Assembly (NCBI GenBank): GCA_963713865.1
Contig: OY970208.1
Span: forward strand, 1,152,001-1,216,000
Length of the DNA stretch: 64,000 nt
Source: an uncultured candidate division Zixibacteria bacterium
GTDB lineage: Bacteria; Zixibacteria; MSB-5A5; RBG-16-43-9
Direction: 5' to 3'
In this document: positions 1-64,000 of the stretch, piece after piece
Numbering within the stretch: the first letter of the stretch is position 1
Layout of the letters: each line of letters opens with the position of its first letter
The notes under the pieces: generated by a model
Database searches by the model: none
Told to the model about the DNA's origin: nothing
Seen by the model: the letters and a program-made list of their open reading frames with translations, nothing else
Translations under genes and position numbers: made by a program

Positions 1-1
1 T

Positions 2-571
2 ATCCTTTCACCGGCATTAAGCTGGAAGATAACCCCGAAGCTCGGACTTTTTCAGGAATACCAGATTCAGGCAAATTATATTTCTTACGATTTTCAAAAA
101 GAGACCGAGAGTAACCAGAACAAGATCTTCAGGCGGGCTTCGACTTTTACCCGGCTGAGTTACATTCCCTATAGAAGGTTAGAAGGGGAGTTCAGCTATC
201 TTTATAAATTTGAGGATTTTGGCCAGCTACTATGGAAAGACGAATGGGTGAGAAGGCCTGGCTGGGAAAGGAAAACCCAGGGGTTTGGCCTGGCTTTGAG
301 GTATAAACCGACCAAGAGTTTGATTTTTTCATCTGAATATAACTACGAGAAAAGAAAGGAATGGAAGATCTACCTGGATTTGCCTACCGGAAAAGAAAAG
401 AAGGTTTACAGTTACAAATTCTATAGAAATTTGCTCACTTTTTCCTTAGATTATATGACAGATGACAGGAATTATTTGAAGCTCTTGTGGACCATAAGAG
501 CTCAGAAGGAGATGGAACAAAAAGAAGAATTATCTAATTTCATAACCATCTCCCTGGGAAGGAACTGGTGA
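2..571 (+). CDS. 3' part of a probable outer-membrane beta-barrel protein (truncated by window start)
   Basis: Frame of ORF 248..571 is open from base 2; aromatic-rich alternating beta-strand pattern; ends ITISLGRNW (C-terminal aromatic typical of OMPs). Confidence 0.55.
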   Translation: MLSPALSWKITPKLGLFQEYQIQANYISYDFQKETESNQNKIFRRASTFTRLSYIPYRRLEGEFSYLYKFEDFGQLLWKDEWVRRPGWERKTQGFGLALRYKPTKSLIFSSEYNYEKRKEWKIYLDLPTGKEKKVYSYKFYRNLLTFSLDYMTDDRNYLKLLWTIRAQKEMEQKEELSNFITISLGRNW

Positions 572-575
572 AAAT

Positions 576-1178
576 ATGATAAGAAGATATTTATGGATTA
601 CATTAATGGCGGGATTAATACTCTTCAGCTGTAAAAATCCTTTTAAAATTAGGTCTTCTCCTGCACCTTCAGGTCCGAGGGGAACTTTTAATCCTCCCAC
701 TGCACCGGAGATTGTCCTCCAGAACCTGTATTATGCTTATACTGAGAAGATCATCGACAACTACCTTTCCTGCTTTTCCGATTCTTTTATCTTCTCTGCG
801 CCTGAGGATTCCTTAGAGGCAATATCCCAGAACCGGCCTGATCTTTTCTGGAACTGGAATTTATCAGTGGAAAGGAATGTTACCAATGCGCTTTTCAATC
901 TCTATACTTCAGGCTCGAAGAGGTCGGTTATCCTTCTGAGCAAAAACCCTGATCAGGCGGATATATCAGGTGATTCCAGTGCTGTACTTTACCGGAATTA
1001 TACCATTTATTTATACGATTTTAGCCTGAACGAACCTTTGATCGGAACGGCTCAGGGAAACTCCACTTTCTATTTAAGGGAGTCTTCGTACGATTTCTGG
1101 AATATATATTTCTGGGAAGACCGTCCCCTTTTAACTGGAGGATTTGACTGGGCGGATTTAAAAGCTCAATTTAGGTAA
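576..1178 (+). CDS. Lipoprotein, probable NTF2/SnoaL-like fold
   Basis: Signal peptide with lipobox LFSC; shares motifs with next ORF (VLQNL.YAY...YL.CF...F.F and C-terminal W.I..W.D). Confidence 0.65.
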   Translation: MIRRYLWITLMAGLILFSCKNPFKIRSSPAPSGPRGTFNPPTAPEIVLQNLYYAYTEKIIDNYLSCFSDSFIFSAPEDSLEAISQNRPDLFWNWNLSVERNVTNALFNLYTSGSKRSVILLSKNPDQADISGDSSAVLYRNYTIYLYDFSLNEPLIGTAQGNSTFYLRESSYDFWNIYFWEDRPLLTGGFDWADLKAQFR

Positions 1179-1184
1179 TGGAAG

Positions 1185-1736
1185 ATGGTAAAAAAGTCTT
1201 TTTTATTGATTATCTTAATTTTATTTTCAGGATTAGCCTGTTATAACCCGTTCTCACCTCCGGTGGTTGGTCCGGGATTTATGGTACCGATTGCCCTGCA
1301 GACTGACCCGGACAGCGTTTTACAGAATTTTAAATATGCTTATGAGTACAGGGATATTATCACTTATGAAAACTGTCTGGACAAGCAATTTGTTTTCTAC
1401 TACATTGATCAGGATAACCAGACTGGGGAGATAAGAGAGTGGCCTGTTTCACGGGACGATGATATTGACAGGACAAAGGGGGTTTTCAAGGTTTTCGATG
1501 ATATCCGCTTTGAGACCTGGGAGGTTTTTCCTCTTCCCTCAGAATACGATTCTTCATTTCAGGAGGAAAGGAAAGTAAGGCAGGTAAATTTCCATCTGGT
1601 TCTGAGAGATATCGACGGGGACTTTAATTACGAACACCTGGAAGCAACCGGATTTGCACTGTTTAAATTCAGAAGGTCCGAGGATGGTTACTGGCGGATA
1701 GTTTACTGGAAGGATAATTCCATTCAAGGTTTTTAG
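1185..1736 (+). CDS. Lipoprotein, paralog of upstream ORF
   Basis: Lipobox GLAC; PDSVLQNFKYAY...YENCLD..FVF; WRIVYWKD. Confidence 0.65.
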   Translation: MVKKSFLLIILILFSGLACYNPFSPPVVGPGFMVPIALQTDPDSVLQNFKYAYEYRDIITYENCLDKQFVFYYIDQDNQTGEIREWPVSRDDDIDRTKGVFKVFDDIRFETWEVFPLPSEYDSSFQEERKVRQVNFHLVLRDIDGDFNYEHLEATGFALFKFRRSEDGYWRIVYWKDNSIQGF

Positions 1737-1784
1737 AGTTTAAAGTCCGTCTAAGTAGGATATTATATATAGAGAGGAGAGTTT

Positions 1785-2504
1785 ATGATTAAATTGAGCG
1801 TTAATATCGATCACGTGGCTACCTTAAGGGAGGCAAGAAAATCTTTTGAACCGGACCCAGTTGCGGCGGCAATAATGGCAGAATTAGCCGGAGCAGATGG
1901 GATCACGATTCATTTGAGGCAGGATCGCCGTCATATAAAAGACAGGGATTTAAAAATTTTGAGAGAAGTTGTGAAAACCAGCTTGAATTTAGAGATGGCA
2001 TCTGTTCAGGAGATGTTGGAAAAAGCTTTAGAGATCAAACCGGATATGGCAACTTTAGTGCCTGAGAAGGAAGGGGAGATAACCACAGAAGGGGGATTAA
2101 ATGTGCAGGATAACTTCGATAACTTATCCCAGATTATACCCCGGCTACAGATTAACGGGATTTTAGTCAGCCTTTTCGTTAATCCGGAGATAGAGTCGAT
2201 AAAAGCTGCTGCCAAGCTTAAAACCGATTTTGTGGAGATAAATACGGCTAAATATTCAGATGCTAAGAACTTAGGCGAGAAGATTGAGGAGCTGGAAAAA
2301 ATAGAGAGTATGGTGGAGTTAGCCTACAGGCTGAATTTAGGGATCAATGCCGGGCATGGATTGAATTACAAAAATATCGTGGATATAGTAAAGATAAAAC
2401 ATATAGACGAGTTCTCCATTGGGCATTCGATTGTAGCCCGGGCAGTCTTAGTTGGTTTTGAAAGAGCGGTGAAGGAGATGTTAGAGCTGGTTAAAGAAGG
2501 TTAA
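1785..2504 (+). CDS. pdxJ: Pyridoxine 5'-phosphate synthase
   Basis: VNIDHVATLR, GADGITIHLRQDRRHI, NAGHGL, SIGHSIV motifs; GAGGAG RBS. Confidence 0.97.
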   Translation: MIKLSVNIDHVATLREARKSFEPDPVAAAIMAELAGADGITIHLRQDRRHIKDRDLKILREVVKTSLNLEMASVQEMLEKALEIKPDMATLVPEKEGEITTEGGLNVQDNFDNLSQIIPRLQINGILVSLFVNPEIESIKAAAKLKTDFVEINTAKYSDAKNLGEKIEELEKIESMVELAYRLNLGINAGHGLNYKNIVDIVKIKHIDEFSIGHSIVARAVLVGFERAVKEMLELVKEG

Positions 2505-2655
2505 TAAATTTGTAGGGACGTTCAATTGAACGCTCTTACCTACTACACCTTCGTACGGAAATTGGAATTCCCGTCCGGGAATGATGAGTATATGCAGATC
2601 TATTCGGATATAAGCATGTTATATACCATTTCCTTAAAGCAAAGGAGATAAGAAT

Positions 2656-3018
2656 ATGACTCAGATCTTACTTTATTTATTCCTGGGCTTAATAGCCGGG
2701 ATTATTAGTGGACTTATTGGTATTGGTGGAGGGGTAATCATTGTCCCGGCATTAATCTTTATGTTTGGTTTGTCCCAGCATCAGGCACAAGGAACTACAT
2801 TGGCATTATTAGTTCCTCCAATTGGTTTGCTTGCTGCATGGACATATTATAAGCAAGGGTACGTAGACTTGAGAATAGCACTTTTTGTTTGTTTGGGTTT
2901 CTTCTTGGGTGGATTATTTGGTGCCAAGATAGCAACCTCATTATCAAGCGAAGTTTTAGAAAAGGTATTCGGGATAGCGTTACTGTTGATTGCATTGAAG
3001 ATGATATTCATTAAATGA
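2656..3018 (+). CDS. Half-size TauE/SafE (TSUP) family membrane protein
   Basis: GLIGIGGGVIIVPAL and AQGTTLA motifs; 4 hydrophobic segments; AAGGAG RBS. Confidence 0.85.
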   Translation: MTQILLYLFLGLIAGIISGLIGIGGGVIIVPALIFMFGLSQHQAQGTTLALLVPPIGLLAAWTYYKQGYVDLRIALFVCLGFFLGGLFGAKIATSLSSEVLEKVFGIALLLIALKMIFIK

Positions 3019-3090
3019 GAAAACAACGTGTAAAAGCATGTTCTTTTCTGTTCTGTCAGGAGCTACTCCTAACAGTTAATAAAATATGAG

Positions 3091-3567
3091 ATGACTGATT
3101 CTGAAGGCGCAAGGCTGGCGAGATTTTCTGAAGCAGTAAGGGAATCCAGTTTAAAGCGATTACGTTTAGTTCCAGAAAGAACTGAGAACTGGCGTCCTGC
3201 ACCTAAGGCTATGAGCTTTGCTGATATTTCTCAGCATCTGATCAATGCAGATAATTGGTTATTCAAGATGTTAGACCTGAAGAACTTGAAACCTATAGCA
3301 GGTAAGCCTGGCCTGGTGGAAGTAATCCATCGCAGCCAATATCTTAAACTGCTTGACCAACTAAGGCAAACAGGGGTTCATCGTAGTCAATTACTTGAGA
3401 GCATCACCTCTGATCAACTTTCAGAGATGATTTTTGATCACCGTTATGGAAAAGAGGTCAGCGTTTGGTGGATCATCGTTCGTGGTAATTTAGATCACGA
3501 AATACATCACAGGGGACAGATAGCGACATATTTAAGGATTCTCGACAGGTCAAACATTTCTTTTTAA
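3091..3567 (+). CDS. DinB family protein
   Basis: WRP...MSF....HL and HEIHHRGQIATYLR motifs. Confidence 0.88.
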   Translation: MTDSEGARLARFSEAVRESSLKRLRLVPERTENWRPAPKAMSFADISQHLINADNWLFKMLDLKNLKPIAGKPGLVEVIHRSQYLKLLDQLRQTGVHRSQLLESITSDQLSEMIFDHRYGKEVSVWWIIVRGNLDHEIHHRGQIATYLRILDRSNISF

Positions 3568-3648
3568 TACAATGAACAGGCAGGATGCCTGTTCTACCGC
3601 TGTTTAAAGAGATTGTCGGCATATTTAATAATTTACCAGGAGGTAAAG

Positions 3649-5235
3649 ATGCATAGTAGATATATAATCGTTTTTATCTTGCTCACAATACTTTTGTCAA
3701 GTTTAAGCAATGCTGGAGTAGAAAAACTTTCTTATCCGAAAGAGGTGACTGCGGTTCTTGATTCTTCGGGTGCTAATCACACTGATCTGGAAAAGATCCT
3801 GTCGCATTATTCAAATGCCAAAGATTCACTTAAACTGAAAGCTGCATATTTTTTGATTTCTAATATGGAAGGGCACAGCTATATGAAGTATGCTCTCAAA
3901 GATTCTACCGAAAAGGAGATTGATTTTAATCCTCTTGATTATCCTGATTACAATACTCTGGAATCTGCATTTGACACTTTAAAATCCAGATACGGTGAGC
4001 TTGATTTCAAAAAGAAAGAAGAAATTTTCGACCTGGATACCATCACCGCTGATTTTTTGATTAACCAGATCGATTATGCTTTCAGAGCCTGGGGTGAAAA
4101 GCCCTGGGCAAAGAACCTTTCCTTTGAAAATTTTCGCGAGTATGTGCTCCCTTATCGCGGGAGCAATGAACCTTTGGAGAACTGGCGTGAAGTATTCTGG
4201 GAAAAGTACAATGATATTAAAAATAAAATGACAGAACCTTCTAATCCGGTTGAAGCGGCCAGATTGATCAATGATGATGTCAAGTCCTGGTTTTCGTTCG
4301 ACCCGCGTTTTTATTATCATCCAACTGACCAGGGATTGTCCGAGATGCTTAAGAATAAACTGGGGAGATGCGAAGATATGACCAACCTGACGATCTATGC
4401 TATGAGAGCTAATGGACTGGCAGTTACCAGTGACTATACACCAGTTTGGGCAGATTTCGGGAATAACCATGCCTGGAATGCCATTGTCACCCCGGACGGC
4501 AGGGTGATACCATTTATGGGGGCTGAAGCCAATCCGGGTGAATATCGTCTTGCCCATAAGCCGGCTAAGGTTTATCGCAAGATGTTTGGCAAACAGGAAG
4601 AGAATCTTATCTTTCAAAAAAGGAAACAGGAGAAGATACCCGGCTGGCTTGCAGGTAAAAATTACTTAGATGTTACCGCAGAGTATGAAGATGTTTGTAA
4701 TATAACCATACCGTTCAAACGAGAAATTCCCGATTCAGTTGATGTCGCCTATCTCTGTGTTTTCAATGACGGTGAATGGAAACCGATTCACTGGGGCTGG
4801 ATCAAAAACGGCGAGGTGGTATTCACCGATATGGGCAGAGAGATTGCATATCTTCCAGCACTTTACCTCGACGAAAAAGTAGTCCCTTTTGGGACACCTT
4901 TTATTCTTCAAAAAGACTGCACAATCCGGGAGCTAGAACCTGAACCCCTGAAAACAATATCAGTTAAACTGTTTGCTGTAGCTCAGCCAAAACAGGAAAT
5001 TTCAACTGGGGGGATTGAAAAAACTTTTCTTACTCCTGGGAAGGCGTATGAACTATATTTCTGGAAAGATGAATGGAAACTTTTAGGAAGTTCAGTTGCC
5101 AGCGAGAAACCCCTTGTTTCCGAAAAAGTTCCTGCAGGTTCTCTTTACTGGCTGGTTCCCGAAGGTTCTGATAAAGAAGAGGAGAGGATTTTTACAATCG
5201 AAGATGGGAAGCAGGTTCTGGTGGTGATTTTGTAG
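3649..5235 (+). CDS. Exported transglutaminase-like domain protein (true end probably ...DGKQVWW* at 5227)
   Basis: Start moved to ATG 3649 after CAGGAGG; signal peptide; EYVLPYR, G.CEDM (Cys), NHAWN (His); extra T at 5215-5221 probably alters the last codons. Confidence 0.8.
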   Translation: MHSRYIIVFILLTILLSSLSNAGVEKLSYPKEVTAVLDSSGANHTDLEKILSHYSNAKDSLKLKAAYFLISNMEGHSYMKYALKDSTEKEIDFNPLDYPDYNTLESAFDTLKSRYGELDFKKKEEIFDLDTITADFLINQIDYAFRAWGEKPWAKNLSFENFREYVLPYRGSNEPLENWREVFWEKYNDIKNKMTEPSNPVEAARLINDDVKSWFSFDPRFYYHPTDQGLSEMLKNKLGRCEDMTNLTIYAMRANGLAVTSDYTPVWADFGNNHAWNAIVTPDGRVIPFMGAEANPGEYRLAHKPAKVYRKMFGKQEENLIFQKRKQEKIPGWLAGKNYLDVTAEYEDVCNITIPFKREIPDSVDVAYLCVFNDGEWKPIHWGWIKNGEVVFTDMGREIAYLPALYLDEKVVPFGTPFILQKDCTIRELEPEPLKTISVKLFAVAQPKQEISTGGIEKTFLTPGKAYELYFWKDEWKLLGSSVASEKPLVSEKVPAGSLYWLVPEGSDKEEERIFTIEDGKQVLVVIL

Positions 5236-5270
5236 GTTGGGTAGCTACCCAACCTACAGTTGTTATATTT

Positions 5271-5347
5271 GTAGTGCGACCCTTTTAGGATCGCCCAAGC
5301 GAGGCTGAAAGCCTCGCACTACGAAATGCATCATCACGGATGATGCA
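5271..5347. repeat. Two REP-like palindromes (family A GTAGTGCGACC...GCCTCGCACTAC; family B TGCATCATC.CGGATGATGCA) between convergent genes
   Basis: Related copies near 34900-34950, 42200-42262, 51035-51190, 52295-52322, 63354-63456. Confidence 0.8.
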
Positions 5348-5362
5348 CTCTCCATAGAATAA

Positions 5363-7975
5363 TTAATCTTTTTTGCCCACCACGGCTAAAACATAATTTT
5401 TAGTATCCAGATATTTTTGTGCGACTTCTTGAACCTTCTCTATGGTTACAGCTCTTATTTTCTCAAGATAGTTTTCATCATAATCATAACCCAGACCCAA
5501 GAATTCATTTACTCCCATATAATAAGCCTGATTTATCCGTGAAAGCCGGTAAAAAAGTAAATTTCCCCATAAGGAATTTTTTGCTCTTTCCAGCTCTTTT
5601 TCCGTAACGGGATTTTCTTTTAACTGATTTATCTCATTTAAGATTCCATCCAGAGCATCCTTGTAATTTTTTGGTTTGGTTCCGATTGAGGCTATAAACC
5701 AGCCAAAGTCTTTATCGAAATTTACTGAAGAACCAATTGAATATGCCAGCCCTTTTTTTTCTCTCAAATTCAATCCCAATCTGGTAGATAAGATAGAGTT
5801 TGCTACCTCCAAAGCTGGTGCATCAGGATTGTTTAATCCTGGCAGGAGGTTCCCCAAGTAAATATATACCTGCTCCTTCTTCATCTCTTTTTTAACTTCT
5901 ACGGGCGAGGTTATCATTTTGGGTTGAGGGATAGAAGGTGAGCTGAAATCTTCTGGAGGTAAATCTCCGAAATTGCTTTTTATTAAAGTTAAAACTTTAT
6001 CTGGTGGGAGGCTGGTAACTACAGTTAAAATCATATTTTTGGGTGAATAGAATTTCTTATGAAACTCTACCAAATCGTTTTGAGTTATGGAATTGATGGT
6101 GTTCTCATCTCCCAGGATAGTTTTACCATAAGGATGATCCTTGAAAATCTCTGAATAGAAAAGGTTTTTGCAGGTCTGGGAGGTTGACTCGTTCTCCCTT
6201 TTGACAATGCTCAACATCTCCTTTCTGGTTTTCTCAACTTCTTCAGTCGGGAATCTGGAATTTTTCACCAGATCGGATAAAAGCTCAACCCCCTGCAGAG
6301 CGAATTCATCCAGGGTCTCGAAGCGGATGAAAGAGTATAGCCGGGAAGTATAAATATCATCATAGGGAATATTAGGGTCATCTGTTAATTTCAGTTCAGC
6401 ACCGATGGAAGCAAGCTCCTGCGTGATCTGTTCAGGATTTCTCCTGGAAGTTCCTTTGACTAACATCCGGTTGATGAAATCGACTATCCCGGTCTTGTCT
6501 TCAGGCTCTGATAAAGAGCGGTTTTTCCCCAGTATATTTAAAGCAAAGACCTTCGAATCAGGGTTGGAGCGGATTATAACCTCTAAGCCATTGGGTAAGA
6601 TTTCTTTTAAATATTTTGATTTGGGTGAGGAAGTTTCAGGATCCTTTTTCTTTTCCTCCTTCGGTGTTATAACTGTACCTTTGTATACTGGATTGGAGAA
6701 GTATCTTTTAGCTGCAGTTTGAATTTTTCCAGGAGTGACTTTTTCCAGATTCGGGATATAGGATTCCAAAAATTCATATCCACAATTGACTAAAACTGGA
6801 GCTATCATCATCCCGTAAATGTAGAGCTTCTCCTCCTGATAATATTGATTGGCTTTGGTGGAGACGATTATATTTTTAAGGGTGGTTGGATCCAGTTTCG
6901 TTCTGGTTAAGCCTTTTAGGGTTTCGGTCGTTGTTGCAATTATCTTTTCCACTTTTTGTGGGGAGTCGGTTATTATGGAAAAATTCAAAGCTGAAAACTC
7001 TTTCTGGGTTTCTAAGGATACGGATAAATCGGTTATCAGAGGTTCTTTATCTTCGGGCAAAGCTTTGTAAAGCGGAGAGGTTGGCCCTGAACTTAAAACC
7101 TGAGTTAAAAGGTCAAAAGCGAAATAGTCCGGATCAGAAAAATGAGGGACTTTAAAGGAAAGGTTAACATAGCAGTTTTTAGTTTCTGCTTCTTTATATT
7201 TGATTATGCTCTTTTCAGGTGGATTAAGGATTATCTTTTCTGTAGCGGGTAGAGGTTGAACCGGGATGTTGCCGAAATATTTTTCAACTAAAGCAAGCAT
7301 CTTCTCGGTCTCGAAATCGCCTATCATAAGGGCTATCATATTGTTCGGCTTGTAATAGGTTTGGTAATACCGGATTATCTCGTCCCTGGGGATGGTGGCG
7401 ATGATATTCTCATAACCGATTACCGGACGGGCATAGGGAGTACCAGCATAAACCTGGGAGTCAAAGAATTTTTCCACCTGGTAGTCGATATTATCCTCGT
7501 CCTTTTTTATCTCCTCAATTACGATATTTCTTTCTTTGGCGAGCTCGGAATCCGGAAAGATGGAATTGAAGAGCATATCTGACTGGATATCCAGACCATC
7601 TTCGATAAAATCCTTGGGTAGTATCACCAGATAACAAGTTAGCTCTTTACGGGTGAAAGCATTGAAAAAAGAGGAGCCTTTGCTTTTCATCCCTTCGGAT
7701 ATTTCCTCTCTGGTTCTTCTCTTGGTTCCGTCAAAAAGAAGATGCTCTAAAAGATGGGTTACCCCGTTATTGTAATCGGTCTCATATTTGCTGCCAGCAT
7801 TAACATAAATCATCGAGGTAATAACCGGGTTGGCATGTTTTTCTTTGAGGATGACTTTCATTCCATTGGATAAGGTGAATATAGAGGCTTCTTTTTCTTC
7901 TAATTCCTGAGAGAACAGTCCTTGAACAGAAAATAGCGTTAAAACCAACGCTATGACAACAATCCTATTAAACAT
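5363..7975 (-). CDS. Exported M16 (pitrilysin/PqqL-like) zinc peptidase, two-module
   Basis: HLLEH inverted zinc motif, NAFT, second inactive half with LREKKGLAY; signal peptide; AAGGAGG RBS. Confidence 0.93.
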   Translation of the reverse strand: MFNRIVVIALVLTLFSVQGLFSQELEEKEASIFTLSNGMKVILKEKHANPVITSMIYVNAGSKYETDYNNGVTHLLEHLLFDGTKRRTREEISEGMKSKGSSFFNAFTRKELTCYLVILPKDFIEDGLDIQSDMLFNSIFPDSELAKERNIVIEEIKKDEDNIDYQVEKFFDSQVYAGTPYARPVIGYENIIATIPRDEIIRYYQTYYKPNNMIALMIGDFETEKMLALVEKYFGNIPVQPLPATEKIILNPPEKSIIKYKEAETKNCYVNLSFKVPHFSDPDYFAFDLLTQVLSSGPTSPLYKALPEDKEPLITDLSVSLETQKEFSALNFSIITDSPQKVEKIIATTTETLKGLTRTKLDPTTLKNIIVSTKANQYYQEEKLYIYGMMIAPVLVNCGYEFLESYIPNLEKVTPGKIQTAAKRYFSNPVYKGTVITPKEEKKKDPETSSPKSKYLKEILPNGLEVIIRSNPDSKVFALNILGKNRSLSEPEDKTGIVDFINRMLVKGTSRRNPEQITQELASIGAELKLTDDPNIPYDDIYTSRLYSFIRFETLDEFALQGVELLSDLVKNSRFPTEEVEKTRKEMLSIVKRENESTSQTCKNLFYSEIFKDHPYGKTILGDENTINSITQNDLVEFHKKFYSPKNMILTVVTSLPPDKVLTLIKSNFGDLPPEDFSSPSIPQPKMITSPVEVKKEMKKEQVYIYLGNLLPGLNNPDAPALEVANSILSTRLGLNLREKKGLAYSIGSSVNFDKDFGWFIASIGTKPKNYKDALDGILNEINQLKENPVTEKELERAKNSLWGNLLFYRLSRINQAYYMGVNEFLGLGYDYDENYLEKIRAVTIEKVQEVAQKYLDTKNYVLAVVGKKD

Positions 7976-8164
7976 AAAAATCCTCCTTTAAAACGTTTAG
8001 AAGAATTACGTTGAACAAACAAAAATTGTCAAGAAGTTTTATAGTTTTTTGCTGTAAGGACAGAATCCAATTGAGACGGATTCTGTCCCTACATATCAAA
8101 AAAATAACCTTGTTTATCCCCTTTGAAGTCATTATTATTTAACTTGAATTGAGATGGAGGAGTT

Positions 8165-10327
8165 ATGTTCAAAAAAATCTTTTTTACTTTTTTGTTTCTA
8201 TCTTTTTTGTCTTTAAACTCTTTTGCGGATGAGGGGATGTGGCTCTTAGATTCGATTGATAAGCTGCCGATCGATAGTCTAAAAGCTCGAGGATTAAAGT
8301 TGAGTCCAGTTGAAATCTATAATCCAGAAGGGGGCGGGATTTCAGATGCGGTGGTTCAGATCGGCGCAACCTCTTCTTTTGTATCTCCGGAAGGGTTGAT
8401 TATCACCAATCACCACGTTGCTTTTGGAGCTATCCAGAGACAGAGCACACCGGAGCATAATTATGTTAGAGATGGTTTTTATGCAAAGACCAGAGAAGAG
8501 GAGATACCGGCTATCGGGACAAATGTCTATATCACCAAATCCTTTCAGGATGTAACGGATAGAGTTTTAAAAGTGGTAAATGAAAAGATGAGCGATTTAG
8601 AAAGGTATAAGGCGATTGAAAAGATTACAAAAATAATCATAAAAGAATGCGAAAAAGGTGAAGAGATAAAATGCAGGCTCGCAAGTACGTATGAGGGGAA
8701 AGAGTATTATCTGTTTACTTCTTTCAAAATCCGGGATGTAAGACTGGTATTTGCCCCGCCTCGCTCCATCGGGGATTACGGCGGAGAAATAGATAACTGG
8801 ATGTGGCCCAGGCATGCGGGCGATTTCTCTATTTTACGTGCTTATGTTGCTCCAGATGGAAAGTCGGCTGAATATTCCAAAGAGAATGTCCCATATAATT
8901 CAAAAACTTATCTAAAAATTTCCTCTGCAGGAGTAAAAGAGGGGGATTTTGTTATGCTTATTGGTTTTCCGGGTACGACCAGGAGGTATGAAAGCTCTTT
9001 TTTTATCGATAATATGGTGAATCATGATTATCCTCAGGATATTAAAACCCGACTGGATTTGATTTCGATTTTAGAGAAATCATCAGCAGAAGACTCTTCT
9101 GTTGCCCTAAGGTTATCCTCCAGGATTAAAGGTTTATATAATTATCTGAAAAAGAATCAGGGGATGTTAGACGGGTTCAAAAAGTTTGGTCTTTTATCAA
9201 AAAAGATGGAAGAAGAGAAATTACTGACTGAGTTTTTAAATAAAAATCCAGAGCTTGAGACAAAATACGGGCAGGTACTTTCGGAACTGGATAGTCTATA
9301 TCAGGAACATAAAAAATTTCAGGATAAGGAGTTTCTTATGGACTGGATGACCTCTTATACTGATTTTCTCGATTTCGCCTCTACCATCTATAAATGGAGT
9401 TTAGAAAAAGAGAAAAAAGATTTCGATAGAGAACCGGGGTATCAAAACCGTGATACCTCAGAAATAAAAGAATCGTTAAAAGAAGCCCAGATCAATTTGG
9501 TCCCTTCTACCGATAAAAAAGTTTTAACCTACTTCTTGAAAAAGGCACTTGAACTCCCAACTGGTCAGAAGATTCTGGCAATAGAGAAAATTTTTACGGG
9601 GAAGGAAAAACAGGACAAAGAGAAAATAATAGAAAATTTCGTTTCTTATCTATATCAGAACACAAAGCTCGGTTCAATTGAAGATCGATTAAAGATGTTA
9701 AGTATGAGCAGAAAGGAATTAGAGAAGCAAGGTGATTGGTATATCGATTTTGCCAGGGATTTAGAAGTAGAAAGAGAGGAGATAAGGATAAGAAACAAGG
9801 AGTTCTCTGGTGCTCTAAAAAGATTACAGCCCAAACTGATTCAGGCTTATGCTGAGTGGAAAAAAAGGAAGTTATACCCGGATGCTAACGGCACTATCCG
9901 TTTTAACTACGGCGAGGTTAAAGGGTATAGTCCAGAAGATGCAGTTGATTATAAATATATAACCACGCTCTCCGGGGTTATGGAGAAAAATACCAGTGAG
10001 GAGCCTTTTGATGCTCCAAAAGAGCTTCAGGATGTCTATAATAAAAAAGATTTTGGCTCATATTTTAATAAAACGCTTGGAGATGTCCCAATAGATTTCC
10101 TTTCTACCAACGATATCACCAATGGAAATTCCGGCAGTCCGGTGATGAATGGCAAGGGGGAATTGGTTGGCTTGGCTTTTGACGGGAATTACGAAGCGAT
10201 GACCTCAGATTACGAGTTCGACCCTAAGATAACCCGTGCAATTAATGTAGATATCCGCTATGTTCTTTTTCTTTTGGATAAAGTGTATCATGCAGAGGGG
10301 TTGCTGAAAGAGCTTACCATTCGGTAA
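8165..10327 (+). CDS. S46 family dipeptidyl peptidase (DPP7/DPP11-like)
   Basis: ADEGMW, TNHHV, DNWMWPRH.GDF, DITNGNSGSPV, GLAFDGN motifs. Confidence 0.95.
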   Translation: MFKKIFFTFLFLSFLSLNSFADEGMWLLDSIDKLPIDSLKARGLKLSPVEIYNPEGGGISDAVVQIGATSSFVSPEGLIITNHHVAFGAIQRQSTPEHNYVRDGFYAKTREEEIPAIGTNVYITKSFQDVTDRVLKVVNEKMSDLERYKAIEKITKIIIKECEKGEEIKCRLASTYEGKEYYLFTSFKIRDVRLVFAPPRSIGDYGGEIDNWMWPRHAGDFSILRAYVAPDGKSAEYSKENVPYNSKTYLKISSAGVKEGDFVMLIGFPGTTRRYESSFFIDNMVNHDYPQDIKTRLDLISILEKSSAEDSSVALRLSSRIKGLYNYLKKNQGMLDGFKKFGLLSKKMEEEKLLTEFLNKNPELETKYGQVLSELDSLYQEHKKFQDKEFLMDWMTSYTDFLDFASTIYKWSLEKEKKDFDREPGYQNRDTSEIKESLKEAQINLVPSTDKKVLTYFLKKALELPTGQKILAIEKIFTGKEKQDKEKIIENFVSYLYQNTKLGSIEDRLKMLSMSRKELEKQGDWYIDFARDLEVEREEIRIRNKEFSGALKRLQPKLIQAYAEWKKRKLYPDANGTIRFNYGEVKGYSPEDAVDYKYITTLSGVMEKNTSEEPFDAPKELQDVYNKKDFGSYFNKTLGDVPIDFLSTNDITNGNSGSPVMNGKGELVGLAFDGNYEAMTSDYEFDPKITRAINVDIRYVLFLLDKVYHAEGLLKELTIR

Positions 10328-10512
10328 TATGGAGCGAATCCCGTCATAGACGGAAATCACTCCAAAATCTGCATACCCACGTTGCCCACAGCGTGGGTTA
10401 TTATTAGCAGGGGCACGTTGTCCCGCCAAAGGCGGGATGCCCCTGACACACCTTTAGTATTGATAAATTCTTCCGATAAAATATAAGTAACCAATTATTG
10501 AGGAGTTATTTT

Positions 10513-11946
10513 ATGGAATCCGAAAAAAGAGGTACTAGAAGAATTAGAACCAATTTCAACTTTGACTTCAGGGTGCCGGATTCAACTAATGCTTCGGTTT
10601 TCACTAATTCCAAGACCAAGAATATTTCCGCCTCCGGCATGCAATTTCTCTCCCCTTTTCCTTTAAATATCGGCTCAAGCATGGAGATTAAACTTTTCCT
10701 TGCCAAAGCGTCTGAACCTTTAATTGTGATTGGCAAGACGATTTACATCTCCCAGGCGGATAAGGAGCAGTATATCATTGGAGTAGCTTTCACTCATATC
10801 GAGCCAGAAGTCAAGGAGGTTTTGAAAAAGCAGATTGAAAACATCGATATTTATCCTCTCTTAGAACAGATGGTAACCCTGCAGGCATCAGATTTACACC
10901 TGACTGCAAAACATCCTCCTACTTTCAGGGTTGACCGGGAATTGAAGGGCTGGAGCAATAAATCCTTGTCCCCAAACGAAGTCAAAAGGTTGGTTTTTTC
11001 AGTTATGACTTCTGAGCAGATCAGCACTTTCGACAAGATGAAGGAGTCAAACTTTGCTTATTCCCTTCCAGGTTTAGGAAGGTGGAGGGTAAATGTTCAT
11101 TTTCAGCAGGGGAATGTGGAATCGGCTTTCCGCTTAATCAAACCGCCGGATAAAAGCATTGTGGATCTGGGACTCCCGATAGTTGTAGAAGAGCTTGCCA
11201 GACAGAACGATGGGTTGGTGGTTGTGTCCGGTCCAGCCGGGGTAGGGAAAAGCACTACCATCGCTGCCATGATAGAGCTAATCAATAAGGAATTCAAGAA
11301 GGTAATTATTACCTTAGAAGACCCGATTGAATTTTTGCATGAGAGTAAAAAATCATTAATCAAACAGAGAGAAATTGGAATCGATACTCATTCGTTCAAA
11401 CATGGCTTGAAACATGTTTTGAGACAGGATCCTAACGTGATATTCATCGGAGAGGTCAGAGACCTGGAGACCATGGTAACTGCCCTGACGGCAGCAGAGA
11501 CCGGGCATCTGGTCTTCACCACTTTGCATACAAGCGATGCTTCCCAGACGATTAACCGGATCCTGGGAATTTTCCCTCATGACCAGAGGCAGGGAGCGGC
11601 ATTACAGCTTTCCTCCTGTCTTAAAGGAGTCATTTGTCAGAAGCTTCTTCCCAGGAGGGATAATCAAGGTCTTGTGCCGGCAACTGAGGTTTTGATAGGC
11701 ACACCCGCAGTCAAAGGGACTATAAGGCAGATGAAGATCGAACAATTACAATCCTTAATCCAAACCGGAGCCCAGGATCAGATGCACAGTATGGATAATT
11801 CGATTTTCCACTTATATGAGAAAAAACTGATTACCTATGAAACTGCAGCTAACTGGATAAAGGAGAGTGCGGTATTAACAGCGTTAGTCGAGAAAAGAAG
11901 ACAGGAACAACTAACCTCACAGAGATTAGTCTCAAAGATACGGTAA
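10513..11946 (+). CDS. pilT: PilZ domain fused to PilT/PilU type IV pilus retraction ATPase
   Basis: ATG 10513 after GAGGAG; PilZ motifs RGTRR and NISASG; ASDLHL, Walker A GPAGVGKST, EDPIE, LRQDP..IFIGEVRD, AETGHLVFTTLH. Confidence 0.9.
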   Translation: MESEKRGTRRIRTNFNFDFRVPDSTNASVFTNSKTKNISASGMQFLSPFPLNIGSSMEIKLFLAKASEPLIVIGKTIYISQADKEQYIIGVAFTHIEPEVKEVLKKQIENIDIYPLLEQMVTLQASDLHLTAKHPPTFRVDRELKGWSNKSLSPNEVKRLVFSVMTSEQISTFDKMKESNFAYSLPGLGRWRVNVHFQQGNVESAFRLIKPPDKSIVDLGLPIVVEELARQNDGLVVVSGPAGVGKSTTIAAMIELINKEFKKVIITLEDPIEFLHESKKSLIKQREIGIDTHSFKHGLKHVLRQDPNVIFIGEVRDLETMVTALTAAETGHLVFTTLHTSDASQTINRILGIFPHDQRQGAALQLSSCLKGVICQKLLPRRDNQGLVPATEVLIGTPAVKGTIRQMKIEQLQSLIQTGAQDQMHSMDNSIFHLYEKKLITYETAANWIKESAVLTALVEKRRQEQLTSQRLVSKIR

Positions 11947-11965
11947 GGAATGGGTAGAGGGAGGA

Positions 11966-11998
11966 AAAGGGGAGAGTTATAAAAACTCTCCCCTTTTT
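11966..11998. terminator. Intrinsic terminator, probably bidirectional
   Basis: AAAAGGGGAGAGTT-ataaa-AACTCTCCCCTTTTT. Confidence 0.8.
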
Positions 11999-12290
11999 AA
12001 TTTTGCGAAAAAAATTACATATCCAATCAAAATATCAACCAGTCTTTCAAGCATGGTTGACCTACTTTTTGTGCAGGTTTTATAATTTCAGTCGGGTCAG
12101 GGACCCGACTGACACCAGTTTTTACAGGTCGGGCTGCAAAGCTACCCGATGCTGATTATAAGATTATGTCGGGCAGTTCCATCAAAGCCAAATAGCCCAA
12201 CCTGCCAACTAACTCCCGCAGGTGATTCCCTTAGAATAACAATTGGTAAGAGCGTTCAATCCGAGAAACGGAGCAGCAGGGTTGACACCC

Positions 12291-13532
12291 CTACTTTTCT
12301 GAAATCATGATTACGTCTTTAGGTAACTTCTTTTCCAGCCAGATAAAGCCAGCGGCAGCAATAATGCCTAAAATGGAGATAATCCCCCAGAGGGTTACTG
12401 GCTTAGTGCTGAACAAGTCTATTAAAATCCCACCAATTAAAGGTCCGATTGACCAGCCCAGAGCATAGGAAAGCCCATACCCACCCATATACAACCCGTG
12501 ATGTTTTTCCCTGGAAAGATTGGCTGCTATTGCCATTGAGGCAGGCAGGACCATGATCTCTGAAAACGAGATGATAACCATACAGAACAGGAGCCAGCCA
12601 AAAGAGCCGGAAAATCCAAATAAGAAATATCCCAAAGAATATCCAATACTACCCCAGAAAATGACCCGGGTTAAGATTTTAGACTGGGAAAACTTAGATG
12701 CCGGTAACTGAAACAGAATAACGATGGAACCATTAACGGCAAAAAGAAATCCTAACTGAGCTTCAGAGATACCTACATAATCTACGGAGAAGACTGATAT
12801 GGTTGAAACCAGTTGCCCGATCACGACAAAGATGATAAGTGAGACAGCACAATAGAGGAGAAAAAGATGGTCAGCTCTTAGCTTGCCCAGGTCCTTAAAG
12901 GTAAATTTCTCATTAGAGGAATCGATTTTAATCGTTTCAGGTAAAAAGAAGAAAACAAGGGCAGAGGAGACAAAGGTCAAGACCCCACCGAAAATAAAAA
13001 GGAGTGGATAGGAAGCTGAGGCTAAAAAACCGCCAATCACAGGACCAAAAGCCCAGCCGGTATTACCCCCTATTCTCAATAGACTATATGCCTCTACTCT
13101 TTTCTCCTTAGGGACTATGTCTGCAGCCATGGCATTAGCAACTGGCTGGTAAAACCCGCCAAACATCCAGCTCAATACGATAGTCAAAGACCAGATAGAA
13201 AAACTTGCTCCTCTATAGGCAAGTGCTGCCATAAAAAGGAAGGAAAGCCCTCTAAGAAACTGAGCCACACCCATTATCTTTACCCTGCCAACTTTATCCG
13301 AAAGATGTCCACCAATTAAACCAAAAAGGGCACGACTGATTGCGGCAACTCCGAAAAGTAACCCGACCTTGGTCATAGGGATTTTCATCTGGTTATGGAA
13401 ATAGATGCTCAAATAGGGGATGGCCATAGCAAACCCCATAGCGGATATCATCCAGCCAGAAACCAGAATCCACAACCGGTAATCATAGCTTTTGAGAAAA
13501 GATGATATTTTTGAGAAGTTAAGCTGGGGCAT
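12291..13532 (-). CDS. MFS transporter
   Basis: Motif A GHLSDKVGRVK, about 12 TM segments; start placed at ATG 13532 because the longer ORF runs through an intergenic repeat. Confidence 0.88.
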   Translation of the reverse strand: MPQLNFSKISSFLKSYDYRLWILVSGWMISAMGFAMAIPYLSIYFHNQMKIPMTKVGLLFGVAAISRALFGLIGGHLSDKVGRVKIMGVAQFLRGLSFLFMAALAYRGASFSIWSLTIVLSWMFGGFYQPVANAMAADIVPKEKRVEAYSLLRIGGNTGWAFGPVIGGFLASASYPLLFIFGGVLTFVSSALVFFFLPETIKIDSSNEKFTFKDLGKLRADHLFLLYCAVSLIIFVVIGQLVSTISVFSVDYVGISEAQLGFLFAVNGSIVILFQLPASKFSQSKILTRVIFWGSIGYSLGYFLFGFSGSFGWLLFCMVIISFSEIMVLPASMAIAANLSREKHHGLYMGGYGLSYALGWSIGPLIGGILIDLFSTKPVTLWGIISILGIIAAAGFIWLEKKLPKDVIMISEK

Positions 13533-13727
13533 ATTAATACAACCAAGCAGACTAAATTTCTGCCAAGATAAGATAGACCGGGTAATTTTGCAATAATTAA
13601 ATGACAAAGGATATATGACGAATAAAGGATAAAGAATAAAAGCAATAGGTATCCCACCTTGGAGCAAGATGGGATTACAGATTTTATAGGGGACGGATCT
13701 ATTTAGATGCACTCTAAAGTCAAAGCT

Positions 13728-13800
13728 GTCATGCTGAGCGTAGCGAAGCATCTACAATCAAAAAAAGGATTTTTAGTCCTCTCAGGGGATCCAGAATAAC
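13728..13800. repeat. REP-like family E (GTCAT.CTGAGCG.AGCGAAG.ATCT ... CAGAAT.AC)
   Basis: Related copies near 34354-34425, 53754-53815, 58400-58499, 62588-62659. Confidence 0.75.
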
Positions 13801-13883
13801 AGGTAGAATTATTTTTGACATTTATCTTCAAATTAGATATATTTTTCCTGTCCTGCGGATCCGAAATTCAGAAAGGAATTTTT

Positions 13884-14870
13884 ATGCCGGCTAATTTAAC
13901 CCCTCAATATTTAGAGGCGGAAAGTAAGTATAAAGAAGCAAAAACCCCGGAGGATAAACTTTCTGCCTTAGAGGAGATGCTTGCCACTATACCAAAACAT
14001 AAGGGGACGGAAAAGCTTCAAGCAGATATAAAAAGAAGAATCTCAAACCTTAAAGAACAGGATAAGAAAAGTAAAGGTGCGAAAAGGGAAGATCATTATT
14101 ATATTAAAAAGGAGGGGGCTGGGCAGGTAGTGATGATCGGTCCTCCAAATGCAGGAAAATCCCAGCTCTTAGCCTCTTTAACTCATGCTAAGCCAGAGGT
14201 TGCTCCATTCCCCTTCACTACTCAAAAACCCTTAGCCGGAATGATGCCTTATGAGAATATCCAGATCCAGTTAATCGATACCCCTCCGATCTCCTCGGAT
14301 TTTTTTGAGAGCGGGATCCTGGGGGTTATCCGTAATGCAGATATTATCTGGTTAGTGATCGATTTAAGTTCTGACGATCCATCAGTTGAATTAGAGATAG
14401 TCAGGAAAAGATTAGAGGAGAAGAAGGTTAAATTATACAGAGATGAAAAAGGGGTACCTTTAGAAACCGGAGAGGTTTGCAAAAAGACTATGCTTTTAGG
14501 TAACAAAAATGATTTAGAGAACGCTCCGGAGAACTGGGAGATAATAAAGGGGTTGTATAGTTCTTCTTTCCTCTTGTATTCTATCTCTGCTGAAAAAAAA
14601 CATGGTTTAGAAGAACTGAAAATAAAGACTTTTAATAATTTAGAGATACTACGGGTTTATACTAAAATCCCTGGAAAACCTGCTGATTATACCAATCCGG
14701 TGATTTTAAAAAAGGGGCATAAGTTGATGGATGCCGCTTTGGCTATTCATAAAGATTTTGCCCATAATTTAAAATATGCCCGGATCTGGGGGAAGGGTAA
14801 ATACGAGGGACAGATGGTTCATCGGGACCAGATTTTAGAGGATGGTGATGTGATAGAGTTTCATATTTAG
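13884..14870 (+). CDS. DRG/Rbg-like OBG-family GTPase with C-terminal TGS domain
   Basis: MPANL start; PKHKGTEKL; G1 GPPNAGKS, G2 FTT, G3 DTPP, G4 NKND; TGS end YARIWG...GQMV..D..LEDGDVIEFH. Confidence 0.9.
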   Translation: MPANLTPQYLEAESKYKEAKTPEDKLSALEEMLATIPKHKGTEKLQADIKRRISNLKEQDKKSKGAKREDHYYIKKEGAGQVVMIGPPNAGKSQLLASLTHAKPEVAPFPFTTQKPLAGMMPYENIQIQLIDTPPISSDFFESGILGVIRNADIIWLVIDLSSDDPSVELEIVRKRLEEKKVKLYRDEKGVPLETGEVCKKTMLLGNKNDLENAPENWEIIKGLYSSSFLLYSISAEKKHGLEELKIKTFNNLEILRVYTKIPGKPADYTNPVILKKGHKLMDAALAIHKDFAHNLKYARIWGKGKYEGQMVHRDQILEDGDVIEFHI

Positions 14871-15018
14871 TTTTTTCAAATAGAACAAACTACTTGTCTG
14901 TTCTATTTGTCAGAGAGTGAAACCTGTTTTACGAAGGTGAAGTCACAGGAATGTCTGGTCTACTTTGCGGGCGAGGCAACCTCGCCCCTACAAAAAAACA
15001 TTTTCAGAAGGTATCTAT

Positions 15019-15354
15019 ATGAAAAAAGTTATAGTGATAAATAATGAAAGGATGGGACAGGGGGAGTTTGAGTTAACTACTCTCTTGATGGGAAATTTCT
15101 TGAGGGCTTTGATCAGTTCATCTAAAAAACCAGATTACTTAATTTTTTATGGAGCTGGGGTTAAATTGGTCTCAGATAGCTCGCCTTATCTTGAAGTACT
15201 TGCCACCCTCGAGAATATGAGAGTTGAATTACTTTCCTGTTCCACCCGTCTTAATTATTATGGTCTTGTAGACAAAGTTAAAGTGGGAAGAAAGAGTAAT
15301 ATGGCTGAAATAGTAGAAGTCTTATTAAAATCCGATGGTACAATTACAATGTAG
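15019..15354 (+). CDS. DsrE/YedF-like sulfurtransferase-family protein
   Basis: MG.GE.EL..LLM.NFL, GVKL, C.T.LNYYGL..KVKVG..SNM motifs. Confidence 0.8.
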   Translation: MKKVIVINNERMGQGEFELTTLLMGNFLRALISSSKKPDYLIFYGAGVKLVSDSSPYLEVLATLENMRVELLSCSTRLNYYGLVDKVKVGRKSNMAEIVEVLLKSDGTITM

Positions 15355-15370
15355 CAAGCTATAAAAGCTG

Positions 15371-15453
15371 GTAGCCGAAGACCTTATGTCTTCGTTATTA
15401 TACTTGTTCACAAGCTGAAGTCCGTGAAGCGGATCCGTAGGACTTACGGCTAC
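15371..15453. repeat. REP-like family H (GTAGCCG.A.ACCTT ... GACTTA.G...CGGCTAC)
   Basis: Related copy at about 24682-24739. Confidence 0.7.
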
Positions 15454-15470
15454 CGAGAGCGAGATCGGTT

Positions 15471-16064
15471 ATGTCAAAAAAAGAATATTTTGATAGGTAT
15501 GCTCACAGATGGGATCAGTTTTATGACTTAGAGACGAAGAATAAATTAGGAGAGCTGGTCAACAGTTTCAGACTTGAAAAAGGCTCACAGGTTTTAGATT
15601 TGGGATGCGGGACCGGTATTTTATTTCCGTCAATCTTGAGAGCTATTGGCAAAAAAGGGAGACTCTTCGGCGTAGATTTTTCAACCAAGATGCTCTTGGA
15701 AGCCCGGAGAAAATTTCAGGATGTAAATATCGTATTGGTCTGTGCTCCTGCAGAGAACCTTCCTTTTCTGCCCGAGTCTTTTGATTACGTGATCGCTTTT
15801 GCATCTTTTCCTCACTTCCAAAATAAGGCTAAAGCTATAGAAGAGATAAGCAGAGTCCTGAAAAAAAGAGGGAAACTTTTTATTGCCCATCTTCTGAGTA
15901 GAAAAGAGTTAAAAGAACATCATCGCCAATCTGGAGATAAAGAGGTCAGAAATGACGTTCTACCTGCAGAGAAAATTTTAAGATGTATGTTGAAGAAAAA
16001 AGGGTTTAAAAAAATTACGATAGTGGATGAACCCTCTTTATATCTTGCCTGTGGGTTAAAATGA
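15471..16064 (+). CDS. Class I SAM-dependent methyltransferase
   Basis: VLDLGCGTG, GVDFS..ML, AENLPF..ESFD. Confidence 0.9.
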   Translation: MSKKEYFDRYAHRWDQFYDLETKNKLGELVNSFRLEKGSQVLDLGCGTGILFPSILRAIGKKGRLFGVDFSTKMLLEARRKFQDVNIVLVCAPAENLPFLPESFDYVIAFASFPHFQNKAKAIEEISRVLKKRGKLFIAHLLSRKELKEHHRQSGDKEVRNDVLPAEKILRCMLKKKGFKKITIVDEPSLYLACGLK

Positions 16065-16585
16065 AGATTTCTCCCAAACAGATTAGTCTGAGTGCCCTTT
16101 TTGTCTCCCTGGGTATTATTTTTCCATTTTTATTTCATCAGTTTGGTTTAGCAGGCAGGATTTTCTCACCGATGCATTTCCCGGTTTTTTTCGCTGGAAT
16201 TCTGATTGGACCTTTAAGCGGTGCCGTAGTTGGTATTTTATCTCCTATTCTGAGCTTTTTTCTTACCGGAATGCCACCTCCTTATGCAGTTCCTTTAATG
16301 GCTTTAGAGCTTCCTACTTACGGGGCAACCATAGGATTCTTTTACAGATATGTAAAAATCCCCTTGATAATGAGTCTTTTACTTTCTATGATTGCCGGGC
16401 GGGTAGCCTTTGCTATAGGGATATTTATTATCGGAACTTTTGTTAAACTTCCTGTAAGTTTTTACTCATTTTTAGAAGCCTCCTTTATTACTGGGCTCCC
16501 TGGTATACTCCTGCAGTTAATCTTGATCCCGATTTTAAGTTTTAGGTTAAAAAGAATTTTTTCTCATAACTTCCCCAAGGATTAA
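16061..16585 (+). CDS. ECF transporter S component
   Basis: PMHFPVFFAGILIGP..G..VG.LSP..S..LTGMPP, GLPGILLQLILIP; overlaps upstream stop codon. Confidence 0.85.
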   Translation: MKISPKQISLSALFVSLGIIFPFLFHQFGLAGRIFSPMHFPVFFAGILIGPLSGAVVGILSPILSFFLTGMPPPYAVPLMALELPTYGATIGFFYRYVKIPLIMSLLLSMIAGRVAFAIGIFIIGTFVKLPVSFYSFLEASFITGLPGILLQLILIPILSFRLKRIFSHNFPKD

Positions 16586-16632
16586 GCTTTAGTCAATTTT
16601 TCCGAAAATAATACAATAGGGGGAATTCCCAT

Positions 16633-18615
16633 ATGAAAAATATTCAGAGAGAGATGAAAAAAATCGAGAGAAAAGATTGGTACCTCTGGATTCTGACTTC
16701 TATGGTCTTTTTAATCTTCACAGCTTTTATTCTACTTTTAATCTTCTATTCAGATCTTAGAGATTTTTACGAGGAGGAGCTTTCCAGCAGTACCTTTAAT
16801 GTCCTTTTCGTTGGATTTACCGGCATATCTCTACTCTTCTTAGCCTACATCCTTCTCAAAGAGAAGTCTATAAAAAAGCTGCGGGACGAATTGATAAAAG
16901 AGAAGATTTTAACTCAATCTTTAGAAGAGCACTTTCAAGAATTAAAAGCTTTGTTTGAGGTGAGCACCCTGGTAAATTCTGAGATCGAACTGACTTTAGC
17001 CCTGGATTTGATTTCCAAGACAGTCTTGAACTCCCTGCAAGCTGACAGGTCATCACTTTTACTTTTTAATAAAGAGAAAAACAAACTGGTCTGTGTCTCT
17101 GCTCATGGAAAATCAAGTGAAAAGATAAAATATATAGAACTGAATCCAGATGAAGGTGTAGCTGGATGGGTTATGACTCATAGGGAGCCGCTTCTTTTAG
17201 GAGAAGAGCTGCAAAGGGATAAGTTTAAAAACTATATTCCCAAAGAGGAGAAGATATTTTCCTCTTTAAGCGTCCCCTTGAAAGTGAAAAAAGAGATAAT
17301 CGGGGTATTAAATGTCAGCTCGATGACTGAAGAAAAGGAATTCAATGAGGTTGATTTGAAATTGATCTCGATATTTGCCCAGAATGCTGCAATTGCCATT
17401 GAAAAGGGAGAGTTATACTTAGAGTTAAAAGAACAGGCTGAGGCTTTGAAAAAGACCTTAGAGGATTTGAGAAACACCCAGAAACAGTTAGTTCAATCTG
17501 AAAAAATGAGAGCTTTAGGGGATCTAGCTGGAGGAGTAGCGCATGACTTCAATAATATATTAGGGAGTATAACAGGACGGGCTGAACTGCTTTTAAGACA
17601 GTCTAAAGAGGAAGAGTTTAAAAAAGGATTGATGCTGATTATATCGGTAGCAAATGACGGGGCAGAAATAATCAGAAGATTGCAGGAATACACTAAAGTC
17701 GGTAAAGAAGCAATTTTCGTTAAAGTAGACTTAAACAAGATAATCCAGCAGGTAGTGGAGATAACCCGGTTCAAGTGGAAAGACGAAGCTTTAGCTAAGG
17801 GGATTAAGATCAATATTGATATGGACTTAAAACAGATAGGATCTATCGCGGGTAATCCTTCGGAGTTGAGAGAAATATTGATTAACTTGATCCTGAATGC
17901 AATTGAAGCCCTGCCCAAGGGAGGGAATATCACCTTGAAAACCTGGATGGAAAATAGTGATGTCTTCACCTCTGTTAAAGATGATGGTATAGGTATGAAT
18001 GAGGAGGTTAAAGCTAATATCTTTGAACCTTTTTTTACCATGAAAGGTGCAACAGGAACCGGTTTAGGTTTATCTATAGTTTACGGGATAGTTTCCAAAC
18101 ATCAGGGTAGTATAACGGTTGACTCAGAACCGGGTAAAGGGACTAACTTCGTTCTTAAATTTCCGCTTGCTAGTCTGACCCAGAAGGAAGAAAAAGAGAT
18201 CTCGATTATTGATTTTCAACCGGCCAACATATTAGTCATCGATGATGAGAAAAATATACGGGATATGGTCTTAGAGATGCTAACCATACAAGGACATTCT
18301 GTTACCTTAGCTGTGGATGGGATACAAGGGATTGAATTTTTTAAAAGAAAAGATTACGATTTAGTTTTAACTGATCTAACTATGCCCGATATAACTGGCT
18401 GGGAGGTTTCAAAGGTAATCAAATCTATAAACACATCTGTCAAAGTGGCATTGATGACTGGCTGGGGAGTTCAGATAGAAAAGGAAGAAGCAAAGCTCAA
18501 AGGAATTGATTATCTGATCTCAAAACCTTTTAAAGAGAATCAATTGCTCTTTGTAGTCTCTGAAGCACTGAAAGCAAAGAAGAATTATTTACCCGAAAAA
18601 CCTGTTTCAGTTTGA
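16633..18615 (+). CDS. Membrane hybrid sensor histidine kinase (2 TM, GAF, HisKA, HATPase, receiver)
   Basis: GVAHDFNNIL H-box, NLILNA, DDGIGM, FEPFFT, GTGLGL; receiver IDDE...DLVLTD...KPF. Confidence 0.93.
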   Translation: MKNIQREMKKIERKDWYLWILTSMVFLIFTAFILLLIFYSDLRDFYEEELSSSTFNVLFVGFTGISLLFLAYILLKEKSIKKLRDELIKEKILTQSLEEHFQELKALFEVSTLVNSEIELTLALDLISKTVLNSLQADRSSLLLFNKEKNKLVCVSAHGKSSEKIKYIELNPDEGVAGWVMTHREPLLLGEELQRDKFKNYIPKEEKIFSSLSVPLKVKKEIIGVLNVSSMTEEKEFNEVDLKLISIFAQNAAIAIEKGELYLELKEQAEALKKTLEDLRNTQKQLVQSEKMRALGDLAGGVAHDFNNILGSITGRAELLLRQSKEEEFKKGLMLIISVANDGAEIIRRLQEYTKVGKEAIFVKVDLNKIIQQVVEITRFKWKDEALAKGIKINIDMDLKQIGSIAGNPSELREILINLILNAIEALPKGGNITLKTWMENSDVFTSVKDDGIGMNEEVKANIFEPFFTMKGATGTGLGLSIVYGIVSKHQGSITVDSEPGKGTNFVLKFPLASLTQKEEKEISIIDFQPANILVIDDEKNIRDMVLEMLTIQGHSVTLAVDGIQGIEFFKRKDYDLVLTDLTMPDITGWEVSKVIKSINTSVKVALMTGWGVQIEKEEAKLKGIDYLISKPFKENQLLFVVSEALKAKKNYLPEKPVSV

Positions 18616-18625
18616 GACAATAGAT

Positions 18626-18673
18626 ATTCTATATTTTGAGTTTTATATTTCATTGAAACACAATATATTGTGA
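18626..18673. promoter_or_regulatory. Tandem NrdR boxes upstream of thyX-nrdJ
   Basis: ACACAATATATTGTGA (18658-18673) fits acaCwAtATaTwGtg; weaker ATTCTATATTTTGAGT 32 bp upstream. Confidence 0.75.
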
Positions 18674-18701
18674 TTTTTTTCAATAAAATAAAAATTTTTC
18701 C

Positions 18702-18729
18702 TTGACATCTTTTCTGATTTAGTTAAAAT
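18702..18729 (+). promoter_or_regulatory. sigma70-type promoter for thyX-nrdJ
   Basis: TTGACA-16 nt-TAAAAT. Confidence 0.6.
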
Positions 18730-18844
18730 AGATTATAGAAAGTTAGCAGAAGTTTTTGGTGGTATCCCACCAATTATTTATCCAATTTTTGCTCTTTAGA
18801 ATAAAATTCTTTAAAGGAAAATTATCGTCTAAAAAGGTATAAAT

Positions 18845-19501
18845 ATGAAAGTAGAATTGATGGCTATAACTCCTCAGGCTGAAGATGTGATTGAAAAAGC
18901 CTGTCGCACCTGTTATCTTTCCTTTCACCGTTATAATCCTCCTTCATCCACTGAAGAGTTGATAAAAAAAATTATCAGGAAAGGGCATCACTCGGTTTTA
19001 GAACATGCCTATGCCACCTTCAGGATCAAAGGTGGCTCAAGGGTATTTACCCATGAGATGGTCAGGCACCGGCTTATGTCCCCTTCCCAGGAGAGCCAGA
19101 GATATGTGGAATATGGTAAGACCAAAGAGTTTGAATTTGTAATTCCACCAACCATAGAGAAAACCTCTTTTAAAGATAGATTTAAAAAAGTAGCTTTAGA
19201 GCTTAAAGATTTTTATGAGGAGATGGTGAGAACCGAAATCCCAAAGGAAGATGCCAGATATATCCTTCCGAATGCTACTGTCTCCGAAATAGTGGTATCT
19301 GCCAATTTCCGGGAGTTGAGACATATCTTTGAAGTAAGATGCGTGGAAAGAGCACACTGGGAGATAAGAGAAATTTGTCTGGAAATGCTTAAGATAATGA
19401 AAAAGGAAGCTCCCATAGTTTTCTGGGACTTTAAAATAGATGAGAATAATAAAATAGCCCTATCCGTAGGAGAGGAGGAAATAAATGCAGGGGACAGTTG
19501 A
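18845..19501 (+). CDS. thyX: FAD-dependent thymidylate synthase
   Basis: GHHSVLEH, RHR..S.SQESQRY, EDARYILP, NFRELRH, AHWEIR. Confidence 0.95.
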   Translation: MKVELMAITPQAEDVIEKACRTCYLSFHRYNPPSSTEELIKKIIRKGHHSVLEHAYATFRIKGGSRVFTHEMVRHRLMSPSQESQRYVEYGKTKEFEFVIPPTIEKTSFKDRFKKVALELKDFYEEMVRTEIPKEDARYILPNATVSEIVVSANFRELRHIFEVRCVERAHWEIREICLEMLKIMKKEAPIVFWDFKIDENNKIALSVGEEEINAGDS

Positions 19502-21686
19502 CCTTACCCCCAATTCTCTTAAAGTTTTAGAGAGGAGGTATCTGAAAAAAGATGATTCCGGGAAGGTAATGGAAACTCCAGAAGAACTATTCTGGAGGGT
19601 AGCTTTAACCATTGCTCAAACAGAAAAAATTTACGGGGCAAGTGATAAGAAAATTGAGCAGTTAGCCCAGGAATTCTATTCTTTTATGAGCCACTTAGAG
19701 TTCTTACCTAACTCACCCACTTTGATGAATGCCGGGAGAGCCTTAGGTCAGCTCTCAGCTTGTTTTGTTCTGCCGATTGAGGACAGTATGGAGTCGATCT
19801 TCGATGCGGTAAAAAATACAGCTTTGATTCACAAAAGTGGTGGAGGAACCGGTTTTTCCTTCTCCCGTCTCCGACCCAAGAACTCAGTTGTGGCATCTAC
19901 CTCTGGAGTTGCCTCAGGACCTATCTCTTTTATGAAGGTGATAAATGCGGCTACTGAGGCGGTCAAACAGGGAGGGACCAGAAGGGGTGCTAATATGGGA
20001 ATCCTGAAGGTGGACCATCCGGATATCTTTGAGTTTATCTCCTGTAAAGATGATTTAAAGGAGCTGAATAACTTCAATATCTCTGTGGCGGTGACTGAGG
20101 ATTTTATAGCAAAGGTGGAACAAGATGAAGAATATGAACTTTTCGATCCACGCACCAGAAAACCTTATGAGAAAGATGGTCAGGTGGTAAAATACAGAGC
20201 TAAAGAAGTATTTGACTTGATAGTGGAACATGCCTGGGGTAGTGGTGAACCAGGTGTCATCTTCTTAGACCGGGTAAATGAATCCAATCCTACGCCCAAG
20301 CTGGGTAAAATCGAATCAACCAACCCCTGTGGCGAGCAACCTCTTTTACCCTATGAGAGCTGTAATTTAGGCTCAATTAACCTCTCAAAGATGATAAAGC
20401 TCGAACAGGGGGAGATGGGTATAGATTGGGAAAAGTTAGAAAAGACTATCAGGCTTTCAGTCCATTTCTTAGATAATGTTATCGATGCCAATAAATATCC
20501 CCTTCCTCAGATTGAGAAGATGACCTTAGCTAACCGGAAGATCGGTTTGGGTGTTATGGGCTGGGCTGATATGCTCTTGCAGCTGGGGATCCCTTATGAT
20601 TCAGAAGAGGCTTTAGAGTTAGGGGAGAAGGTTATGGATTTTATCCTGAAAGAGTCTCACCAGTGCTCCTCAGAGTTAGCAGAGAATAGGGGAAATTTCT
20701 CTAATTGGGAGAAGAGTACTTTTTACGATAAAAAGATTCCGATGAGGAACGCAACTGTTACCACCATTGCTCCTGCAGGAACCATAAGTATCATCGCTGG
20801 CTGTTCCTCTGGAATTGAGCCCTTATATGCAGTCTCCTATATTCGAACGGTTATGGATCAAACCAGGATGGTCGAGGTAAATCCTTTCTTTGAAAAAAGG
20901 GCAAAAGAAGAAGGCTTTTATAGTGAAGATCTTATGGAAAAAATAGCTCAAAAAGGGTCAATTCAGAGCTTCCCGGAAATACCGGAGGAGATAAAAAGAA
21001 TGTTCGTAACCGCCTATGATGTTTCTCCTGAATGGCATGTGAGAATGCAGTCTGCTTTTCAGAAATATACTGATAATGCGGTTTCAAAGACCATAAATCT
21101 CCCTAATAAAGCTACCTTAGAAGAGGTAGGAGAAGCTTATATTTTAGCCTATAAATCCGGCTGTAAAGGGATTACAATTTATCGGGATGGAAGTAGAAAA
21201 GAGCAGGTCTTAACTACCAAAAGGGAAAACGAAGGTGAGGTAATAGTTCAAGACCGTCCAGAGACTCTTACTGGAATAACTGAAAAGATAAAAACTGGCT
21301 ACGGTAACCTTTATGTAACAATTAATAGTGTAAATAATAAACCGTTTGAGGTTTTCGCTCAAATAGGGAAGTCTGGTTATTCCACTATGGCAGACACTGA
21401 GGCTATTTGCAGACTGGTCTCCTTAGCATTACGCAGTGGAGTGGCAGTGGATAAGATCATAGAGCAATTGATAGGGATAGGTGGTTCTTCTCCAGTTTTC
21501 GGGAATGGTGAGCTTATAATGTCAATCCCGGATGCAATTGCTAAAGTTTTAAAGAAGCATTTTGGAAACGGGAAGCCAAATTCAGATAGAGATATAAACT
21601 TAGAGTTCTGTCCGGATTGTGGGGCTAAATTAGAATATAAAGAAGGATGTATCCTCTGTCAGGAATGTGGATTTTCAAAGTGCTAA
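19485..21686 (+). CDS. nrdJ: Class II (adenosylcobalamin-dependent) ribonucleotide reductase with TSCPD-like and Zn-ribbon C-terminus
   Basis: [59 protein letters not shown]-terminal CPDCG...C..CGFSKC; no nrdB nearby. Confidence 0.95.
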
Positions 21687-21720
21687 CTCTTCATAAAAAT
21701 TAAACCTTTTATCGTAATAG

Positions 21721-22335
21721 ATGGGATTTATCGCTCCAGCAGGTAGAACCTCTTCACTGACCTGGGAAGGGAAAGTCTTTCAGGTCCAGACTGAATTTGT
21801 AACCCGACCTAACCCCAAGGTAGTCTCCTCGATCATCTTAGATGGAAAGCTGATCCATAAAGTGGAGAAGATGTGGAAAGGGAAGTTGAATGAAGAGAAT
21901 CAGGAGAAATTAGAGCAATTTCTAAAAAAAGAACACGAATCAGTTACTCGGGCTTTGAAAAAGAACCCGTTCGATTTTCTATCCGGGAAGGAAGAGGTGT
22001 TTCAAAGTCAGATAGACAAGCTTTCTAATTTAAAAGAGATAGAAAACCCTTTCATTTTAAGGTATAATGGTTCTATTCTCTATACGGATAAAAAAGAGGA
22101 TAAGTTTCTGGATGGTGTTTCCAAGATCTTAGCCCAATCCTTAAGAATCGGGCAAGCCCTGACTGATTCTTCCAAATTAGGGGAGATAAAGTCAGGTGTT
22201 TTAGACTTCCCATCTCATAAGATCATCTGGGTTTATTATAACGAAAAGCTCTGGGCAGCCTTTCTGAAAAAAGGTTCACCTATAGACGATACCATTAAAA
22301 CGATGGGGAGTTTAATCCAGGAAAGCTATGAATAA
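21721..22335 (+). CDS. Hypothetical protein, C-terminal half resembles a roadblock/LC7 domain
   Basis: ORF follows nrdJ closely; N-terminal FQVQTE..(SSIILDG) module, C-terminal alpha/beta pattern resembling roadblock. Confidence 0.5.
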   Translation: MGFIAPAGRTSSLTWEGKVFQVQTEFVTRPNPKVVSSIILDGKLIHKVEKMWKGKLNEENQEKLEQFLKKEHESVTRALKKNPFDFLSGKEEVFQSQIDKLSNLKEIENPFILRYNGSILYTDKKEDKFLDGVSKILAQSLRIGQALTDSSKLGEIKSGVLDFPSHKIIWVYYNEKLWAAFLKKGSPIDDTIKTMGSLIQESYE

Positions 22336-23080
22336 AACCCTTCAGGAGATCAAATCGGTTCAGGGTGTAACCGGAGTCTTAGTTTTAGATAAGAAAGAAG
22401 GGATAACCTACCAGCTTACCCCAGTCTCTTTTCCCACAGAGGGGTTAAAGGAGTTAGGGGTTAGACTTTCAAGGCTGGTGAAGCTTCTCTCAACTGAGAT
22501 TAAATTGGAGCTGAAGTTTGAAAACGGAATCGCTTTCTTCTATAATTTAGAGCGAGGAGCAATATTGATATTCGGTCGTCCAGGGATTAATCTGCCGATC
22601 TTGAATCTGGTCTTAAAATCTGCCTTTTTAGCCATTGAAAGAAAACTGGCCAAAAGAGAAGAAGAGCCTCATACAGTTGAAGAGAAGAAAGGGTCTTTTC
22701 TATTGGATAAAATCTATTTAGAGCATCTCCTTTTAGCTTTAAACCAGATAGCTAAAATCTATAAACAGAAGCTGGGGACCTATCTGGTTACCCAGAATTT
22801 GAGAAGGTCTAAAGAGGAGCTTCTGCCTAAATTCAGTCTACTACAGAATTTCTTTGTGGATAATAATGGCATAGTTTCCATAATACGGGGAAAAGAGGAG
22901 GAGGATCTCCCTTTTGATAGCATCAAAGCGTTTGCCATCTGGATCAGTTTTTTCATACACTTATGTTCCAGCCATAGCCCGGAGCTTTTAACTGATATAA
23001 AAGAGCTTACTAAAGGGTTGGAGGAAAACTTAGAGCAGATGGGTTTTTATGAGAGCTATGAAAGGCTTAAAAAGAGTTAG
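22328..23080 (+). CDS. Hypothetical protein with N-terminal roadblock/LC7 (MglB-like) domain
   Basis: L.EI.SV.GV.GVLVLD..G start typical of roadblock; overlaps upstream ORF. Confidence 0.55.
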   Translation: MNKTLQEIKSVQGVTGVLVLDKKEGITYQLTPVSFPTEGLKELGVRLSRLVKLLSTEIKLELKFENGIAFFYNLERGAILIFGRPGINLPILNLVLKSAFLAIERKLAKREEEPHTVEEKKGSFLLDKIYLEHLLLALNQIAKIYKQKLGTYLVTQNLRRSKEELLPKFSLLQNFFVDNNGIVSIIRGKEEEDLPFDSIKAFAIWISFFIHLCSSHSPELLTDIKELTKGLEENLEQMGFYESYERLKKS

Positions 23081-23088
23081 ATCTTATA

Positions 23089-23124
23089 GAAAACCCCTCC
23101 ACCCGAAGGGTGAAGGGGTTTTTC
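23089..23124. terminator. Bidirectional intrinsic terminator (nrdJ operon and 6S-like RNA)
   Basis: GAAAACCCCTCCACCCGAAGGGTGAAGGGGTTTTTC; cUUCGg loop on the minus strand. Confidence 0.8.
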
Positions 23125-23296
23125 GGAAAGGGATAAGGATTTGAAAAAACACTCTTGAAAGAATACAATAAAGGGTTTTTATAGCCACCCGGGATCTTTT
23201 GCTTTCGCTCTCCCGAAGGGTCGTCGCGTACGCGCAACCCCAGGGGACAACCTTAATCGCATCACTGTTAAAGGTTTTTCAAATGATCCCTTTCCA
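23124..23296 (-). ncRNA. ssrS: Stand-alone ~170-nt rod-like RNA, probable 6S RNA
   Basis: 5' GGAAAGGGAU..UUUGAAAAAC pairs with 3' GUUUUUUCAAA..AUCCCUUUCC; central bubble; second stem GAUGCGAUUAAGGUU/AACCCUUUAUUGUAUUC; apical UUCG and GAAA hairpins; own TTGCTT-16-TATTAT promoter and terminator. Confidence 0.6.
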
Positions 23297-23522
23297 GCTT
23301 TATAATATAGATAAAAATAAAAAAAGCAAGTTATTTTTTAAGAAATTTTTATAAGATAGATGAAAAGCTCAAATTTTTGGGAAGAACCAATGGAGTGTAT
23401 CCGCCTGAGGCGGATAGCTTTACCAAAAACCTATTAAAAATAGGAAAATATATTCAGGCAAACCTGTCCTATAAACGGATCCGCAGGAAAGGTTTGCACT
23501 CCATTTTCCATATAGAGAAACT

Positions 23523-23891
23523 ATGATAGAAGCCTTAGGGATAGATTTAATCGAAGTAAAAAGGATAAAAAAAGCTTTAGAAAGATGGGGGAAAAGATTC
23601 TTAGAGAGGGTTTATACTCCTAAGGAGTTATCATACTGTTTAAAGAAAAGGTATCCGGAAAGCTCTCTGGCAGGCAGGTTTGCGGCAAAGGAGGCAGTGA
23701 TGAAAGCTTTAGGAACCGGGCTTTCCTCAGGCGTGAGCTGGAAGGATATAGAGATTGTGAATAATAAAAAAGGCAAGCCAGAGGTTTTTTTATGCGGGAA
23801 GACCAAGAGGATTTTAGGTAAAGGAAAGATTCTTATTAGTATCTCTCATACTAAAGAGGATGCTATTGCCCAGGCGATATTGATAAGGTAG
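23523..23891 (+). CDS. acpS: Holo-ACP synthase
   Basis: GIDLIEV.RI, LAGRFAAKEAVMKALGTG, ISISH. Confidence 0.95.
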   Translation: MIEALGIDLIEVKRIKKALERWGKRFLERVYTPKELSYCLKKRYPESSLAGRFAAKEAVMKALGTGLSSGVSWKDIEIVNNKKGKPEVFLCGKTKRILGKGKILISISHTKEDAIAQAILIR

Positions 23892-23902
23892 TTGTTTACG
23901 TT

Positions 23903-23971
23903 CCCTCTCCCTTTGAGGGAGAGGGACAGGGAGAGGGTTACCCTCCCTTTATCCCTCCCGTCAAGGGAGGG
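23903..23971. repeat. REP-like family C (CCCTCTCC...GGAGAGGG..AGGGTGAGG), two inverted copies
   Basis: Related copies near 28667-28701, 38045-38080, 42070-42126, 42265-42361, 52328-52363, 63272-63304. Confidence 0.8.
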
Positions 23972-24017
23972 AAATAAAATCTGGAAATTAATAACAAACA
24001 TAAAAAAGGAAAAATAA

Positions 24018-24593
24018 ATGGAACAAAAGGAAATCATAGATATCTTTAAAAAGTCAAAAGCTCTTTTAAATGGTCATTTTCTATTGTCCTCAGGTCTGCA
24101 CAGCGATATCTATTTTGAAAAGTTTCAGGTGCTGCAGTATCCTGAATATGTGGAGCTTTTATGTGAAGAGTTAGCCAGGCTTTTCAAGAAGGAGAAGATT
24201 CAGGTGGTAGTGGGACCGACCACTGGCGGGATTATTATTGCTTATGAAGTGGCAAAGAGTTTAAAGGTCAGGTCGATTTTCGCTGAGATGGAAGAAGGAA
24301 AAAGGGTTTTCAAACGAGGGTTTGATCTGCAAGAGAATGAGAGGGTTTTGATTGTGGATGATATTCTGACAACCGGCAAATCAGTGCAGGAAGTTATAGA
24401 TTTGGTAAATAGATATAAAGCTAAAATAATAGGGATCGGAGTCCTTTTAGATAGAAGCGGAAGCAAAGTTCAATTTGCTTATCCTTTAAAACCTTTAGCC
24501 TCTGTTGTTGCCAAAACCTTCAAACCTGAAGAGTGCCCCCTGTGTAAAGAAGGGAAAGTTTTAGTTAAGCCGGGAAGCAGGAAGATGGTTTGA
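24018..24593 (+). CDS. pyrE: Orotate phosphoribosyltransferase
   Basis: GHFLLSSGLHS..Y, VLIVDDILTTGKS, C-terminal CPLC...KPGSR. Confidence 0.93.
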   Translation: MEQKEIIDIFKKSKALLNGHFLLSSGLHSDIYFEKFQVLQYPEYVELLCEELARLFKKEKIQVVVGPTTGGIIIAYEVAKSLKVRSIFAEMEEGKRVFKRGFDLQENERVLIVDDILTTGKSVQEVIDLVNRYKAKIIGIGVLLDRSGSKVQFAYPLKPLASVVAKTFKPEECPLCKEGKVLVKPGSRKMV

Positions 24594-24746
24594 GGTTGTT
24601 TTTATCAGGAGTGTAAACCTTTAAGTTTACCAAATAGTGTGGTAACCCCGCCTTGTCTTCAAGGCGGGGTTTGTTTGAATAGTAGCCGCAACCTTTAGTT
24701 CGCGAAAAAAGAAAAACGCAGACTTAAGTCTGCGGCTACCGGTTGA

Positions 24747-25199
24747 TTATTTCAGGCTGAACTTAACTTTGTACTTCACCCAGACTGCTACTGGGTTACC
24801 TGCACTGAGAGCTGGTTTGTATTCATACTGCAGAGCAGATTTTGTTGCTGGCTCGCAGAAGATATACGGCTTATCACTCGAATCTCTCAGGCACTCCACA
24901 TCCCTGACTTTTCCCTGTCTGTCGATTAGCGCCTTAATCCAGACCTCTCCTTCTATCCCTGCTTTTTTAGCTGAGTCAGGATAGACTGGCTGGACAGTTT
25001 TTATCGGTTGTGGTGCCTCATCATAGGTAACAAATTCATCCGGGGAAGGAAGGGAGTCCTCACTCAGGGCTTGAGCTTTTCCTGCAGAGGTGGTAGTATC
25101 TTCTCCAGCCATCTTCTCTTTGTTCGCACTCTGTTTCTGGCAATAAAATGCTGTGGACAGTAGAAAAAGAGCGATAAGAAGAAGTATTACTTTTTTCAT
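24747..25199 (-). CDS. Exported TonB C-terminal domain protein
   Basis: P.YP..AKKAGIEG.V....LID..GKV, Y.PA...G.PV.VW. Confidence 0.85.
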   Translation of the reverse strand: MKKVILLLIALFLLSTAFYCQKQSANKEKMAGEDTTTSAGKAQALSEDSLPSPDEFVTYDEAPQPIKTVQPVYPDSAKKAGIEGEVWIKALIDRQGKVRDVECLRDSSDKPYIFCEPATKSALQYEYKPALSAGNPVAVWVKYKVKFSLK

Positions 25200-25284
25200 C
25201 TTGATCCTCCTTTCGGTTAAGATTTGTTTTTGTTTGCGTGTAAAGATATTAACATAGACTAAAATTTGTTGCTACCTGCTTTTA

Positions 25285-26418
25285 TTAAATTTTCATTTCA
25301 TAAATCCTGTATTTCTTATAAAGCTTAGCCCCGAATGTTTCCAGGGCGTGATTGATTAGAAAGTTGTCCTCTAAATTCCAGGACATCTCTGCCCATTTAT
25401 ACCCTTTCTTCACCCCATTCGTATAGGTGTCTATATAAAATACGGTATCGATCCCCCTCTTCTGATATTTATGAATTACGCCCATAGTTAAAAGTCTAAG
25501 CCCATCGATTACCTTATGAAATTTGGTGAACCAGAGAAGCTTGAAAATTCCAAAAGGGAAAAGCCTGCCATTTAGCTTAATCAACAATTGATTTATATCC
25601 GGCAAAGCCATTGAAAAACCAGCCGGCTCTCCATCTACCTCAGCAATAAAGACTAAATCCGGGTCAACTATCTTTTTGAAATCTTTGGCTAAATGCTCAA
25701 ACTCCTCATCCGTCATAGGGATTGCTCCCCAGTTTTCGCTCCAGGCTAAATTATAGATCTTTTTTATCTTTTCTATCTCACCTTCAAAATCATTTAAATT
25801 CAGTTTACGAACAACTATATTCTTCTTTTTTCTCACCAGCTCAGCTATCCTTTTGAACCTTTCAGGGGGCCGAATACTTTTTTCCATGTAAAAAGCATAT
25901 AGGTCTTTGGCTTTTACCATACCGTATTTTTCCATAAAATCCAGGTAATATTTAGGATTGTAGGTCATCATAAAAACCGGTGGAAAATCAAACCCTTCTA
26001 TGAGGAAGCCGAGCTCGTCATTAACCGAGAAATTCATCGGTCCACGCATAAGCACCATACCTCTGGATTTAAGCCAATCTTTAACTTTATCCAGCAATTT
26101 TTTTGCCACTGCGAAATCCTCGATTGACTCAAAGAAGCCGAAAAATCCAGCTTTTTCCTGATGGGTCTCTATATGTTTGAAGTTCACCAGACCGGCGATT
26201 CGGCCGACTATCTTTTTATCTTTTTCTGCTAAGAATAGAATTACATCAGCATGTTTATAAAATGGATTTTTTTCCGGATTGAAAAAGGCTTTTCTTTCGG
26301 AGATCAAAGGAGGGACCCAGTTTTTATCATATTTATAGATTTTCCAGGGAAATTGGATGAAATCGAGTAAATCCTTTTTGTTTTCCACTACTCTTATTTT
26401 AAGCTCTTCTTTTTCCAT
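25285..26418 (-). CDS. YghO-like GNAT acyltransferase, candidate bacterial ceramide synthase (bCerS)
   Basis: FIQFPW.IY..D.NWVPPL, GRIAG, GFFGFFES, GPMNFS.NDE.G.LIEGF, YNP.YY, SWNLEDN motifs. Confidence 0.7.
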   Translation of the reverse strand: MEKEELKIRVVENKKDLLDFIQFPWKIYKYDKNWVPPLISERKAFFNPEKNPFYKHADVILFLAEKDKKIVGRIAGLVNFKHIETHQEKAGFFGFFESIEDFAVAKKLLDKVKDWLKSRGMVLMRGPMNFSVNDELGFLIEGFDFPPVFMMTYNPKYYLDFMEKYGMVKAKDLYAFYMEKSIRPPERFKRIAELVRKKKNIVVRKLNLNDFEGEIEKIKKIYNLAWSENWGAIPMTDEEFEHLAKDFKKIVDPDLVFIAEVDGEPAGFSMALPDINQLLIKLNGRLFPFGIFKLLWFTKFHKVIDGLRLLTMGVIHKYQKRGIDTVFYIDTYTNGVKKGYKWAEMSWNLEDNFLINHALETFGAKLYKKYRIYEMKI

Positions 26419-26709
26419 CGAATAAGCTACCTCTCTTTTATCTGAAGACTCGCTTTTGGTAAGTTTATTTCCTGAACTAAGTCAAAAAAGAAATTAACAC
26501 TTGAGTTTGGGTAAGGCAATAGTTTTTTTAGTATTAAGATTTTTAGTGGTATAACAATATATGCTATATAGGATTGTTGCTTAATTCTTTTTTGGAGATA
26601 TCTTATTTAAGGATAGGGTTTGTCCCTGTCCTAATCCTAATAAGGACAACAATATGAGTTGTCTCTGAATTAAATTCATCATCAACTAAAGAAATTTATA
26701 ATAAAAGAA

Positions 26710-26827
26710 GGGAGCCTGCTTAGAAGACTATCTGGCGGGGGCACAAGTCTATGTCTAATTCTTCACTTAGCGGAATTACCTGTGCGTAGTCCTCGAAAGA
26801 GCAGCGCTCCCAAAAAAAGTTATCCTC
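26710..26827 (-). ncRNA. Putative sigma54-dependent structured small RNA
   Basis: Nested stems GGGAGC/GCUCCC, CUGCU/AGCAG, GACUA/UAGUC, GCACAGG/CUUGUGC, UAAUUC/GAAUUA; U-rich tail; begins about 12 nt downstream of a -24/-12 element. Confidence 0.6.
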
Positions 26828-26837
26828 AAAAAATATA

Positions 26838-26853
26838 AGCAACTTTTATGCCA
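26838..26853 (-). promoter_or_regulatory. sigma54 (-24/-12) promoter
   Basis: TGGCATAAAAGTTGCT: GG-N10-GC, close to consensus TGGCAC-N5-TTGCW. Confidence 0.75.
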
Positions 26854-26900
26854 GTTGTATATAAAAAGGAGACAATTGTAACCTTATGTTTAACATATAC

Positions 26901-26930
26901 TTGACTTTAACTTTCTTTCTTTGCTATAAC
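26901..26930 (+). promoter_or_regulatory. Possible sigma70 promoter toward the portal gene
   Basis: TTGACT-18 nt-TATAAC with extended -10 TG. Confidence 0.4.
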
Positions 26931-26945
26931 ATGTTAATTTAAAAA

Positions 26946-27038
26946 TGTTCAATTTTTAGACACTTTAGATCTTTACAGATTATATCCTTAATTCTATCTT
27001 AAAGTTACATAATAGTTTTTTTGTCAATTATATTGACA
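26946..27038. promoter_or_regulatory. Two 17-bp palindromic protein-binding sites (enhancer/UAS- or operator-like)
   Basis: TGTCAAT-TAT-ATTGACA (27022-27038, perfect arms) and TGTTCAA-TTT-TTAGACA (26946-26962), 76 bp apart, both followed by CT. Confidence 0.55.
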
Positions 27039-27215
27039 CTAAAACAGCTTAAGTGTTTTTGTCAGAGGCAGATTAACCTCGCCTGGGCGATTTTGAATAG
27101 GGCTACACTATAAAATAGAAGAATAAATAATATTATACCTGACAAACTTACCTTTAACAAATTCAAAAAATCTACTTTTATGATGGAAAAGATGAAAAAT
27201 AACCAGATTTAGAAG

Positions 27216-28532
27216 ATGAAAATCAAAAAATTTTTCAAAAATTTAATAATAAAAGGAAGCCTTCCATCTAAAAAGGAAAACAACAAATCTTTTCCCCTTC
27301 AGGAAAAGGTTCTCAGCTCATACAGACATCTACCATCAACACCACTTTCTAAAGGTTCATTTAGTTCTGAGGATAATGATATTATTCTTCCATCCCGGCA
27401 ACTTTACGATCGTACCTTTAAAATCAAGCTTTACAGATTATTAAGAGATAATATTCCTGCAATAAATTCAGCTATCTGGACCTGGACCAGGCTCTCCTCT
27501 GCTCCCTCTTCTTACAAGCTAAAAGGGAGCGAGGACCAGGATATTCTAAATCAGGCTTCAAAAATAATCTCGAACTTAGACCGAAGAGTCTACCAGCACT
27601 CCTTCCACAAATTTGGTGGAATTGAAGCTTTGCTTACTCAATTCTTCTACTCCCTTTTCACGGATGGGGCGGTATGTGGAGAATTAGTTTTAAACCCTTC
27701 GCAAAATCGTTTAGATAAGTTCTATTTTATCGATCCCTCTACCATAAGGTTCAAGTTATCCAGAACAAACTATGAGCTTTATCAAGAAATTGATGGGGAA
27801 ATGATTAGACTGAATCAGAATTCAACTTACTATTATGGTTTGGACCCTGATCCGGAAGACCCTTGTGGGAGAAGCATTTTATCCTCTATCCCTTTTGTTA
27901 CCAGGATTGAACAGAGATTGCTTTCGGATATGCAGAAAAGTATGCATAATGCCGGGTATCATCGTCTGCATGTAAAGCTAAAACCACCAGAAAGGTTGCC
28001 TTCTGAATCGAATGAGGCTTATATCGGTAGAGCTAATCGTTATTTTGAGGATACTGTGGAGATGATGAGAAAAATTTCGGTGGAAGATAATCCGATAACC
28101 TGGAACGATGTGCAGATAGATTATATCGGACCCCAGGGGGGTTATGCTGCCACCACTTCCTGGTATATTAATCATAAAGCCTTAATTGAGGAGATCTGTG
28201 CAGGTGTTCACTTAGATCCGTTTATCTTAGGGTATTCTTATGGAGCGCCCTATAGCTGGGCACAGATAAAATATGAGATGATTCAAAGGAACATAATCTC
28301 CATCCAGGCTTCCGCTAAACGCTTTATGGAATGGATACACAATTTAGAGCTGGCGCTTCAAGGGTTAGATTTAGAATACGAGCATCATTTTGATAACCGA
28401 AAGACTTTTGGTCTATTAGAACAAAGACAGGCAGAGAAAATCGCTCTGGAGAATATTATTTTGAAAAAGAATACCGGATTGATAGATGAAGAAGAGGCGA
28501 AAAGGGAAATAAAAATAACTGATGACAAATGA
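27216..28532 (+). CDS. Phage portal-like protein
   Basis: LYR.LR..IP.I.SAI, L.TDG...GELV, IDP.TIRF, P.GRS.L..IPF, EEICAG....PFILG pattern typical of portals; next to a terminase gene. Confidence 0.75.
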   Translation: MKIKKFFKNLIIKGSLPSKKENNKSFPLQEKVLSSYRHLPSTPLSKGSFSSEDNDIILPSRQLYDRTFKIKLYRLLRDNIPAINSAIWTWTRLSSAPSSYKLKGSEDQDILNQASKIISNLDRRVYQHSFHKFGGIEALLTQFFYSLFTDGAVCGELVLNPSQNRLDKFYFIDPSTIRFKLSRTNYELYQEIDGEMIRLNQNSTYYYGLDPDPEDPCGRSILSSIPFVTRIEQRLLSDMQKSMHNAGYHRLHVKLKPPERLPSESNEAYIGRANRYFEDTVEMMRKISVEDNPITWNDVQIDYIGPQGGYAATTSWYINHKALIEEICAGVHLDPFILGYSYGAPYSWAQIKYEMIQRNIISIQASAKRFMEWIHNLELALQGLDLEYEHHFDNRKTFGLLEQRQAEKIALENIILKKNTGLIDEEEAKREIKITDDK

Positions 28533-28815
28533 CAGATAAATAAAGGTTCAAAGGTTCAAAAACTCAATGGTTTAAAGGGAAATGAAAAAAGAAGATTAAA
28601 ACATAGAAGTTAAAATGTTTCAGTGCTTATCAGTTCCTATGAGGTAGAAATACCTCGGGGATTTATCCCCTCTCCTTTTTAAGGAGAGGGTCGGAGTGAG
28701 GTTATTTTTTCGCTCACATCTTTTTTTCATCCTTCGGCATCCGTCGTTAGTAGTTATTTTTTTAATCTGTCATCTTCTATTTTGCTTTCGTTATTTTCTA
28801 TTTGTAGGTGATTTA

Positions 28816-30147
28816 TTGGATAAACAATATCTCTGGAGAAAAGCGCTTAAAGACCCGCTCTATTTTGCCCGTGAATTCTTAGAGATTGAGCCTCATCCCG
28901 GTCAGGCCCTCTGGCTAAAGAGCTCAATCAAACCAGAAAACGCACTGCACACCGGGAATCGCTGGGGGAAAAGCCTTTGCCAGGCGATAAAAATCGTTCA
29001 TCGCTCGATTTTTAAAATCCGCAAGACTAGATATAATACCACAGAAAAATATACGGCAGTAAATGTATCTGTAACCCTTGACCAGGCAAAGATAATCTTC
29101 GATAAAGCAGTCGGTTTTTTAAAAGGGAAAAAGATATTAGAGCCTTTGGTTCAGGATATAAGGTCAACTCCGTTTCCACATATCGTCTTCTCCAATTCTG
29201 CGGTTTTCTGGGCACGCTCCACTCAGAGAAAAGGGGAATATCTTTTAGGATATGATTATGACTATTGTAATTTCGATGAAGTTGCCTTTGAGCCTCATCC
29301 TGAATATGTGGTTAATAATGTGATTATGATGAGACTTTGTGATCGAGCCGGGATGTTAGATTATACTTCTACCCCTAAGGGTAAAAACTGGTTCTATCGC
29401 AAATGCTTAGAGTTAAAATCTCATCTAGAATATGGATATGTCCAGGGGGGCGACACCCGGGAAAATTCTCATATCTCCACTGAGTATATTCAAAGGAAAT
29501 TGAAAACACTGTCAAATTCCAAGGTCGAGCAGAATATAATGGGAAATTTTATAGATGACCCGGATCAGGTTATAGAGGAAAAATATATCAGTCAGGCAAC
29601 CTCAAATTCTTCTGGACTTTCTTCTCCTAAAGAAGGACATCGCTATTCAACTGGATGGGATTTAGCGCGAAAAAGAAACTATACCGTAGGGATAACTTTA
29701 GACATTTCCAGCAAGCCATACCAGCTGGTCTCCCTGGAGAGATTTCAAAGGGGTTGGAAAGAGACGATTGAGTCGATCAGGAAAAGAAAGAAGGATTATG
29801 GGGGAGAGGTTTTGATAGATTCAACTGGTTTAGGGGATGTGATCTTAGAGGAGTTAAAAGATATAAATGTTAGAGGGTTTAATTTCGGGGAAAAAGGGGG
29901 AAAGGTTAAATCTGAGCTTATTGCCAATTTGCAAAAGGAGCATTCATTAAGTAATATTGCTTATCCTTATGTTGAGTTTATAGAAGAAGACGGTTCCCTG
30001 TGGTCTTTACAGGATGAATTAAGGGATTTTACTTGGGATACTAAGGAAAACTGTGATGCGGTGATGGCACTAGCGTTAGCCCTGTGGAATGTGAGAACCC
30101 CGGAACAGCTTCCCCTGATTCTGGTGCCGAGGGTGGAAAAAATCTAA
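28816..30147 (+). CDS. terL: Phage terminase large subunit
   Basis: TTG start after GTAGGTG; adenine-binding Q motif (HPGQ), Walker A GNRWGKS, Walker B YCNFDE, coupling motif TSTP.G.NWFY, RNase H-like nuclease GWDLAR / IDSTGLG / DAVMALALA. Confidence 0.88.
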   Translation: MDKQYLWRKALKDPLYFAREFLEIEPHPGQALWLKSSIKPENALHTGNRWGKSLCQAIKIVHRSIFKIRKTRYNTTEKYTAVNVSVTLDQAKIIFDKAVGFLKGKKILEPLVQDIRSTPFPHIVFSNSAVFWARSTQRKGEYLLGYDYDYCNFDEVAFEPHPEYVVNNVIMMRLCDRAGMLDYTSTPKGKNWFYRKCLELKSHLEYGYVQGGDTRENSHISTEYIQRKLKTLSNSKVEQNIMGNFIDDPDQVIEEKYISQATSNSSGLSSPKEGHRYSTGWDLARKRNYTVGITLDISSKPYQLVSLERFQRGWKETIESIRKRKKDYGGEVLIDSTGLGDVILEELKDINVRGFNFGEKGGKVKSELIANLQKEHSLSNIAYPYVEFIEEDGSLWSLQDELRDFTWDTKENCDAVMALALALWNVRTPEQLPLILVPRVEKI

Positions 30148-30188
30148 ATTATAGAGGCAAGGGTGTATGGCATTACATCCCTATTTAT

Positions 30189-30833
30189 CTAAAAAGGTAG
30201 AATCTCTTTTATCTTTGGCAGAAAAGTCTTGAGAAAATCTTCAAGCACAAGCTGAGCTTCTTTTTCCGAGATCTGGTTTAGAGACAGGTTTATGCGGACA
30301 AGGACGGCATCAGTAGGTGCTCTTTTTAACGAATTTAAAACCAGATCTAGTTTCAATCCTAACTCGCTGGTTATTATCCTGCTTCTGGTTTGAAACCAGT
30401 AATACATAACTTCTCTGGACAGCTTATCGGAGATCAAAAGTTTATTTACCTTAAGGTCTGAGCCTGTATCTGTTTTGATCAGAATCTTCCTTCGACTCAT
30501 AATCTTCCAGCCGCTACCGGGCAGGCAGTTCTTGGGGGAGTGAATCTGTGAACCATATTTCTGGCTCTTAAAATAGGCGATGAAAAGCCAGAGTTCTTTT
30601 CCTTCACTACTGGTATATTTCCTGAAAGCATAAGTATCAGCTTTGAGGACCTGGTTGGTCTCATCAGAAAAGAAATATTCCTGACCGTTCCAGTCTGCGT
30701 ACTGAAGAGGGAGAGAGGAAAAGAGAGGGAATCTCTTCGATTCGACTCGAGAGTAGCGCAGGATATTTATCAGTATCCCGGTTAGAACAAAAAGGATCAG
30801 GACTATCCAGAATTCTTTTTTTTTAAAGCCCAT
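30189..30833 (-). CDS. epsI: EpsI family (exosortase-associated) periplasmic protein
   Basis: LP....W.G, L.AD.Y..R.Y, LFIAYF.SQ....QIHSPKNCLPGSGW, YYWFQ.R, DAVLVR. Confidence 0.88.
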   Translation of the reverse strand: MGFKKKEFWIVLILFVLTGILINILRYSRVESKRFPLFSSLPLQYADWNGQEYFFSDETNQVLKADTYAFRKYTSSEGKELWLFIAYFKSQKYGSQIHSPKNCLPGSGWKIMSRRKILIKTDTGSDLKVNKLLISDKLSREVMYYWFQTRSRIITSELGLKLDLVLNSLKRAPTDAVLVRINLSLNQISEKEAQLVLEDFLKTFLPKIKEILPF

Positions 30834-30882
30834 AACTTTAACCTCAGAGGAAATATAAAAAAGGATAGGGAAAAGTCAACCC

Positions 30883-32358
30883 TTAGAGTATAAATTCAGA
30901 AAGGTCTATCTTATATTTCTGGGGATCCAGGCACCTCACTGGCATCTTAGATTCCTCCATTTCCGCAGGATATTCTGAGCTTTGGCCCAAATCCAGAGTC
31001 TCAGGTGTTTTTTTAATCCCATTCTGGTCTGCGATAATTTTTAGTTTGGGTAGAGTGAGGTTCTCCGGATTATTTTTTATCACTATCCCTATCTCCCCGG
31101 TATTTAAAAGGACCAGGGAGCCCACCGGATAAACCCCCAAGATATTTATAAAAAGTTTCAACAAGCAGGAATCATAAACTTTATCCCGGGCATAAAACAT
31201 CTTCCTCAAAGCTTCATCCGGCAGATAAGGGGTTTTAATATATACCCGGCCCGAGGTCATAGCATCATAAGCATCGGCAATGCTTACTATACGGGAGAAC
31301 AGGTTTAACTCTCTTTTGTTTTTAACCTTAGGATAACCGGAAAGGTCGAGGTTCAGATGGTGTTCAAAACTAACCAGCATAGCCCTCATTGAAAAGGGAT
31401 CGAACTTTAAACTGATTAAAAGGTTTTTTACTCCCCAGATCGGGTGTTTTTTCATCCTCGTCCATTCGGATTCATTGAATTCAGAAGGTTTGTTTAAAAG
31501 CTCCAAGGGTAAATTTGTTTTTCCAATATCGTGAAACAGGGCGGCAAGGCCTAATTCGCTTAACTTCTTTTTGTTTAAACCCAATCTCAATCCCAGGATT
31601 AAGGAGAGGATACAGACGTTGGTAGAATGGAGATAAGTATATTCATCGTAGTTTCTTAAAGAAGAAAGCTCTAAGAAGATCTCCTCGTTCAGCAGGAGCT
31701 GATCTACTAAAGATTGAACTACCCTTTTCACTTTAACCAGATTTATCTCTTTACCTGCCTGAGCTCTCTGGCTGATCTCTCGCACCATAGAGAAAGCTTT
31801 GGTGAAAGTTTTTTTCGCAACCTTTCGCTGGTCTAAAGAGATCTGGTCAGCTTCTAAAACGGAAGACTCTTTTTCCTTTTCCAGGTGAAGGTTCTGGAGA
31901 TTTTCCTCAAAGATTTTTTTCTCCAAACTTTCAAATGGCTCCATATCCTCAGTATCTATTTGTGCTAGAATATAGATCAAGCTTTGCAAATCCTTCTGGG
32001 TTAATCCGTCCTCCAGAGCAAGTTTATAGATCTTCAGTTTTTTCAAGAACTCCAGGATAAATCGGCTGGCAACATAATTTTCGAAATCGAATCTCAGACG
32101 GGCTTGATTTAAAAACAGATAACCTTCCTGGGTGCTTAAGTTAAGCTCACCCTCCTTTTCAATTAACTCCCTGACTAAATCCATCAGGGGATGGATCTGT
32201 TTCTGGAAAGCGGCATTATTCGGTTCGTATATAAGGGAGGTCTTAAGGGTAGAATAGAATAGATTTATAAACACCTTCCCTTTTTCTAAAAGATGTAAAG
32301 ACGCCTCTTTCTTCTCTTTTCTTTCCTGAGCATTAACCGGTTCAACTAACTTATTCAA
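30883..32358 (-). CDS. HD-GYP domain protein (c-di-GMP phosphodiesterase-like)
   Basis: DEYTYLHS.NV, LFHDIGK, HP..G, EHH...D.SGYP, IADAYDAMTS.R.Y. Confidence 0.92.
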   Translation of the reverse strand: MNKLVEPVNAQERKEKKEASLHLLEKGKVFINLFYSTLKTSLIYEPNNAAFQKQIHPLMDLVRELIEKEGELNLSTQEGYLFLNQARLRFDFENYVASRFILEFLKKLKIYKLALEDGLTQKDLQSLIYILAQIDTEDMEPFESLEKKIFEENLQNLHLEKEKESSVLEADQISLDQRKVAKKTFTKAFSMVREISQRAQAGKEINLVKVKRVVQSLVDQLLLNEEIFLELSSLRNYDEYTYLHSTNVCILSLILGLRLGLNKKKLSELGLAALFHDIGKTNLPLELLNKPSEFNESEWTRMKKHPIWGVKNLLISLKFDPFSMRAMLVSFEHHLNLDLSGYPKVKNKRELNLFSRIVSIADAYDAMTSGRVYIKTPYLPDEALRKMFYARDKVYDSCLLKLFINILGVYPVGSLVLLNTGEIGIVIKNNPENLTLPKLKIIADQNGIKKTPETLDLGQSSEYPAEMEESKMPVRCLDPQKYKIDLSEFIL

Positions 32359-32372
32359 ATTTCATACTCCCG

Positions 32373-34121
32373 TTATTTGCCGAGATCTTTTCGGCTCCTC
32401 TCCGAGGTGGAGACTTTTTCCCACAAAGCTTTAGCTTGTTTCTGGATTTTCTTTTTACTTTTTAAACCAAACTCTTTTAGACTCTCCTGGCTTAAGGAAG
32501 TCCCGATTGAGGCTAAAGATTTTAAAGCCAGAGAAGAAGTCTCCGTTTGTTTTTCTCTTTTGAACCAGACTTTTTTCAGGATCAGCTTCTTGAGCAAGGG
32601 GATAGCCTCATCTTTACCTATCTTGGCCCAGGTTTCCAAAAGGGTCTCTTTCTCCACACGATTTTTATCTCTGAAATCTTTTCTCAAAAATAGAGCTGAG
32701 ACGTAATCCAGAGCCTCCTGGGTAGGTAACCTCTGGCTTAATACTTTCGCTGCTTTGAGCCTGAGCCTTTCATCCGGATCCGCTAAGACATTCAAAAGAA
32801 TGGAAGTTCCCTCTTTTCCCTCGATGTGAGAGAGAGCTTCTAAGGTCTCTTTCCTTACTCTTATATCCTCATGGGCAATGGTTTTCTTCAGATAGGGGAG
32901 GGCAAGGGGGGAGCTGATTCTTCCGAAGATACCTACGATATTTCTGACCACATACCATCTGCGGTCATAAATCCCTTTGCTTAAAAGATTGATATTCTTT
33001 TCCCCTACATTCTCCAGAATCGAGCAGACCATCTTCCGGCTGGCAAAATTTTCCAGTTCACCTAACATATCTACAAAATCAGGGATACTGTTCCAGCTTA
33101 AAAGGCTAAGATATTTTTTAACTGAGAAAAGGTCTAAACTTATTTTCTGATTCAAAATCTGGGTCAGGATTCTCATCCTCTCTTTATCTCCAGCCCGGTC
33201 AGCTGCTTCTTTAATCCTTATGGTTCTATTTGACTGACCTGTATCAGCTTCAGTTTTCTCTAAGTTTTTCAGAAGAAGCAATAACTCTGAGGCTAAATAG
33301 AAGTCCCCTTGACCGATCAGGGAGTCCAAAAGTTTTTCAAAAAGCTTAACTGTCTCTGAAAACTCGTGGTATTCCTTTTCGCTGAAAAGGATTTCCTCTA
33401 AAACGGCGAAGCTCTCTTTTAAGGGTTCGAAGCTTTCGTCTTTCTCTAAAAGGGTTTTTAGCTCTTCTAATTCCTTCTCCGGAACAAGGTCTAAATCCCG
33501 GAGAAACCTATCGACTTCAATTTTATGGGGTAGCTCTTTCAAATTTTCAGTTTTTCCTTCTAAATTTACCTCAGAATAATAAAGCTTCTTTAAGTCTTTT
33601 TCCCCTACCGGTTGAGGTAAATCGACAAGTTCCTCGCTTAAGAATTCATCCACCACTAAAAATTTTATATGCGCTAATTCTTTTTCCCAGAAAAGGGTAA
33701 CCAGATCGTCCTCTGGCAGAGTAGATTTCAGACCACGGCTTATTATCTCCAGAAAAGCAAAAAGCTCTTCCTGGTCCATTCCTTTCTGGAAAGCGATCTC
33801 CCTGATCCCATCCCGGTAAAAGGCAAAGGAGATCCCTTCATCTTTTTTCTCCTCTTTTACGACAACTTTATCTTTATATAATAGTTGAGATTGAGCCACC
33901 CTGAATTTAAGCTCCTCGTTTTCCTGCAGGTAAGCTGAGAGTTTTTTGAACAGGTTATTCTTGAACTCTTTAGGTATAGGATTATCCGCTGGATAGATGC
34001 AGAAGATCTTGAGAGTCTTGATCAAAAGGTTGGTTATCTCCTGAACCCCTTTGGGGAGCTCAACTGAGAAGTTCTGGAACTCTTCTGATTCCGCTTTAAC
34101 AATTCTTGATTCTTCAAGCAT
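32373..34121 (-). CDS. HEAT-repeat protein, partner of the HD-GYP gene
   Basis: N-terminal IYP.DNP module similar to the HD-GYP N-terminus; D.RWYVVRN, HED.RVRKE, D.DERLR repeats. Confidence 0.85.
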   Translation of the reverse strand: MLEESRIVKAESEEFQNFSVELPKGVQEITNLLIKTLKIFCIYPADNPIPKEFKNNLFKKLSAYLQENEELKFRVAQSQLLYKDKVVVKEEKKDEGISFAFYRDGIREIAFQKGMDQEELFAFLEIISRGLKSTLPEDDLVTLFWEKELAHIKFLVVDEFLSEELVDLPQPVGEKDLKKLYYSEVNLEGKTENLKELPHKIEVDRFLRDLDLVPEKELEELKTLLEKDESFEPLKESFAVLEEILFSEKEYHEFSETVKLFEKLLDSLIGQGDFYLASELLLLLKNLEKTEADTGQSNRTIRIKEAADRAGDKERMRILTQILNQKISLDLFSVKKYLSLLSWNSIPDFVDMLGELENFASRKMVCSILENVGEKNINLLSKGIYDRRWYVVRNIVGIFGRISSPLALPYLKKTIAHEDIRVRKETLEALSHIEGKEGTSILLNVLADPDERLRLKAAKVLSQRLPTQEALDYVSALFLRKDFRDKNRVEKETLLETWAKIGKDEAIPLLKKLILKKVWFKREKQTETSSLALKSLASIGTSLSQESLKEFGLKSKKKIQKQAKALWEKVSTSERSRKDLGK

Positions 34122-34227
34122 AATTACTCACGCGGCGAATCCTTTAAAGGGATTTCTACCTTTCTTATTAATTATCGTCAGATTTGAGAAGCTATTTAGA
34201 GAAGAAAGGAAGGTATAAGAGTGAAAG

Positions 34228-34254
34228 TAGGGGTTCAAAATTTTGAACCCCTAC
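34228..34254. repeat. REP-like family D (GTAGGG...CCCTAC hairpin)
   Basis: GTAGGGGTTCAAAATTTTGAACCCCTAC; relatives near 8054-8092, 26613-26648, 38194-38222, 46763-46789, 58363-58391. Confidence 0.8.
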
Positions 34255-34457
34255 TCGTGATTGCCATCCGCCTGCGACGGACTGAACCTGGTTAGTCAAG
34301 ATTCTTCCGTCAGGTTGGGGGGGACCTGACGGTCACGTGAAACCATCAGAGCTGTTATACTGAGCCCGTAGGGTGAGGTATCTAAAACCAAAAAGAATAG
34401 ATTCTTCCTCCCGTAGGGGGTGACAAAAAATGGTTTTCTACTTTTTAGATTGTATTT

Positions 34458-34802
34458 TCAGATATGATTCAGCATCTCATCTGCTATCTGGTTAGCCTTT
34501 TCCCAGTCTTCTTCTGAAACCCAAAGGCTAACCTCTACAAGTGAAGTAGTTGAATAGCTCCCTAACATTATCCCGATATCCTCACCTTTGATTATGGCGG
34601 AAATTCCTGAATTCTGAAGCGATTCTTTAAGCATTTCTGCATAGAGTCTACTGGGCAGGTTTCGCAGGAGTTTATATTTTATTTCCCCTGGCGTTTCTTC
34701 TGGGGACTCCTCCGGAAGTTCTTCAACTAAAGGCAGGTCGCAGTCACTGCATTTTTCTATACCGGGATTATATTCTGTTTTGCATTTGGGACAGTAGGGC
34801 AT
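34458..34802 (-). CDS. Zinc-ribbon + DUF2007-like protein
   Basis: MPYCPKC..EY.PG...C.DC..PLV; AEML...L...GI, V.LWV..ED..KA. Confidence 0.8.
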   Translation of the reverse strand: MPYCPKCKTEYNPGIEKCSDCDLPLVEELPEESPEETPGEIKYKLLRNLPSRLYAEMLKESLQNSGISAIIKGEDIGIMLGSYSTTSLVEVSLWVSEEDWEKANQIADEMLNHI

Positions 34803-35027
34803 AAAGCTCCTTTTTTATTTTTTGGAGTGTCCCGCCTTTGGCGGGGTTAATGCATAATATTTAATCGTAGCGGAGGTCTTCAGACCTCCAATTTTCTCAT
34901 AGTGTGACCCTTTTATGGTCGCAAGAAGCGAGGCTGAAGCTTCGCATTAGAACTCATACCCACCTTGCGCGCAAGGTGGGTTTACCGATTGAGGCAGGAG
35001 TTCAATTCCTGCCCCAGCTAAGAGGGT

Positions 35028-35960
35028 TTACCGATTCGGAAGGCTGAAATCTTCCGCTACAGCTTTTCTCACAAATCCACCTGCTTTTCTTAATCTTTTT
35101 TCTGCTTCAATTTTTTCAACTTTAGCAAGTATCATTACCAGAGCGGTTTTTACTTTACCTCCTGAAAGACGGAGATATTTTTCAGCCTGTTTATAATTGA
35201 CTCCAGTAACCTCCATAATAATACGCTTTGATCTTTCGGATAGTTTCTGACTTTTTACCTGCAGGTCAACCATCAGATTCTGATAAACTTTGCCCATTTT
35301 TATCATAGAGCAGGTGGTGAGCATATTCAAAATCAGCTTCTGGGCAGTTCCGGCTTTCATCCGGGTAGAGCCGGTTATAACCTCAGGACCTAAGACCGGG
35401 GAGATTGTTACATCTGGCTTAACTTTGAGCTTTTTCCCAGGGTTACAGAAAACAAATATAGTTTTTGCTCTTACTTTTTTAGCATATTTCAAAGCACCCA
35501 GGACATAAGGGGTTCTTCTGGATGCGGCTATTCCCACTACTACATCTTGTTTTTTTAATCCCACTTTTTTTAAATCTGTAGCTCCGGCTTTGAGATTATC
35601 CTCTACTCCTTCTCTTGACCTTATCAAACATTTATATCCACCCGCGATGATTCCCTTTATCATTCTCGGGTCAGTTCCAAAAGTCGGAGGACATTCTGCC
35701 GCATCCAATACTCCTATTCTCCCGCTGGTCCCGGCTCCGATGTAAAAAAGTCTGCCACCTTTTTTAAAAGATTTTACAATAAGCTCAACACCTCTGACTA
35801 TCTGGGGAATGACTTTTTCAATAGATTTAGGGACTGTTTTATCCTCAGCATTAATCAGTCTCAAAATCTGTAGGGTGGATTTCGAGTCAATGTCAAAAGT
35901 AGCAGGATTTCTTGCTTCGGTAATTAAATTTTTGATCTCGTTAAAGACTTTTCTGGACAA
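35028..35960 (-). CDS. murQ: N-acetylmuramic acid 6-phosphate etherase
   Basis: TEARNP, GAGTSGR.G.LDA.ECPPTFG, GPEVITGSTRMKAGTAQKLILNM. Confidence 0.96.
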   Translation of the reverse strand: MSRKVFNEIKNLITEARNPATFDIDSKSTLQILRLINAEDKTVPKSIEKVIPQIVRGVELIVKSFKKGGRLFYIGAGTSGRIGVLDAAECPPTFGTDPRMIKGIIAGGYKCLIRSREGVEDNLKAGATDLKKVGLKKQDVVVGIAASRRTPYVLGALKYAKKVRAKTIFVFCNPGKKLKVKPDVTISPVLGPEVITGSTRMKAGTAQKLILNMLTTCSMIKMGKVYQNLMVDLQVKSQKLSERSKRIIMEVTGVNYKQAEKYLRLSGGKVKTALVMILAKVEKIEAEKRLRKAGGFVRKAVAEDFSLPNR

Positions 35961-35979
35961 AAAATATTGCTCCAGTTAC

Positions 35980-36726
35980 TTAAAAAGTAGTTACATATAT
36001 GATGGCTTTTCGAGCAATAACTCCAGCACCAATTGTTCCTTTTGCTCCGGATATATTATTAGCCGGCAGACCCGTAGGGAGATCAAATGGTGTATCAGGA
36101 TAACTTACAAAACTTTTGTTGTAGGCTACGATATAGATCAAGTAATAACCATATACTGGATTCCCCATTCCTGTTGTATAAAAAGCCTGTTGGGGGATGC
36201 TTATGGGTGAGCCATCAACCGTGGCACTGTACAATAGAGCTCCAGAAATAGTATCACCCTTGGCAACACCAATTATATATCCATCAGCATTATTTGAGGT
36301 TGTCCAGCTTACTTGAATAGGAAGGTCCTGTATCCTAAAAGTATCTTTGTTTGGAGAAGTTTGAGCACTAAAAGTATCCGGCATAGTAAAACCGAAAGTT
36401 ATAGTTACAGTATCCTGTGAACTTATGATGGAATCAGTATAGGCGGTTTTCACATGGAAAGTAGTATCCGCAAAAAGAGAATCATATAAACCGGAACCGC
36501 TATTGAGTATGGTTTTATTTCCTACTTTGACAGTTGCACTATTGTAAAGAGTGTCATTTCTCGAAATGGTGAAATAGACAATATCTTTTGAGAAATTCAT
36601 ATCCTTAACCACTGCTCCATAGATAGTGAAAGTCGGTTTTTTAGAGCTTGGTCCAGTGGGTTTCTTTCCGCAGGAGTAACCAAATAATAAAACTGCAGTC
36701 ATCAAAAATAAAATTATCTTTCTCAT
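35980..36726 (-). CDS. Ser/Thr-rich beta-sandwich lipoprotein
   Basis: Lipobox GYSC followed by KKPTGP; NI.GAKG.IGA near C-terminus. Confidence 0.7.
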   Translation of the reverse strand: MRKIILFLMTAVLLFGYSCGKKPTGPSSKKPTFTIYGAVVKDMNFSKDIVYFTISRNDTLYNSATVKVGNKTILNSGSGLYDSLFADTTFHVKTAYTDSIISSQDTVTITFGFTMPDTFSAQTSPNKDTFRIQDLPIQVSWTTSNNADGYIIGVAKGDTISGALLYSATVDGSPISIPQQAFYTTGMGNPVYGYYLIYIVAYNKSFVSYPDTPFDLPTGLPANNISGAKGTIGAGVIARKAIIYVTTF

Positions 36727-37952
36727 CTTAACCCCTCCAATCCGCCTACGGCGGATTTAAAGTTTTTCATCCTCTCTAAAGCTTCTTTTATCTTATCCTC
36801 AGGTACGGTCAAAGAGAATCTTAAATACCCTTCACCTTCAGAACCCAAGCCAGAGCCGGGTGTGGTTAATACCCCGGCCTTTTTTAAAAGCTCTAAACTA
36901 ATCCTCTTTGAACTTTTTTTACCGGGTATTTTAGCCCAGACAAAAATTCCTCCTCTGGGTAATTCAACTTCCCAGCCTAAGGATTTCAAAGCCGGAACTA
37001 AAATATCTCTCCTATTCTTATATGTTCGACATAATTCTTTCGTAACTTGAGGAGGAAGTGAAAGTGCAGTTATGGCAGCTTTTTGAATCACGTGAAATAC
37101 CCCTGAATCCAGATTTGCTTTCAAATTCCGTAAAACCCGGATAAGTTTTCTGTTCCCCACTACAAATCCCAGTCTCCAGCCAGTCATAGAGTAAGTCTTG
37201 GAAAAAGAATGAAACTCCAAAGTATGTTCTTTTGCACCGGGAATCTCTAAAAGGCTAAAAGATTTCTCCCTATCAAAAGTTATCTCCGAATAAGCCATAT
37301 CGTTGCATAAAATTATTTTATTCTTTCTGGCAAAGCTTGTTGCTTTTTCCAGGAATTTTTCTGGAGCTAAAGCCCCGGTGGGATTATTAGGATAATTCAG
37401 GTATAAAAGTTTTGTTTTAGCTAAGACTTTCTTATTGATTTTATCTAAATCCGGAAGCCAGTTGTTTTTCTTTAAAAGAGGGGTTTCATAGATTTTCCCT
37501 CCTGAAATAATGACTCCTCTTTTATAGGCAGGATAAGCTGGGTTAGGAACAATAGCATAATCCTGGGGATTCAAAAAAGCCAAAGGCAGATGAGTCAATC
37601 CCTCTTTTGAGCCTATTAAAATTAAAACCTCTTCTTCCGGATCAAGTTTGACTTTGAATCTGCGGTAAAACCAATCAGCGATTGCTTTCTTTAGCTCGAC
37701 TATCCCTTCATAAACCGGATGACGGTGATTTTCCGGGTTGTCTGCTTCTTTTTTTAGAGTCTCGATAACCTCTTTAGGCGGAGGCAGGTCCGGATTACCA
37801 GCAGATAAGTCGATTACTTCAATTCCAGAGTTTATGGCTTTTCTTTTCGCCTCAGCCATCTCGGAGAAGACATATTTGCCTAAGGAGGATAAGTTTTTCA
37901 TTCGGTCTGAGATTTTCTCTTGGAGATTAGTTTTCTTTTTCATTTTGTTCAA
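36723..37952 (-). CDS. Class I/II PLP aminotransferase (LL-diaminopimelate aminotransferase-like)
   Basis: GNPDLPP, IGSKEG, LNYPNNPTG, D.AY, SFSKTYSMTGWRLG. Confidence 0.88.
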   Translation of the reverse strand: MNKMKKKTNLQEKISDRMKNLSSLGKYVFSEMAEAKRKAINSGIEVIDLSAGNPDLPPPKEVIETLKKEADNPENHRHPVYEGIVELKKAIADWFYRRFKVKLDPEEEVLILIGSKEGLTHLPLAFLNPQDYAIVPNPAYPAYKRGVIISGGKIYETPLLKKNNWLPDLDKINKKVLAKTKLLYLNYPNNPTGALAPEKFLEKATSFARKNKIILCNDMAYSEITFDREKSFSLLEIPGAKEHTLEFHSFSKTYSMTGWRLGFVVGNRKLIRVLRNLKANLDSGVFHVIQKAAITALSLPPQVTKELCRTYKNRRDILVPALKSLGWEVELPRGGIFVWAKIPGKKSSKRISLELLKKAGVLTTPGSGLGSEGEGYLRFSLTVPEDKIKEALERMKNFKSAVGGLEGLR

Positions 37953-38228
37953 AGTTAATCACTCTTAATTTCATAATGTAATATGAACTCTATTCAAAGC
38001 AAGCCTTTTTTGAAGTTTAAAAATGCGATTGAAAGAGGATGTTTTCCCCCTTTCATTATAGGGAAGGGTCAGGGTGAGGTCAAAATAAATAAAAAAGGAC
38101 AGGATAATGTTCTATCCCTGCAAGAACTGTAACATACGATGTTTCTGTCCGAGAAGTGGATCTGTAGGATCAGACGTTAAAAGTGAAAAATATAAGGGAC
38201 AGGACGCTATCCTGTCCCTACAGAAAAT

Positions 38229-40994
38229 CTACTCCGTTACCTCTTTACTTATCTTTCCCAGAGTCGCTTGCGCAGCAGCTAAGCGGGCAATCGGGACTCT
38301 GAAGGGTGAACAACTTACATAGTCTAAGCCTAATCTGTGGCATATCATAATCGAATCCGGGTCTCCACCGTGTTCTCCGCAGATACCGATCTTCAAATCT
38401 GGCCTTTTTCCTCTTCCCTTTTTCACTCCCAGCTCCATCAACTGCCCCACACCATTGGCATCAATAGATACAAACGGGTCTTTGGGAATAATTTTATGCT
38501 CGACATAATATTTGATAAATTTACCTGAATCATCCCTGGAAAATCCATATACGGTCTGGGTTAAATCATTGGTGCCGAAGGAGAAGAACTCCGCCTCTGA
38601 GGCGATCTCATCTGCGGTTAAGCAGGCTCGGGGTATTTCGATCATTGTGCCGACTAAATATTTTAGTTTAACCTTATATTTCTTCATAGTCTCTTCAGCT
38701 ACTCTTACCACAACCTCCCTCTGATTTCTAAATTCATTTATATGACCCACTAAAGGAATCATCACCTCTGGCACAACCATCTTTCCTGCCCTGGCTAACT
38801 CGCAGGCAGCTTCAAAAATAGCTCTGGCTTGCATCTCAGTTATCTCAGGAAATACAATGCCCAATCTGCAACCCCGGTGTCCTAACATGGGGTTGAACTC
38901 ATGCAGCTCCTCTATCCGGGCTAAAAGCTTTTCCTTTTCTTTAATTTTTTCCTCATCTTCACCTTTAACTTTCATCACTGCTATCTCCACCATCAGCTCC
39001 TCGCGGTTAGGAAGGAACTCGTGCAGAGGAGGGTCTAAGGTGCGAATGGTTACTGGATGGCCTTTCATGGTTTCAAACAGTCCTTTGAAATCGCTCTTCT
39101 GAAAAGGTAAAAGCTTATCTAAGGCTATCTCTCTTTCCTCTTTAGTCTTGGCTAAAATCATCTCCTGTACAATGGGAAGTCTATCCTTGGCAAAGAACAT
39201 ATGCTCGGTCCGGCAGAGTCCTATCCCTTCGGCCCCGAATTTCATAGCCTGAGCCGCATCCCTGGGAATATCTGCATTTGTCCTGACCTTGAGTCTCCTC
39301 ACCTCATCTGCCCATTTCATAAATTCACCGAACTCACCGGTTAACTCTGGCTCGATAGTAGGAACCTCACCCAAGATCACCTCACCCGTCGAACCGTTTA
39401 AAGAGATGATATCCCTTTCCCTTATAACCAACCCGCCAACGCTGAAAACTTTCCTCTGTTCATTGACTTTGATCTCCTCACATCCAGCCACACAGCATTT
39501 TCCCATACCCCTGGCAACCACTGCTGCATGAGAGGTCATTCCACCTCTGGCAGTTAAAATCCCTTGAGCTACTGCCATTCCGTGAATATCATCCGGATTG
39601 GTTTCCTGGCGTACCAGTATTACTTTTTCACCACTCTGGGTTAATTTAACTGCATCCTCTGCTGAAAAGACTACCTTACCAGTAGCCGCACCCGGTGAGG
39701 CGGCTAATCCCTTGGCAATGACATTTGTCTGTGCTTTGGGATCGATCCTTTTATGCAGAAGCTGGTCTAATTGGGCTGGCTCTATTCTCATTAATGCTTC
39801 TTCTCTGGTGATCAGTTTCTCCTTCACCATATCTACAGCTATTTTAACTGCGGCTGGAGCAGTTCTTTTTCCAGTACGGGTCTGAAGCATATAGAGTTTA
39901 TTTTCCTGCACGGTGAACTCGAAGTCCTGAATATCCCGGAAATGTTTTTCCAATTTGGTAGTTATCTCTTTCAATTCTTTAAAAACCCTGGGCATCTCCT
40001 TTTCCAATTCCTCTATCGGCTTGGGTGTTCTAATCCCGGCTACTACATCCTCACCCTGAGCATTTATTAGATATTCACCGTAAAACCTTTTTTCTCCCGT
40101 AGAAGGGTTTCGGGTAAATCCTACGCCAGTACAGGAATTCTCACCCATATTCCCGAAGACCATAGTCTGAATATTAACTGCAGTCCCTAAATCTCCCGGG
40201 ATATTATTTAACCGGCGATAAGTAATAGCCCTGGGATTATTCCAGGATTTGAAAACTGCCTCAATTGACATCTCTAACTGCTTGTAAGAATCCTGCGGAA
40301 ACTCCTCTCCGGTTTTATGTCTTATCTTGTTTTTATATTTCTGAATGATCTCCTTTAAGTCCTCCACACTCAATGAGGTATCCAGCTTGATATTCTTGTC
40401 CTCTTTTTTCTTCTGGATTATCTCTTCGAACTCAGATTTATCCAGGCTCATTACCACGTTTCCGAACATCTGGATAAACCGGCGATAGGAATCATAGGCA
40501 AACCTTTCGTTCCTGGTCTTCTTGATTAATCCCTGGACGGTTTTATCATTCAAGCCCAGGTTCAGAATAGTATCCATCATACCGGGCATAGAGAATTTTG
40601 CACCGGAGCGGACTGAAAGGAGGAGGGGATGTGTGATGTCTCCGAATTTCGTTCCATATATTTTCTCCAATCTCAACATATTCATTTTAAGCTCTTTAAG
40701 AAGCTCTCTGGGAAGTCTCATATCGTTTTTGTAGAATATGTTACATACTTTGGTAGTGATGGTGAAACCAGGTGGAACTGGAGTACCGATGTTGGTCATC
40801 TCAGCCAGACCTGAGCCTTTGCCTCCTAAGAGGTCTTTTAACTCTCTACCTCCATCCGCTTTTCCTCCACCAAAAAAGTATATATATTTATCAGCTTTAT
40901 GGGAAAGAGGGGCTGGCTTAGCTACCTTCATACTTTTACCTGCCTTCTTAGTGGGCTTTTCCTTCTTTGTTACTTTTTTCACTTTCTTTGGCAT
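38229..40994 (-). CDS. ppdK: Pyruvate, phosphate dikinase
   Basis: LLGGKG, SVRSGA..SMPGMMDT, GEDVVAGIRTP, GGMTSHAAVVAR, GIGLCRTEHMF, GICGEHGG. Confidence 0.98.
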   Translation of the reverse strand: MPKKVKKVTKKEKPTKKAGKSMKVAKPAPLSHKADKYIYFFGGGKADGGRELKDLLGGKGSGLAEMTNIGTPVPPGFTITTKVCNIFYKNDMRLPRELLKELKMNMLRLEKIYGTKFGDITHPLLLSVRSGAKFSMPGMMDTILNLGLNDKTVQGLIKKTRNERFAYDSYRRFIQMFGNVVMSLDKSEFEEIIQKKKEDKNIKLDTSLSVEDLKEIIQKYKNKIRHKTGEEFPQDSYKQLEMSIEAVFKSWNNPRAITYRRLNNIPGDLGTAVNIQTMVFGNMGENSCTGVGFTRNPSTGEKRFYGEYLINAQGEDVVAGIRTPKPIEELEKEMPRVFKELKEITTKLEKHFRDIQDFEFTVQENKLYMLQTRTGKRTAPAAVKIAVDMVKEKLITREEALMRIEPAQLDQLLHKRIDPKAQTNVIAKGLAASPGAATGKVVFSAEDAVKLTQSGEKVILVRQETNPDDIHGMAVAQGILTARGGMTSHAAVVARGMGKCCVAGCEEIKVNEQRKVFSVGGLVIRERDIISLNGSTGEVILGEVPTIEPELTGEFGEFMKWADEVRRLKVRTNADIPRDAAQAMKFGAEGIGLCRTEHMFFAKDRLPIVQEMILAKTKEEREIALDKLLPFQKSDFKGLFETMKGHPVTIRTLDPPLHEFLPNREELMVEIAVMKVKGEDEEKIKEKEKLLARIEELHEFNPMLGHRGCRLGIVFPEITEMQARAIFEAACELARAGKMVVPEVMIPLVGHINEFRNQREVVVRVAEETMKKYKVKLKYLVGTMIEIPRACLTADEIASEAEFFSFGTNDLTQTVYGFSRDDSGKFIKYYVEHKIIPKDPFVSIDANGVGQLMELGVKKGRGKRPDLKIGICGEHGGDPDSIMICHRLGLDYVSCSPFRVPIARLAAAQATLGKISKEVTE

Positions 40995-41266
40995 TTTTTA
41001 CCTCCAAATAATTGTTTAACCAGACCAACTAATTCAAAAGATTACATTAATACGGAAAATCTTATAAAAATCAAGTAAATTCTGAAAGAATTTGAAAAAT
41101 GGGGAGGAATAAATAGCGATTATTTAGACAAAAATAGTCTAACCTATTGGGTGTCAACGACTTGATTTAGAGTAATTATGGGGTGCGTCATATGGATGCT
41201 GCATCCGTAGGATACACTCCAAAGGTAAAAAGGCATTAACATGGTTAATGCACTCCAAAAAATATT

Positions 41267-41770
41267 TTACTCTGCTTTCTGGATGGTTCGGATTATCTCG
41301 TATTCGGAGTTTGCATTAAGGAGTTCTTCCCTGAATGAATCTGAGTGGAGAAGCTCTGCTAAGGCTTTGAATACCTTTAAGTAAAGGACATCGTCATAGG
41401 GTGGAGCGGCGGAGATGAAAAAAAGGTGAACTGGCTCTTTATCTAAAGAATCAAATTCATACCCTTCTTTTGAGCGTGCAAAACCAATAACAAAATCCCG
41501 TACCTGCATAGTCCTCACGTGAGGTATGGCAATCCCTTTGCCTATGGCAGTGGAGGCTTTTTTCTCCCGGTTTAGAAGATCCAAGAAGAGCTTATGTTTA
41601 TTGCAGACCTTGCCAGATTTATCTAAAAGCTCAACTAAATCCTCTAAAATAGCTTCTTTTATGATCCAGAGCTTTTTTTGCTGAGAGATTTCCTTTTCCG
41701 GATCGAACTCGACTTTCGTATCCAGCTCTAATTTGATAAGCTCTGGTTTAAAAAATCGGGACAGGTTCAA
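41267..41770 (-). CDS. Stand-alone PTS EIIA (Ntr/fructose-type) domain protein
   Basis: RE...STAIGKGIAIPH, FDSLD..PVHLFF; AAGGAG RBS before TTG. Confidence 0.88.
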   Translation of the reverse strand: MNLSRFFKPELIKLELDTKVEFDPEKEISQQKKLWIIKEAILEDLVELLDKSGKVCNKHKLFLDLLNREKKASTAIGKGIAIPHVRTMQVRDFVIGFARSKEGYEFDSLDKEPVHLFFISAAPPYDDVLYLKVFKALAELLHSDSFREELLNANSEYEIIRTIQKAE

Positions 41771-42044
41771 TTCAAAATCTCCTTTTATCCACTCTTATCG
41801 GAAAACCAAAGAAAAACTTTTCAAAAATTACTTGAATTCATAATCCAGAATATAATTTTATTCTTTCCAGAGGTAAGATAATAAGTAATTTATATTATCT
41901 CAACTTATTAATTATATTTTCGAGCCAGGGAGTAATTTTTATTTTATCTATAATGAATTGTGGGAGAAGGATAGAAATTTAAAGTCTAAAGATAGAGTCT
42001 TCCTTTCTAGGACAGTAAAAAGGTTTAGTCTATAAATTTAATTT

Positions 42045-42390
42045 GGAGTGTATTGACCATGTCAATGCTCCCCTCTCACTACCCGCGAAACGGGTCTGTA
42101 GAACGGGAGAGGGTCAGGGTAGGGTCATCGTAGAGAGCAGACAAGATGTCTGATATACCGACACTTTGTAAAAACAGGTTCTTTGGAGTACATCCTACAG
42201 ATGTAGCATCATTACGGATGATGCACTCTATAAGTTACTATCCTGAAAGGGTCGCACTACATTTCCCCCCTCCCTGTCCGAGAAGCGGAGACTACATCTG
42301 GCGTCCTACGGACGGGCTGGCTCGTAGCCACCGTAGGATAGGAGAGGGACAGGGTGAGGTAAGAGAAACGAACAGACAAGATGTCTGTTC
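42045..42390. repeat. Dense mosaic cluster of REP-like palindromes (families B, C, G, A)
   Basis: Successive copies including GAACAGACAAGATGTCTGTTC (42370-42390; relatives at 3574-3594, 14881-14905, 63322-63341). Confidence 0.8.
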
Positions 42391-42399
42391 CACCAATTG

Positions 42400-43185
42400 T
42401 CAAGGTAGAAGTTCACCACTGAAAATTGTTACTGCCTGCCCACCCAGATATACTCGATTCCCAGCTACCCGAACCTTTACAATCCCTCCACGAGCTGAAG
42501 CTTGATATGCTATAAATTCACTCTTATTGAGCTTGCGACTCCAATAGGGTCCGAGACAGCAATGCGCCGAGCCAGTTACTGGATCCTCATTAATACCTAC
42601 TGCAGGTGCAAAAAATCTTGAGACGAAATCATATCCTCTGGTAATTGCCGAGCTGGTGACAATGACGCTTCCAATTTCCGGTTTTCCCAGGATTGAAAAA
42701 TCTGGTTTTAAATTTCTGATTGACTCCTCCGATTCCAGTTCTACAAGATACATAAACCCGCATTTTCCAACATGCAGAGGTGTACTCCTTAAGCCCCTCT
42801 CAAGATCAGGTGGAGCTTTTACTGTCTCCTCATACAGGGCTGGGAAATCAAGCTCGATCCATTGGCTCTTTAATTTAGCTTTCAAAAGTCCGCTAAGGGT
42901 ATGAAATTTTGCTTCTTCCTCCGCTTTCAAATATCCTTCGGTGAAAAGAATATGGGCACTGGCTAAAGTAGCATGACCGCAGAGATTAACCTCGAGCTTT
43001 GGAGTAAACCAGCGCAAATTGTATCCCTCAGATTGTCTGAGTAAAAATGCAGTCTCGGATAAATTCATCTCACTGGCTATATTCTGCATCCAGTTTTCGT
43101 CTTTCGGTTCAGGCAATATGCAGACTGCAGCCGGATTTCCTGAAAATGGTTTATCGGTAAAGGCATCCACCTGATAAATTTTCAC
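42400..43185 (-). CDS. PhzF family isomerase
   Basis: QVDAFT..PF.GNPAAV, EMNLSETAF, LRWFTP..EV.LCGHATLA, EDPVTGSAH. Confidence 0.95.
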   Translation of the reverse strand: MKIYQVDAFTDKPFSGNPAAVCILPEPKDENWMQNIASEMNLSETAFLLRQSEGYNLRWFTPKLEVNLCGHATLASAHILFTEGYLKAEEEAKFHTLSGLLKAKLKSQWIELDFPALYEETVKAPPDLERGLRSTPLHVGKCGFMYLVELESEESIRNLKPDFSILGKPEIGSVIVTSSAITRGYDFVSRFFAPAVGINEDPVTGSAHCCLGPYWSRKLNKSEFIAYQASARGGIVKVRVAGNRVYLGGQAVTIFSGELLP

Positions 43186-43238
43186 TTTTTGCTCCTTTAA
43201 GTTGTGTCATGAGCTACTCCTGACATTGTATTATTCTC

Positions 43239-43259
43239 TGTCAGGTCCGGGACCTGACA
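43239..43259. repeat. REP-like family F (TGTCAGGTC..GGACCTGACA)
   Basis: Relatives near 12091-12113, 34309-34330, 43206-43223, 60369-60390. Confidence 0.75.
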
Positions 43260-43265
43260 GAACTA

Positions 43266-43664
43266 CTAATTCGGCTTGCATTTACAGTGCTCCTTATACA
43301 TACACTTATCCATGACTACGGTTAAACCTGCATCCGAAGCCTTTTTAGCTGATTCCTCATTTACTATCCCTTCCTGCATCCAGATAACCTTTGCCTTGAT
43401 CTTAATTGCCTGCTCTACTACTGGAGGCACATCCTCTGATCTTCTGAAAATATCCACGATATCTATTTTATCCGGAATGGAGATTAAATCCGGATAAGAT
43501 TTCTCACCTAAAATCTCTTTTTCATTCGGATTCACCGGGATAATTTTATAACCCTGGGATTGCAGATATCTTGCTACTGAATAGCTGGGCCGGGTAGGGT
43601 TGGAGGAAAGTCCTACTATAGCTATAGTTTTGTTATCATTAAAGATTTTCTCCATTATATTCAT
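43266..43664 (-). CDS. CoA-binding protein (YccU-like)
   Basis: TIAIVGLS.NP.RPS, IIPVNP, DIVDIFR, WMQEG, VVMDKC. Confidence 0.93.
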   Translation of the reverse strand: MNIMEKIFNDNKTIAIVGLSSNPTRPSYSVARYLQSQGYKIIPVNPNEKEILGEKSYPDLISIPDKIDIVDIFRRSEDVPPVVEQAIKIKAKVIWMQEGIVNEESAKKASDAGLTVVMDKCMYKEHCKCKPN

Positions 43665-45385
43665 TTACCCTCCGTTTTATTCTTCCGTTTCCTTCTTTTT
43701 TTCGCTTTGTCAATTTTTTTCATTTCTTTTTCTATTACCTGTAAAATTCTTTTCTGCTCCTCAAAACCGATCAGCGCCTTTTCAAACACCTCCTCCATCT
43801 TTTCCACCCAGATTATTTCAAGGTCGTTTATCAATTCTTCTGGTAAATCCGGAAGATTTCTACGATTGGCTTTTGGCAGGATAATCTTTTTTATACCTAC
43901 CCTCCTTGCTGCAGAGAGCTTCTCCTTGATTCCGCCGACCGGCAGGATGTTCCCCCTCAAGGATACCTCTCCGGTCATAGCTAAATCGTTTCTTATCGGC
44001 TTTTCACTCATCACCGAGGCAATTACCAGGGTAATGGTTAATCCGGCTGAAGGACCATCTTTGGGAATTGCCTCTGAGGGAAAATGGAGATGAATATCGT
44101 AATTGGTAAAATCTTTATAATTTATACCCAAATGTGGTGCCTGTGAGCGGACGTAACTATGAGCGGTTTGGATGGTTTCACGAATGATCCCACCTAACTG
44201 ACCGGTAGAGAAGATCTGACCGCTTCCTTTCATCTTTAAACCCTCGATCAACATAATATCACCACCGGAAGCAGTCCAGGCTAAGCCGCAGGCAACCCCT
44301 ACCTCAGGTTTTTTCTCTACTATTTCCGGGATGTAGACCGGGGTGCCCAGATAGTCTGTTAAGTTCTCTTCGGTTATTCTCCAGAAATCCCCGCTTCCTG
44401 AAGCTCTCATCCATGCTATTTTGCGGCAGATGATCTCGATCCCCTTTTGCAGATTTCTCAATCCCTCTTCGATGGCATACTCCCGGATGATCTTTTTTAT
44501 AGCTTCATCTGTAATCTGAAGCTCTTTCTCTGAGAGCCCGTGTCTTTCAAGCTGAGAAGGGAGCAGGTATTTTCTGGCAATCTGCAGCTTTTCCTCCTCA
44601 ATAAATCCGGTAAATTCAATCATCTCAAAGTAATCCAGAAACGCATCCGGGATCTCCTCCGGGTTTTTAGCCGTGGCTACGAATAAGACCTGTGAAAGAT
44701 CAAAGGTAAGACCTAAATAGTTATCTGTAAAACTGGAATTATGCTCTGGATCCAAAACCTCAAGCAGGGCAGAGATAACTTCCCCTTTTGGAGCTCCATT
44801 CCCTAAATTATCAACCTCTTCCAGCAGAAATAAGGGATTGTTACAGGCCGCATCTTTAAGAAGTCTCAGGATAGCACCAGGATAGCCGCTGGGGATACCA
44901 AACCTTTCTCCTTTGATCTCCTGGCTGGTGGAAAATCCAGCCAGGCTTAAGCGTACAAATTTTCGGTTTAAAGCTATAGCTATGGACTGTGCCAAGGATG
45001 TCTTCCCAGTGCCGGCTGGACCAACAAAACATAAGATCGATCCTTTGATATCTCTTCTCAGCTGGCGGATGGAGAAATATTCACAGATTTGCTCCTTCAT
45101 CTTTTTCTGCCCGAAATATTCCTGGTCTAAAACTCTCTTCAATTTCTCCACATCTATCTCCTCGGCACAGCTTTGGGTCCAGGGCAAAGAGATCAGGTAG
45201 TCGATATATTCCCGAATCATCTCGTATTCGCTGGAGGCGGGAGAAATGAATTTTAATCGCTTTGCTTCTAATAAGGCTTTTCTCTCCACGGGCAAAGGCA
45301 GACCTGCATCTTGAATCTTCCCATTCAGATTCCCTATCTCCTTTTTCTGCATATCCTCTATACGGTTTGTTTCTGGCTCCTCCAT
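43661..45385 (-). CDS. lon: Lon (S16) ATP-dependent protease lacking the N-terminal LAN domain
   Basis: YID.L.SLPW, GPAGTGKTS, ALLEVLDPEHN..F.D.YL, GLAWT..GG, PKDGPSAG (Ser), GGIKEK (Lys); own RBS and TTGACA-17-TATATT promoter. Confidence 0.88.
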   Translation of the reverse strand: MEEPETNRIEDMQKKEIGNLNGKIQDAGLPLPVERKALLEAKRLKFISPASSEYEMIREYIDYLISLPWTQSCAEEIDVEKLKRVLDQEYFGQKKMKEQICEYFSIRQLRRDIKGSILCFVGPAGTGKTSLAQSIAIALNRKFVRLSLAGFSTSQEIKGERFGIPSGYPGAILRLLKDAACNNPLFLLEEVDNLGNGAPKGEVISALLEVLDPEHNSSFTDNYLGLTFDLSQVLFVATAKNPEEIPDAFLDYFEMIEFTGFIEEEKLQIARKYLLPSQLERHGLSEKELQITDEAIKKIIREYAIEEGLRNLQKGIEIICRKIAWMRASGSGDFWRITEENLTDYLGTPVYIPEIVEKKPEVGVACGLAWTASGGDIMLIEGLKMKGSGQIFSTGQLGGIIRETIQTAHSYVRSQAPHLGINYKDFTNYDIHLHFPSEAIPKDGPSAGLTITLVIASVMSEKPIRNDLAMTGEVSLRGNILPVGGIKEKLSAARRVGIKKIILPKANRRNLPDLPEELINDLEIIWVEKMEEVFEKALIGFEEQKRILQVIEKEMKKIDKAKKRRKRKNKTEGK

Positions 45386-45681
45386 TTTTTCCCTCTATCT
45401 TTGGGGTGAAGTCGGATGTTGTTTTTCTCAGTTTAAACCAACCCTCTGAGGTGAATATATTTTAACCTTAAATCCCTGTCAAGAGGATTAGATTATAAAA
45501 ATAAAAGTGGTGAGTGAAATAAAAATTATATCCCCCTCTTCTTAGTCACCTCCCACAAGCCGATAGAAGCTTTACGGCTCGTAGAGGGAAGAGGAATATT
45601 TACATCACCCTGTCTCTCTCCTTCGAGAAGAGGAGATTAACATTACTGTTCAGACAGTTGCTACTGACGTGACTACCCGAG

Positions 45682-45718
45682 AAAAAAGCTGGGATAGGAG
45701 TGTAACCCCTATCCCAGC
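45682..45718 (-). terminator. Intrinsic terminator of the cyclophilin gene
   Basis: GCTGGGATAGG...CCTATCCCAGC followed by a T6 run on the minus strand. Confidence 0.75.
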
Positions 45719-45758
45719 AAAATCTGCTTTCCTCTTGCAAAAGCTGTTCAATGGTGCT

Positions 45759-46442
45759 TTATTTACCCTTCTCCTTATTTTCTGTCTTCTTCTCAGATTC
45801 ACTCCTCTCATACACTTTTTTCATCACCACTTTTTCCAGGGGATATGATCCTGAATCGGTCTTAACCTGGGCGATCTTATCCACTGCCTCCATCCCTTTA
45901 ATCACTTTACCAAAGATTACATAGTTACCATCCAAACTGGGAAGGTCTTTTAGACAGATGTAAAACTGGCTTCCGGCAGAGTTCGGATCCTGCGAACGAG
46001 CCATACCTAAAGACCCTCTGAGATGCTTGGTCTTTGCCTGTTCAAAAGGTATGGAATAACCTGGACCACCTCTACCAGTTCCCTCTGGATCTCCTCCCTG
46101 GATGACGAAATTGGGAACTATGCGATGAAAAGTTAAACCATTGTAAAAGCCCTTATTTACAAGTTTCAGCATATTCCCTGCAGTTATTGGTGTTTCCTTC
46201 CAGAACAATTCAAGCTCTATGTTCCCGAAATCGGTCTCTATGACCACGATCGGGTTTTTATCCCGGACTAACTTCTCTGTAGTATCAGCCTTAACCTTAG
46301 CTTTTCCTGTATCTGCCATAACCTCGTTTTCTCCCATTCCGGTTTGTGAGTTTTCCTTCTTGGCGGATCCGTTCTCAGATTTACATCCAGCCATAAAAAA
46401 CATTAAAATAAAAATCAACGCAAAACATGCTATCTTCTTCAT
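45759..46442 (-). CDS. Cyclophilin-type peptidyl-prolyl isomerase lipoprotein
   Basis: Lipobox MAGC; FYNGLTFHRIV..FVIQGGDP.G.G.GG, MAR..DPNSAGSQFYI, LDGNY.IFG.V. Confidence 0.93.
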   Translation of the reverse strand: MKKIACFALIFILMFFMAGCKSENGSAKKENSQTGMGENEVMADTGKAKVKADTTEKLVRDKNPIVVIETDFGNIELELFWKETPITAGNMLKLVNKGFYNGLTFHRIVPNFVIQGGDPEGTGRGGPGYSIPFEQAKTKHLRGSLGMARSQDPNSAGSQFYICLKDLPSLDGNYVIFGKVIKGMEAVDKIAQVKTDSGSYPLEKVVMKKVYERSESEKKTENKEKGK

Positions 46443-46785
46443 CTTTACTCCTTAAAAAGTTTTTGGGTTATCTTTCTTCCACCTTCTTTTTCAGTTCACC
46501 TCCTTTAAAGCATAATATTTTTTCATCTTCGCATTATAAAGAAATATAAAAGCAAACTGGCTTTATGTCAAGAAGTTTAGAGTTGAACAGGAACTAAACT
46601 TAGTGCAGATTTTTTTGTCAGGGGATAAGGGTACTATAGAACTTGTTTTACAGGGCTGGTCCATCCCTGGCGGATGCCTGCGATCACAGATGGTATTGGG
46701 TCTTCGTAGCTCGGGCACCCTGCCCGACTATTTAAAACTGCGTCAGGAATTTTTAAAGAGAGTAAGGGTTCAAAATTTTGAACTC

Positions 46786-47319
46786 CTACTTCTCCGTTAT
46801 CTTTATCCTGGTTAGTTTCCCTCTTTTTTCTTTAACCCTCTCTATTCCCTTATAAGCGGCTTTATTATCCGGGTTAAGTGAATAAGCTAATTGATATTGC
46901 ACCTCAGATTTATCTAATTCTCCGGTCATTTCAAAGGAATAAGCCAATGAGAACCTGACCTTAGAAATAAATAGCTTGTCTCCATTTTCTACCTCCATAC
47001 AAAGTTCAAACTCGGAGATAGACTCTTTATAGTGGTCTAATTTCTGGTAGCAGAGACCTAAATAATAACGCGCTTCAAAGTTCCGGGGGTCAGCTATCAC
47101 GGCCTTCTTAAATTCCTGAAGCGCGTTGGCATATTTACCCTGGTGATAAAATTTTTTCCCATTAGCCAGATGATTTTGAGAAGCGACTTCTTGGCCATAA
47201 TTTCTGGTAGGTGGAGGAAGTGAAACTGGACTTGGCCTTTCTATTACTATCATCCTCTCGGCGCAGTTCAAGGAGAACAATAAAAGCAAAATTGAAAAAA
47301 GATTGAATATTCTTAACAT
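46786..47319 (-). CDS. TPR-repeat lipoprotein
   Basis: Signal peptide ending SLNC; about 3 TPR motifs. Confidence 0.8.
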   Translation of the reverse strand: MLRIFNLFSILLLLFSLNCAERMIVIERPSPVSLPPPTRNYGQEVASQNHLANGKKFYHQGKYANALQEFKKAVIADPRNFEARYYLGLCYQKLDHYKESISEFELCMEVENGDKLFISKVRFSLAYSFEMTGELDKSEVQYQLAYSLNPDNKAAYKGIERVKEKRGKLTRIKITEK

Positions 47320-47369
47320 ATCCCTCCTTTCGGTCTTTATAATTATATCGGAAATAAGAGGATTTACTT

Positions 47370-48549
47370 TTAAGCTTTTTTTCCTGACGGATCCATTTCT
47401 GACAAAACCCAGATTAGTTTTTCTATATCCTCAAGTGAATTGTAGAAATGAGGAGATACTCGTATTGAGTTCTCCCTGAAGGAGGTCAGTATTTTTTTCT
47501 GTGAAAGAGCTCGGTGCAGTTTTGGACAATTTTTACCAGAAAAAGAAAGTATACCTGATCGGTACAGGGGCTCAAGTGAGCTTTTGATCTGGTAAGGGGT
47601 ATTTTTTAGATAATCTATTAGAAGGTCTAAAAGTTTTATGACCTGATTCTCGATAGCTTTAGTTCCAATTTCGGATATAAGCTCTAAAGAGGAACACATC
47701 GTCCATAGATTTGAAAAAGGGTAAGTCCCTATCTCAAACCTTCGACTGGAGGAGAAGCGGGGAAGGTCATATTTCAAAAGATCAGAGAAATTCAATTTCC
47801 AGTCAACACTCATCCAGCCGAAAAAAGCAGGATCGATTTTCATCTTAGCATTATCTGAAAGATAGAAAAAGCCTGTGCCCAGAGAGGAGAGCAGCCACTT
47901 CTGACCTCCACAGGCTAAGAAATCTATTTTACATTTTTTAACATCTAAATCCAGAACAGCCTACTCCCTGGATTCCATCTACAACAAAGAAAATATTTTT
48001 TTCCTCACAGATTTTTCCAATAGTCTCCAAGTTATTTTTAAAACCATTGAAAAACTGAACATAGGTTATCGATAAGACTTTGCACTTTGAATCGATAGCT
48101 TTAAGGAGATCATCTATGCAAAAAAAACCGTTCTGGCTTTTAATAAATTTTATCTTCACGCCCTTCTTTTTCAGATTCAGCCAAGGATAAACATTTGCCG
48201 GAAACTCCACATCTGAAAGCAAAACCTTATCCCCATATTTAAAGTCCAGTCCATTTGCCACGATATTTAAACCATAAGAAGTGTTGGGCACCAATCCAAT
48301 TTCTTTCGGTTTTGCGTTTACCATTTTAGCCAGATATATTCTGATCTGGTCCATCATCTCAAAAGTCAACTTATCCATATCCACAACTTTTTTAAGGGTC
48401 AAAGCATCATAATATTCCATTGTTTTTTTCAAAGCTCTTAAAGGAATGGGACCAAATGAGGCGTGATTAAGAAAATTAACTTTTTGGGTGAAGGGGAATT
48501 CCCTTCTGTATCTTGCTAACTCTTTTGATTTGGTCTTTCTTAGAGCCAT
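47370..48549 (-). CDS. Class V PLP aminotransferase / cysteine desulfurase-like, split by an apparent +1 frameshift at 47951-47957
   Basis: FLNHASFGP, EFPANVYPW, VDGIQ.VG; removing one T restores ..GC-LDLDVKKCKIDFLACGGQKWLL..GTG and a 392-aa protein ending past RVSPHFYN. Confidence 0.85.
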
Positions 48550-49527
48550 TTATTCTCCTTATACCATTTTATAGTTTCTAAAGCACCCTTTTCTAAATCA
48601 TACTCCGGCGAAAATCCTAATTCATTTTTTGCTTTTGAAATGTCGCAGAGCCAGTACCTCTGGCTTAGCTCATTTGCTTTCTGAAGATTTACCAGAGCAG
48701 ATTCCCCTTTCAGGTGAGAGACCATTTCGGAGAAAGAGGCAAATGTGAACAAAAAGAATTTAGGGATTCTTAATTTAAAAGCTCTTATACCTAAGGATTT
48801 CTGGATGATCTTTCCAGCTTCTGTCCAGGAATAAACCTTTTCATCTGCTATAAAGTAGATCTGTCCGGAACTCTTTTGGTTTTCTGCGGTTAAAATTATC
48901 CCCCGGGTTAAATCTTTAACATATATCAGGGAAATATAACTTTCTTTGAATCCAAAGAGAGGAATTATCCTTTTGTTCACCGTCTGGAAAAAAAATAAAA
49001 TATCTTTATCTCTTGGACCATAAACCGCAGGTGGTCGAACTATAGTAACCGGAAACTTCTCCTTAAAACTCAATACCTCTTTTTCTCCCTGAAGCTTACT
49101 TCTGCCATAATCGGTGATCGGCTCGCATTTTGCATCTTCATTTAAAGGGTAAAAATCTTTGCAGGGACCAACTGCGGCTTGACTGCTGACATAAACAAAC
49201 TTCTTAATATGAGAATTGATCTCCAGAACAGGTTTGAATCAGGTTTTTAGTTCCCTGGGCATTTGCTTTAAAATAATCCTCTTTATTTTTCGCTCGGGTT
49301 AAACCAGCCAGATGGAAAACGAAATCTACCCCTTCTAAAGCTTTTCTTAAGGACTCAACCTCTGTTATATCTCCGTATCTATATTCAGTTTCCAGTCCTG
49401 AAAGAAAACTTAAGTTGCTCGTTTTCCTGACCAGGCAGAAAACCTCATAACGCTTGTTTAACAGAGCTTCAACTAAATGGCTCCCCACAAATCCATTTGC
49501 ACCGGTAACTAAGGCTTTAGGGCTCAA
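48540..49527 (-). CDS. NAD-dependent epimerase/dehydratase-family reductase (CerR-like), split by an apparent +1 frameshift at 49223-49229
   Basis: LVTGANGFVG, VFHLAG; removing one T restores ..TC-LEINSHIKKFVYVSSQAA..PITDYGRSK..VRPPAVYGPRD, 328 aa. Confidence 0.85.
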
Positions 49528-49808
49528 GTTTTCCTTTTCCTAATTACTGTACGGTAAAGCTTTAGCTTTACTTTCAAAGAATTTTGGGTAAACCTAAAGG
49601 CTTACACCGCAAAATATCTTTCAGAACATTGAGACGTAGGCAGTGCTTCTCTACTTATTTAAAATTTTCTCTTGACATTCTTTTTAAAAAAACTTAAATA
49701 AATCCTGATTTGTGAAGATATTAAACTTAAAACAGCTTTGCAAGTTAAAACTGAAGACTAAATTTTAAAAAGCCGGTAAATGCATTTCGGCTCGTAGAGA
49801 GGTAAAAG

Positions 49809-50990
49809 TTGGATCTGTTCGAAAAGTGCAAAAGGTTTACCGAGGCAAAAAAGGTAATGGCAACTGGCTATTACCCTTTTTTCATCCCCATATCCTCCGG
49901 ACAGGATACCCAGGTAACGGTGCGGGGGAAAGAGATGATAATGATAGGCTCCAATAACTACCTGGGCTTGACCTCTCACCCTGAGGTTAAACAGGCGGCT
50001 ATAGATGCCATCAAAATCTACGGCTCCGGCTGTACCGGCTCTCGCTTCTTAAACGGAACCTTAGATATTCACGAGGATCTGGAAAGAAAGTTAGCCCAGT
50101 TTATGAACAAAGAATCTGCCCTTGTTTTCTCTACCGGATTCCAAACCAACCTGGGCACTATCTCTGCCTTAGTCAACAAAGGGGAATATATCATAACCGA
50201 CAGGTCTGACCATGCCAGCATAGTGGATGGATGCCGGCTTTCCTTTGGCAAGGTTTTGAAGTTCAGACACAATAACATGTCAGATTTAAAAAGGGTCCTT
50301 TCCACCTGTCCTAAACATTCCGGAAAACTTATCGTGATAGATGGAGTCTTCAGTATGGAGGGGGATATAGCCAAACTGCCGGATATAGTGGAACTGGCCA
50401 GGAAATACCACATGCGGGTTATGGTGGATGATGCCCATTCCATCGGGGTACTGGGTAAAAATGGCAGAGGTACGGCTGAGCATTTTAAATTAGAAGATGA
50501 AGTGGATATCATAATGGGGACATTCTCCAAATCTTTTGCCTCCATCGGAGGATTTATTGCGGCCAAAGAAGAGGTTATCCATTATATAAAACATTTCTCT
50601 AGGGCATTGATTTTCTCAGCCAGTCCACCACCGGCTGCAGTTGCCACAGTTTCCAAAGCTTTAGACATAATCATTGCAGAGCCAGAGAGAAGAGAAAGAC
50701 TCTGGCAAATAGCCCGCAAGATGCACGAGGGTTACAGAGCATTAGGATTTGATATCGGAGATACCGAAACTCCGATAATCCCGATACTAATCGGTGAAAA
50801 TATGAAGACCTTCAAGTTCTGGAAGCTGCTTTTCGATGAGGGGATCTTCGCCAATACCGCCATCAGCCCCGCAGTCCCACCCGGCACCGCCCGCATCCGC
50901 ACCAGCTACACCGCCACCCATACCGATGATCAGATGAATAGAGTCTTAGAAGTTTTTGAAAAAGTGGGGAAAAAGATGGGGGTAATATAA
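49809..50990 (+). CDS. spt: Alpha-oxoamine synthase, probable serine palmitoyltransferase
   Basis: GSNNYLGLT, GSGCTGSRFLNGT, DHAS, DGVFSMEGD, DDAHS, PLP-lysine motif GTFSKS (Spt-type), IFSAS.PP; divergent from CerR-like gene. Confidence 0.72.
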   Translation: MDLFEKCKRFTEAKKVMATGYYPFFIPISSGQDTQVTVRGKEMIMIGSNNYLGLTSHPEVKQAAIDAIKIYGSGCTGSRFLNGTLDIHEDLERKLAQFMNKESALVFSTGFQTNLGTISALVNKGEYIITDRSDHASIVDGCRLSFGKVLKFRHNNMSDLKRVLSTCPKHSGKLIVIDGVFSMEGDIAKLPDIVELARKYHMRVMVDDAHSIGVLGKNGRGTAEHFKLEDEVDIIMGTFSKSFASIGGFIAAKEEVIHYIKHFSRALIFSASPPPAAVATVSKALDIIIAEPERRERLWQIARKMHEGYRALGFDIGDTETPIIPILIGENMKTFKFWKLLFDEGIFANTAISPAVPPGTARIRTSYTATHTDDQMNRVLEVFEKVGKKMGVI

Positions 50991-51198
50991 AGAAAGTTTA
51001 AAGGTTCAAAAGTTCAAGGGAAAAAGAATGATATGGAATGCATCCCGCCATAGGCGAGGCTCGCTAAAGGCGGCATCCGTGATGATGCTTTGGTTCGGGA
51101 ATTGGAATTCCCGAACCAACTTTAAAAAATATTTTGAGTGCATCCCGCCTTTGGCAGGATGCAGGCATTAACACGGTTAATGCACTCCAAATAAATAT

Positions 51199-52287
51199 AT
51201 GCCTAAACTTATAAAAAAACGCTCTGAAAAAGCCGGGCTTCCGCCGGGGAGTCTGGTACACATCGGGGAGAAGAGGGTCGAGGAAGTAAAAATAACCATA
51301 ATCGATTACGATGAAACCCATTTTCAGGAAAAAGAGGTAAAAGCGATTGACGAATGCTTCATCTTTAAGGATAAGCTTACTGTTACCTGGATAAATGTGG
51401 AGGGGATACATCAAGTCGATATCTTAGAGAGATTAGGCGAGTGCTATGGATTCCATCCCCTTATCTTAGAAGATATCTTGAACACGGACCAGCGCCCGAA
51501 AATGGAGAATTTCGGTGAGTATCTCTATATCGTCCTGAAAATGCTTTACCCGAATAACAAAAATACTCCTGCGGATCCAAAAGCAGAAGAAATAGTAACC
51601 GAGCAGATAAGTTTGATCCTGGGCACTAATTTTGTCATCTCTTTCCAGGAAGGGATGAAAGGAGATGTGTTCGAGCCGGTTAGGGAGCGGCTCAGGAGCT
51701 CCAAAGGGCTGATAAGGAAAATGAGAGCAGATTATTTAGCTTATTCCCTGATGGATGCCATCGTGGACAACTATTTTATAATTCTGGAAAAGCTCGGAGA
51801 TAAAATAGAGTTCCTGGAGGAGAAATTAATCGCCAGTCCAGGCTCAGAGACTCTAAAGACAATTCATGACTTAAAAAGGGAGATGATCTTCTTGCGTAAA
51901 TCGGTATGGCCATTAAGGGAGGTGCTGGGCGCTTTGGAAAGAGGTGATTCCTCTCTGGTCCAGGATTCAACCCGCATCTACGTAAGAGATATTTACGACC
52001 ATACCATTCAGGTCATAGATACAATAGAGACTTTCCGGGATATGCTTTCCGGGATGCTGGATATATATCTTTCCAGTGTGAGCAATAGATTGAATGCGGT
52101 GATGAAGGTATTGACTATAATCGCTACAATATTTATGCCGCTCACCTTTCTGGCTGGAATCTACGGGATGAATTTTAAATTTATGCCAGAACTTGAGTGG
52201 CGCTGGGGTTATCTTTTAATCTGGATGGTTATGCTTGGCATCGGGGTTTTTATGCTTTTTTATTTTAAGAAAAAGAAGTGGTTATGA
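51199..52287 (+). CDS. corA: Magnesium/cobalt transporter CorA
   Basis: GLPPGSL.H.G, HPL.LEDI....QRPK.E, YGMNF..MPEL.W. Confidence 0.96.
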   Translation: MPKLIKKRSEKAGLPPGSLVHIGEKRVEEVKITIIDYDETHFQEKEVKAIDECFIFKDKLTVTWINVEGIHQVDILERLGECYGFHPLILEDILNTDQRPKMENFGEYLYIVLKMLYPNNKNTPADPKAEEIVTEQISLILGTNFVISFQEGMKGDVFEPVRERLRSSKGLIRKMRADYLAYSLMDAIVDNYFIILEKLGDKIEFLEEKLIASPGSETLKTIHDLKREMIFLRKSVWPLREVLGALERGDSSLVQDSTRIYVRDIYDHTIQVIDTIETFRDMLSGMLDIYLSSVSNRLNAVMKVLTIIATIFMPLTFLAGIYGMNFKFMPELEWRWGYLLIWMVMLGIGVFMLFYFKKKKWL

Positions 52288-52646
52288 AAAATATGGAGTG
52301 CATCATCCGTGATAAGGCACTTTAGTTCCTCTCCCCTGGTGGGAGAGGATTAAGGAGAGGGGAAAGATAAGGATAATCGGTAAACCCATGTTGTTCTCAA
52401 CATGAGTTACACTCCTGCTCTTACGGATCCGTTTATAAGATTTGAGGGAAAGGCGGGAATAGGTAGCTTATAAGTCTATGAAGCGTATCCATTGGATACG
52501 TACGCTGATTCATTCGATATACTCGCAAATCCCTCTTTTAGACTCTGAGAGAAGAGATTTACAAAAACTCTAATGAATTAACCAATATGGGTAGAAAGTA
52601 TCCAGGGGTGTAAGATAAATCATCAATTCATTTTAAAACAATCTGG

Positions 52647-53675
52647 ATGAAAATGACTAAGACGAAAATAATCTGTACCTTGGGACCCTCGAGCGGAAAT
52701 GTCAAGGTGCTGAAAAAGATGATGTTAGCCGGGATGGAGGTAGCAAGGCTTAATTTTTCTCATGGGAACTCTGCGGAACATCAAAACCGAATAAATCTAA
52801 TAAAAGGTTTGAATAGTAAATATAAACGCAATATAAAGATATTGCAGGACTTAGAAGGCTACCGGATAAGAATCGGCAGGTTCAAGGATAAAAAAGAAAT
52901 TGAATTAAAAAAAAGACAGATTGTTCTGTTAACTAATAAAGATCAAGCAGGAGATAAAGAGATTATACCATTCGATTACCAGGGTGAATTAAGCGATATC
53001 AAAATTGATAGTTTCATCTATATAGACGATGGATATATCGCTCTAAAAGTAAAATCCAGGTCCAGGAATTATATCCAAGCAGAGGTAGTTATTCCGGGGG
53101 TCTTAAAGGAAAACAAGGGGGTTAATATTCCAGGAGCCAATTTGAGATTTAAAGATTTAACCGAAAAAGATAGAACGGATTTAAGATTTGGTATAAAAAA
53201 TAAAGTGGATTTTATTGCCCAGTCGTTTGTAAGAAACAAACAGGATATTAAAAACATCAGAGATTTCATCCGGGGCAACGATTTTAACTGCCGGATTATT
53301 GCCAAGATCGAAAACCAGGACGGGATCAGGAATATCGACAAGATATTGGAAGTGTCTGACGGTATCATGGTCGCGCGGGGAGATATGGGAGTCTCTTTGC
53401 CCATATATGAGGTTCCAATATGGCAGAAGATTATAATAGAAAAATGTAACCTTGAAAATAAATTTGTCATCACCGCTACCCAGATGCTGGAAAGTATGAC
53501 CGAACATATAAGGCCAACGCGGGCAGAGGTAAGCGATGTGGCTAATGCGATAATGGATGGATCTGATTATTTGATGCTTTCGGCTGAGACGGCAGTTGGA
53601 AAACTTCCGGTTGAGGCAGTGAAGATGATGCACCAGATTATCAAATATACTGAAAAGTTCCTGAAGAAGGATTGA
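52647..53675 (+). CDS. pyk: Pyruvate kinase, short form lacking the C-terminal domain
   Basis: [59 protein letters not shown]. Confidence 0.92.
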
Positions 53676-53927
53676 AAGCTGTAATATTTTTTCATCCATT
53701 GTAAAGCTGGTGAGGAAATTCTGACTCTTGCACCGGTAAAGATGACCCTAAATGTTATCCGAGCAAAAGCGAGGAATCTGTGGAATCTTCAGTCGTTACG
53801 TTACTTCAGAATGACGTAGAATCGGAAATCACACAGTGTGCCCTCAAAGAAGATAAACACTTCTGAAGCAACTGGAGAACCGCATTGACACGGTCAATTC
53901 ATCTCAAAAACCACTCCCAAAACAAAA

Positions 53928-54000
53928 TGCGCCTTGCAGGAATCGAACCTGCGACCCACTGATTAAGAGTCAGTTGCTCTACCAGCTGAGCTAAAGGCGC
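53928..54000 (-). tRNA. tRNA-Lys(CTT), CCA not encoded
   Basis: GCGCCTTTAGCTCAGCTGGTAGAGCAACTGACT-CTT-AATCAGTGGGTCGCAGGTTCGATTCCTGCAAGGCGCA cloverleaf. Confidence 0.97.
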
Positions 54001-54268
54001 AATTTATCTATAATATTAGCCAAACTCTAAAAGTTTAGCTGCATAATTCAAAACAGCTCAATCTTCTTTCAAATATAGTGCATCAAAAGGATTTTTGTCA
54101 AGCTTTTTCCAGAGAAGACCTCTGAAAAGCTCGTAATGCGGGGCTGGGAGCCCAGCCTACGAGGATTTTAAGCGGAGAGATTAGTAGTTGCTCGATTTGT
54201 CAAGCTAAAAATACCTATTGAATCAGGTAACTGTATATTAAAAAATGTTATTAATCGATTTGGGGGTT

Positions 54269-57164
54269 TTACTTTTGAGGGACCTGAAGCTGATATTGTT
54301 TCATCTTGAATCTCAGGCTGGACTCAGGTATTTTCAAAGCTTGAGCGGCAAATTTTTTCACCCAGTTATTTTCGATCAAGGCCTTAAGAAGATACTGTTT
54401 CTCTAATAAGGAGAGCCTCTCATATAAAGATAGACTCTCTTTTTTGAATTCTTTGGGCAGAGGGAACTTATCCGATAGTAGCTCTTCCAACTTGAATTCG
54501 TCGCTCTGGCTGTAAGCTAAAATACGCTTGGTCTCATTTTCTAACTCCCGTACATTCCCGGGCCAATCATATTCAGAACAGAGCTCCAGGATTAAAGGTT
54601 TTAAAGAGAACGCCTTCTGGTCTCCTTTAGAATGGGTTTTTATGAAATAGTCAACTAAAAGAGGTATATCTTCTCTTCTTTCCTTTAAAGGGAGAAGCTT
54701 GAGATTAACTGCATTCAATCTAAAATAAAGGTCCTTGCGGAAGCGGCCTTGTGCGACTTCTTCTTCTAAATTCTTATTGGTGGAAGCGACAATCCGGATG
54801 TCGATCTTCTTGGGTTTGGTCTCTCCTAAGCGGGTGATAACCTTCTCCTCCAGTACTCTAAGTAGTTTTACCTGAATAGATGGGCTTAAATCTCCGATCT
54901 CGTCTAAATAAAGAGTTCCTCCATCCGCTTCCTCGAAAAGCCCCTTTTTGTCAAAGGTGGCACCGGTATAGGAACCTTTCTTATGCCCGAAGAGTTCGGA
55001 TTCTAACAAAGGCTCAGGCAGAGCCGCACAGTTAACAGCCACAAAATTCTTATCTTTACGGTTGCTGGAATAATGCAATGCCTTAGCCAAGAAGTCTTTA
55101 CCTGTTCCGGTCTCCCCTTCGAAAAGGACCGAGAGATTAGTATCCTTGATCTGCTCCAGCTTCCACAAGATCTTGAGCATCTGACTGTTGCGGGTGATGA
55201 TCTGGGAGAAGGAGCATCTTTCTTCCAAAAGCTTTCTTAACCTTAAATTATCTTCCTGCAGATTTCTCTTCTGAAGCTCAGAGAGTTTCAAAGCTAACAG
55301 ATCCGAAAAGGCTACTGCGAAATTCAGCTCTTTCTGGGTGAAGGATGAAATATCATTAACCCGGTCAAGATAGATGAAGCCGCAGACCTCCTCTCCGGTT
55401 AAAAGAGGTATGAGCAGGAGAGAGTTTATCTTCCCATTTTCTAAAACCTTCTGAACAGATGTGGGGTGAGTAAAGATCAAAGGCTTAAAGAGATTATCCT
55501 TAGTATCAGCAGAGGAGAGATTAAAGGAATTAGAAGGGACTAAACTCTTAGCCAGATTCCTGGCTTTGTCTGGCTCGATGTTATAGAGTGAAGGGCAAGA
55601 AGGCTCTTCTGCTACTCCGTTTCTATAAACTATAAAACCTCTTTCAGCCTGAATCTTAGAAGCCAAAACTATTAATCTTTCTTCCAGAACTTCCTTCCTG
55701 TATATCCTGATATTCAGTATCAGAGAAGTACTTCCTGAAAAGCTTGAATTCGTTTTCCGAGGAAAGGCTTTTCAGGCTTAAACTCTTTTCTATTTCATCC
55801 CGCAAATCACTGCAAAGGGAAAGATTCTCCTTTTCTTCAAGTTCTTCAAATATTTTTTCAGCTTTATTCAGAGAATAGAGAGAGTTTTCAAAATTTTCCT
55901 GTTCAAGTTCAAGTTTAGCATGAGTAAACTCAGTTAATCCTTCAAGATATCTCAAATTCAATTCAGCGGAAAGCTTCTTCGCCTTTCCCAAACAATTCAG
56001 TTTTTCCGGATAATCGAAACCCTGGTTACGAGATAAGGAGATATATACCTTGATCTGCTCATATTTAGCATCGATTTCCTCTAAGAGGCTAACCCCTTTC
56101 TCAAAGGCTTCTCTGGCTTTATCCTTTTCATTTTTCAGGCTGTAGATTTCGCCGGAGATCTTATAAGCCAATCCCTCCTCTAATTTTTCACCCAAGGCTT
56201 TAGAAACTTTTAAGGATTTCTCAACATCCTCTGAGGCTTTTTCTAATTCATTTCCCCTTAGCTCTAACTCGGCTAAAAGCCTGTAGCTCTGGCTGATAAT
56301 GCCACCTTCTGGTGCTATCTTTTCTCCGATTTTAATAGCATTCAGATAACAGGATTTAGCCTCCTCTAACTTTTTCTGTTGAAAATATAGTTCCCCTTGA
56401 TACTCGTAATAGATGGCTAAATCTCTTAAGGATTCGTTTCTGCTAAGAAGCTGAAAAGCTCGGAGAAAATAGGAAGAGGCTTTTTTAAACTCTCTTTTTA
56501 AAATCTTAAGATAACCTAGGGAGAGGAGGCAACGAGATAAATTAATTTTCTGGCCAGCATTCTTAGTTTCCTTTATGTTGGATAAAAGATGCTTTTCAGC
56601 TAAGTCCAGTTCACCGCTCAGGGTGTAAATTCTACCCAAGTTTCTCTGGAATATACCGAGGGTTACCCAATCCCGGCTTTTTTCTAAATAGGAGATGCAT
56701 TCCTTAAGGTATTCTACAGCCTGCACATAATCCGAACGGATGAAACAGATCTGGGCAAGTTTGTTATAGCTCTGGACAATCCCTCTCTCCTCGTCTATCC
56801 TTCTACAAGTGGCAATTGAATCCCTGAACTCATTTTCTGCCTGTTTCAATCTCCCTGAAGCAAGATAAGATTTGCCCAGGATTGATTGTACCTGGGCAAT
56901 CCTTTTGTTCTCTATGGTGTTCCTGAAGAGTTCAAAAGATTTTTTACCGCTCTCCAGCGATTCGTCGTATCTGCCCAGACCGTATAATGCCACTGCGGAA
57001 AGATAATAGAATACCCCCATATCCAAAGAGCTGGTATTTAAACCTCCTTGGGTTTCAACCTCCTTGAGCTGTTGCCCGGCCTCCTTGAATTTATCTTTTT
57101 CTAAGAGGTGTTCAATCTGCTCAAGTCTTTCCTTAATTGATAAACCTTCTAATTTCTCCTTCAT
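54269..57164 (-). CDS. TPR-GAF-AAA+-HTH sigma54 enhancer-binding protein (~964 aa), split by an apparent +1 frameshift at 55684-55690
   Basis: Long N-terminal TPR array; removing one T gives ..QEGS-LEERLIVLASKIQAER..; GAF; GETGTGKD, ESELFGHKKGSYTGA, LYLDEIG, FRKDLYFRLN, WPGNVREL, Fis-type HTH. Confidence 0.85.
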
Positions 57165-57466
57165 TTCTTCCTAGGTAAAGAAACGTTTTTGACTGACACA
57201 TCCTTATTGACAACTTCCTGACTTTTCTCTTTCACTACCACGATGATAACTCCAGAATTAAGAAGTGGTGATGAGAAGATATAGACTTGACTGGTGGACG
57301 GGGTTAGATCCGGATTCCTGATAATTGGGGGCTGTGGTCGCTTTACTTCCTCCCACGGGTGTTCTAATACAGGAATATCTGAACCATCGCCCGCGTAAAC
57401 AAGCGGAACTGAGAATGAGAATATGAGAAGTATCAAAAAGGGTGTCAGGCACTTCCTTAAAGTCAT
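57161..57466 (-). CDS. Small secreted peptide/protein (signal peptide + GDGSDIPVLEHPWEE...)
   Basis: AAGGAGG RBS; Sec signal peptide ending VYA; stop overlaps the start of the TPR-bEBP gene (ATGA). Confidence 0.72.
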   Translation of the reverse strand: MTLRKCLTPFLILLIFSFSVPLVYAGDGSDIPVLEHPWEEVKRPQPPIIRNPDLTPSTSQVYIFSSPLLNSGVIIVVVKEKSQEVVNKDVSVKNVSLPRKK

Positions 57467-57764
57467 CTTTTTCGCCTCCTTTGCGCTTTTTTGGTTTTCT
57501 TTACCTTACTACTTCTTTCAAAAATGAGCTTTAAAACATCAATACAAAATAGATTTCTTACCACTAAAAATTTAGTCTATTTTAAAATATTGTCAAGTCT
57601 TTTTTTCAAAAATCTAACCAGAGAATCTTTTTATCTTACAATAAGTTATACGAACGAAGGGATTGATTTTGGAGCCAATTTCAGGATTGGTATTTCCAGG
57701 GGGAACAACTTAGATTTAAATTGCAGTGAAAGACTAATTTTAAAAGGATAGTTGATTAGATAAA

Positions 57765-58214
57765 CTACATCCCAGTTACTCTCAAGTTATATATTTTCCA
57801 CTTTCCATCTTTGAAGTAAAGACCCATGTTAGTATAATTCTTAATCCCGGTTATTTTGCTGACATAGGTAACTTCAACTGCGGCTGAATCCCTTTTAACT
57901 TTTGATTTCCCTATTACTACCAAACTGTTTTTCCAGCTCATCCGGGTAGATCCATCTCCGGTTAAATCTCTCAAAATTTCCTGTCTGATGTTAGGATAAA
58001 GTTCCTCCTTCTCTTTTACCGAAAAACCTTTCAGATTTTCACCTGCAATGTACTCCAAATCCAGATATTCCTTTAAAGCGGTGGTATCAGATTGATCCAC
58101 TGCGGTCATAAGTTTTTTTACCTCTTCCCTGGGATCAGGTTTATTAGAGCAGGAAGTCAAGGAGATTATAAAAAGTAAAAGGGATAAACCGATCATTTGA
58201 AAAAGCCTTTTCAT
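57765..58214 (-). CDS. Small lipoprotein, NTF2-like (DUF4878-like)
   Basis: Lipobox LTSC; A.VEVTY ... DGKWKI C-terminus. Confidence 0.7.
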   Translation of the reverse strand: MKRLFQMIGLSLLLFIISLTSCSNKPDPREEVKKLMTAVDQSDTTALKEYLDLEYIAGENLKGFSVKEKEELYPNIRQEILRDLTGDGSTRMSWKNSLVVIGKSKVKRDSAAVEVTYVSKITGIKNYTNMGLYFKDGKWKIYNLRVTGM

Positions 58215-58679
58215 CTTTTCCTCACTTTCTTTTTGGCTGCCAATTTTTTAGGCTTAAACTTTTTAATTGAATCAAACAACTTGTTTTCTTCAGAAGAAAA
58301 TATCACTCAAACTTAAAGGTCTGTCAATACCTATTTATAGAATATTTTTGTTTAAAAGGTATCAGGGGCAGGCACAGGGGCCTGCCCCTACCTCTTTCTG
58401 TCATTCTGAAGGAATCCCACCAAAAGCTGGCGACTGAAGAATCTACTTCAAAGCAAAATTCAATAGATTCTTCGATTGACAAGGCGTGATCAGAATAACA
58501 GTAGAAGTAAGGTTATAGTTAAACGTTCCTACAAAACATCTTCAAATCATAAGGGTTAATATAGGGTTTGCTCCTGCATAATTCTGCAATATTAAAGGTT
58601 AATTCTGGTTGACAACTTCAGGATTTGTTACTTACTTTAGCAAAAGGCTTTTTGAAAGAAGGCGGAGGAGATAAAACGA

Positions 58680-59336
58680 ATGGAAAAAGAACTTAAAGTT
58701 TTTATGCAAAGATGTTACAATTCGGTCCTGGAGGGGAATAAAGAGGAGGTTATAAAGTTATCCAGAGAAGCTATTAAATTAAAATACGACCCCTATCTTG
58801 TAGTTGAGAAAGGTCTGGTCGAAGGCATTAAGAAGTTAGGAAAAGAATGGGAGCAGGGGAGTTGTTTTCTACCTGAACTGGTCTTAGGAGCAGAGGCGGT
58901 AAAGGCTGGTATCTCAATTCTACAAAAACAGATTTTAAAAGTAAAGGCTGAAAAGAAAAGATTGCCCCGGCTGATAATCGGCACCATCGAAGGGGATATA
59001 CATGATATCGGAAAGATGTTGGTTGCCACTATGCTCTCAGCCAACGGGTTTGAGGTGATCGATTTAGGCGTGGATGTCAAAGCTGAGGTTTTTGTCAAAT
59101 CTGCAAAAAGGTACGAGCCGAAATTCCTCTGTATTTCGTCTTTACTTACTACTACTATGCAGAATGAGATTCAGGTCATGGAGGGATTAAAAAAAGCTAA
59201 TCTAAGAAAAAAGATCAAAGTTATGGTGGGTGGGGCACCAGCCAGCCAGGGCTGGGCAAAAGAGATCGGAGCAGATTTCTACGGGGAGAATGCTATTTCA
59301 GCAGTAAAAATTGCTCGAAAAGAGATGAGCGAATGA
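58680..59336 (+). CDS. Corrinoid (cobalamin-binding) methyl-carrier protein
   Basis: Cap domain FLPEL, GTIEGDIHDIGK (DxHxxG), SSLLTTTM, KVMVGGAP. Confidence 0.95.
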   Translation: MEKELKVFMQRCYNSVLEGNKEEVIKLSREAIKLKYDPYLVVEKGLVEGIKKLGKEWEQGSCFLPELVLGAEAVKAGISILQKQILKVKAEKKRLPRLIIGTIEGDIHDIGKMLVATMLSANGFEVIDLGVDVKAEVFVKSAKRYEPKFLCISSLLTTTMQNEIQVMEGLKKANLRKKIKVMVGGAPASQGWAKEIGADFYGENAISAVKIARKEMSE

Positions 59337-60244
59337 AAGGAACGCAAGGTAAAAAATCTATATTAGAATTGGGCAGGGAAAAGGTGGTTTTATTGGATGG
59401 GGCAATGGGAACGATGCTTTTCTCTGCGGGTCTGCCCTACAATAAACCGCCTGAACTGTGGAACCTTTCACATCCAGAAATAATTTTAAAGATTCACCAG
59501 AGATATATCCGGGCAGGTGTAGATATAATCCAGACCAATACTTTCGGAGCAAGCAGCCTGAAGTTAAAAAAATCAGGAAATGAAAAGAAGGTGGGGAAAA
59601 TCAATCTATCTGCAGTGAGGATTGCAAATGAAGCCTGTCCGGTTGACAAGTATGTTGCCGGGAATATCGGACCCAGCGGTGAATTTTTTGAGCCTTTAGG
59701 TAAGGCAAAATTTAGAGAGCTAAAAAAAGTTTTTTCCAGACAGGCTGAACTGCTTTTGGGAGGTGGAGTTGACCTTTTTTCTATTGAGACGATGTTTGAT
59801 TTAAGAGAAGCCTTATCCGCAGTTGAAGGAGTTAGGGAAGTATCTTCACTTCCCCTTTTCATCTGTATGACCTTTGAAAAAAAAATCAAGGGGTATTTTA
59901 CGCTGATGGGGGATGAGGTTTCATTCTCTTTGAAAAAGCTCGAAGAGGCAGGTGCGGATGTGGTTGGGGCTAACTGTACCCTGGGTAGTGCAGAGATGAT
60001 AGGATTGATCCCGGTAATGAAGAAAAGCACAAATCTACCGCTAATAGTTCAGCCAAATGCTGGAAAACCGGTGATTCGCAAAGGGAAAACGGTTTATCTT
60101 CAAAAACCAGATTCTTTTGCTAAGGATATATTTAGGATGATAAAGTCAGGGGTTAATTTTGCAGGAGGGTGCTGTGGCACTACCCCGGAATTTATTAGAA
60201 AGATTAAGGAAGGTTTGGAAAACTGTGAAAGACGGAAGTGCTGA
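59333..60244 (+). CDS. Homocysteine S-methyltransferase (MetH Hcy-binding module)
   Basis: LLDGAMGT, TNTFG, IETM.D, GANC, PNAGKP, GGCCGTTP zinc ligands. Confidence 0.93.
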   Translation: MKGTQGKKSILELGREKVVLLDGAMGTMLFSAGLPYNKPPELWNLSHPEIILKIHQRYIRAGVDIIQTNTFGASSLKLKKSGNEKKVGKINLSAVRIANEACPVDKYVAGNIGPSGEFFEPLGKAKFRELKKVFSRQAELLLGGGVDLFSIETMFDLREALSAVEGVREVSSLPLFICMTFEKKIKGYFTLMGDEVSFSLKKLEEAGADVVGANCTLGSAEMIGLIPVMKKSTNLPLIVQPNAGKPVIRKGKTVYLQKPDSFAKDIFRMIKSGVNFAGGCCGTTPEFIRKIKEGLENCERRKC

Positions 60245-60451
60245 GTAGTAAAGGGTGTAGAGACGCATTGCTATGCGTTTCTACGAAAGAATAATCGCGT
60301 AAGGGTGGGTGAAGAGCTGGTTGAGCGAAGCGAAATCCCGCTTTAGCGGGATCTCCACCCTTCACCCTTGTCAGGTCGGGGGACCTGACAAACACTGAGT
60401 ATTTTTTAATGATTAAAGCTAAAGCTTTACACTCCAGTTTGAAGATAAAAT

Positions 60452-61090
60452 ATGTTTGAGATAATTGAGAATTTCAAGGTAACAGTTGATCATAAGGAAA
60501 TATTAAGGCTTTTAGGGCATACCCCAGAAGATAAAAAGATAAAAGATAGCTCAAGGAAATTGATTGTGGAGATGATAGAGCTTTCTTTTGAGCTGACTAA
60601 ACCTAAAGGGATTTATACTGTCAAAGATATAAAAGAATTGCCAGAAGAATGCTCTTTTAACTCAGGTGAAAAAGTTGCATTCGGAATATCTACTATCAGT
60701 GAGAAGTTAGAGAAAAAGGTTAAGAGTTTAAGTTCTAAGGGTGAACAAACCAGAGCGGTTATTTTGGATGCCATTGGTTCTGTGGCGGCTGAATATACAG
60801 CAGAATATCTGAATCAGATTATCATAGATAAAGCTGAAGAAGATAATCTATATCATAGCCCCAGGTTCAGTCCGGGATATGGAGGATGGAAGTTAGAAGG
60901 GCAGAGACTTATCTTCAATTTATTACCAGCAGAAAAGATCAGAGTGAGTTTAAATCAATTTTATATGATGGTACCTAAAAAATCGGTCTCCTTTGCAGTT
61001 AATTTGAGCAGAAATCGTTTTAAAGGGAAAAACCTGTCACCCTGCGAAATCTGTGGATTAAAAGAGTGCCATTTTAAAAAAGAAAAATGA
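60452..61090 (+). CDS. Methionine synthase reactivation-domain protein
   Basis: LDAIGS..AE, RFSPGYG.W....Q, M.PKKSVS, C-terminal C..C....C. Confidence 0.88.
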   Translation: MFEIIENFKVTVDHKEILRLLGHTPEDKKIKDSSRKLIVEMIELSFELTKPKGIYTVKDIKELPEECSFNSGEKVAFGISTISEKLEKKVKSLSSKGEQTRAVILDAIGSVAAEYTAEYLNQIIIDKAEEDNLYHSPRFSPGYGGWKLEGQRLIFNLLPAEKIRVSLNQFYMMVPKKSVSFAVNLSRNRFKGKNLSPCEICGLKECHFKKEK

Positions 61091-61100
61091 AGGAGGGAAC

Positions 61101-62579
61101 TTGAGGATATTCAGGCGTCCTGAATTAGAACTCTTAGATAAGAAAAGGGTTGAGCATATTATAGATGAAGCTTTGGAGCTGCTTTTAAAGGTTGGAGTTT
61201 TTGTGGAGAACAAAGAAGGGCTTGCTCTTTTGGGTGATGCTGGAACAGGGATAGATAAGAAGAAGAAAAGAGCCTATCTTAAAAAAGAGTTGGTTGAAAG
61301 ATGTCTTAAAACTTGTCCAAAGGTAATTGAGGTTTATGACCGTGAAGAGAGGTTAGCTCTAAATCTAAAAGAAGATAAAGTCCATTTCAATCCCGGCTCT
61401 GCGGCTCTTTGGATTTATGACTTAAAAAAAGATGTGATCAGAGAACCAGTAACTTCTGATCTGATTAAATTTGCCCAGCTGGTGGATGGGTTGGATTACC
61501 TGAAAGCCCAGAGCACTGCTTTAATCCCTTCGGATGTGCCCAAGAAAATGGCAGATCGGTATCGGCTTTTCATTTCACTTTTATTTTCAGTTAAGCCAGT
61601 TATCACCGGGACATTTGAGAAAGATGCTTTTAAGATTATGAAAGATATGCTGGTTTGTATTAGAGGTGGCGAGGGTAATTTAAGAAAAAAGCCCTTAGCC
61701 ATTTTCGACTGTTGTCCATCGCCCCCTTTGAAATGGAGCGATTTAACCTGCCAGAACTTGATCGATTGTGCGAAAAGCGGGATCCCGGCTGAGCTGGTCT
61801 CTATGCCTTTAAGCGGGGCAACTGCACCGATTACCTTAGTTGGAAGCTTAGTTCAGCATACGGCGGAGAATCTAAGCGGGATCGTTATCCATCAACTTAC
61901 TCGCAGAGGTTCGCCGATTATCTACGGTGGCTCACCCTCCGGTTTTGATATGAGGACCGGGACAACTCCCATGGGGGCAATCGAGACTATGATGATAGAT
62001 TCAGCTTTTAACCAGATCGGGAAGTATTTTGGACTCCCCACCCATGCCTATATGGGGCTTAGCGACTCCAAGACAATGGATTATCAAGCCGGTTTAGAAT
62101 CAGGGATCGGTGCGATTTTAGCTGCCTTATCCGGGATAAATGTTGTTTCCGGACCAGGTATGCTCGATTTTGAAAGTTGCCAGAGTTTAGAGAAGCTGGT
62201 TATAGATAACGAGATCTGCGGGATGGCATATCGATTGATTGAGGGGATTAATTTTAAAGATAAAACTCCTTCTTTAGACCTGTTCAAGGAGGAGTTTTTA
62301 GAAAAAGGGTTTTTGACCTCTCCTTATACTCTTAAATGGTTTAAAAAGGAGTTTTTCTTTCCCAGCCAGGTGATAGACCGGTCAAATTTAGGTGAATGGA
62401 TCAAGAAAGGTAAAAAGAGCGCGATCTGGAAAGCCAGGGAACTGGTTGAGAAAATAGTTTCTCTTAAAAGCTTTAACCAGGTTCCGGTAGAAAAAAAGAA
62501 AGAGCTTCAGAAGATTATCCTGATGGATGCGAAGAACTATGAATTTGATCAGGAGTTGAAGAAGAGGTTTAAGAATTGA
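61101..62579 (+). CDS. Non-pyrrolysine MttB/MtgB-family methylamine:corrinoid methyltransferase
   Basis: L..VGV, SPPL.W, M.LSGATAP.TL.G.L.Q..AE.L.G, DMRTG...G.IE, SDSK..DYQAG.E, GML......S.EKLVIDNE; no in-frame TAG. Confidence 0.9.
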   Translation: MRIFRRPELELLDKKRVEHIIDEALELLLKVGVFVENKEGLALLGDAGTGIDKKKKRAYLKKELVERCLKTCPKVIEVYDREERLALNLKEDKVHFNPGSAALWIYDLKKDVIREPVTSDLIKFAQLVDGLDYLKAQSTALIPSDVPKKMADRYRLFISLLFSVKPVITGTFEKDAFKIMKDMLVCIRGGEGNLRKKPLAIFDCCPSPPLKWSDLTCQNLIDCAKSGIPAELVSMPLSGATAPITLVGSLVQHTAENLSGIVIHQLTRRGSPIIYGGSPSGFDMRTGTTPMGAIETMMIDSAFNQIGKYFGLPTHAYMGLSDSKTMDYQAGLESGIGAILAALSGINVVSGPGMLDFESCQSLEKLVIDNEICGMAYRLIEGINFKDKTPSLDLFKEEFLEKGFLTSPYTLKWFKKEFFFPSQVIDRSNLGEWIKKGKKSAIWKARELVEKIVSLKSFNQVPVEKKKELQKIILMDAKNYEFDQELKKRFKN

Positions 62580-62971
62580 TAATAAATGTCATTTTGAGCG
62601 AAGCGAAAAATCTAAGGCTAAAAGGAAGAAGACTCTTTGCCCATTTTTCCCAGAATGACAGAATGAAACAGAAGTATCCAACTTTGACGGACTGTACCTT
62701 TACAATTTCAGTATAATTCTTTACTATTTTACTAAGAAAATTCAAGTTTTCCCTGATTTTGCCGATAAAAACAATAGAACTTTCAAGATTTTTACTTGAC
62801 AAAACCGGTTTTTTACGTATATTGATATTGTAAGGGATTAGAAGGAAAGAGTTAGTTGATTTTAAAATACCTTAAAAGATTTTAATTGACCATGAGAGTT
62901 TTTAGTTTTGTAGTATCTTTCATGGTTTTTTTGTTTTAACGTCAGGTTAGTGAAAGGTGGTGAATAAGATT

Positions 62972-63175
62972 TTGGCAGAAGGGAAAGTGAAGTGGTTCAA
63001 CGAGGCTAAGGGATTTGGATTTATCGAGCCCAAGGAAGGGGGGAAGGATGTCTTTGTGCATTATTCCGCGATAAAGTCGGAGGGATATAAGTCCCTGAAA
63101 GAGGGAGACGAGGTTAGCTTCGATACTACCGAGGGTCCTAAAGGACCGCAGGCAATTAATGTAGTTAAATTATAA
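62972..63175 (+). CDS. cspA: Cold-shock protein
   Basis: G.VKWFN..KGFGFI, DVFVHYS, KGPQA; probable TTG start; TTGACA-16-TATATT promoter near 62796 giving a long 5' UTR. Confidence 0.95.
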
Positions 63176-63197
63176 TATAAGATTTAACCGCATTATC

Positions 63198-63229
63198 AAC
63201 CCTCCCGTATAAAAGCGGGAGGGTTTTTT
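63198..63229 (+). terminator. Intrinsic terminator of csp gene
   Basis: AACCCTCCCG-tataaaag-CGGGAGGGTTTTTT. Confidence 0.85.
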
Positions 63230-63457
63230 ATTTTATTTGTAGAGACGCATAGAATGCGTCTCTTTATTATTCCCCTCCTTTTCAAGGAGAGGGTCAGGGT
63301 GAGGTCATAGTACTAAAAAAGGAACAGACAAGATGTCTGTTATACCATTTTTTGTGACCCTGAAAGGGTCACACTACGAAATGCTACCAGGAGTGCATCA
63401 GCTTGTCGAGATTGACCTTGAGGCTGATGCAAACAAAAGCAAGCTTTTGCACTCCAA

Positions 63458-64000
63458 CTAAAACAATCCCAACTGCTCGGTATCTTTTTTTACTTCTACT
63501 TTCTCTCTTTCTTCAAATATTTTTATCTTACCATAGACTCCGTCGTGGCCCGGAATTATAGTCAAATTTCTCTCACTTACTCTTTTGATACCTTCAAGTA
63601 TTTTAGGTGGTGTTTCTAAAGATAATTCCTCCAGCGAAAGGTCAAGAAGGATTTTAAACTCATTTCCGAAGTTCTGGATCATTTTTTTATACTCTTCTTC
63701 CACACCTTTGGTATCCGGTGCTTGACCCAGGGCTTCTGCAATTATTTCTTGTAGCGGAATCAAATTTTTGAAGGGTATAGAATTGGGTGGGATAAACCCT
63801 TCGGGTCTATCGGCTAAATCCTCTACCCGGTGCATCACTCCAACTGTGATCCTTTTATGACAGACCGGACAGAGGTATTTATTTTTTTTGGTCTCTGCTG
63901 GCGAGAATAATACCCCGCAGTTTCTATGTCCATCAAAATGGTATTTCCCTTCTTCGGGGAAAAATTCGAGGGTATATAAAAATTTATTTTTATCCTTTGA
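63458..64000 (-). CDS. 3' part of an endonuclease Q (PHP + Zn finger) family protein, truncated by window end
   Basis: Frame open to 64000: EFFPEEGKYHFDGHR.C, CPVC....TVGVMHRVEDLADR, IPLQEII, PGHDGVYG. Confidence 0.85.
   Translation of the reverse strand, partial: SKDKNKFLYTLEFFPEEGKYHFDGHRNCGVLFSPAETKKNKYLCPVCHKRITVGVMHRVEDLADRPEGFIPPNSIPFKNLIPLQEIIAEALGQAPDTKGVEEEYKKMIQNFGNEFKILLDLSLEELSLETPPKILEGIKRVSERNLTIIPGHDGVYGKIKIFEEREKVEVKKDTEQLGLF

Follow-up and report, generated by a model that had tools for sequence, protein, structure and literature searches.

The subject of this analysis is an intergenic gap of about 800 bp (26419–27215) in a 64,000-nucleotide stretch of DNA from an uncultured Zixibacteria bacterium. 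This whole stretch is referred to as the window, and coordinates are those of the window unless they carry a genome or locus label (G000 for this genome). The gap is bounded on one side by a GNAT-like gene on the minus strand (25285–26418) and on the other by a plus-strand gene for a 438-aa portal-protein homolog (27216–28532; PHROG 3753, 5.7e-36), which is followed on the same strand by a gene for a 483-aa homolog of the large terminase subunit, TerL (28696–30147; PHROG 2 TerL, 2.8e-27). Four features, all read on the minus strand, lie between the GNAT-like gene and the 438-aa gene. The portal-TerL pair is kept in 31 of the 34 genomes of the order, and across the order TerL follows the portal gene in 25 of 29 loci, the remaining 4 ending too early. 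The window holds no phage gene besides portal and TerL, and the HK97 capsid family PF05065 was not found in the genome. Elsewhere in the window, a class V aminotransferase (47370–48549) and an NAD-dependent epimerase/SDR (48540–49527), both on the minus strand, are each represented by two consecutive ORFs, a possible result of frameshifts or consensus errors.

A sigma-54 -24/-12 element of the form TGGCA-N6-TTGC, recognized by motif and conservation, occupies 26839–26853 on the minus strand. Its letters on that strand are TGGCATAAAAGTTGC, and its GG-N10-GC spacing places the -24 GG at 26852/26851 and the -12 GC at 26840/26839. Upstream of the element lie two enhancer-like 17-bp palindromes of the form TGT-N11-ACA, termed boxes here. 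The proximal box spans 26946–26962 and the distal box 27022–27038; their scores of 18.9 and 20.2 against a position weight matrix (PWM) are circular, because the matrix was built from 17 distinct boxes of the stored sRNA loci themselves. The boxes are 76 bp apart, center to center; measured from the -24 element, the proximal center is about 102 bp and the distal center about 178 bp upstream. The strict promoter motif occurs three times in the window against an expectation of 0.25, a count that none of 100 shuffles reached. The other two exact occurrences are found at 26094–26108 (minus strand), inside the GNAT-like gene and with no box ahead of it, and at 41527–41541 (plus strand), where the motif overlaps a PTS EIIA-like gene on the opposite strand.

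This arrangement is conserved. The homolog set comprises 25 sequences, 19 of them distinct, and 21 distinct upstream regions. GG-N10-GC is present in all 21 of these regions and the strict motif in 20; in the exceptional locus, L004, a G replaces the first T of the strict motif and the element sits at the same alignment position. The promoter motif begins 40–47 nt ahead of the first G of the closing helix P1 described below (20 of 21 distinct loci), the proximal box starts 147–156 nt ahead of the same G and the distal box 224–232 nt ahead of it, each in 21 of 21 distinct loci. The genome contains rpoN (one Sigma54_DBD match, 188 bits) and encodes 18 enhancer-binding proteins with a full-length Sigma54_activat domain. 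A preliminary description of this DNA had claimed a near-consensus -24/-12 element on the minus strand, tandem 17-bp palindromes about 100 and 175 bp upstream of it and a portal gene as the neighbor. All three claims hold, and promoter, enhancer-like sites and RNA structure are each kept in the relatives.

The predicted transcript is an sRNA of about 125 nt (26702–26827, minus strand), consisting of an AU-rich 5′ leader of about 16 nt, a structured core and a U-tail; its ends are placed from the sequence. A metatranscriptome from a related study, compared together with two DNA runs, gave 0 RNA contigs, a result that weighs neither for nor against transcription. Transcription would start near 26827, 12 nt downstream of the -12 GC, whose C is at 26839, and would end at the conserved U-tract that follows P1. 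The core (26710–26811, minus strand), a GC-rich segment of about 102 nt, is delineated by minimum free energy (MFE) folding, by alignment and by covariance model R1 (105.8 bits) as a set of nested helices: P1a/P1b, P2, P3 and P4. Folded as a single sequence it yields -39.5 kcal/mol (z = -2.45). Since 3 of 200 shuffles fold equally well, this single-sequence evidence is modest. The same architecture is, however, obtained by MFE folding in all 19 distinct homologs. P1 is formed by GGGAGC/GCUCCC together with CUGC/GCAG, and a small internal loop lies above it. P2 (GAGGACU/AGUCUUC) is topped by an asymmetric loop, the 3′ side of which is the C-rich segment CCCCGCCAGAU at the P3/P2 junction (26730–26740, minus strand). 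This segment is invariant in 9 of 9 species, and its CCCCGCC is unpaired in 19 of 19 MFE folds. P3 (GCACRRGU/ACUUGUGC) supports a second conserved 3′-side internal loop, UUAGACAUA, at the P4/P3 junction (26750–26758, minus strand), in which UAGA is invariant, and a variable apical hairpin, P4, forms the tip. In all 19 homologs the P1 helix GGGAGC/GCUCCC is followed by 5–9 U. A standard terminator scan reports no terminator at P1 and its U-tract, because the "loop" in this case is the whole RNA, the stem enclosing about 90 nt. A 40-aa minus-strand ORF (26720–26842) was rejected as a candidate gene: its start falls within the promoter, and the frame is lost among the homologs, whose lengths differ by 1 and 4 nt.

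Comparative evidence for the fold differs from helix to helix. In alignment A3, which was fitted to the covariance model, 93.1% of the cells pair in standard fashion, compared with 33.7–50.6% when the 3′ partners are slid by 1–3 columns. Changes on both sides of a pair occur at six pairs, two in P2 and four in P4, and the covariation score was reached by none of 500 shuffles. The covariance model and the covariation check thus show the structure to be kept, with compensatory changes in P2 and in the apical stem. It should be noted that the sequences of A3 are related and that 13 of the 27 basal pairs (P1–P3) never vary. For these reasons, together with the fitting of the alignment to the model, we regard P2 and P4 as well supported and the remaining helices as only compatible with the data. 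P1 and P2 are near-invariant on both strands across four genera in which the portal proteins are only 72–78% identical. Such constraint exceeds what pairing alone needs; it would be expected of a protein-binding RNA no less than of one that pairs with other RNAs.

The RNA has a narrow distribution. By BLAST, every one of the 8 other genomes in this Zixibacteria family has a homolog (E from 2e-72 to 2e-10), which makes 9 of 9 in total; among 32 genomes of other families, the best E value was 0.002, with pieces of only 20–25 nt. In a scan of 151 genomes sampled across the phylum, which used stricter filters, R1 matched 4 genomes, all of family f1 and including our own, and none of the 147 genomes of other Zixibacteria families. 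The model also matches 7 of 18 genome-collection contigs that carry an invariant 18-mer of the RNA, several of them titled Zixibacteria, and 16 of 32 metagenome contigs that carry it. RNA, promoter and both boxes occur at fixed spacing in the 9 family genomes and in these 16 metagenome contigs. Each relative has one copy of the RNA, and a multi-copy repeat was rejected on the single match in the 2.72-Mb genome.

No known family accounts for the element. An Rfam 15 scan of positions 25000–29000 at E <= 10 gave no match in the gap 26419–27215; the four snoRNA and miRNA matches that it returned are at chance level and outside the gap. ARAGORN found neither a tRNA nor a tmRNA in the gap. Full-text literature searches retrieved no sRNA of a PEP-CTERM regulon and no sRNA of Zixibacteria. 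The five nested stems of the preliminary description correspond to P1a, P1b, P2, P3 and P4, and its unpaired C-rich segment and U-rich tail are both found throughout the homologs. Its failure to recognize a riboswitch class is matched by the Rfam result, and its proposal of a new structured RNA gene stands insofar as the element belongs to no Rfam family and is not a repeat. We take the RNA to represent a new sRNA family that is restricted to one bacterial family and whose predicted input is unusually well defined. All 9 genomes of that family have it and 147 others of the phylum gave no match, so that it marks a clean innovation at family level.

The predicted input emerges from the boxes. 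When the PWM was scanned over the genome, many of the best other intergenic matches proved to sit 50–150 bp upstream of sigma-54 motifs. Seven of 186 promoter-like motifs have a box scoring at least 12.9 within 40–320 bp upstream, against 0.3–0.5% of random 280-nt windows. Boxed sigma-54 promoters precede PEP-CTERM genes at G000:C1 736315, 544016 and 119944, and are also found ahead of a 215-aa gene with no Pfam family that is divergent from the gene at 736315, ahead of a type IV pilin pair and ahead of a gene for a 321-aa protein of unknown function. PEP-CTERM genes number 5 in this genome; GG-N10-GC occurs upstream of all 5 and a box upstream of 4, with scores (12.9–20.5) that, unlike those of the sRNA loci, are not circular. 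For the boxes at PEP-CTERM genes, here and in the relatives, the background is 0.3–0.8% of random windows. Four relatives (G001, G003, G005 and G007) gave 21 PEP-CTERM matches, of which 3 with open frames of only 49–66 aa were excluded. Among the 18 genes examined, 16 are preceded, within 450 nt, by a box scoring at least 11, and in 11 cases a box and the strict sigma-54 motif occur together. Two further boxes, at G000:C1:1964029–1964045 (score 16.7) and G000:C1:2132651–2132667 (18.9), are neighbors of tRNA-like sequences and have no sigma-54 motif in their vicinity.

The most divergent homolog, L036, carries the RNA, the promoter and both boxes beside a PEP-CTERM gene. This gene (L036:1483–2253, plus strand) is convergent to the RNA; a stretch of about 1.3 kb on the upstream side of the RNA (2577–3868) is free of ORFs of at least 80 aa and is followed by a serine-recombinase gene (3869–5017, minus strand). 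The L036 locus looks rearranged.

A candidate regulator of these promoters is encoded elsewhere in the genome. The PrsR model TIGR02915 is passed by a single enhancer-binding protein (G000:C1:120904–122229), with 580.7 bits against a cut-off of 502.6; the genome has 17 enhancer-binding proteins besides it. The gene is preceded by that of a PrsK-type kinase (TIGR02916, 350.8 bits against a cut-off of 300) and followed by a boxed PEP-CTERM gene, and the exosortase EpsH (246 bits) is encoded 7 kb away. The one-strand gene row at G000:C1:116459–124155 comprises prsK, prsR, the boxed PEP-CTERM gene and genes for a 475-aa response-regulator enhancer-binding protein and a DUF4388 protein; the second, 475-aa regulator may share the same boxes or compete for them. 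The window itself also encodes, at a distance of 28 kb from the RNA, a sigma-54 enhancer-binding protein of the GAF type, which stands behind a large TPR protein (54269–57164, minus strand). It was rejected as the favored activator, scoring 279.8 with the PrsR model against the cut-off of 502.6.

The layout resembles one already described for protein genes. The account of the cis-regulatory region in Haft 2006 (PMC1569441) describes proteobacterial PEP-CTERM genes preceded by a 17-nt motif 1, which is sometimes repeated, a spacer of 32–92 nt and a sigma-54 motif; according to the same account, motif 1 ends in TTTACA and PrsR is its predicted binder. The Zixibacteria locus shares with that region, as described there, a repeated upstream motif of 17 nt, a spacer (92 nt in our case) and a sigma-54 motif, and this genome shares with the PrsK/PrsR/PrsT system so described prsK-prsR, the exosortase EpsH and boxed PEP-CTERM genes. 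There are also differences from that account: the site of Haft 2006 is presented for Proteobacteria only and for protein genes, whereas the comparable site here lies in a Zixibacterium and ahead of a non-coding RNA, and our 17-nt box ends in TTGACA or TGAACA instead of TTTACA, a comparison made with the text description of the motif. In Desulfovibrio vulgaris, the DAP-chip results given in the relevant part of Rajeev 2011 (PMC3333781) indicate that the PrsR-like regulator DVUA0057 enriched predicted PEP-CTERM targets. Because the box and the sigma-54 promoter are common to the RNA and to the PEP-CTERM genes, and because prsK-prsR is present in the genome, we assign the RNA to the PEP-CTERM regulon. 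The RNA is most likely an output of the enhancer-binding protein PrsR, the binding of which we infer from this co-occurrence, and probably represents a new regulatory RNA of the biofilm-related PEP-CTERM circuit.

In our opinion, the best explanation, in which we place reasonable if not high confidence, is that the locus is a stand-alone gene for a structured sRNA of about 125 nt that is sigma-54-driven, is activated by PrsR and serves as a trans-acting arm of the PEP-CTERM regulon. According to this model, which is derived from sequence comparison, sigma-54 RNA polymerase would occupy the -24/-12 element, and an enhancer-binding protein, most likely PrsR, would activate it from the two TGT-N11-ACA boxes 100–180 bp upstream; the prsK-prsR genes are located elsewhere on the chromosome. 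Transcription would stop at the U-tract after the closing helix. The RNA would be made together with the PEP-CTERM surface proteins and would act in trans as the post-transcriptional arm of their regulon, its working surfaces being the two invariant single-stranded 3′-side loops and above all CCCCGCCAGAU.

The loops could operate in either of two ways. That they act by base pairing with mRNAs is plausible, at somewhat less than an even chance; that they bind and titrate a protein, as the near-invariance on both strands suggests, is rather more doubtful. The Hfq family PF17209 has no match in the genome, which is 94% complete. CsrA is present, but the RNA has none of the repeated GGA loops that mark CsrA sponges. 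Duplex energies between the C-rich loop and 2387 start regions did not point to any target that is conserved. At -32 kcal/mol, the strongest duplex (mean -11, standard deviation 3.8 over the 2387 regions) involves the start region of an ABC ATPase gene at G000:C1:617233; this candidate was rejected, as the duplex energy is -24.8 kcal/mol within the genus and only -9.5 to -19.4 kcal/mol in six loci of other genera, while the loop itself is invariant. PEP-CTERM mRNAs rank between 624 and 1835 of 2387, and genes of the regulon are not enriched among the C-rich-loop duplexes with these start regions, save one at rank 18. Six exact complements of the loop, 9–12 nt in length, were inspected: three belong to hairpins that look like terminators, and the other three are in coding sequence, among them the ABC ATPase start. 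The start regions of the PEP-CTERM genes have GGAGG-like sites and not G-runs. Thus, the role that the preliminary description suggested for the C-rich segment, as a possible seed for pairing with G-rich ribosome-binding sites, received no backing from target prediction, which returned no conserved candidate and a best duplex that is lost outside the genus.

The position of the RNA next to portal and TerL invites other readings. One leaves the RNA in the PrsK/PrsR exosortase regulon, as its non-coding arm, and supposes that in this family it was recruited beside a domesticated portal-terminase pair, so that it would couple matrix or biofilm production to virus-derived, GTA-like DNA packaging, by regulation or as an RNA partner; we consider this quite unlikely. 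In our judgment slightly less credible still is the view that the RNA serves portal and TerL as such, either as a packaging RNA or as a regulator of a domesticated GTA-like packaging module. The precedent is the pRNA of phage phi29, which is structured, measures about 120 nt and is encoded close to genes for head packaging; our RNA resembles it in size and in its proximity to such genes. The portal gene is divergent from the RNA in 29 of 30 family f1 loci with enough flank, the genes beyond TerL and beyond the RNA vary between genera, and the near-invariance of both helix strands is reminiscent of RNAs of RNA-protein particles. Against this, the RNA model with filters off finds nothing beside the pair in 20 loci of the sister families f2 and f4 (best 12 bits), a divergent sigma-54 motif is present in 0 of the same 20 loci, and an alignment of 14 portal-upstream regions of f2 contains no conserved GC island. 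Moreover, the RNA of L036 has no portal or TerL within 2.4 kb. The lack of any Rfam match, which also separates the RNA from phi29 pRNA, extends to a phage packaging-RNA family if Rfam includes one. Complementarity between the C-rich loop and the start region of the portal gene is poor, at rank 2327 of 2387, and duplexes of the whole sRNA with portal leaders consisted only of meaningless long-range structures. Since the RNA is absent beside the pair in sister families and present without the pair in L036, its adjacency to portal in family f1 looks like lineage history and not function.

It is highly improbable that the conserved block is a DNA-level element, such as a site of recombination or attachment or an array of binding sites, with an incidental sigma-54 motif. 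Most positions are indeed invariant and do not covary, and a serine recombinase is encoded 1.3 kb away in L036, as such a reading would have it. Nevertheless, pairing in P2 and P4 is kept by compensatory changes; promoter, U-tract and the distance from promoter to fold are each conserved, in a defined orientation; and the identical layout of promoter and boxes drives protein genes elsewhere.

The downstream side of the RNA varies. In 32 loci oriented on the RNA, the next gene is GNAT in genus g1 and belongs to cluster c1, c4 or c3 elsewhere, mostly in genus g3; in G003 and G005 it is convergent to the RNA. Sequence past the U-tract cannot be aligned outside the genus. As the gene downstream changes from genus to genus and is convergent in two of them, the RNA is best regarded as stand-alone and not as a leader. 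The least probable reading, a cis-acting leader, riboswitch or attenuator of the downstream same-strand gene, can point to a structured GC-rich element followed by a U-tract and to the GNAT-like gene about 290 nt on in this genome, but synteny has already refuted it for the most part, with no fewer than four clusters (c6, c1, c4 and c3) downstream across genera, and it has no Rfam riboswitch match on its side. A short inverted repeat is present downstream of the RNA at 26611–26648; it matches many short, unrelated metagenome contigs with loose ends and is single-copy in this genome.

The stand-alone, PrsR-activated sRNA gene that we favor can be set beside several known systems. Sigma-54-driven sRNAs are known outputs of a few two-component systems, in quorum sensing, amino-sugar and carbon control. 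The Qrr sRNAs of Vibrio are about 100 nt long, depend on LuxO and sigma-54, have upstream activator sites, are the output of a response regulator and are strongly conserved within their clade. A small RNA, a promoter of sigma-54 type as the only one, upstream activator sites, very strong conservation within a clade and a (here predicted) response-regulator output are common to Qrr and to our locus. The latter differs from Qrr in having no Rfam match at E <= 10, in being single-copy, in folding as one long irregular hairpin instead of several stem-loops, in the lack of a detected Hfq and in the separation of the RNA gene from its presumed activator. GlmY and GlmZ of enterobacteria are controlled by GlrR/QseF and sigma-54 through TGTC-N10-GACA activator sites, and GlmY acts by protein sequestration, which corresponds to the second of the two mechanisms considered above. 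Here too, a sigma-54 promoter is combined with upstream inverted repeats of the TGTC...GACA type; in contrast to GlmY/GlmZ, the RNA has no Rfam match, the half-site spacing is N9 or N11 instead of N10, and the regulon is a different one.

Among bacteria of sediments and biofilms the PEP-CTERM/exosortase system is widely distributed, and its regulator PrsR has been predicted and only partly tested. If the proposed reading is true, the RNA adds a post-transcriptional layer to the control of floc and biofilm matrix, and an uncultured phylum gains its first defined sRNA with a known input signal. With PrsR as the predicted input, box, promoter and RNA would be easily tested in a heterologous host.

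A comparable pairing of an sRNA with an NtrC-type response regulator is Dv_sRNA2 of D. vulgaris, which the relevant part of Rajeev 2011 (PMC3333781) lists as a mapped target of the sigma-54 response regulator DVU0679, its function being given as unknown. The link is mapped in that case and predicted in ours. As far as that part of the paper describes it (PMC3333781), the D. vulgaris case differs from the present one in that the PEP-CTERM regulator DVUA0057 and the regulator of the sRNA are distinct and in that the sRNA lies beside its regulator gene.

On the portal side of the gap, a family-conserved block lies upstream of the portal start (27150–27215, and at the same place in L002–L009). Within it lie CTACTTTTA, an element resembling TAnnTTT, and a short upstream reading frame (6–10 codons); the block may constitute the portal gene's own promoter and leader, separate from the sigma-54 module.

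What the first reader, a model, noticed from the sequence alone, without database searches (positions are those of the whole stretch)
27216..30147. Orphan intact portal + large terminase pair embedded in housekeeping DNA (domesticated, GTA-like packaging module)
Seen: a portal-like gene and a terminase with complete ATPase (GNRWGKS, FDE, TSTP) and nuclease (D, D, D) motifs sit between a lipid acyltransferase and epsI. The 64 kb contain no recognisable capsid, small terminase, tail, integrase or att repeats. The order is portal then terL, and a host REP copy (28667-28701) lies between the two genes, suggesting long residence. Established: gene transfer agents and other domesticated phage systems keep intact packaging genes, sometimes split across several loci. 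Inference: part of a dispersed GTA-like or other host-co-opted DNA packaging machine, rather than a decaying prophage.
Basis: partly seen in the sequence, partly recalled or inferred. Interest (0 to 1): 0.8.

Follow-up and report, generated by a model that had tools for sequence, protein, structure and literature searches.

The report
Phylum-wide domesticated phage packaging genes
The lone portal and large-terminase genes are one third of a virus-derived capsid gene set that nearly all Zixibacteria have inherited vertically, here scattered over three chromosomal sites, so it most likely builds gene-transfer-agent-like particles rather than being a dying prophage.

Summary
ORF 27216-28532 is a portal: PHROG E 5.7e-36, and the AF2 model matches phage portals in Foldseek at E 8e-12. 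ORF 28696-30147 is a TerL with intact ATPase and nuclease motifs. Its true start is probably TTG 28816.

The window holds no other phage gene, but the genome does. About 75 kb and 108 kb downstream lie a protease-like head gene, the major capsid protein, a head-to-tail adaptor, a cell-wall hydrolase and several conserved unknowns. In most other Zixibacteria these genes form one 12-14 kb cluster headed by portal-TerL.

- TerL is found in 191 of 201 sampled genomes and the capsid gene in 190 of 201, mostly one match per genome.
- Gene trees track RpoB.
- dN/dS is 0.06-0.24.
- Codon use is host-like.

No integrase, att repeat or defence-system hit was found. The best reading is an ancient, domesticated, GTA-like particle system that I could not find in print. 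Particle production and DNA transfer are not shown. One complete genome keeps the portal and capsid genes but lacks TerL.

The parts
26710..26817 (+). Conserved ~108-nt non-coding element about 400 nt upstream of the portal. It may be a cis-regulatory or small RNA tied to the pair. The strand is not settled.
   Evidence: It is 80-83% identical in other genera of the family, where the coding DNA is 75-77% identical. A 6-sequence alignment gives 34 predicted pairs, 3 of them with compensatory changes. It is single copy in the genome. It was found only in family f1. No Rfam match. MFE z-score is -2.8 on + and -3.4 on -.
27216..28532 (+). Portal protein, 438 aa. The first ~65 residues are poorly conserved and predicted disordered.
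   Evidence: PHROG phrog_3753 E 5.7e-36. AF2 model plus Foldseek portal matches at E 8e-12. Found in 37 of 41 relatives. dN/dS 0.15-0.24 within the genus.
28667..28701 (.). REP-like palindromic hairpin in the portal-TerL spacer. It is a dispersed host repeat and resembles a terminator.
   Evidence: About 40 mostly partial blastn-short matches across the genome at E <= 1, including copies beside the second locus of the element. 5 copies at <=4 mismatches of 35. The spacer is not alignable within the genus. Overlaps terminator-like sites listed.
28816..30147 (+). Large terminase (TerL), 443 aa from TTG 28816. The longest ORF starts at GTG 28696, but its first 40 codons are probably not translated.
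   Evidence: PHROG phrog_2 E 2.8e-27. PDB profile hits to TerL nuclease and ATPase domains. Walker A, Walker B, C-motif and nuclease acidic residues are invariant in 13 of 13 sequences. Start codon and SD sequence. Found in 191 of 201 genomes of the phylum sample. dN/dS 0.06-0.08 within the genus.

Best explanation
The pair is the DNA-packaging module of an ancient, vertically inherited, virus-derived particle gene set shared by almost the whole phylum Zixibacteria.

Usual layout. In most members the set is one 12-14 kb cluster in this order:
- portal
- TerL
- a ~600-aa protein with a prohead-protease-like N-terminus
- small proteins
- a 140-aa virion protein
- the major capsid protein
- a ~475-aa Asp-box protein
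- a gp6-like head-to-tail adaptor carrying an Ig-like insert
- several conserved unknowns

Layout here. In this genome the set has been broken into three loci spread over about 125 kb of ordinary chromosome. They lie at genome positions 1.179, 1.255 and 1.289-1.304 Mb. Only the first is inside the window. The element therefore cannot package itself as a unit.

Inferred mechanism. The portal dodecamer seeds a procapsid built from the distant capsid gene. TerL docks on the portal, cuts DNA and pumps it in. No sequence-specific small terminase is recognisable, so the packaged DNA would be host DNA. That would make the system a gene transfer agent (viriform) or a close functional analogue.

Shown versus inferred.
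- Shown: the gene identities, the dispersal, the vertical descent, purifying selection and host-like codon use.
- Inferred: particle assembly, packaging of host DNA, and release and transfer.
For: Identity of the pair.

Rest of the set in the same genome:
- Capsid protein, phrog_3922 E 1.4e-59.
- Virion protein, phrog_4588.
- f2, phrog_16951. Its N-terminus sits nearest to viral clusters in the ESM Atlas, with S77/S78 prohead proteases as the nearest named families at 0.90-0.91 (a lead only).
- Adaptor fold for f6. VIA-align top hits are the Mu neck subunit (Z 9.3), phiCD508 neck, P74-26 neck, T4 gp13/14, HK97 gp6 (Z 8.0) and an RcGTA virion chain (Z 7.5).
- A glucosaminidase (Pfam E 1.6e-15).

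Cluster structure: one cluster in most of 21 compared genomes, with no integrase or replication gene among 17 cluster and flank proteins scanned.

Distribution:
- TerL in 191 of 201 genomes, and in 173 of 180 high-quality ones.
- Capsid in 190 of 201.
- Portal in 37 of 41.
- Single copy in the own genome.

Descent:
- Identity falls with rank. TerL is 91-93% within the genus, 80-84% within the family, 66-71% within the order and 44-58% within the class.
- TerL and portal share 15 and 13 of 19 splits with RpoB, against at most 3 and 2 in 1000 label shuffles. Careful trees give the same counts.

Selection and composition:
- Within-genus dN/dS is 0.15-0.24 for portal and 0.06-0.08 for TerL.
- For the G000-G001 pair the values are 0.16 and 0.07, against 0.06-0.26 for 12 neighbouring host genes.
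- Codon use is closer to the genome mean than 85% (portal) and 96% (TerL) of 851 long ORFs.

Dispersal arose repeatedly. The TerL-to-capsid distance is 2.4-7 kb in, for example, G009, G012, G100, G115 and G126. It is 108 kb here, 101 kb in G057, 59 kb in G066 and 410 kb in G205 (coordinates).

The split f5 gene of this assembly reads as one 474-aa ORF once a 1-nt difference is applied, and contigs from three independent runs carry that difference.

No PADLOC hit.
Against: - There are no data on expression, particles or packaged DNA.
- A tail is not demonstrated. 17 tail-side and small proteins from other genomes gave no functional PHROG hit: 15 gave none and 2 gave weak hits to families of unknown function. 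Foldseek on f6 was unclear. The VIA Z values of 8-9 fall in the range the tool calls 'middling'.
- No small terminase is recognised.
- G073 is a single-contig genome, 99% complete. It keeps an open portal (60% identity), the capsid gene and other members, but has an unrelated 475-aa ORF in the TerL slot. No TerL was found anywhere in that genome, even with a profile.
- G058 and G137 have the capsid gene but neither portal nor TerL.
- 8 genomes have TerL but no capsid match, among them G049 and G122 at 99% completeness.
- 4 to 6 of 19 deep splits differ from the RpoB tree.
- All of these genomes appear to be metagenome assemblies. The 200 sampled relatives are all labelled same class or closer, so 'phylum-wide' means the sampled class.
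Confidence: 0.6

Rival explanations
1. It is a domesticated particle, but not for gene transfer. One option is a PBSX-like defective-phage killer particle (phage-like bacteriocin) that happens to package host DNA. Another is a device for releasing DNA into the matrix.
For: The gene content is the same as in the best explanation, and nothing here separates transfer from killing. A cell-wall hydrolase sits in the set. The f6 fold also matches YqbG of a Bacillus defective prophage at Z 7.9.
Against: No toxin or holin-like gene was recognised in the cluster. Conservation at phylum scale with host-like rates is documented for alphaproteobacterial GTAs (passages read in PMC10883770). My recollection is that PBSX-type elements are conserved only over narrow ranges.
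Confidence: 0.2
2. The portal and TerL, or the capsid module, have been exapted separately for a job that does not need the complete particle. Examples would be DNA translocation without a capsid, or an empty capsid-like compartment.
For: The modules can be lost independently. G073 lacks TerL but keeps portal and capsid. G058 and G137 lack the pair but keep the capsid gene. 8 genomes have TerL without a capsid match.
Against: 178 of 201 sampled genomes have both TerL and the capsid gene (191 + 190 - 198 with at least one). Portal and TerL stay adjacent in 36 of 36 genomes. The TerL nuclease and ATPase motifs are invariant. Most of the 'losses' are in fragmented assemblies.
Confidence: 0.1
3. 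It is a decaying or cryptic prophage remnant that simply has not yet been deleted.
For: No capsid, tail or integrase lies next to the pair. One gene of the set (f5) is split in this assembly.
Against: The set is present in about 95% of 201 genomes and co-diverges with RpoB. dN/dS is 0.06-0.24. Catalytic motifs are invariant. Codon use is host-like. The f5 split is a 1-nt difference that three independent runs do not carry.
Confidence: 0.03
4. It is an active temperate phage or a phage satellite (PICI-like) that still moves between cells.
For: One copy of the element is filed as a viral contig in IMG/VR (L069). The nearest outside relative sits on a phage-like contig with all genes on one strand (L084/L085).
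Against: There is no integrase, no att repeats and no replication genes. The genes lie 75 and 108 kb apart here. The element is single copy and vertically inherited. Outside relatives are at most 42% identical and have a different gene order.
Confidence: 0.02

Closest known systems
RcGTA-type gene transfer agents of Alphaproteobacteria (viriforms)
   Same: Both are small head-plus-neck/tail gene sets of about 12-15 kb without replication or integration genes. Both are inherited vertically over very long times, and both have genes spread over several loci. For RcGTA, at least 24 genes lie in five loci, 17 of them in one head-tail cluster, with more than 700 My of residence (passages read in PMC10883770). 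The f6 adaptor fold also matches an RcGTA virion chain (6tba, Z 7.5).
   Different: The host phylum is different and the gene order is different (portal before TerL). The nearest phage relatives are Thermus phages for TerL, Bacillus and Brevibacillus phages for the portal, and uncultured gut phages for the capsid. An Asp-box protein sits behind the capsid gene, and some members carry a DNA-ligase domain. Homology to RcGTA genes was not tested directly. Particle production and transfer are unknown here.
PBSX / skin-type defective prophages of Bacillus
   Same: These are chromosomal, non-propagating phage-derived particles that package host DNA. The f6 adaptor resembles YqbG at Z 7.9.
   Different: From memory, those elements are confined to a narrow group of species and act as killer particles. 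The element here spans about 95% of a sampled phylum, and no killing function is evident.
Tailed phages with phrog_3753 portal, phrog_3922 capsid and P74-26/G20c-like TerL
   Same: The portal, TerL, capsid protein and f2/f4 head proteins are homologous. A metagenomic phage-like contig carries TerL, portal, f2, f4 and capsid together.
   Different: Identity is only 24-42%. The phage order is TerL before portal. The phage-like contigs have all genes on one strand. The Zixibacteria set lacks the rest of a phage genome and sits among host genes.

Membership tests
Tailed-phage portal protein | Sequence membership in portal families | tested here: met
   phrog_3753 E 5.7e-36, phrog_30703 E 5.2e-17, phrog_9232 E 5e-4. 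No Pfam portal family hit.
Tailed-phage portal protein | Portal fold (wing, stem, clip, crown) | tested here: met
   The AF2 model (pLDDT 73.4) gives Foldseek-PDB top hits that are all portals, E 8e-12 to 7e-8, TM 0.4-0.55.
Tailed-phage portal protein | Dodecameric ring at one capsid vertex | not testable with these tools
   No oligomer prediction or experiment was done.
Large terminase (TerL) | N-terminal ASCE ATPase with Walker A, Walker B and C-motif | tested here: met
   GNRWGKS, D-E and S-T-P are invariant in 13 of 13 sequences. The profile hits the P74-26 TerL ATPase 4znj at E 1e-6. Some orthologues carry PF03237.
Large terminase (TerL) | C-terminal RNase-H-like nuclease with acidic metal ligands | tested here: met
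   The profile hits TerL nuclease domains 5tge and 5m1f at E 6e-12 to 3e-11. D282, D335, D341 and D414 are invariant.
Large terminase (TerL) | Partner small terminase | tested here: inconclusive
   No TerS was recognised in the window or in the cluster. Small unassigned ORFs exist, including a 139-208 aa ORF between portal and TerL in G115, G142 and G034.
Gene transfer agent / viriform | Phage-derived structural genes without replication, integration or lysogeny genes | tested here: met
   Cluster content is described. There is no integrase in the window and no att repeats.
Gene transfer agent / viriform | Long vertical residence in the host lineage under purifying selection | tested here: met
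   TerL in 191 of 201 and capsid in 190 of 201 genomes. Tree congruence with RpoB. dN/dS 0.06-0.24. Host-like codon use.
Gene transfer agent / viriform | Cannot transmit its own genes as a unit | tested here: met
   In this genome the genes lie in three loci spanning about 125 kb with host genes between them. Capsid capacity itself was not measured.
Gene transfer agent / viriform | Particles package random host DNA and deliver it to recipients | not testable with these tools
   This needs particle-fraction sequencing or culture.
Gene transfer agent / viriform | Production under host regulation | not tested
   The only lead is a conserved non-coding element upstream of the portal. No motif shared among the three loci was found.
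Integrated prophage | Integrase, att repeats, contiguous complete genome | tested here: not met
Anti-phage defence system | Match to a known defence protein model | tested here: not met
   PADLOC gave 0 families for portal, TerL and three of the five neighbours tested. The HD-GYP and HEAT proteins gave only weak hits (E 6e-4 to 7e-3), which I do not regard as meaningful.

The most novel reading that the evidence does not exclude
Zixibacteria as a whole have kept a domesticated virus since their common ancestor. If so, this would be among the most broadly conserved GTA-like systems known, and an independent domestication from a phage lineage unrelated to RcGTA. Two features would be unusual. 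First, a head protein in some lineages is fused to an ATP-dependent DNA ligase / LigD phosphoesterase, which could be packed or delivered with the DNA to help it become established in the recipient. Second, in this family a dedicated structured RNA upstream of portal-TerL could couple the now-separated loci to host control.
Probability: 0.3. Interest if true: 0.85.

Novelty: new member of a known kind. Interest (0 to 1): 0.72.

Why it matters
Gene transfer agents are known from only a handful of lineages (a recalled list: alphaproteobacterial RcGTA, Bartonella, Brachyspira, Desulfovibrio, Methanococcus). How often cells domesticate viruses for DNA exchange is an open question.

This finding adds a candidate in an uncultured phylum of sediments and soils. 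It is conserved in about 95% of sampled genomes, co-diverges with the host and has been broken up repeatedly across the chromosome. These are the signatures used to argue that RcGTA is a host trait.

It provides a defined gene list (portal, TerL, protease-like protein, capsid, adaptor) to look for in particle-fraction metagenomes. It would also explain why virus-prediction tools flag Zixibacteria chromosomal DNA as viral: one copy of the element sits in IMG/VR.

I found no paper linking Zixibacteria to gene transfer agents (0 papers). The 3 papers holding both 'Zixibacteria' and 'terminase' and the 1 holding 'Zixibacteria' and 'capsid' are general surveys by their titles; I saw listings only. 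Supplements were closed, so large surveys could list the element there.

Tried and rejected
- Pfam Phage_capsid (PF05065) and encapsulin (PF04454) searches of the own genome found nothing useful. The capsid gene was found only through synteny in relatives and PHROGs.
- Expression: no RNA holder was listed for the pair, so expression could not be examined.
- A shared promoter or operator motif upstream of the five transcription-unit starts of the three loci was not convincing. The best shared words belong to the inserted SBBP/dockerin genes or are A/T-rich, and no statistical control was run.
- Rfam gave nothing above chance in 24000-31000.
- A covariance model of the upstream element found it only in family f1, plus one weak hit (E 0.29) upstream of the portal in G034.
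- The ESM Atlas gave no usable hit for the 684-aa protein.
- PHROGs gave no function for 17 tail-side and small proteins.
- Foldseek-PDB on f6 gave one partial phage baseplate hit and then noise.
- The genome-contig scan with a single TerL returned only 4 loci. It served to name the phylum.
- Cluster look-up of 10 outside TerL relatives returned no names.
- Considered and dropped: a defence system, a misassembly, and a second TerL family replacing the lost one in G073 (no terminase hit).
Full report
WHAT IS AT THE COORDINATES

ORF 27216-28532 (+, 438 aa) and ORF 28696-30147 (+, 483 aa) are present as described. Pfam recognises neither. PHROGs assigns the first to portal families (phrog_3753, E 5.7e-36) and the second to the large-terminase family phrog_2 (E 2.8e-27).

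An AlphaFold2 model of the portal, built from a 21-sequence alignment, has mean pLDDT 73.4, with the first ~63 residues disordered. Foldseek against the PDB returns only phage portals at the top: phage 812, T4 gp20, lambda, HK97 and G20c, at E 8e-12 to 7e-8.

A 13-sequence TerL profile hits the solved nuclease domains (5tge, 5m1f; E ~1e-11) and the ATPase domain (4znj; E 1e-6) of Thermus-phage terminases. They are GNRWGKS, the Walker-B D-E, S-T-P and four acidic nuclease residues.

Orthologues align only from residue 41-47. The only in-frame start codon in 28780-28830 is TTG 28816, behind an AGGTGA, so the real protein is probably 443 aa.

SURROUNDINGS

- The downstream gene is EpsI (TIGR02914 E 6.6e-41).
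- The upstream 377-aa gene is only weakly GNAT-like.
- 57 window ORFs were scanned with Pfam. The recognisable ones are housekeeping: PdxJ, ribonucleotide reductase, ThyX, PPDK, Lon, pyruvate kinase and others. None is a capsid, tail or integrase gene.
- There are no att-like repeats and no PADLOC hit for the pair.
- The hairpin at 28667-28701 belongs to a dispersed repeat, with about 40 mostly partial matches genome-wide. The spacer that holds it does not align even within the genus, so it is not evidence of age.

ORGANISM AND DISTRIBUTION

The window is from a 2.72-Mb single-contig genome. Same-genus records are titled Candidatus Zixiibacteriota.

- TerL is single copy in this genome. It is found in 37 of 41 relatives and in 191 of 201 genomes of a phylum sample, or 173 of 180 high-quality ones.
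- The portal is found in 37 of 41 relatives.
- In all 36 genomes that have both genes, they lie on the same contig and strand with the portal upstream. The gap is under 0.6 kb in 35 genomes and 2.1 kb in G034 (coordinates).
- TerL identity falls with rank: 91-93% (genus), 80-84% (family), 66-71% (order) and 44-58% (class).
- All sampled genomes are labelled same class or closer, so 'phylum-wide' here means the sampled class.

THE MISSING PARTS

I compared 20-kb neighbourhoods from 20 other genomes. In most of them portal-TerL heads a conserved cluster. Its members, in order, are:
- f2, about 600 aa. The N-terminus matches phrog_16951. G009 and G012 carry an ATP-dependent DNA ligase plus a LigD phosphoesterase domain. 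The family profile hits ligase adenylation domains at E 1e-7.
- Small proteins f7 and f24.
- f4, 140 aa, 'virion structural protein' phrog_4588.
- The major capsid protein, about 369 aa, phrog_3922 (E 1.4e-65).
- f5, about 475 aa, with Asp-box motifs and weak sialidase hits.
- f6, about 270 aa.
- f9, f11, a variable 400-700-aa protein, f14 and f18.

In this genome tblastn finds these genes in two further places:
- f2 (416 aa), f7 and f2C at genome positions 1255332-1257623.
- f4, capsid (373 aa, phrog_3922 E 1.4e-59), f5, f6, f9, f11, a 684-aa protein, a 228-aa protein, f14, a glucosaminidase and f18 at 1289279-1304379. Two SBBP/dockerin genes are inserted on the other strand within this stretch.

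These loci lie 75 kb and 108 kb beyond the pair and outside the window.

Further points on individual genes:
- f5 is split (223 + 269 aa) in this assembly. Contigs from three independent runs lack one base at the overlap, and without that base the gene reads as one 474-aa ORF. The window also holds other split housekeeping genes, so assembly indels are likely.
- f6 was modelled at pLDDT 86.4. Foldseek was unclear. An all-against-representatives VIA search placed head-to-tail adaptors and neck proteins at the top: Mu neck Z 9.3, phiCD508 neck, P74-26 neck, T4 gp13/14, JBD30 connector, HK97 gp6 Z 8.0, YqbG and an RcGTA virion chain Z 7.5. The inserted domain matched Ig-like domains of tail proteins. 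These Z values are in the range the tool calls middling, so this is a supported lead and not proof.
- The f2 N-terminus has invariant His and Ser residues and a Cys cluster. In the ESM Atlas it sits nearest to viral clusters, with S77 and S78 prohead proteases as the nearest named families at 0.90-0.91 (a lead only).

VERTICAL DESCENT AND SELECTION

- For 22 genomes, the TerL and portal trees share 15 and 13 of 19 splits with an RpoB tree, and 15 of 19 with each other.
- In 1000 label shuffles the maxima were 3, 2 and 4 shared splits for the three comparisons.
- Patristic distances correlate at Spearman 0.65, 0.66 and 0.82. Careful trees give the same split counts, and the discordant splits are deep ones.
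- Within-genus dN/dS (Nei-Gojobori) is 0.15-0.24 for the portal and 0.06-0.08 for TerL. More distant pairs are saturated at synonymous sites.
- Against the same-genus genome, 12 neighbouring host genes give 0.06-0.26.
- Codon use of both genes is closer to the genome mean than that of most long ORFs, at percentiles 15 and 4 of 851.
- Within the genus the pair has the same flanks, which rules out a misassembly junction.

RELATIVES OUTSIDE THE PHYLUM

- Best phage-collection matches are 25% identity for the portal (Bacillus and Brevibacillus phages), 24-29% for TerL (Thermus, Meiothermus) and 31-33% for the capsid (uncultured gut phages).
- In IMG/VR, 14 loci encode a TerL relative. One (L069) is the element itself. 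The rest are at most 42% identical and have a different gene order.
- An exhaustive search of 1.84 billion cluster representatives gave 1724 hits. After four full-length hits at 44-48% identity, consistent with other Zixibacteria families, full-length hits fall to about 37-41%. Taxon names were not available for any of these.
- The one outside relative I could place in context lies on a phage-like contig with TerL, portal, f2, f4 and capsid all on one strand.

RESULTS THAT CUT THE OTHER WAY

- The capsid gene is in 190 of 201 genomes.
- Three genomes lack both TerL and capsid, 7 lack only TerL, and 8 lack only the capsid.
- Most of these are fragmented assemblies. G073, however, is a single contig and 99% complete. 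It has an open portal, capsid, f2, f4, f5 (split), f6, f9 and f11, with an unrelated 475-aa ORF where TerL should be. No TerL was found anywhere in that genome, even with a profile.
- G058 and G137 have the capsid gene but neither member of the pair.
- No small terminase was recognised.
- No tail protein was recognised by sequence.
- No RNA data were available.

DISPERSAL IS RECURRENT

The TerL-to-capsid distance is 2.4-7 kb in G009, G012, G016, G100, G035, G115, G126, G081 and G070. It is 108 kb here, 101 kb in G057, 59 kb in G066, 410 kb in G205, and 10-27 kb (often inverted) in G003, G004, G007, G021, G040, G063 and G111 (coordinates).

READING

The pair is the packaging module of a domesticated, virus-derived particle system. 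The system is as old as the sampled Zixibacteria radiation and is split into three loci in this genome.

The closest known analogue is the alphaproteobacterial RcGTA. That element is encoded by at least 24 genes in five loci, 17 of them in one head-tail cluster, and has been inherited vertically for more than 700 My (passages read in PMC10883770).

Gene order and nearest phage relatives suggest an independent domestication. Direct homology to RcGTA was not tested.

I put the domesticated-particle reading at about 0.9 and gene-transfer-agent-like function at about 0.6. The main rival is a non-transfer particle of the PBSX type.

I found no paper that connects Zixibacteria with gene transfer agents (0 papers). 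The 'terminase' search (3 papers) and the 'capsid' search (1 paper) returned general surveys; I saw listings only. A broader four-term search was uninformative. Supplements were closed.

Noticed in passing
window 26710-26817: A ~108-nt non-coding element about 400 nt upstream of the portal is more conserved across genera than the coding DNA beside it. It has a predicted multi-stem structure of 34 pairs, 3 with compensatory changes. It is single copy in the genome, was found only in family f1, and has no Rfam match.
   Followed up: partly
L019:5508-7841 (-), L020:5965-8325 (-); own copy L040:7332-8582 (+): The head protein f2 carries an ATP-dependent DNA ligase plus LigD phosphoesterase domain in two genomes of a sister family, and the family profile hits ligase adenylation domains. 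The conserved N-terminus looks like a prohead protease with a Cys cluster. A ligase fused to a capsid-assembly protein is unusual.
   Followed up: partly
L038:5421-6677 (-) and L038:9443-10987 (-): Two paralogous SBBP beta-propeller/dockerin genes are inserted on the opposite strand inside the capsid-neck locus of this genome. The same 19-nt palindrome lies in the spacer at the 5' side of each, upstream of the adjacent f5 and f6.
   Followed up: no
window 47370-48549 and 48540-49527; L038:8073: Several genes are split by apparent single-base indels: an Aminotran_5 gene, an epimerase and the element's f5. For f5, contigs from independent runs lack the extra base. The assembly probably carries indel errors.
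   Followed up: partly
L083 (G073:C1:1553000-1572900): A complete relative has lost TerL. An unrelated 475-aa ORF follows the portal, and about 6 kb of other genes lie before f2. Portal, capsid and neck genes remain open.
   Followed up: partly
own genome 1254133, 1257747 (near L040) and window 28667-28701: Copies of the same REP-like hairpin lie next to two of the three loci of the element. They may act as terminators or may mark rearrangement points.
   Followed up: no
L030:4399-5604 (+) and equivalents in G126, G081, G070, G071, G150, G044: A PD-(D/E)XK nuclease gene (Pfam E 2.5e-34) is kept a few genes upstream of the portal in several families, together with TPR and glycosyltransferase genes. 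It could be a host partner of the element or simply conserved synteny.
   Followed up: no

Follow-up and report, generated by a model that had tools for sequence, protein, structure and literature searches.

A predicted exported small protein paired with a TPR-GAF-sigma54 activator in Zixibacteria: a candidate cassette with RRNPP-like logic

Introduction

Signalling in which a gene-encoded peptide acts on a cytoplasmic TPR receptor has, to our knowledge, been described almost only in Firmicutes and their phages. The outputs of those systems are simple DNA binding or a phosphatase, and in the RRNPP group the mature peptide is re-imported by the oligopeptide permease (Opp). According to PMC10075063, the RRNPP signature has five points and consists of adjacent genes for a propeptide of 10-100 aa with a Sec signal and for a receptor of 250-500 aa whose TPRs lie C-terminal to the effector, clusters with N-terminal TPRs being discarded. 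The cassette described here shows an RRNPP-type genetic signature in an uncultured diderm phylum, Zixibacteria, on an ATP-driven sigma54 activator and with several copies per genome. It resembles the RRNPP pairs (Rap/Phr, NprR/NprX, PlcR/PapR, PrgX, AimR/AimP) in that a small gene with a predicted Sec signal adjoins the gene of a presumed cytoplasmic TPR protein, and in its expansion into many diverged pairs.

PspF with PspA and HrpS with HrpV represent sigma54 activators that are controlled when a small protein from a neighbouring gene binds to them. PspF and HrpS have no sensor domain, their partners contact the AAA+ domain and these partners are not Sec-exported. The Zixibacteria pair is like them in its nearby small partner gene and differs by a TPR sensor and a Sec-type partner. 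The GAF enhancer-binding proteins NifA, FhlA and NorR have the same order of GAF, sigma54 AAA+ and HTH_8 domains and a GAFTGA-type loop; in the Zixibacteria activator this arrangement is preceded by a TPR domain of about 470 aa and comes with an obligatory partner gene for a small, predicted exported product. In MalT and the STAND regulators a TPR-like superhelical sensor is likewise joined to an ATPase whose oligomerisation is required for transcription activation, but that ATPase is of the NOD/NB-ARC type, whereas in Zixibacteria it is a sigma54-type AAA+ domain and the sensor stands before it. The ligand of MalT is a sugar, in contrast to the gene-encoded protein ligand proposed for the Zixibacteria cassette. 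A literature search (supplements aside) on Zixibacteria sigma-54, enhancer-binding proteins and peptide quorum sensing, on TPR enhancer-binding proteins, and on RRNPP in diderms or with sigma-54 found no description of the cassette.

Results and Discussion

Organization of the locus and the small ORF

The window, that is the whole 64,000-nucleotide stretch of Zixibacteria DNA that was analysed, carries the cassette on its minus strand. The upstream gene (57161-57466) is an ORF of 101 aa for a predicted exported protein with an HPW motif, and a Shine-Dalgarno sequence AGGAGG was read at 57475-57480, 8 nt before the ATG. Inspection of the N-terminus gave the n/h/c pattern of a signal peptide (residues 1-24, 57395-57466), in which a basic n-region leads into a hydrophobic stretch of about 18 residues and V-Y-A precedes G25; AF2 models residues 3-23 as a helix, and on inspection positions -1 and -3 are repeatedly occupied by small residues across the family. 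The small protein therefore looks like one that bears a Sec signal. The stop codon overlaps the start of the activator gene as ATGA (57161-57164), and that gene's ribosome-binding site and start share sequence with the last six codons. In all these respects the initial annotation stood: it had described the 101-aa ORF with its strong ribosome-binding site, a Sec signal peptide cut after VYA, the mature start with an EHPW segment, and the ATGA overlap.

The conserved motif, E-H-P-W-E-E in this copy, occupies residues 35-40 (57347-57364) and follows the family pattern [E/A/G]-[H/D]-P-W-[Q/D/E]-[E/D/H]. The remainder had been taken for a Pro-rich low-complexity tail, which is correct for a Pro-rich linker but not for what comes after it, a predicted hydrophobic beta-hairpin at residues 60-78 (57233-57289; AF2 strands 60-65 and 73-78) and a basic C-terminal tail at residues 79-101 (57164-57232) that is kept among orthologues and diverged among paralogues. 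About 100 nt upstream of the ORF, at 57569-57596 on the same strand, lies a sigma70-type promoter-like site (TTGACA, 16-nt spacer, TAAATT; 10/12 matches), which is to be read as a consensus match only, since sites of this kind number 12 in the region and 8.6 +/- 2.9 in shuffled sequence.

The activator and its frameshift

The downstream gene had been annotated as a protein of about 964 aa in one open frame. In the window it is split by a 1-nt insertion into two minus-strand ORFs in different frames, a TPR sensor-domain ORF of 502 aa (55656-57164, ending in TAA, about 11 TPR pairs) and a GAF - sigma54 AAA+ - HTH_8 ORF of 465 aa counted from TTG (54269-55666). The extra base, a T on the coding strand, lies at ~55688 in the linker between TPR and GAF and shifts the frame. 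It is missing in all five aligned orthologues and is also absent from contigs of all three DNA runs, from three studies, that cover the site; in the contigs of near-identical strains the activator gene is intact. The orthologues thus have one intact reading frame (953-966 aa), which the copy in the window has not. All 37 longer homologues have 916-993 aa, and a short class has about 790-850 aa. RNA run X11 has contigs for some of the locus, among them one stretch at 57277-57501 but none at 55688; with DNA carry-over possible, these are not counted as proof of expression.

All the domains that had been proposed for this protein, TPR, GAF, a sigma54 AAA+ domain with a GSYTGA loop and an HTH, were matched in Pfam. 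The TPR ORF matched PF13424 (TPR_12, E 1.3e-34) and TPR_MalT (E 6.7e-20). In the 465-aa ORF the matches were PF01590 (GAF, E 6.1e-6, residues 6-126), PF00158 (sigma54 AAA+, E 1.7e-69, full profile, residues 156-322), PF25601 (residues 328-397) and the Fis-type HTH_8 PF02954 (E 1.5e-6, residues 419-458). The Walker A sequence GETGTGK is encoded at 55097-55117 and the GAFTGA-type loop GSYTGA (family consensus GAYTGA) at 54959-54976, both on the minus strand, and GGTLYLDE (Walker B) is present in the AAA+ domain. Judged by these matches, the AAA+ and HTH domains are intact and the product fits a sigma54 enhancer-binding protein. An rpoN DNA-binding domain was found in genome G000 at C1:872663-873139 (188 bits). 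The best NCBIfam match of the activator was NifA at 316.7 bits against a cut-off of 528.85, and every NCBIfam match fell below its cut-off; on these profiles no named activator is its equivalog. Matches to the NCBIfam models HaaT and PrsT were far under their cut-offs and were set aside as generic TPR similarity.

The AF2 model of the TPR domain (pLDDT 89.6) is all-helical over residues 10-466. Its nearest sequence among solved structures is LGN/Pins (E 2.5e-7), with a weak likeness to a Rap protein (E 1.5e-3), and Foldseek matched it to LGN/Pins (top, E 5.4e-9), APPBP2 and MalT domain III, the last of which (1hz4) gave the best target-normalised TM, 0.80, at an rmsd of 4.0. LGN/Pins holds extended disordered peptides (Inscuteable, NuMA, Frmpd) inside its superhelix; it is a eukaryotic polarity protein, and the likeness goes no further than repeat type, the LGN/Pins chains listed sharing 13-18% identity. 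In predicted structure, then, the TPR domain resembles the peptide-binding TPR superhelices.

The small-protein family

The family of the small protein comprises 137 cluster representatives at E<=1e-3, nearly all of 95-120 aa and carrying only the annotation 'hypothetical'. The window's small ORF matched no family in Pfam and NCBIfam and nothing at >=0.8 in the ESM Atlas, where generic structural neighbours only were returned. Members share a layout of signal peptide, acidic disordered stretch with a near-invariant HPW motif, short beta-hairpin and basic tail. The HPW segment is the most conserved feature: P37 and W38 are invariant across 25 cassettes, P37 across 109 sequences, and the 135 motif windows obtained from the 137 representatives have W in 118 and H in 102. 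The hairpin segment also recurs throughout the family, with a G/P/N turn, while AF2 predicts the mature protein (~77 residues after removal of the signal peptide) to be largely disordered. In a second hydrophobic segment the best 19-residue hydropathy has a median of 1.46 and reaches 1.6 in 36 of 124 proteins, 101 of the 124 having a charged residue or residues within it. A single-pass membrane protein or anchor was rejected for this hydropathy and charge, and AF2 gives a hairpin there. PEP-CTERM-like sorting was dropped, the tail past the segment averaging about 27 residues, as was a RiPP precursor, with a radical-SAM neighbour at 2/22 loci only.

For the small ORF, pN/pS was 0.22-0.68 and below 1 in each of the five regions that allowed its computation. 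The motif region (residues 25-42) had the lowest value, 0.22, the tail residues 80-95 had 0.50, and codons 96-101 showed zero synonymous change. Its retention in 137 cluster representatives together with pN/pS <1 in five regions indicates that the ORF is more than a chance one. These values also bear on the idea that it acts as a leader peptide, a secretion-monitoring or arrest-type upstream ORF of the kind of SecM, VemP and MifM, which would set the level of the activator through the overlapping stop and start. We regard this as very improbable. A signal-peptide ORF upstream, a conserved motif containing W and P and the ATGA overlap are what one would look for, but purifying selection acts on the hairpin and tail at the protein level, many paralogues have their two genes separated by tens of bases with no overlap, and the motif lies only about 12 residues past the cleavage site, with 63 codons left to the stop. 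With the motif in that position, a stall at HPW would presumably leave the signal peptide in the ribosome tunnel and fail to unmask a start so far downstream.

Pairing of the two genes across genomes

According to the initial annotation, homologues of the activator should each have an upstream small ORF with a signal peptide and a conserved HPW-type motif, and this was seen for every activator examined for which upstream DNA was present. A small ORF was found upstream in 18/18 loci that were retrieved with the TPR query and had upstream DNA, and the second cassette of genome G000 also carries one. Starting from the small ORF, an activator lay directly downstream on the same strand at 30/30 of the best loci. 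A cross-tabulation of five genomes gave 28/28 pairs, and five activators whose small ORF was missed (four) or weakly matched (one) by the profile all have an upstream ORF with signal peptide and HPW. Some genomes have 5-7 or more diverged cassettes. When 22 neighbourhoods were clustered, no third gene recurred across them. Across the cassettes the mature small protein has diverged by about 80% in sequence. Distances between small proteins correlated with TPR distances at r 0.73 (partial 0.44 given AAA+) and with AAA+ distances at r 0.68 (partial 0.26), a slightly closer tracking of TPR that linkage alone could produce.

Comparison with RRNPP systems

Set against the signature of PMC10075063, the window protein of 101 aa and a family mostly of 95-120 aa sit at or just above the upper end of the 10-100 aa range for the propeptide. 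A Sec signal is predicted by inspection and from the AF2 helix, and the genes are adjacent (ATGA; 30/30; 28/28). The receptor side differs, with an activator of about 964 aa against 250-500 aa and TPRs that fill the N-terminal ~470 residues rather than the C-terminal part. Because of this receptor size and domain order we do not count the cassette as an RRNPP member. RRNPP receptors have an HTH or phosphatase alone as output where the Zixibacteria cassette has a sigma54 AAA+ activator, and they are known mainly from Firmicutes, the cassette from a diderm host. The small protein also differs; at about 100 aa, encoded upstream, with its motif near the mature N-terminus and a conserved hairpin and tail besides, it goes beyond what a short propeptide would be.

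Modelling of the two proteins together

TPR residues 1-502 were co-folded with residues 25-101 of the mature small protein, and three control proteins were used. The score was 0.44 (0.44, 0.46 and 0.43 in three runs) against 0.00-0.01 for the controls, with a small-protein pLDDT of about 32-36 and a contact agreement of at least 48%; the interface is not returned by the method. In calibration the mark was reached by 58/80 solved complexes and 2/110 mismatched pairs, and the passes at a score of 0.60 or below were 7 of the 80 solved complexes and both of the passing mismatches. The proposal that the mature peptide sits on the TPR domain therefore came through with a weak pass, 0.44 against 0.01 for the best control, and contact between the two has weak support from the model.

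The low score and pLDDT would suit a different arrangement with no direct contact, in which the small protein is a co-expressed envelope or extracellular factor, for example the first regulon product or a periplasmic accessory, and the TPR domain senses something else. We consider this unlikely, though to be taken seriously. The neighbours of the cassettes are often envelope or secreted proteins, namely OMP beta-barrels, peptidases, Ig-domain giants and a TonB receptor, as this arrangement would suggest. On the other side stand the near-zero scores of the control proteins, the stop/start overlap, the missing third gene and a pairing that is kept in every cassette examined despite the divergence of the mature part.

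Proposed mechanism and the question of import

Our preferred reading, which we hold tentatively, is a new cassette of a cognate exported ligand and a TPR sensor that feeds sigma54, with RRNPP-like logic. The product of gene 1, about 100 aa long, would leave the cytoplasm through Sec and be trimmed to its mature form. Gene 2, presumably translationally coupled to it, would produce a cytoplasmic sigma54 enhancer-binding protein with the TPR superhelix of about 470 aa as sensor, and the GAF domain may be a second input in the long activator class. The exported protein, or a fragment containing HPW, would be the cognate ligand of the TPR domain, and its binding would switch the AAA+ assembly and thereby sigma54-dependent transcription. 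What we infer here is export and direct binding, how the signal returns, whether regulation is positive or negative, and which genes are targets. HPW with its acidic flank may be the docking core common to all cassettes, with the variable flanks or the tail giving each paralogue its specificity. The EHPW segment had been put forward as the core of the signal; it is indeed the best conserved segment, but since it is common to all paralogues in one genome it cannot itself be the private signal. A wider form of this reading, somewhat more doubtful, is that Zixibacteria have phylum-wide, paralogue-expanded private channels in which a protein of about 75 aa, exported through Sec, would dock by its HPW-acidic core into the TPR domain of its own activator, either after return or before export.

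The size of the mature protein, much larger than known RRNPP peptides, speaks against it as a ligand, as do the unexplained roles of hairpin and tail and the outer membrane of a diderm, which is an added barrier to a cell-to-cell signal. Import is a further difference from the Opp-dependent RRNPP systems. An OppA-type binding protein (PF00496) was not found in genome G000 (94% complete), and of the 41 genomes searched, G000 included, 7 had PF00496 and the other 34 did not; some genomes in which it was not found carry 5-7 cassettes. Of the peptide signalling through sigma54 first suggested for this locus, the pairing, the motif, the TPR likeness and the weak co-fold are in favour, and receptor size and domain order, the OppA result, the size of the small protein and the frameshift count against it.

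Re-import would be unneeded if the pair were an export-coupled partner switch, in which the TPR domain holds the unexported small protein, Sec export removes it and the activator reports export or envelope status. FlgM with sigma28 and the TPR chaperone IpgC with MxiE have a logic that resembles this. The lack of an OppA-type match in most genomes searched agrees with such a switch, and so do an upstream, translationally coupled small gene, by which both proteins would be made together, a docking motif common to all paralogues, as in a generic capture site, and a mature part that AF2 models as largely disordered, like a chaperone client. The co-fold result applies equally here, with the same caveats. 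We nevertheless think it improbable, more so than an absence of direct contact. Sec is a housekeeping system, and each of the 5-7 or more diverged cassettes of a genome would be reading an identical state; such a switch gives no role to the conserved hairpin and basic tail; and we incidentally met no described Sec-substrate anti-activator.

If the wider, phylum-level form of our reading is correct, this would be the first described case in a diderm phylum of a gene-encoded ligand acting on a cytoplasmic TPR receptor, and also the first such system linked to sigma54, with a partner protein unlike any known propeptide. If the two proteins bind, they would represent a new input class for enhancer-binding proteins, the HPW docking motif could be tested with peptides, and one could begin to ask by what means uncultured bacteria of sediments perceive one another or their own envelope.

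Sigma54 sites around the cassettes

A search for TGGCAC-N5-TTGC with at most two mismatches gave no convincing sigma54 promoter at the locus, and over the whole window the same pattern gave 35 sites against 27.75 +/- 4.94 in shuffles, which is no excess. Strong sites occurred in 4/22 cassette neighbourhoods of 10-18 kb each and in 0/2 of those of genome G000. In one subfamily a sigma54-like promoter site precedes the small ORF by about 93 nt, as would fit a small protein that is a regulated product with no contact to the TPR domain. It was seen in only 3 of 47 upstream regions, two further regions having weaker candidate sites at -142 and -166.

Organisation of the locus and reading frame of the activator gene

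The small ORF (57161-57466, minus strand), which encodes a predicted exported protein of 101 aa with an HPW motif, starts at an ATG 8 nt after an AGGAGG. Its stop overlaps the start of the following TPR ORF as ATGA (57161-57164, minus strand) when read from the sequence, and the ribosome-binding site and stop/start overlap described in the initial annotation were both confirmed. The TPR ORF (55656-57164, minus strand; 502 aa, ending in TAA) matched PF13424 (E 1.3e-34) and TPR_MalT (E 6.7e-20) and was followed by an ORF with GAF, sigma54 AAA+, AAA lid and HTH_8 domains (54269-55666, minus strand; 465 aa counted from a TTG; PF01590, E 6.1e-6; PF00158, E 1.7e-69; PF02954, E 1.5e-6). By these domains the activator is a bona fide sigma54 enhancer-binding protein, and the genome, a single 2.72-Mb contig of 40% G+C, encodes rpoN. 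Every NCBIfam match fell below its cut-off, so none of the named enhancer-binding proteins has the activator as an equivalog.

Translation of the junction in all three frames made visible a break between the 502-aa and 465-aa ORFs, which lie in different frames, and the single protein of ~964 aa proposed earlier is obtained only if this frameshift is read through. Alignment of the junction DNA with five orthologues (genomes G001, G002, G005, G007 and G008) revealed one extra base in the window, GGAAGTTCTGG against GGAAG-[C/T]CTGG. A search with the TPR ORF retrieved 37 longer homologues, each 916-993 aa in length and each carrying the TPR and sigma54 domains together, and open orthologue frames of 953-966 aa were present in G001-G003, G006-G008, G011 and G015. 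Contigs from three public DNA sequencing runs of three studies (X1, X3 and X7), which diverged from the window by 1-2%, had exactly one letter missing at 55688, the sole indel over the 3.5 kb compared. With open frames in orthologues and near-identical contigs free of the extra base, the activator gene is intact in near-identical strains. The base at 55688 may be a true strain-specific mutation or an assembly error; genes around it in the window gave full-length Pfam matches, indicating that frameshifts are not widespread in the assembly. An independent 1-nt deletion ~60 nt upstream of the insertion, in the same TPR/GAF linker, splits the G005 orthologue (L009, G005:C30) into about 500 + 499 aa. 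Of the eight f1- and f4-family orthologues whose junction is assembled, two are broken in this short linker, which may reflect error, decay or a tolerated split.

Pairing and distribution of the cassette

A TPR query returned 20 activator loci, and the small ORF was directly upstream on the same strand in all 18 that had upstream DNA; the remaining two begin where their contig does, and in one of them the final 15 small-ORF codons survive. In the reverse direction, a TPR-activator ORF was next on the same strand at each of the 30 best small-ORF loci. Matches to the small-ORF profile, as many as seven in one genome, occurred in 61 of the 151 genomes sampled from the phylum, and in well-assembled genomes pairing was found for 7/7 (G012), 5/5 (G009), 6/6 (G016), 5/5 (G019) and 4/5 (G021). 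The missing G021 activator and those checked in G036, G038 and G039 (no profile match at the locus) and G037 (weak match only) also had an upstream ORF with a signal peptide and HPW motif (5/5), so that 61/151 is an underestimate. A small signal-peptide ORF with this motif upstream of TPR-sigma54 homologues, the check put forward in the initial annotation, was present throughout, and the pairing is universal among the loci examined.

At some loci two or three tandem, mutually diverged small ORFs with the HPW motif precede one activator (L061/L091, G081:C1:1183422-1184631; G019:C151; G019:C2; G089:C38). The genome of the window carries a second cassette outside it (C1:967940-970619), in which a DPW-type small ORF of about 102 aa is followed by the only other activator of the family in this genome, a 793-aa TPR-AAA+ protein without GAF (C1:967940-970321). 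A histidine kinase and an NtrC-type response-regulator activator immediately precede this cassette, and three paralogous secreted proteins (about 310-360 aa) come after it. Twenty-two neighbourhoods of 10-18 kb, picked from cassette hits and hence uninformative on pairing frequency, contained no third recurrent gene beyond local orthologous synteny; the neighbours were varied and often encoded envelope or secreted proteins. Radical-SAM genes just downstream of two of these cassettes (L086:9519-10634, L090:9527-10978) are too few for a link to the system.

Loci 61-83% identical to the window are assigned to Candidatus Zixiibacteriota or to candidate division Zixibacteria. A MAG with 82% identity (L042) is labelled "uncultured Ignavibacteria", and one family member (P0178) comes from a 4-kb contig in a MAG designated Heimdallarchaeota; both labels are probably binning or labelling artefacts and not a wider distribution.

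The HPW small-protein family

Neither Pfam nor NCBIfam had a model that matched the small protein. With a profile made from 25 cassette ORFs, 137 cluster representatives were recovered at E<=1e-3, of which 29 also passed E<=1e-10; they were nearly always 95-120 aa long and, where named by their source, "hypothetical". These proteins form a genuine family that lacks annotation. In all members the N-terminus is signal-peptide-like (small residues at -3 and -1) and is followed by an acidic segment containing [E/A/G]-[H/D]-P-W-[Q/D/E]-[E/D/H], often then S-P, by a hydrophobic stretch of ~19 residues that includes a G/P/N turn, and by a polar basic tail averaging ~27 residues. P37 and W38 were invariant across the 25 cassette ORFs, and P37 across 109 sequences. 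Motif windows extracted by a pattern with P fixed, which 135 of the 137 representatives yielded, had W in 118, H in 102 and D in 30. HP[D/E/H]QE was a minority variant of the motif. In the AF2 model from the 109-sequence alignment (mean pLDDT 68.8), residues 3-23 are helical, 60-65 and 73-78 form strands, and the rest is disordered. A membrane span was rejected for the second hydrophobic stretch, where the median best 19-residue hydropathy was 1.46 and 101 of 124 members had a charged residue inside; mean net charge was -3.4 before this stretch and +2.5 in the tail.

Uncorrected pN/pS from six orthologues was lowest in the motif region (0.22, residues 25-42), against 0.49 in the signal peptide (1-24), 0.68 in the linker (43-60), 0.54 in the hairpin (61-79) and 0.50 in the tail (80-95). 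It was not computable for the last six codons (96-101), which had zero synonymous changes because they overlap the ribosome-binding site and start of the next gene. The tail was well conserved across orthologues and different between paralogues. The signal-peptide-like N-terminus and HPW motif of the initial annotation were recovered, within a fuller anatomy that adds the hairpin and basic tail; together with the frameshift, this is why its observation was confirmed only in part.

The TPR domain as a candidate sensor

The TPR ORF was modelled by AF2 as an all-helical superhelix (residues 10-466; pLDDT 89.6, pTM 0.83). LGN/GPSM2/Pins were the closest solved sequences (E 2.5e-7), and a Rap phosphatase matched marginally (E 1.5e-3). 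The Foldseek matches listed (LGN-Inscuteable, LGN-Frmpd4, TSK-H3.1, APPBP2-degron, OGT) were mostly TPRs with extended peptides in the groove and included no RRNPP receptor; MalT domain III, a sugar sensor, was also listed and ranked first by TM score normalised to the target (0.80, rmsd 4.0).

Co-folding of TPR residues 1-502 (49-row alignment) with small-protein residues 25-101 (109-row alignment) scored 0.44 (runs 0.44, 0.46 and 0.43) against 0.01 for the best of three controls, with partner pLDDT of at least 32 and contact agreement of at least 48%, a verdict of "weak support". In calibration the mark was reached by 58/80 solved complexes and 2/110 mismatches, and at scores <=0.60 by only 7/80 solved complexes and both passing mismatches. 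The co-fold proposed earlier gave a weak pass, above its controls; it returned no interface, and the score refers to residues 25-101 as a whole. Mature small-protein distances across 30 cassettes correlated with those of the TPR (r 0.73; partial 0.44) and AAA+ (r 0.68; partial 0.26) domains, which is compatible with co-evolution and also expected from linkage alone. The model weakly suggests direct binding of the small protein to the TPR domain.

Retention of the signal peptide in every member makes export of the small protein look essential, and the sensor is cytoplasmic, since the stretch of the activator that joins TPR and GAF contains no hydrophobic segment. Either the exported signal would return inside, following RRNPP logic, or the TPR domain would meet the protein before export. 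The best explanation, which we hold tentatively and at somewhat less than even odds, is a cognate pair with the small protein as ligand and the TPR domain as sensor, in which the HPW-acidic core may be a docking site common to all and the flanks or tail paralogue-specific. Such pairs are favoured because paralogue expansion with strong divergence has the look of private channels and because 5-7 separate reporters would be superfluous for a housekeeping export route.

PMC10075063 gives a five-point RRNPP signature, including a receptor of 250-500 aa, and discards receptors with N-terminal TPRs. The cassette shares with it gene adjacency, TPRs and a Sec tag, and the small protein is borderline in propeptide length, whereas the activator is outside the receptor range and its TPRs are N-terminal; by that signature the cassette is RRNPP-like in working at best and a non-member. 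A strict RRNPP copy is further disfavoured by the large mature protein with its conserved hairpin, by a shared core unable to encode specificity, by the diderm host and by OppA-type proteins, which were not found in the genome of the window and were detected in only seven of the 41 genomes searched (this one included). The original interpretation is supported in part, with binding weakly suggested by modelling. The HPW-protein/TPR-sigma54 cassette is real, conserved and expanded, and appears undescribed, no published account having been found in the open-access literature searched.

Sigma54 sites and flanking genes

No excess of sigma54 promoter-like sites was found in the window, nor any such site near the two cassettes of this genome. 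A conserved TGGCGC-N5-TTGCA ~93 nt upstream of the small ORF was confined to the GHPWG subfamily (3/47 upstream regions), which suggests that GHPWG-type cassettes may themselves be under sigma54 control. The site or a variant is at a fixed -92 to -94 in the GHPWG-type loci L019, L029 and L037/L085.

Just downstream of the activator gene is a tRNA-Lys (anticodon CTT; 53927-54001, minus strand), to which a well-matched promoter-like TTGACA-18-TATATT (54072-54101) belongs; together they take up the larger part of the long non-coding gap that separates the activator gene from a convergent pyruvate-kinase-like gene (52647-53675, plus strand; 342 aa), which has the barrel domain only (PF00224, full length), with no C-terminal domain detected at the threshold used. 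On the other side, a divergent operon (58680-62579, plus strand) combines genes for a B12-binding corrinoid protein (PF02310/PF02607), for a protein with a homocysteine S-methyltransferase domain (PF02574), for one that weakly resembles the activation domain of methionine synthase (PF02965) and for an MttB-family methyltransferase whose frame is uninterrupted (PF06253); it looks like a corrinoid-dependent methyl-transfer system. Between this operon and a lipoprotein-like gene (57765-58214, minus strand) is a perfect G+C-rich hairpin of 10-11 pairs (58363-58390), terminator-like on both strands.
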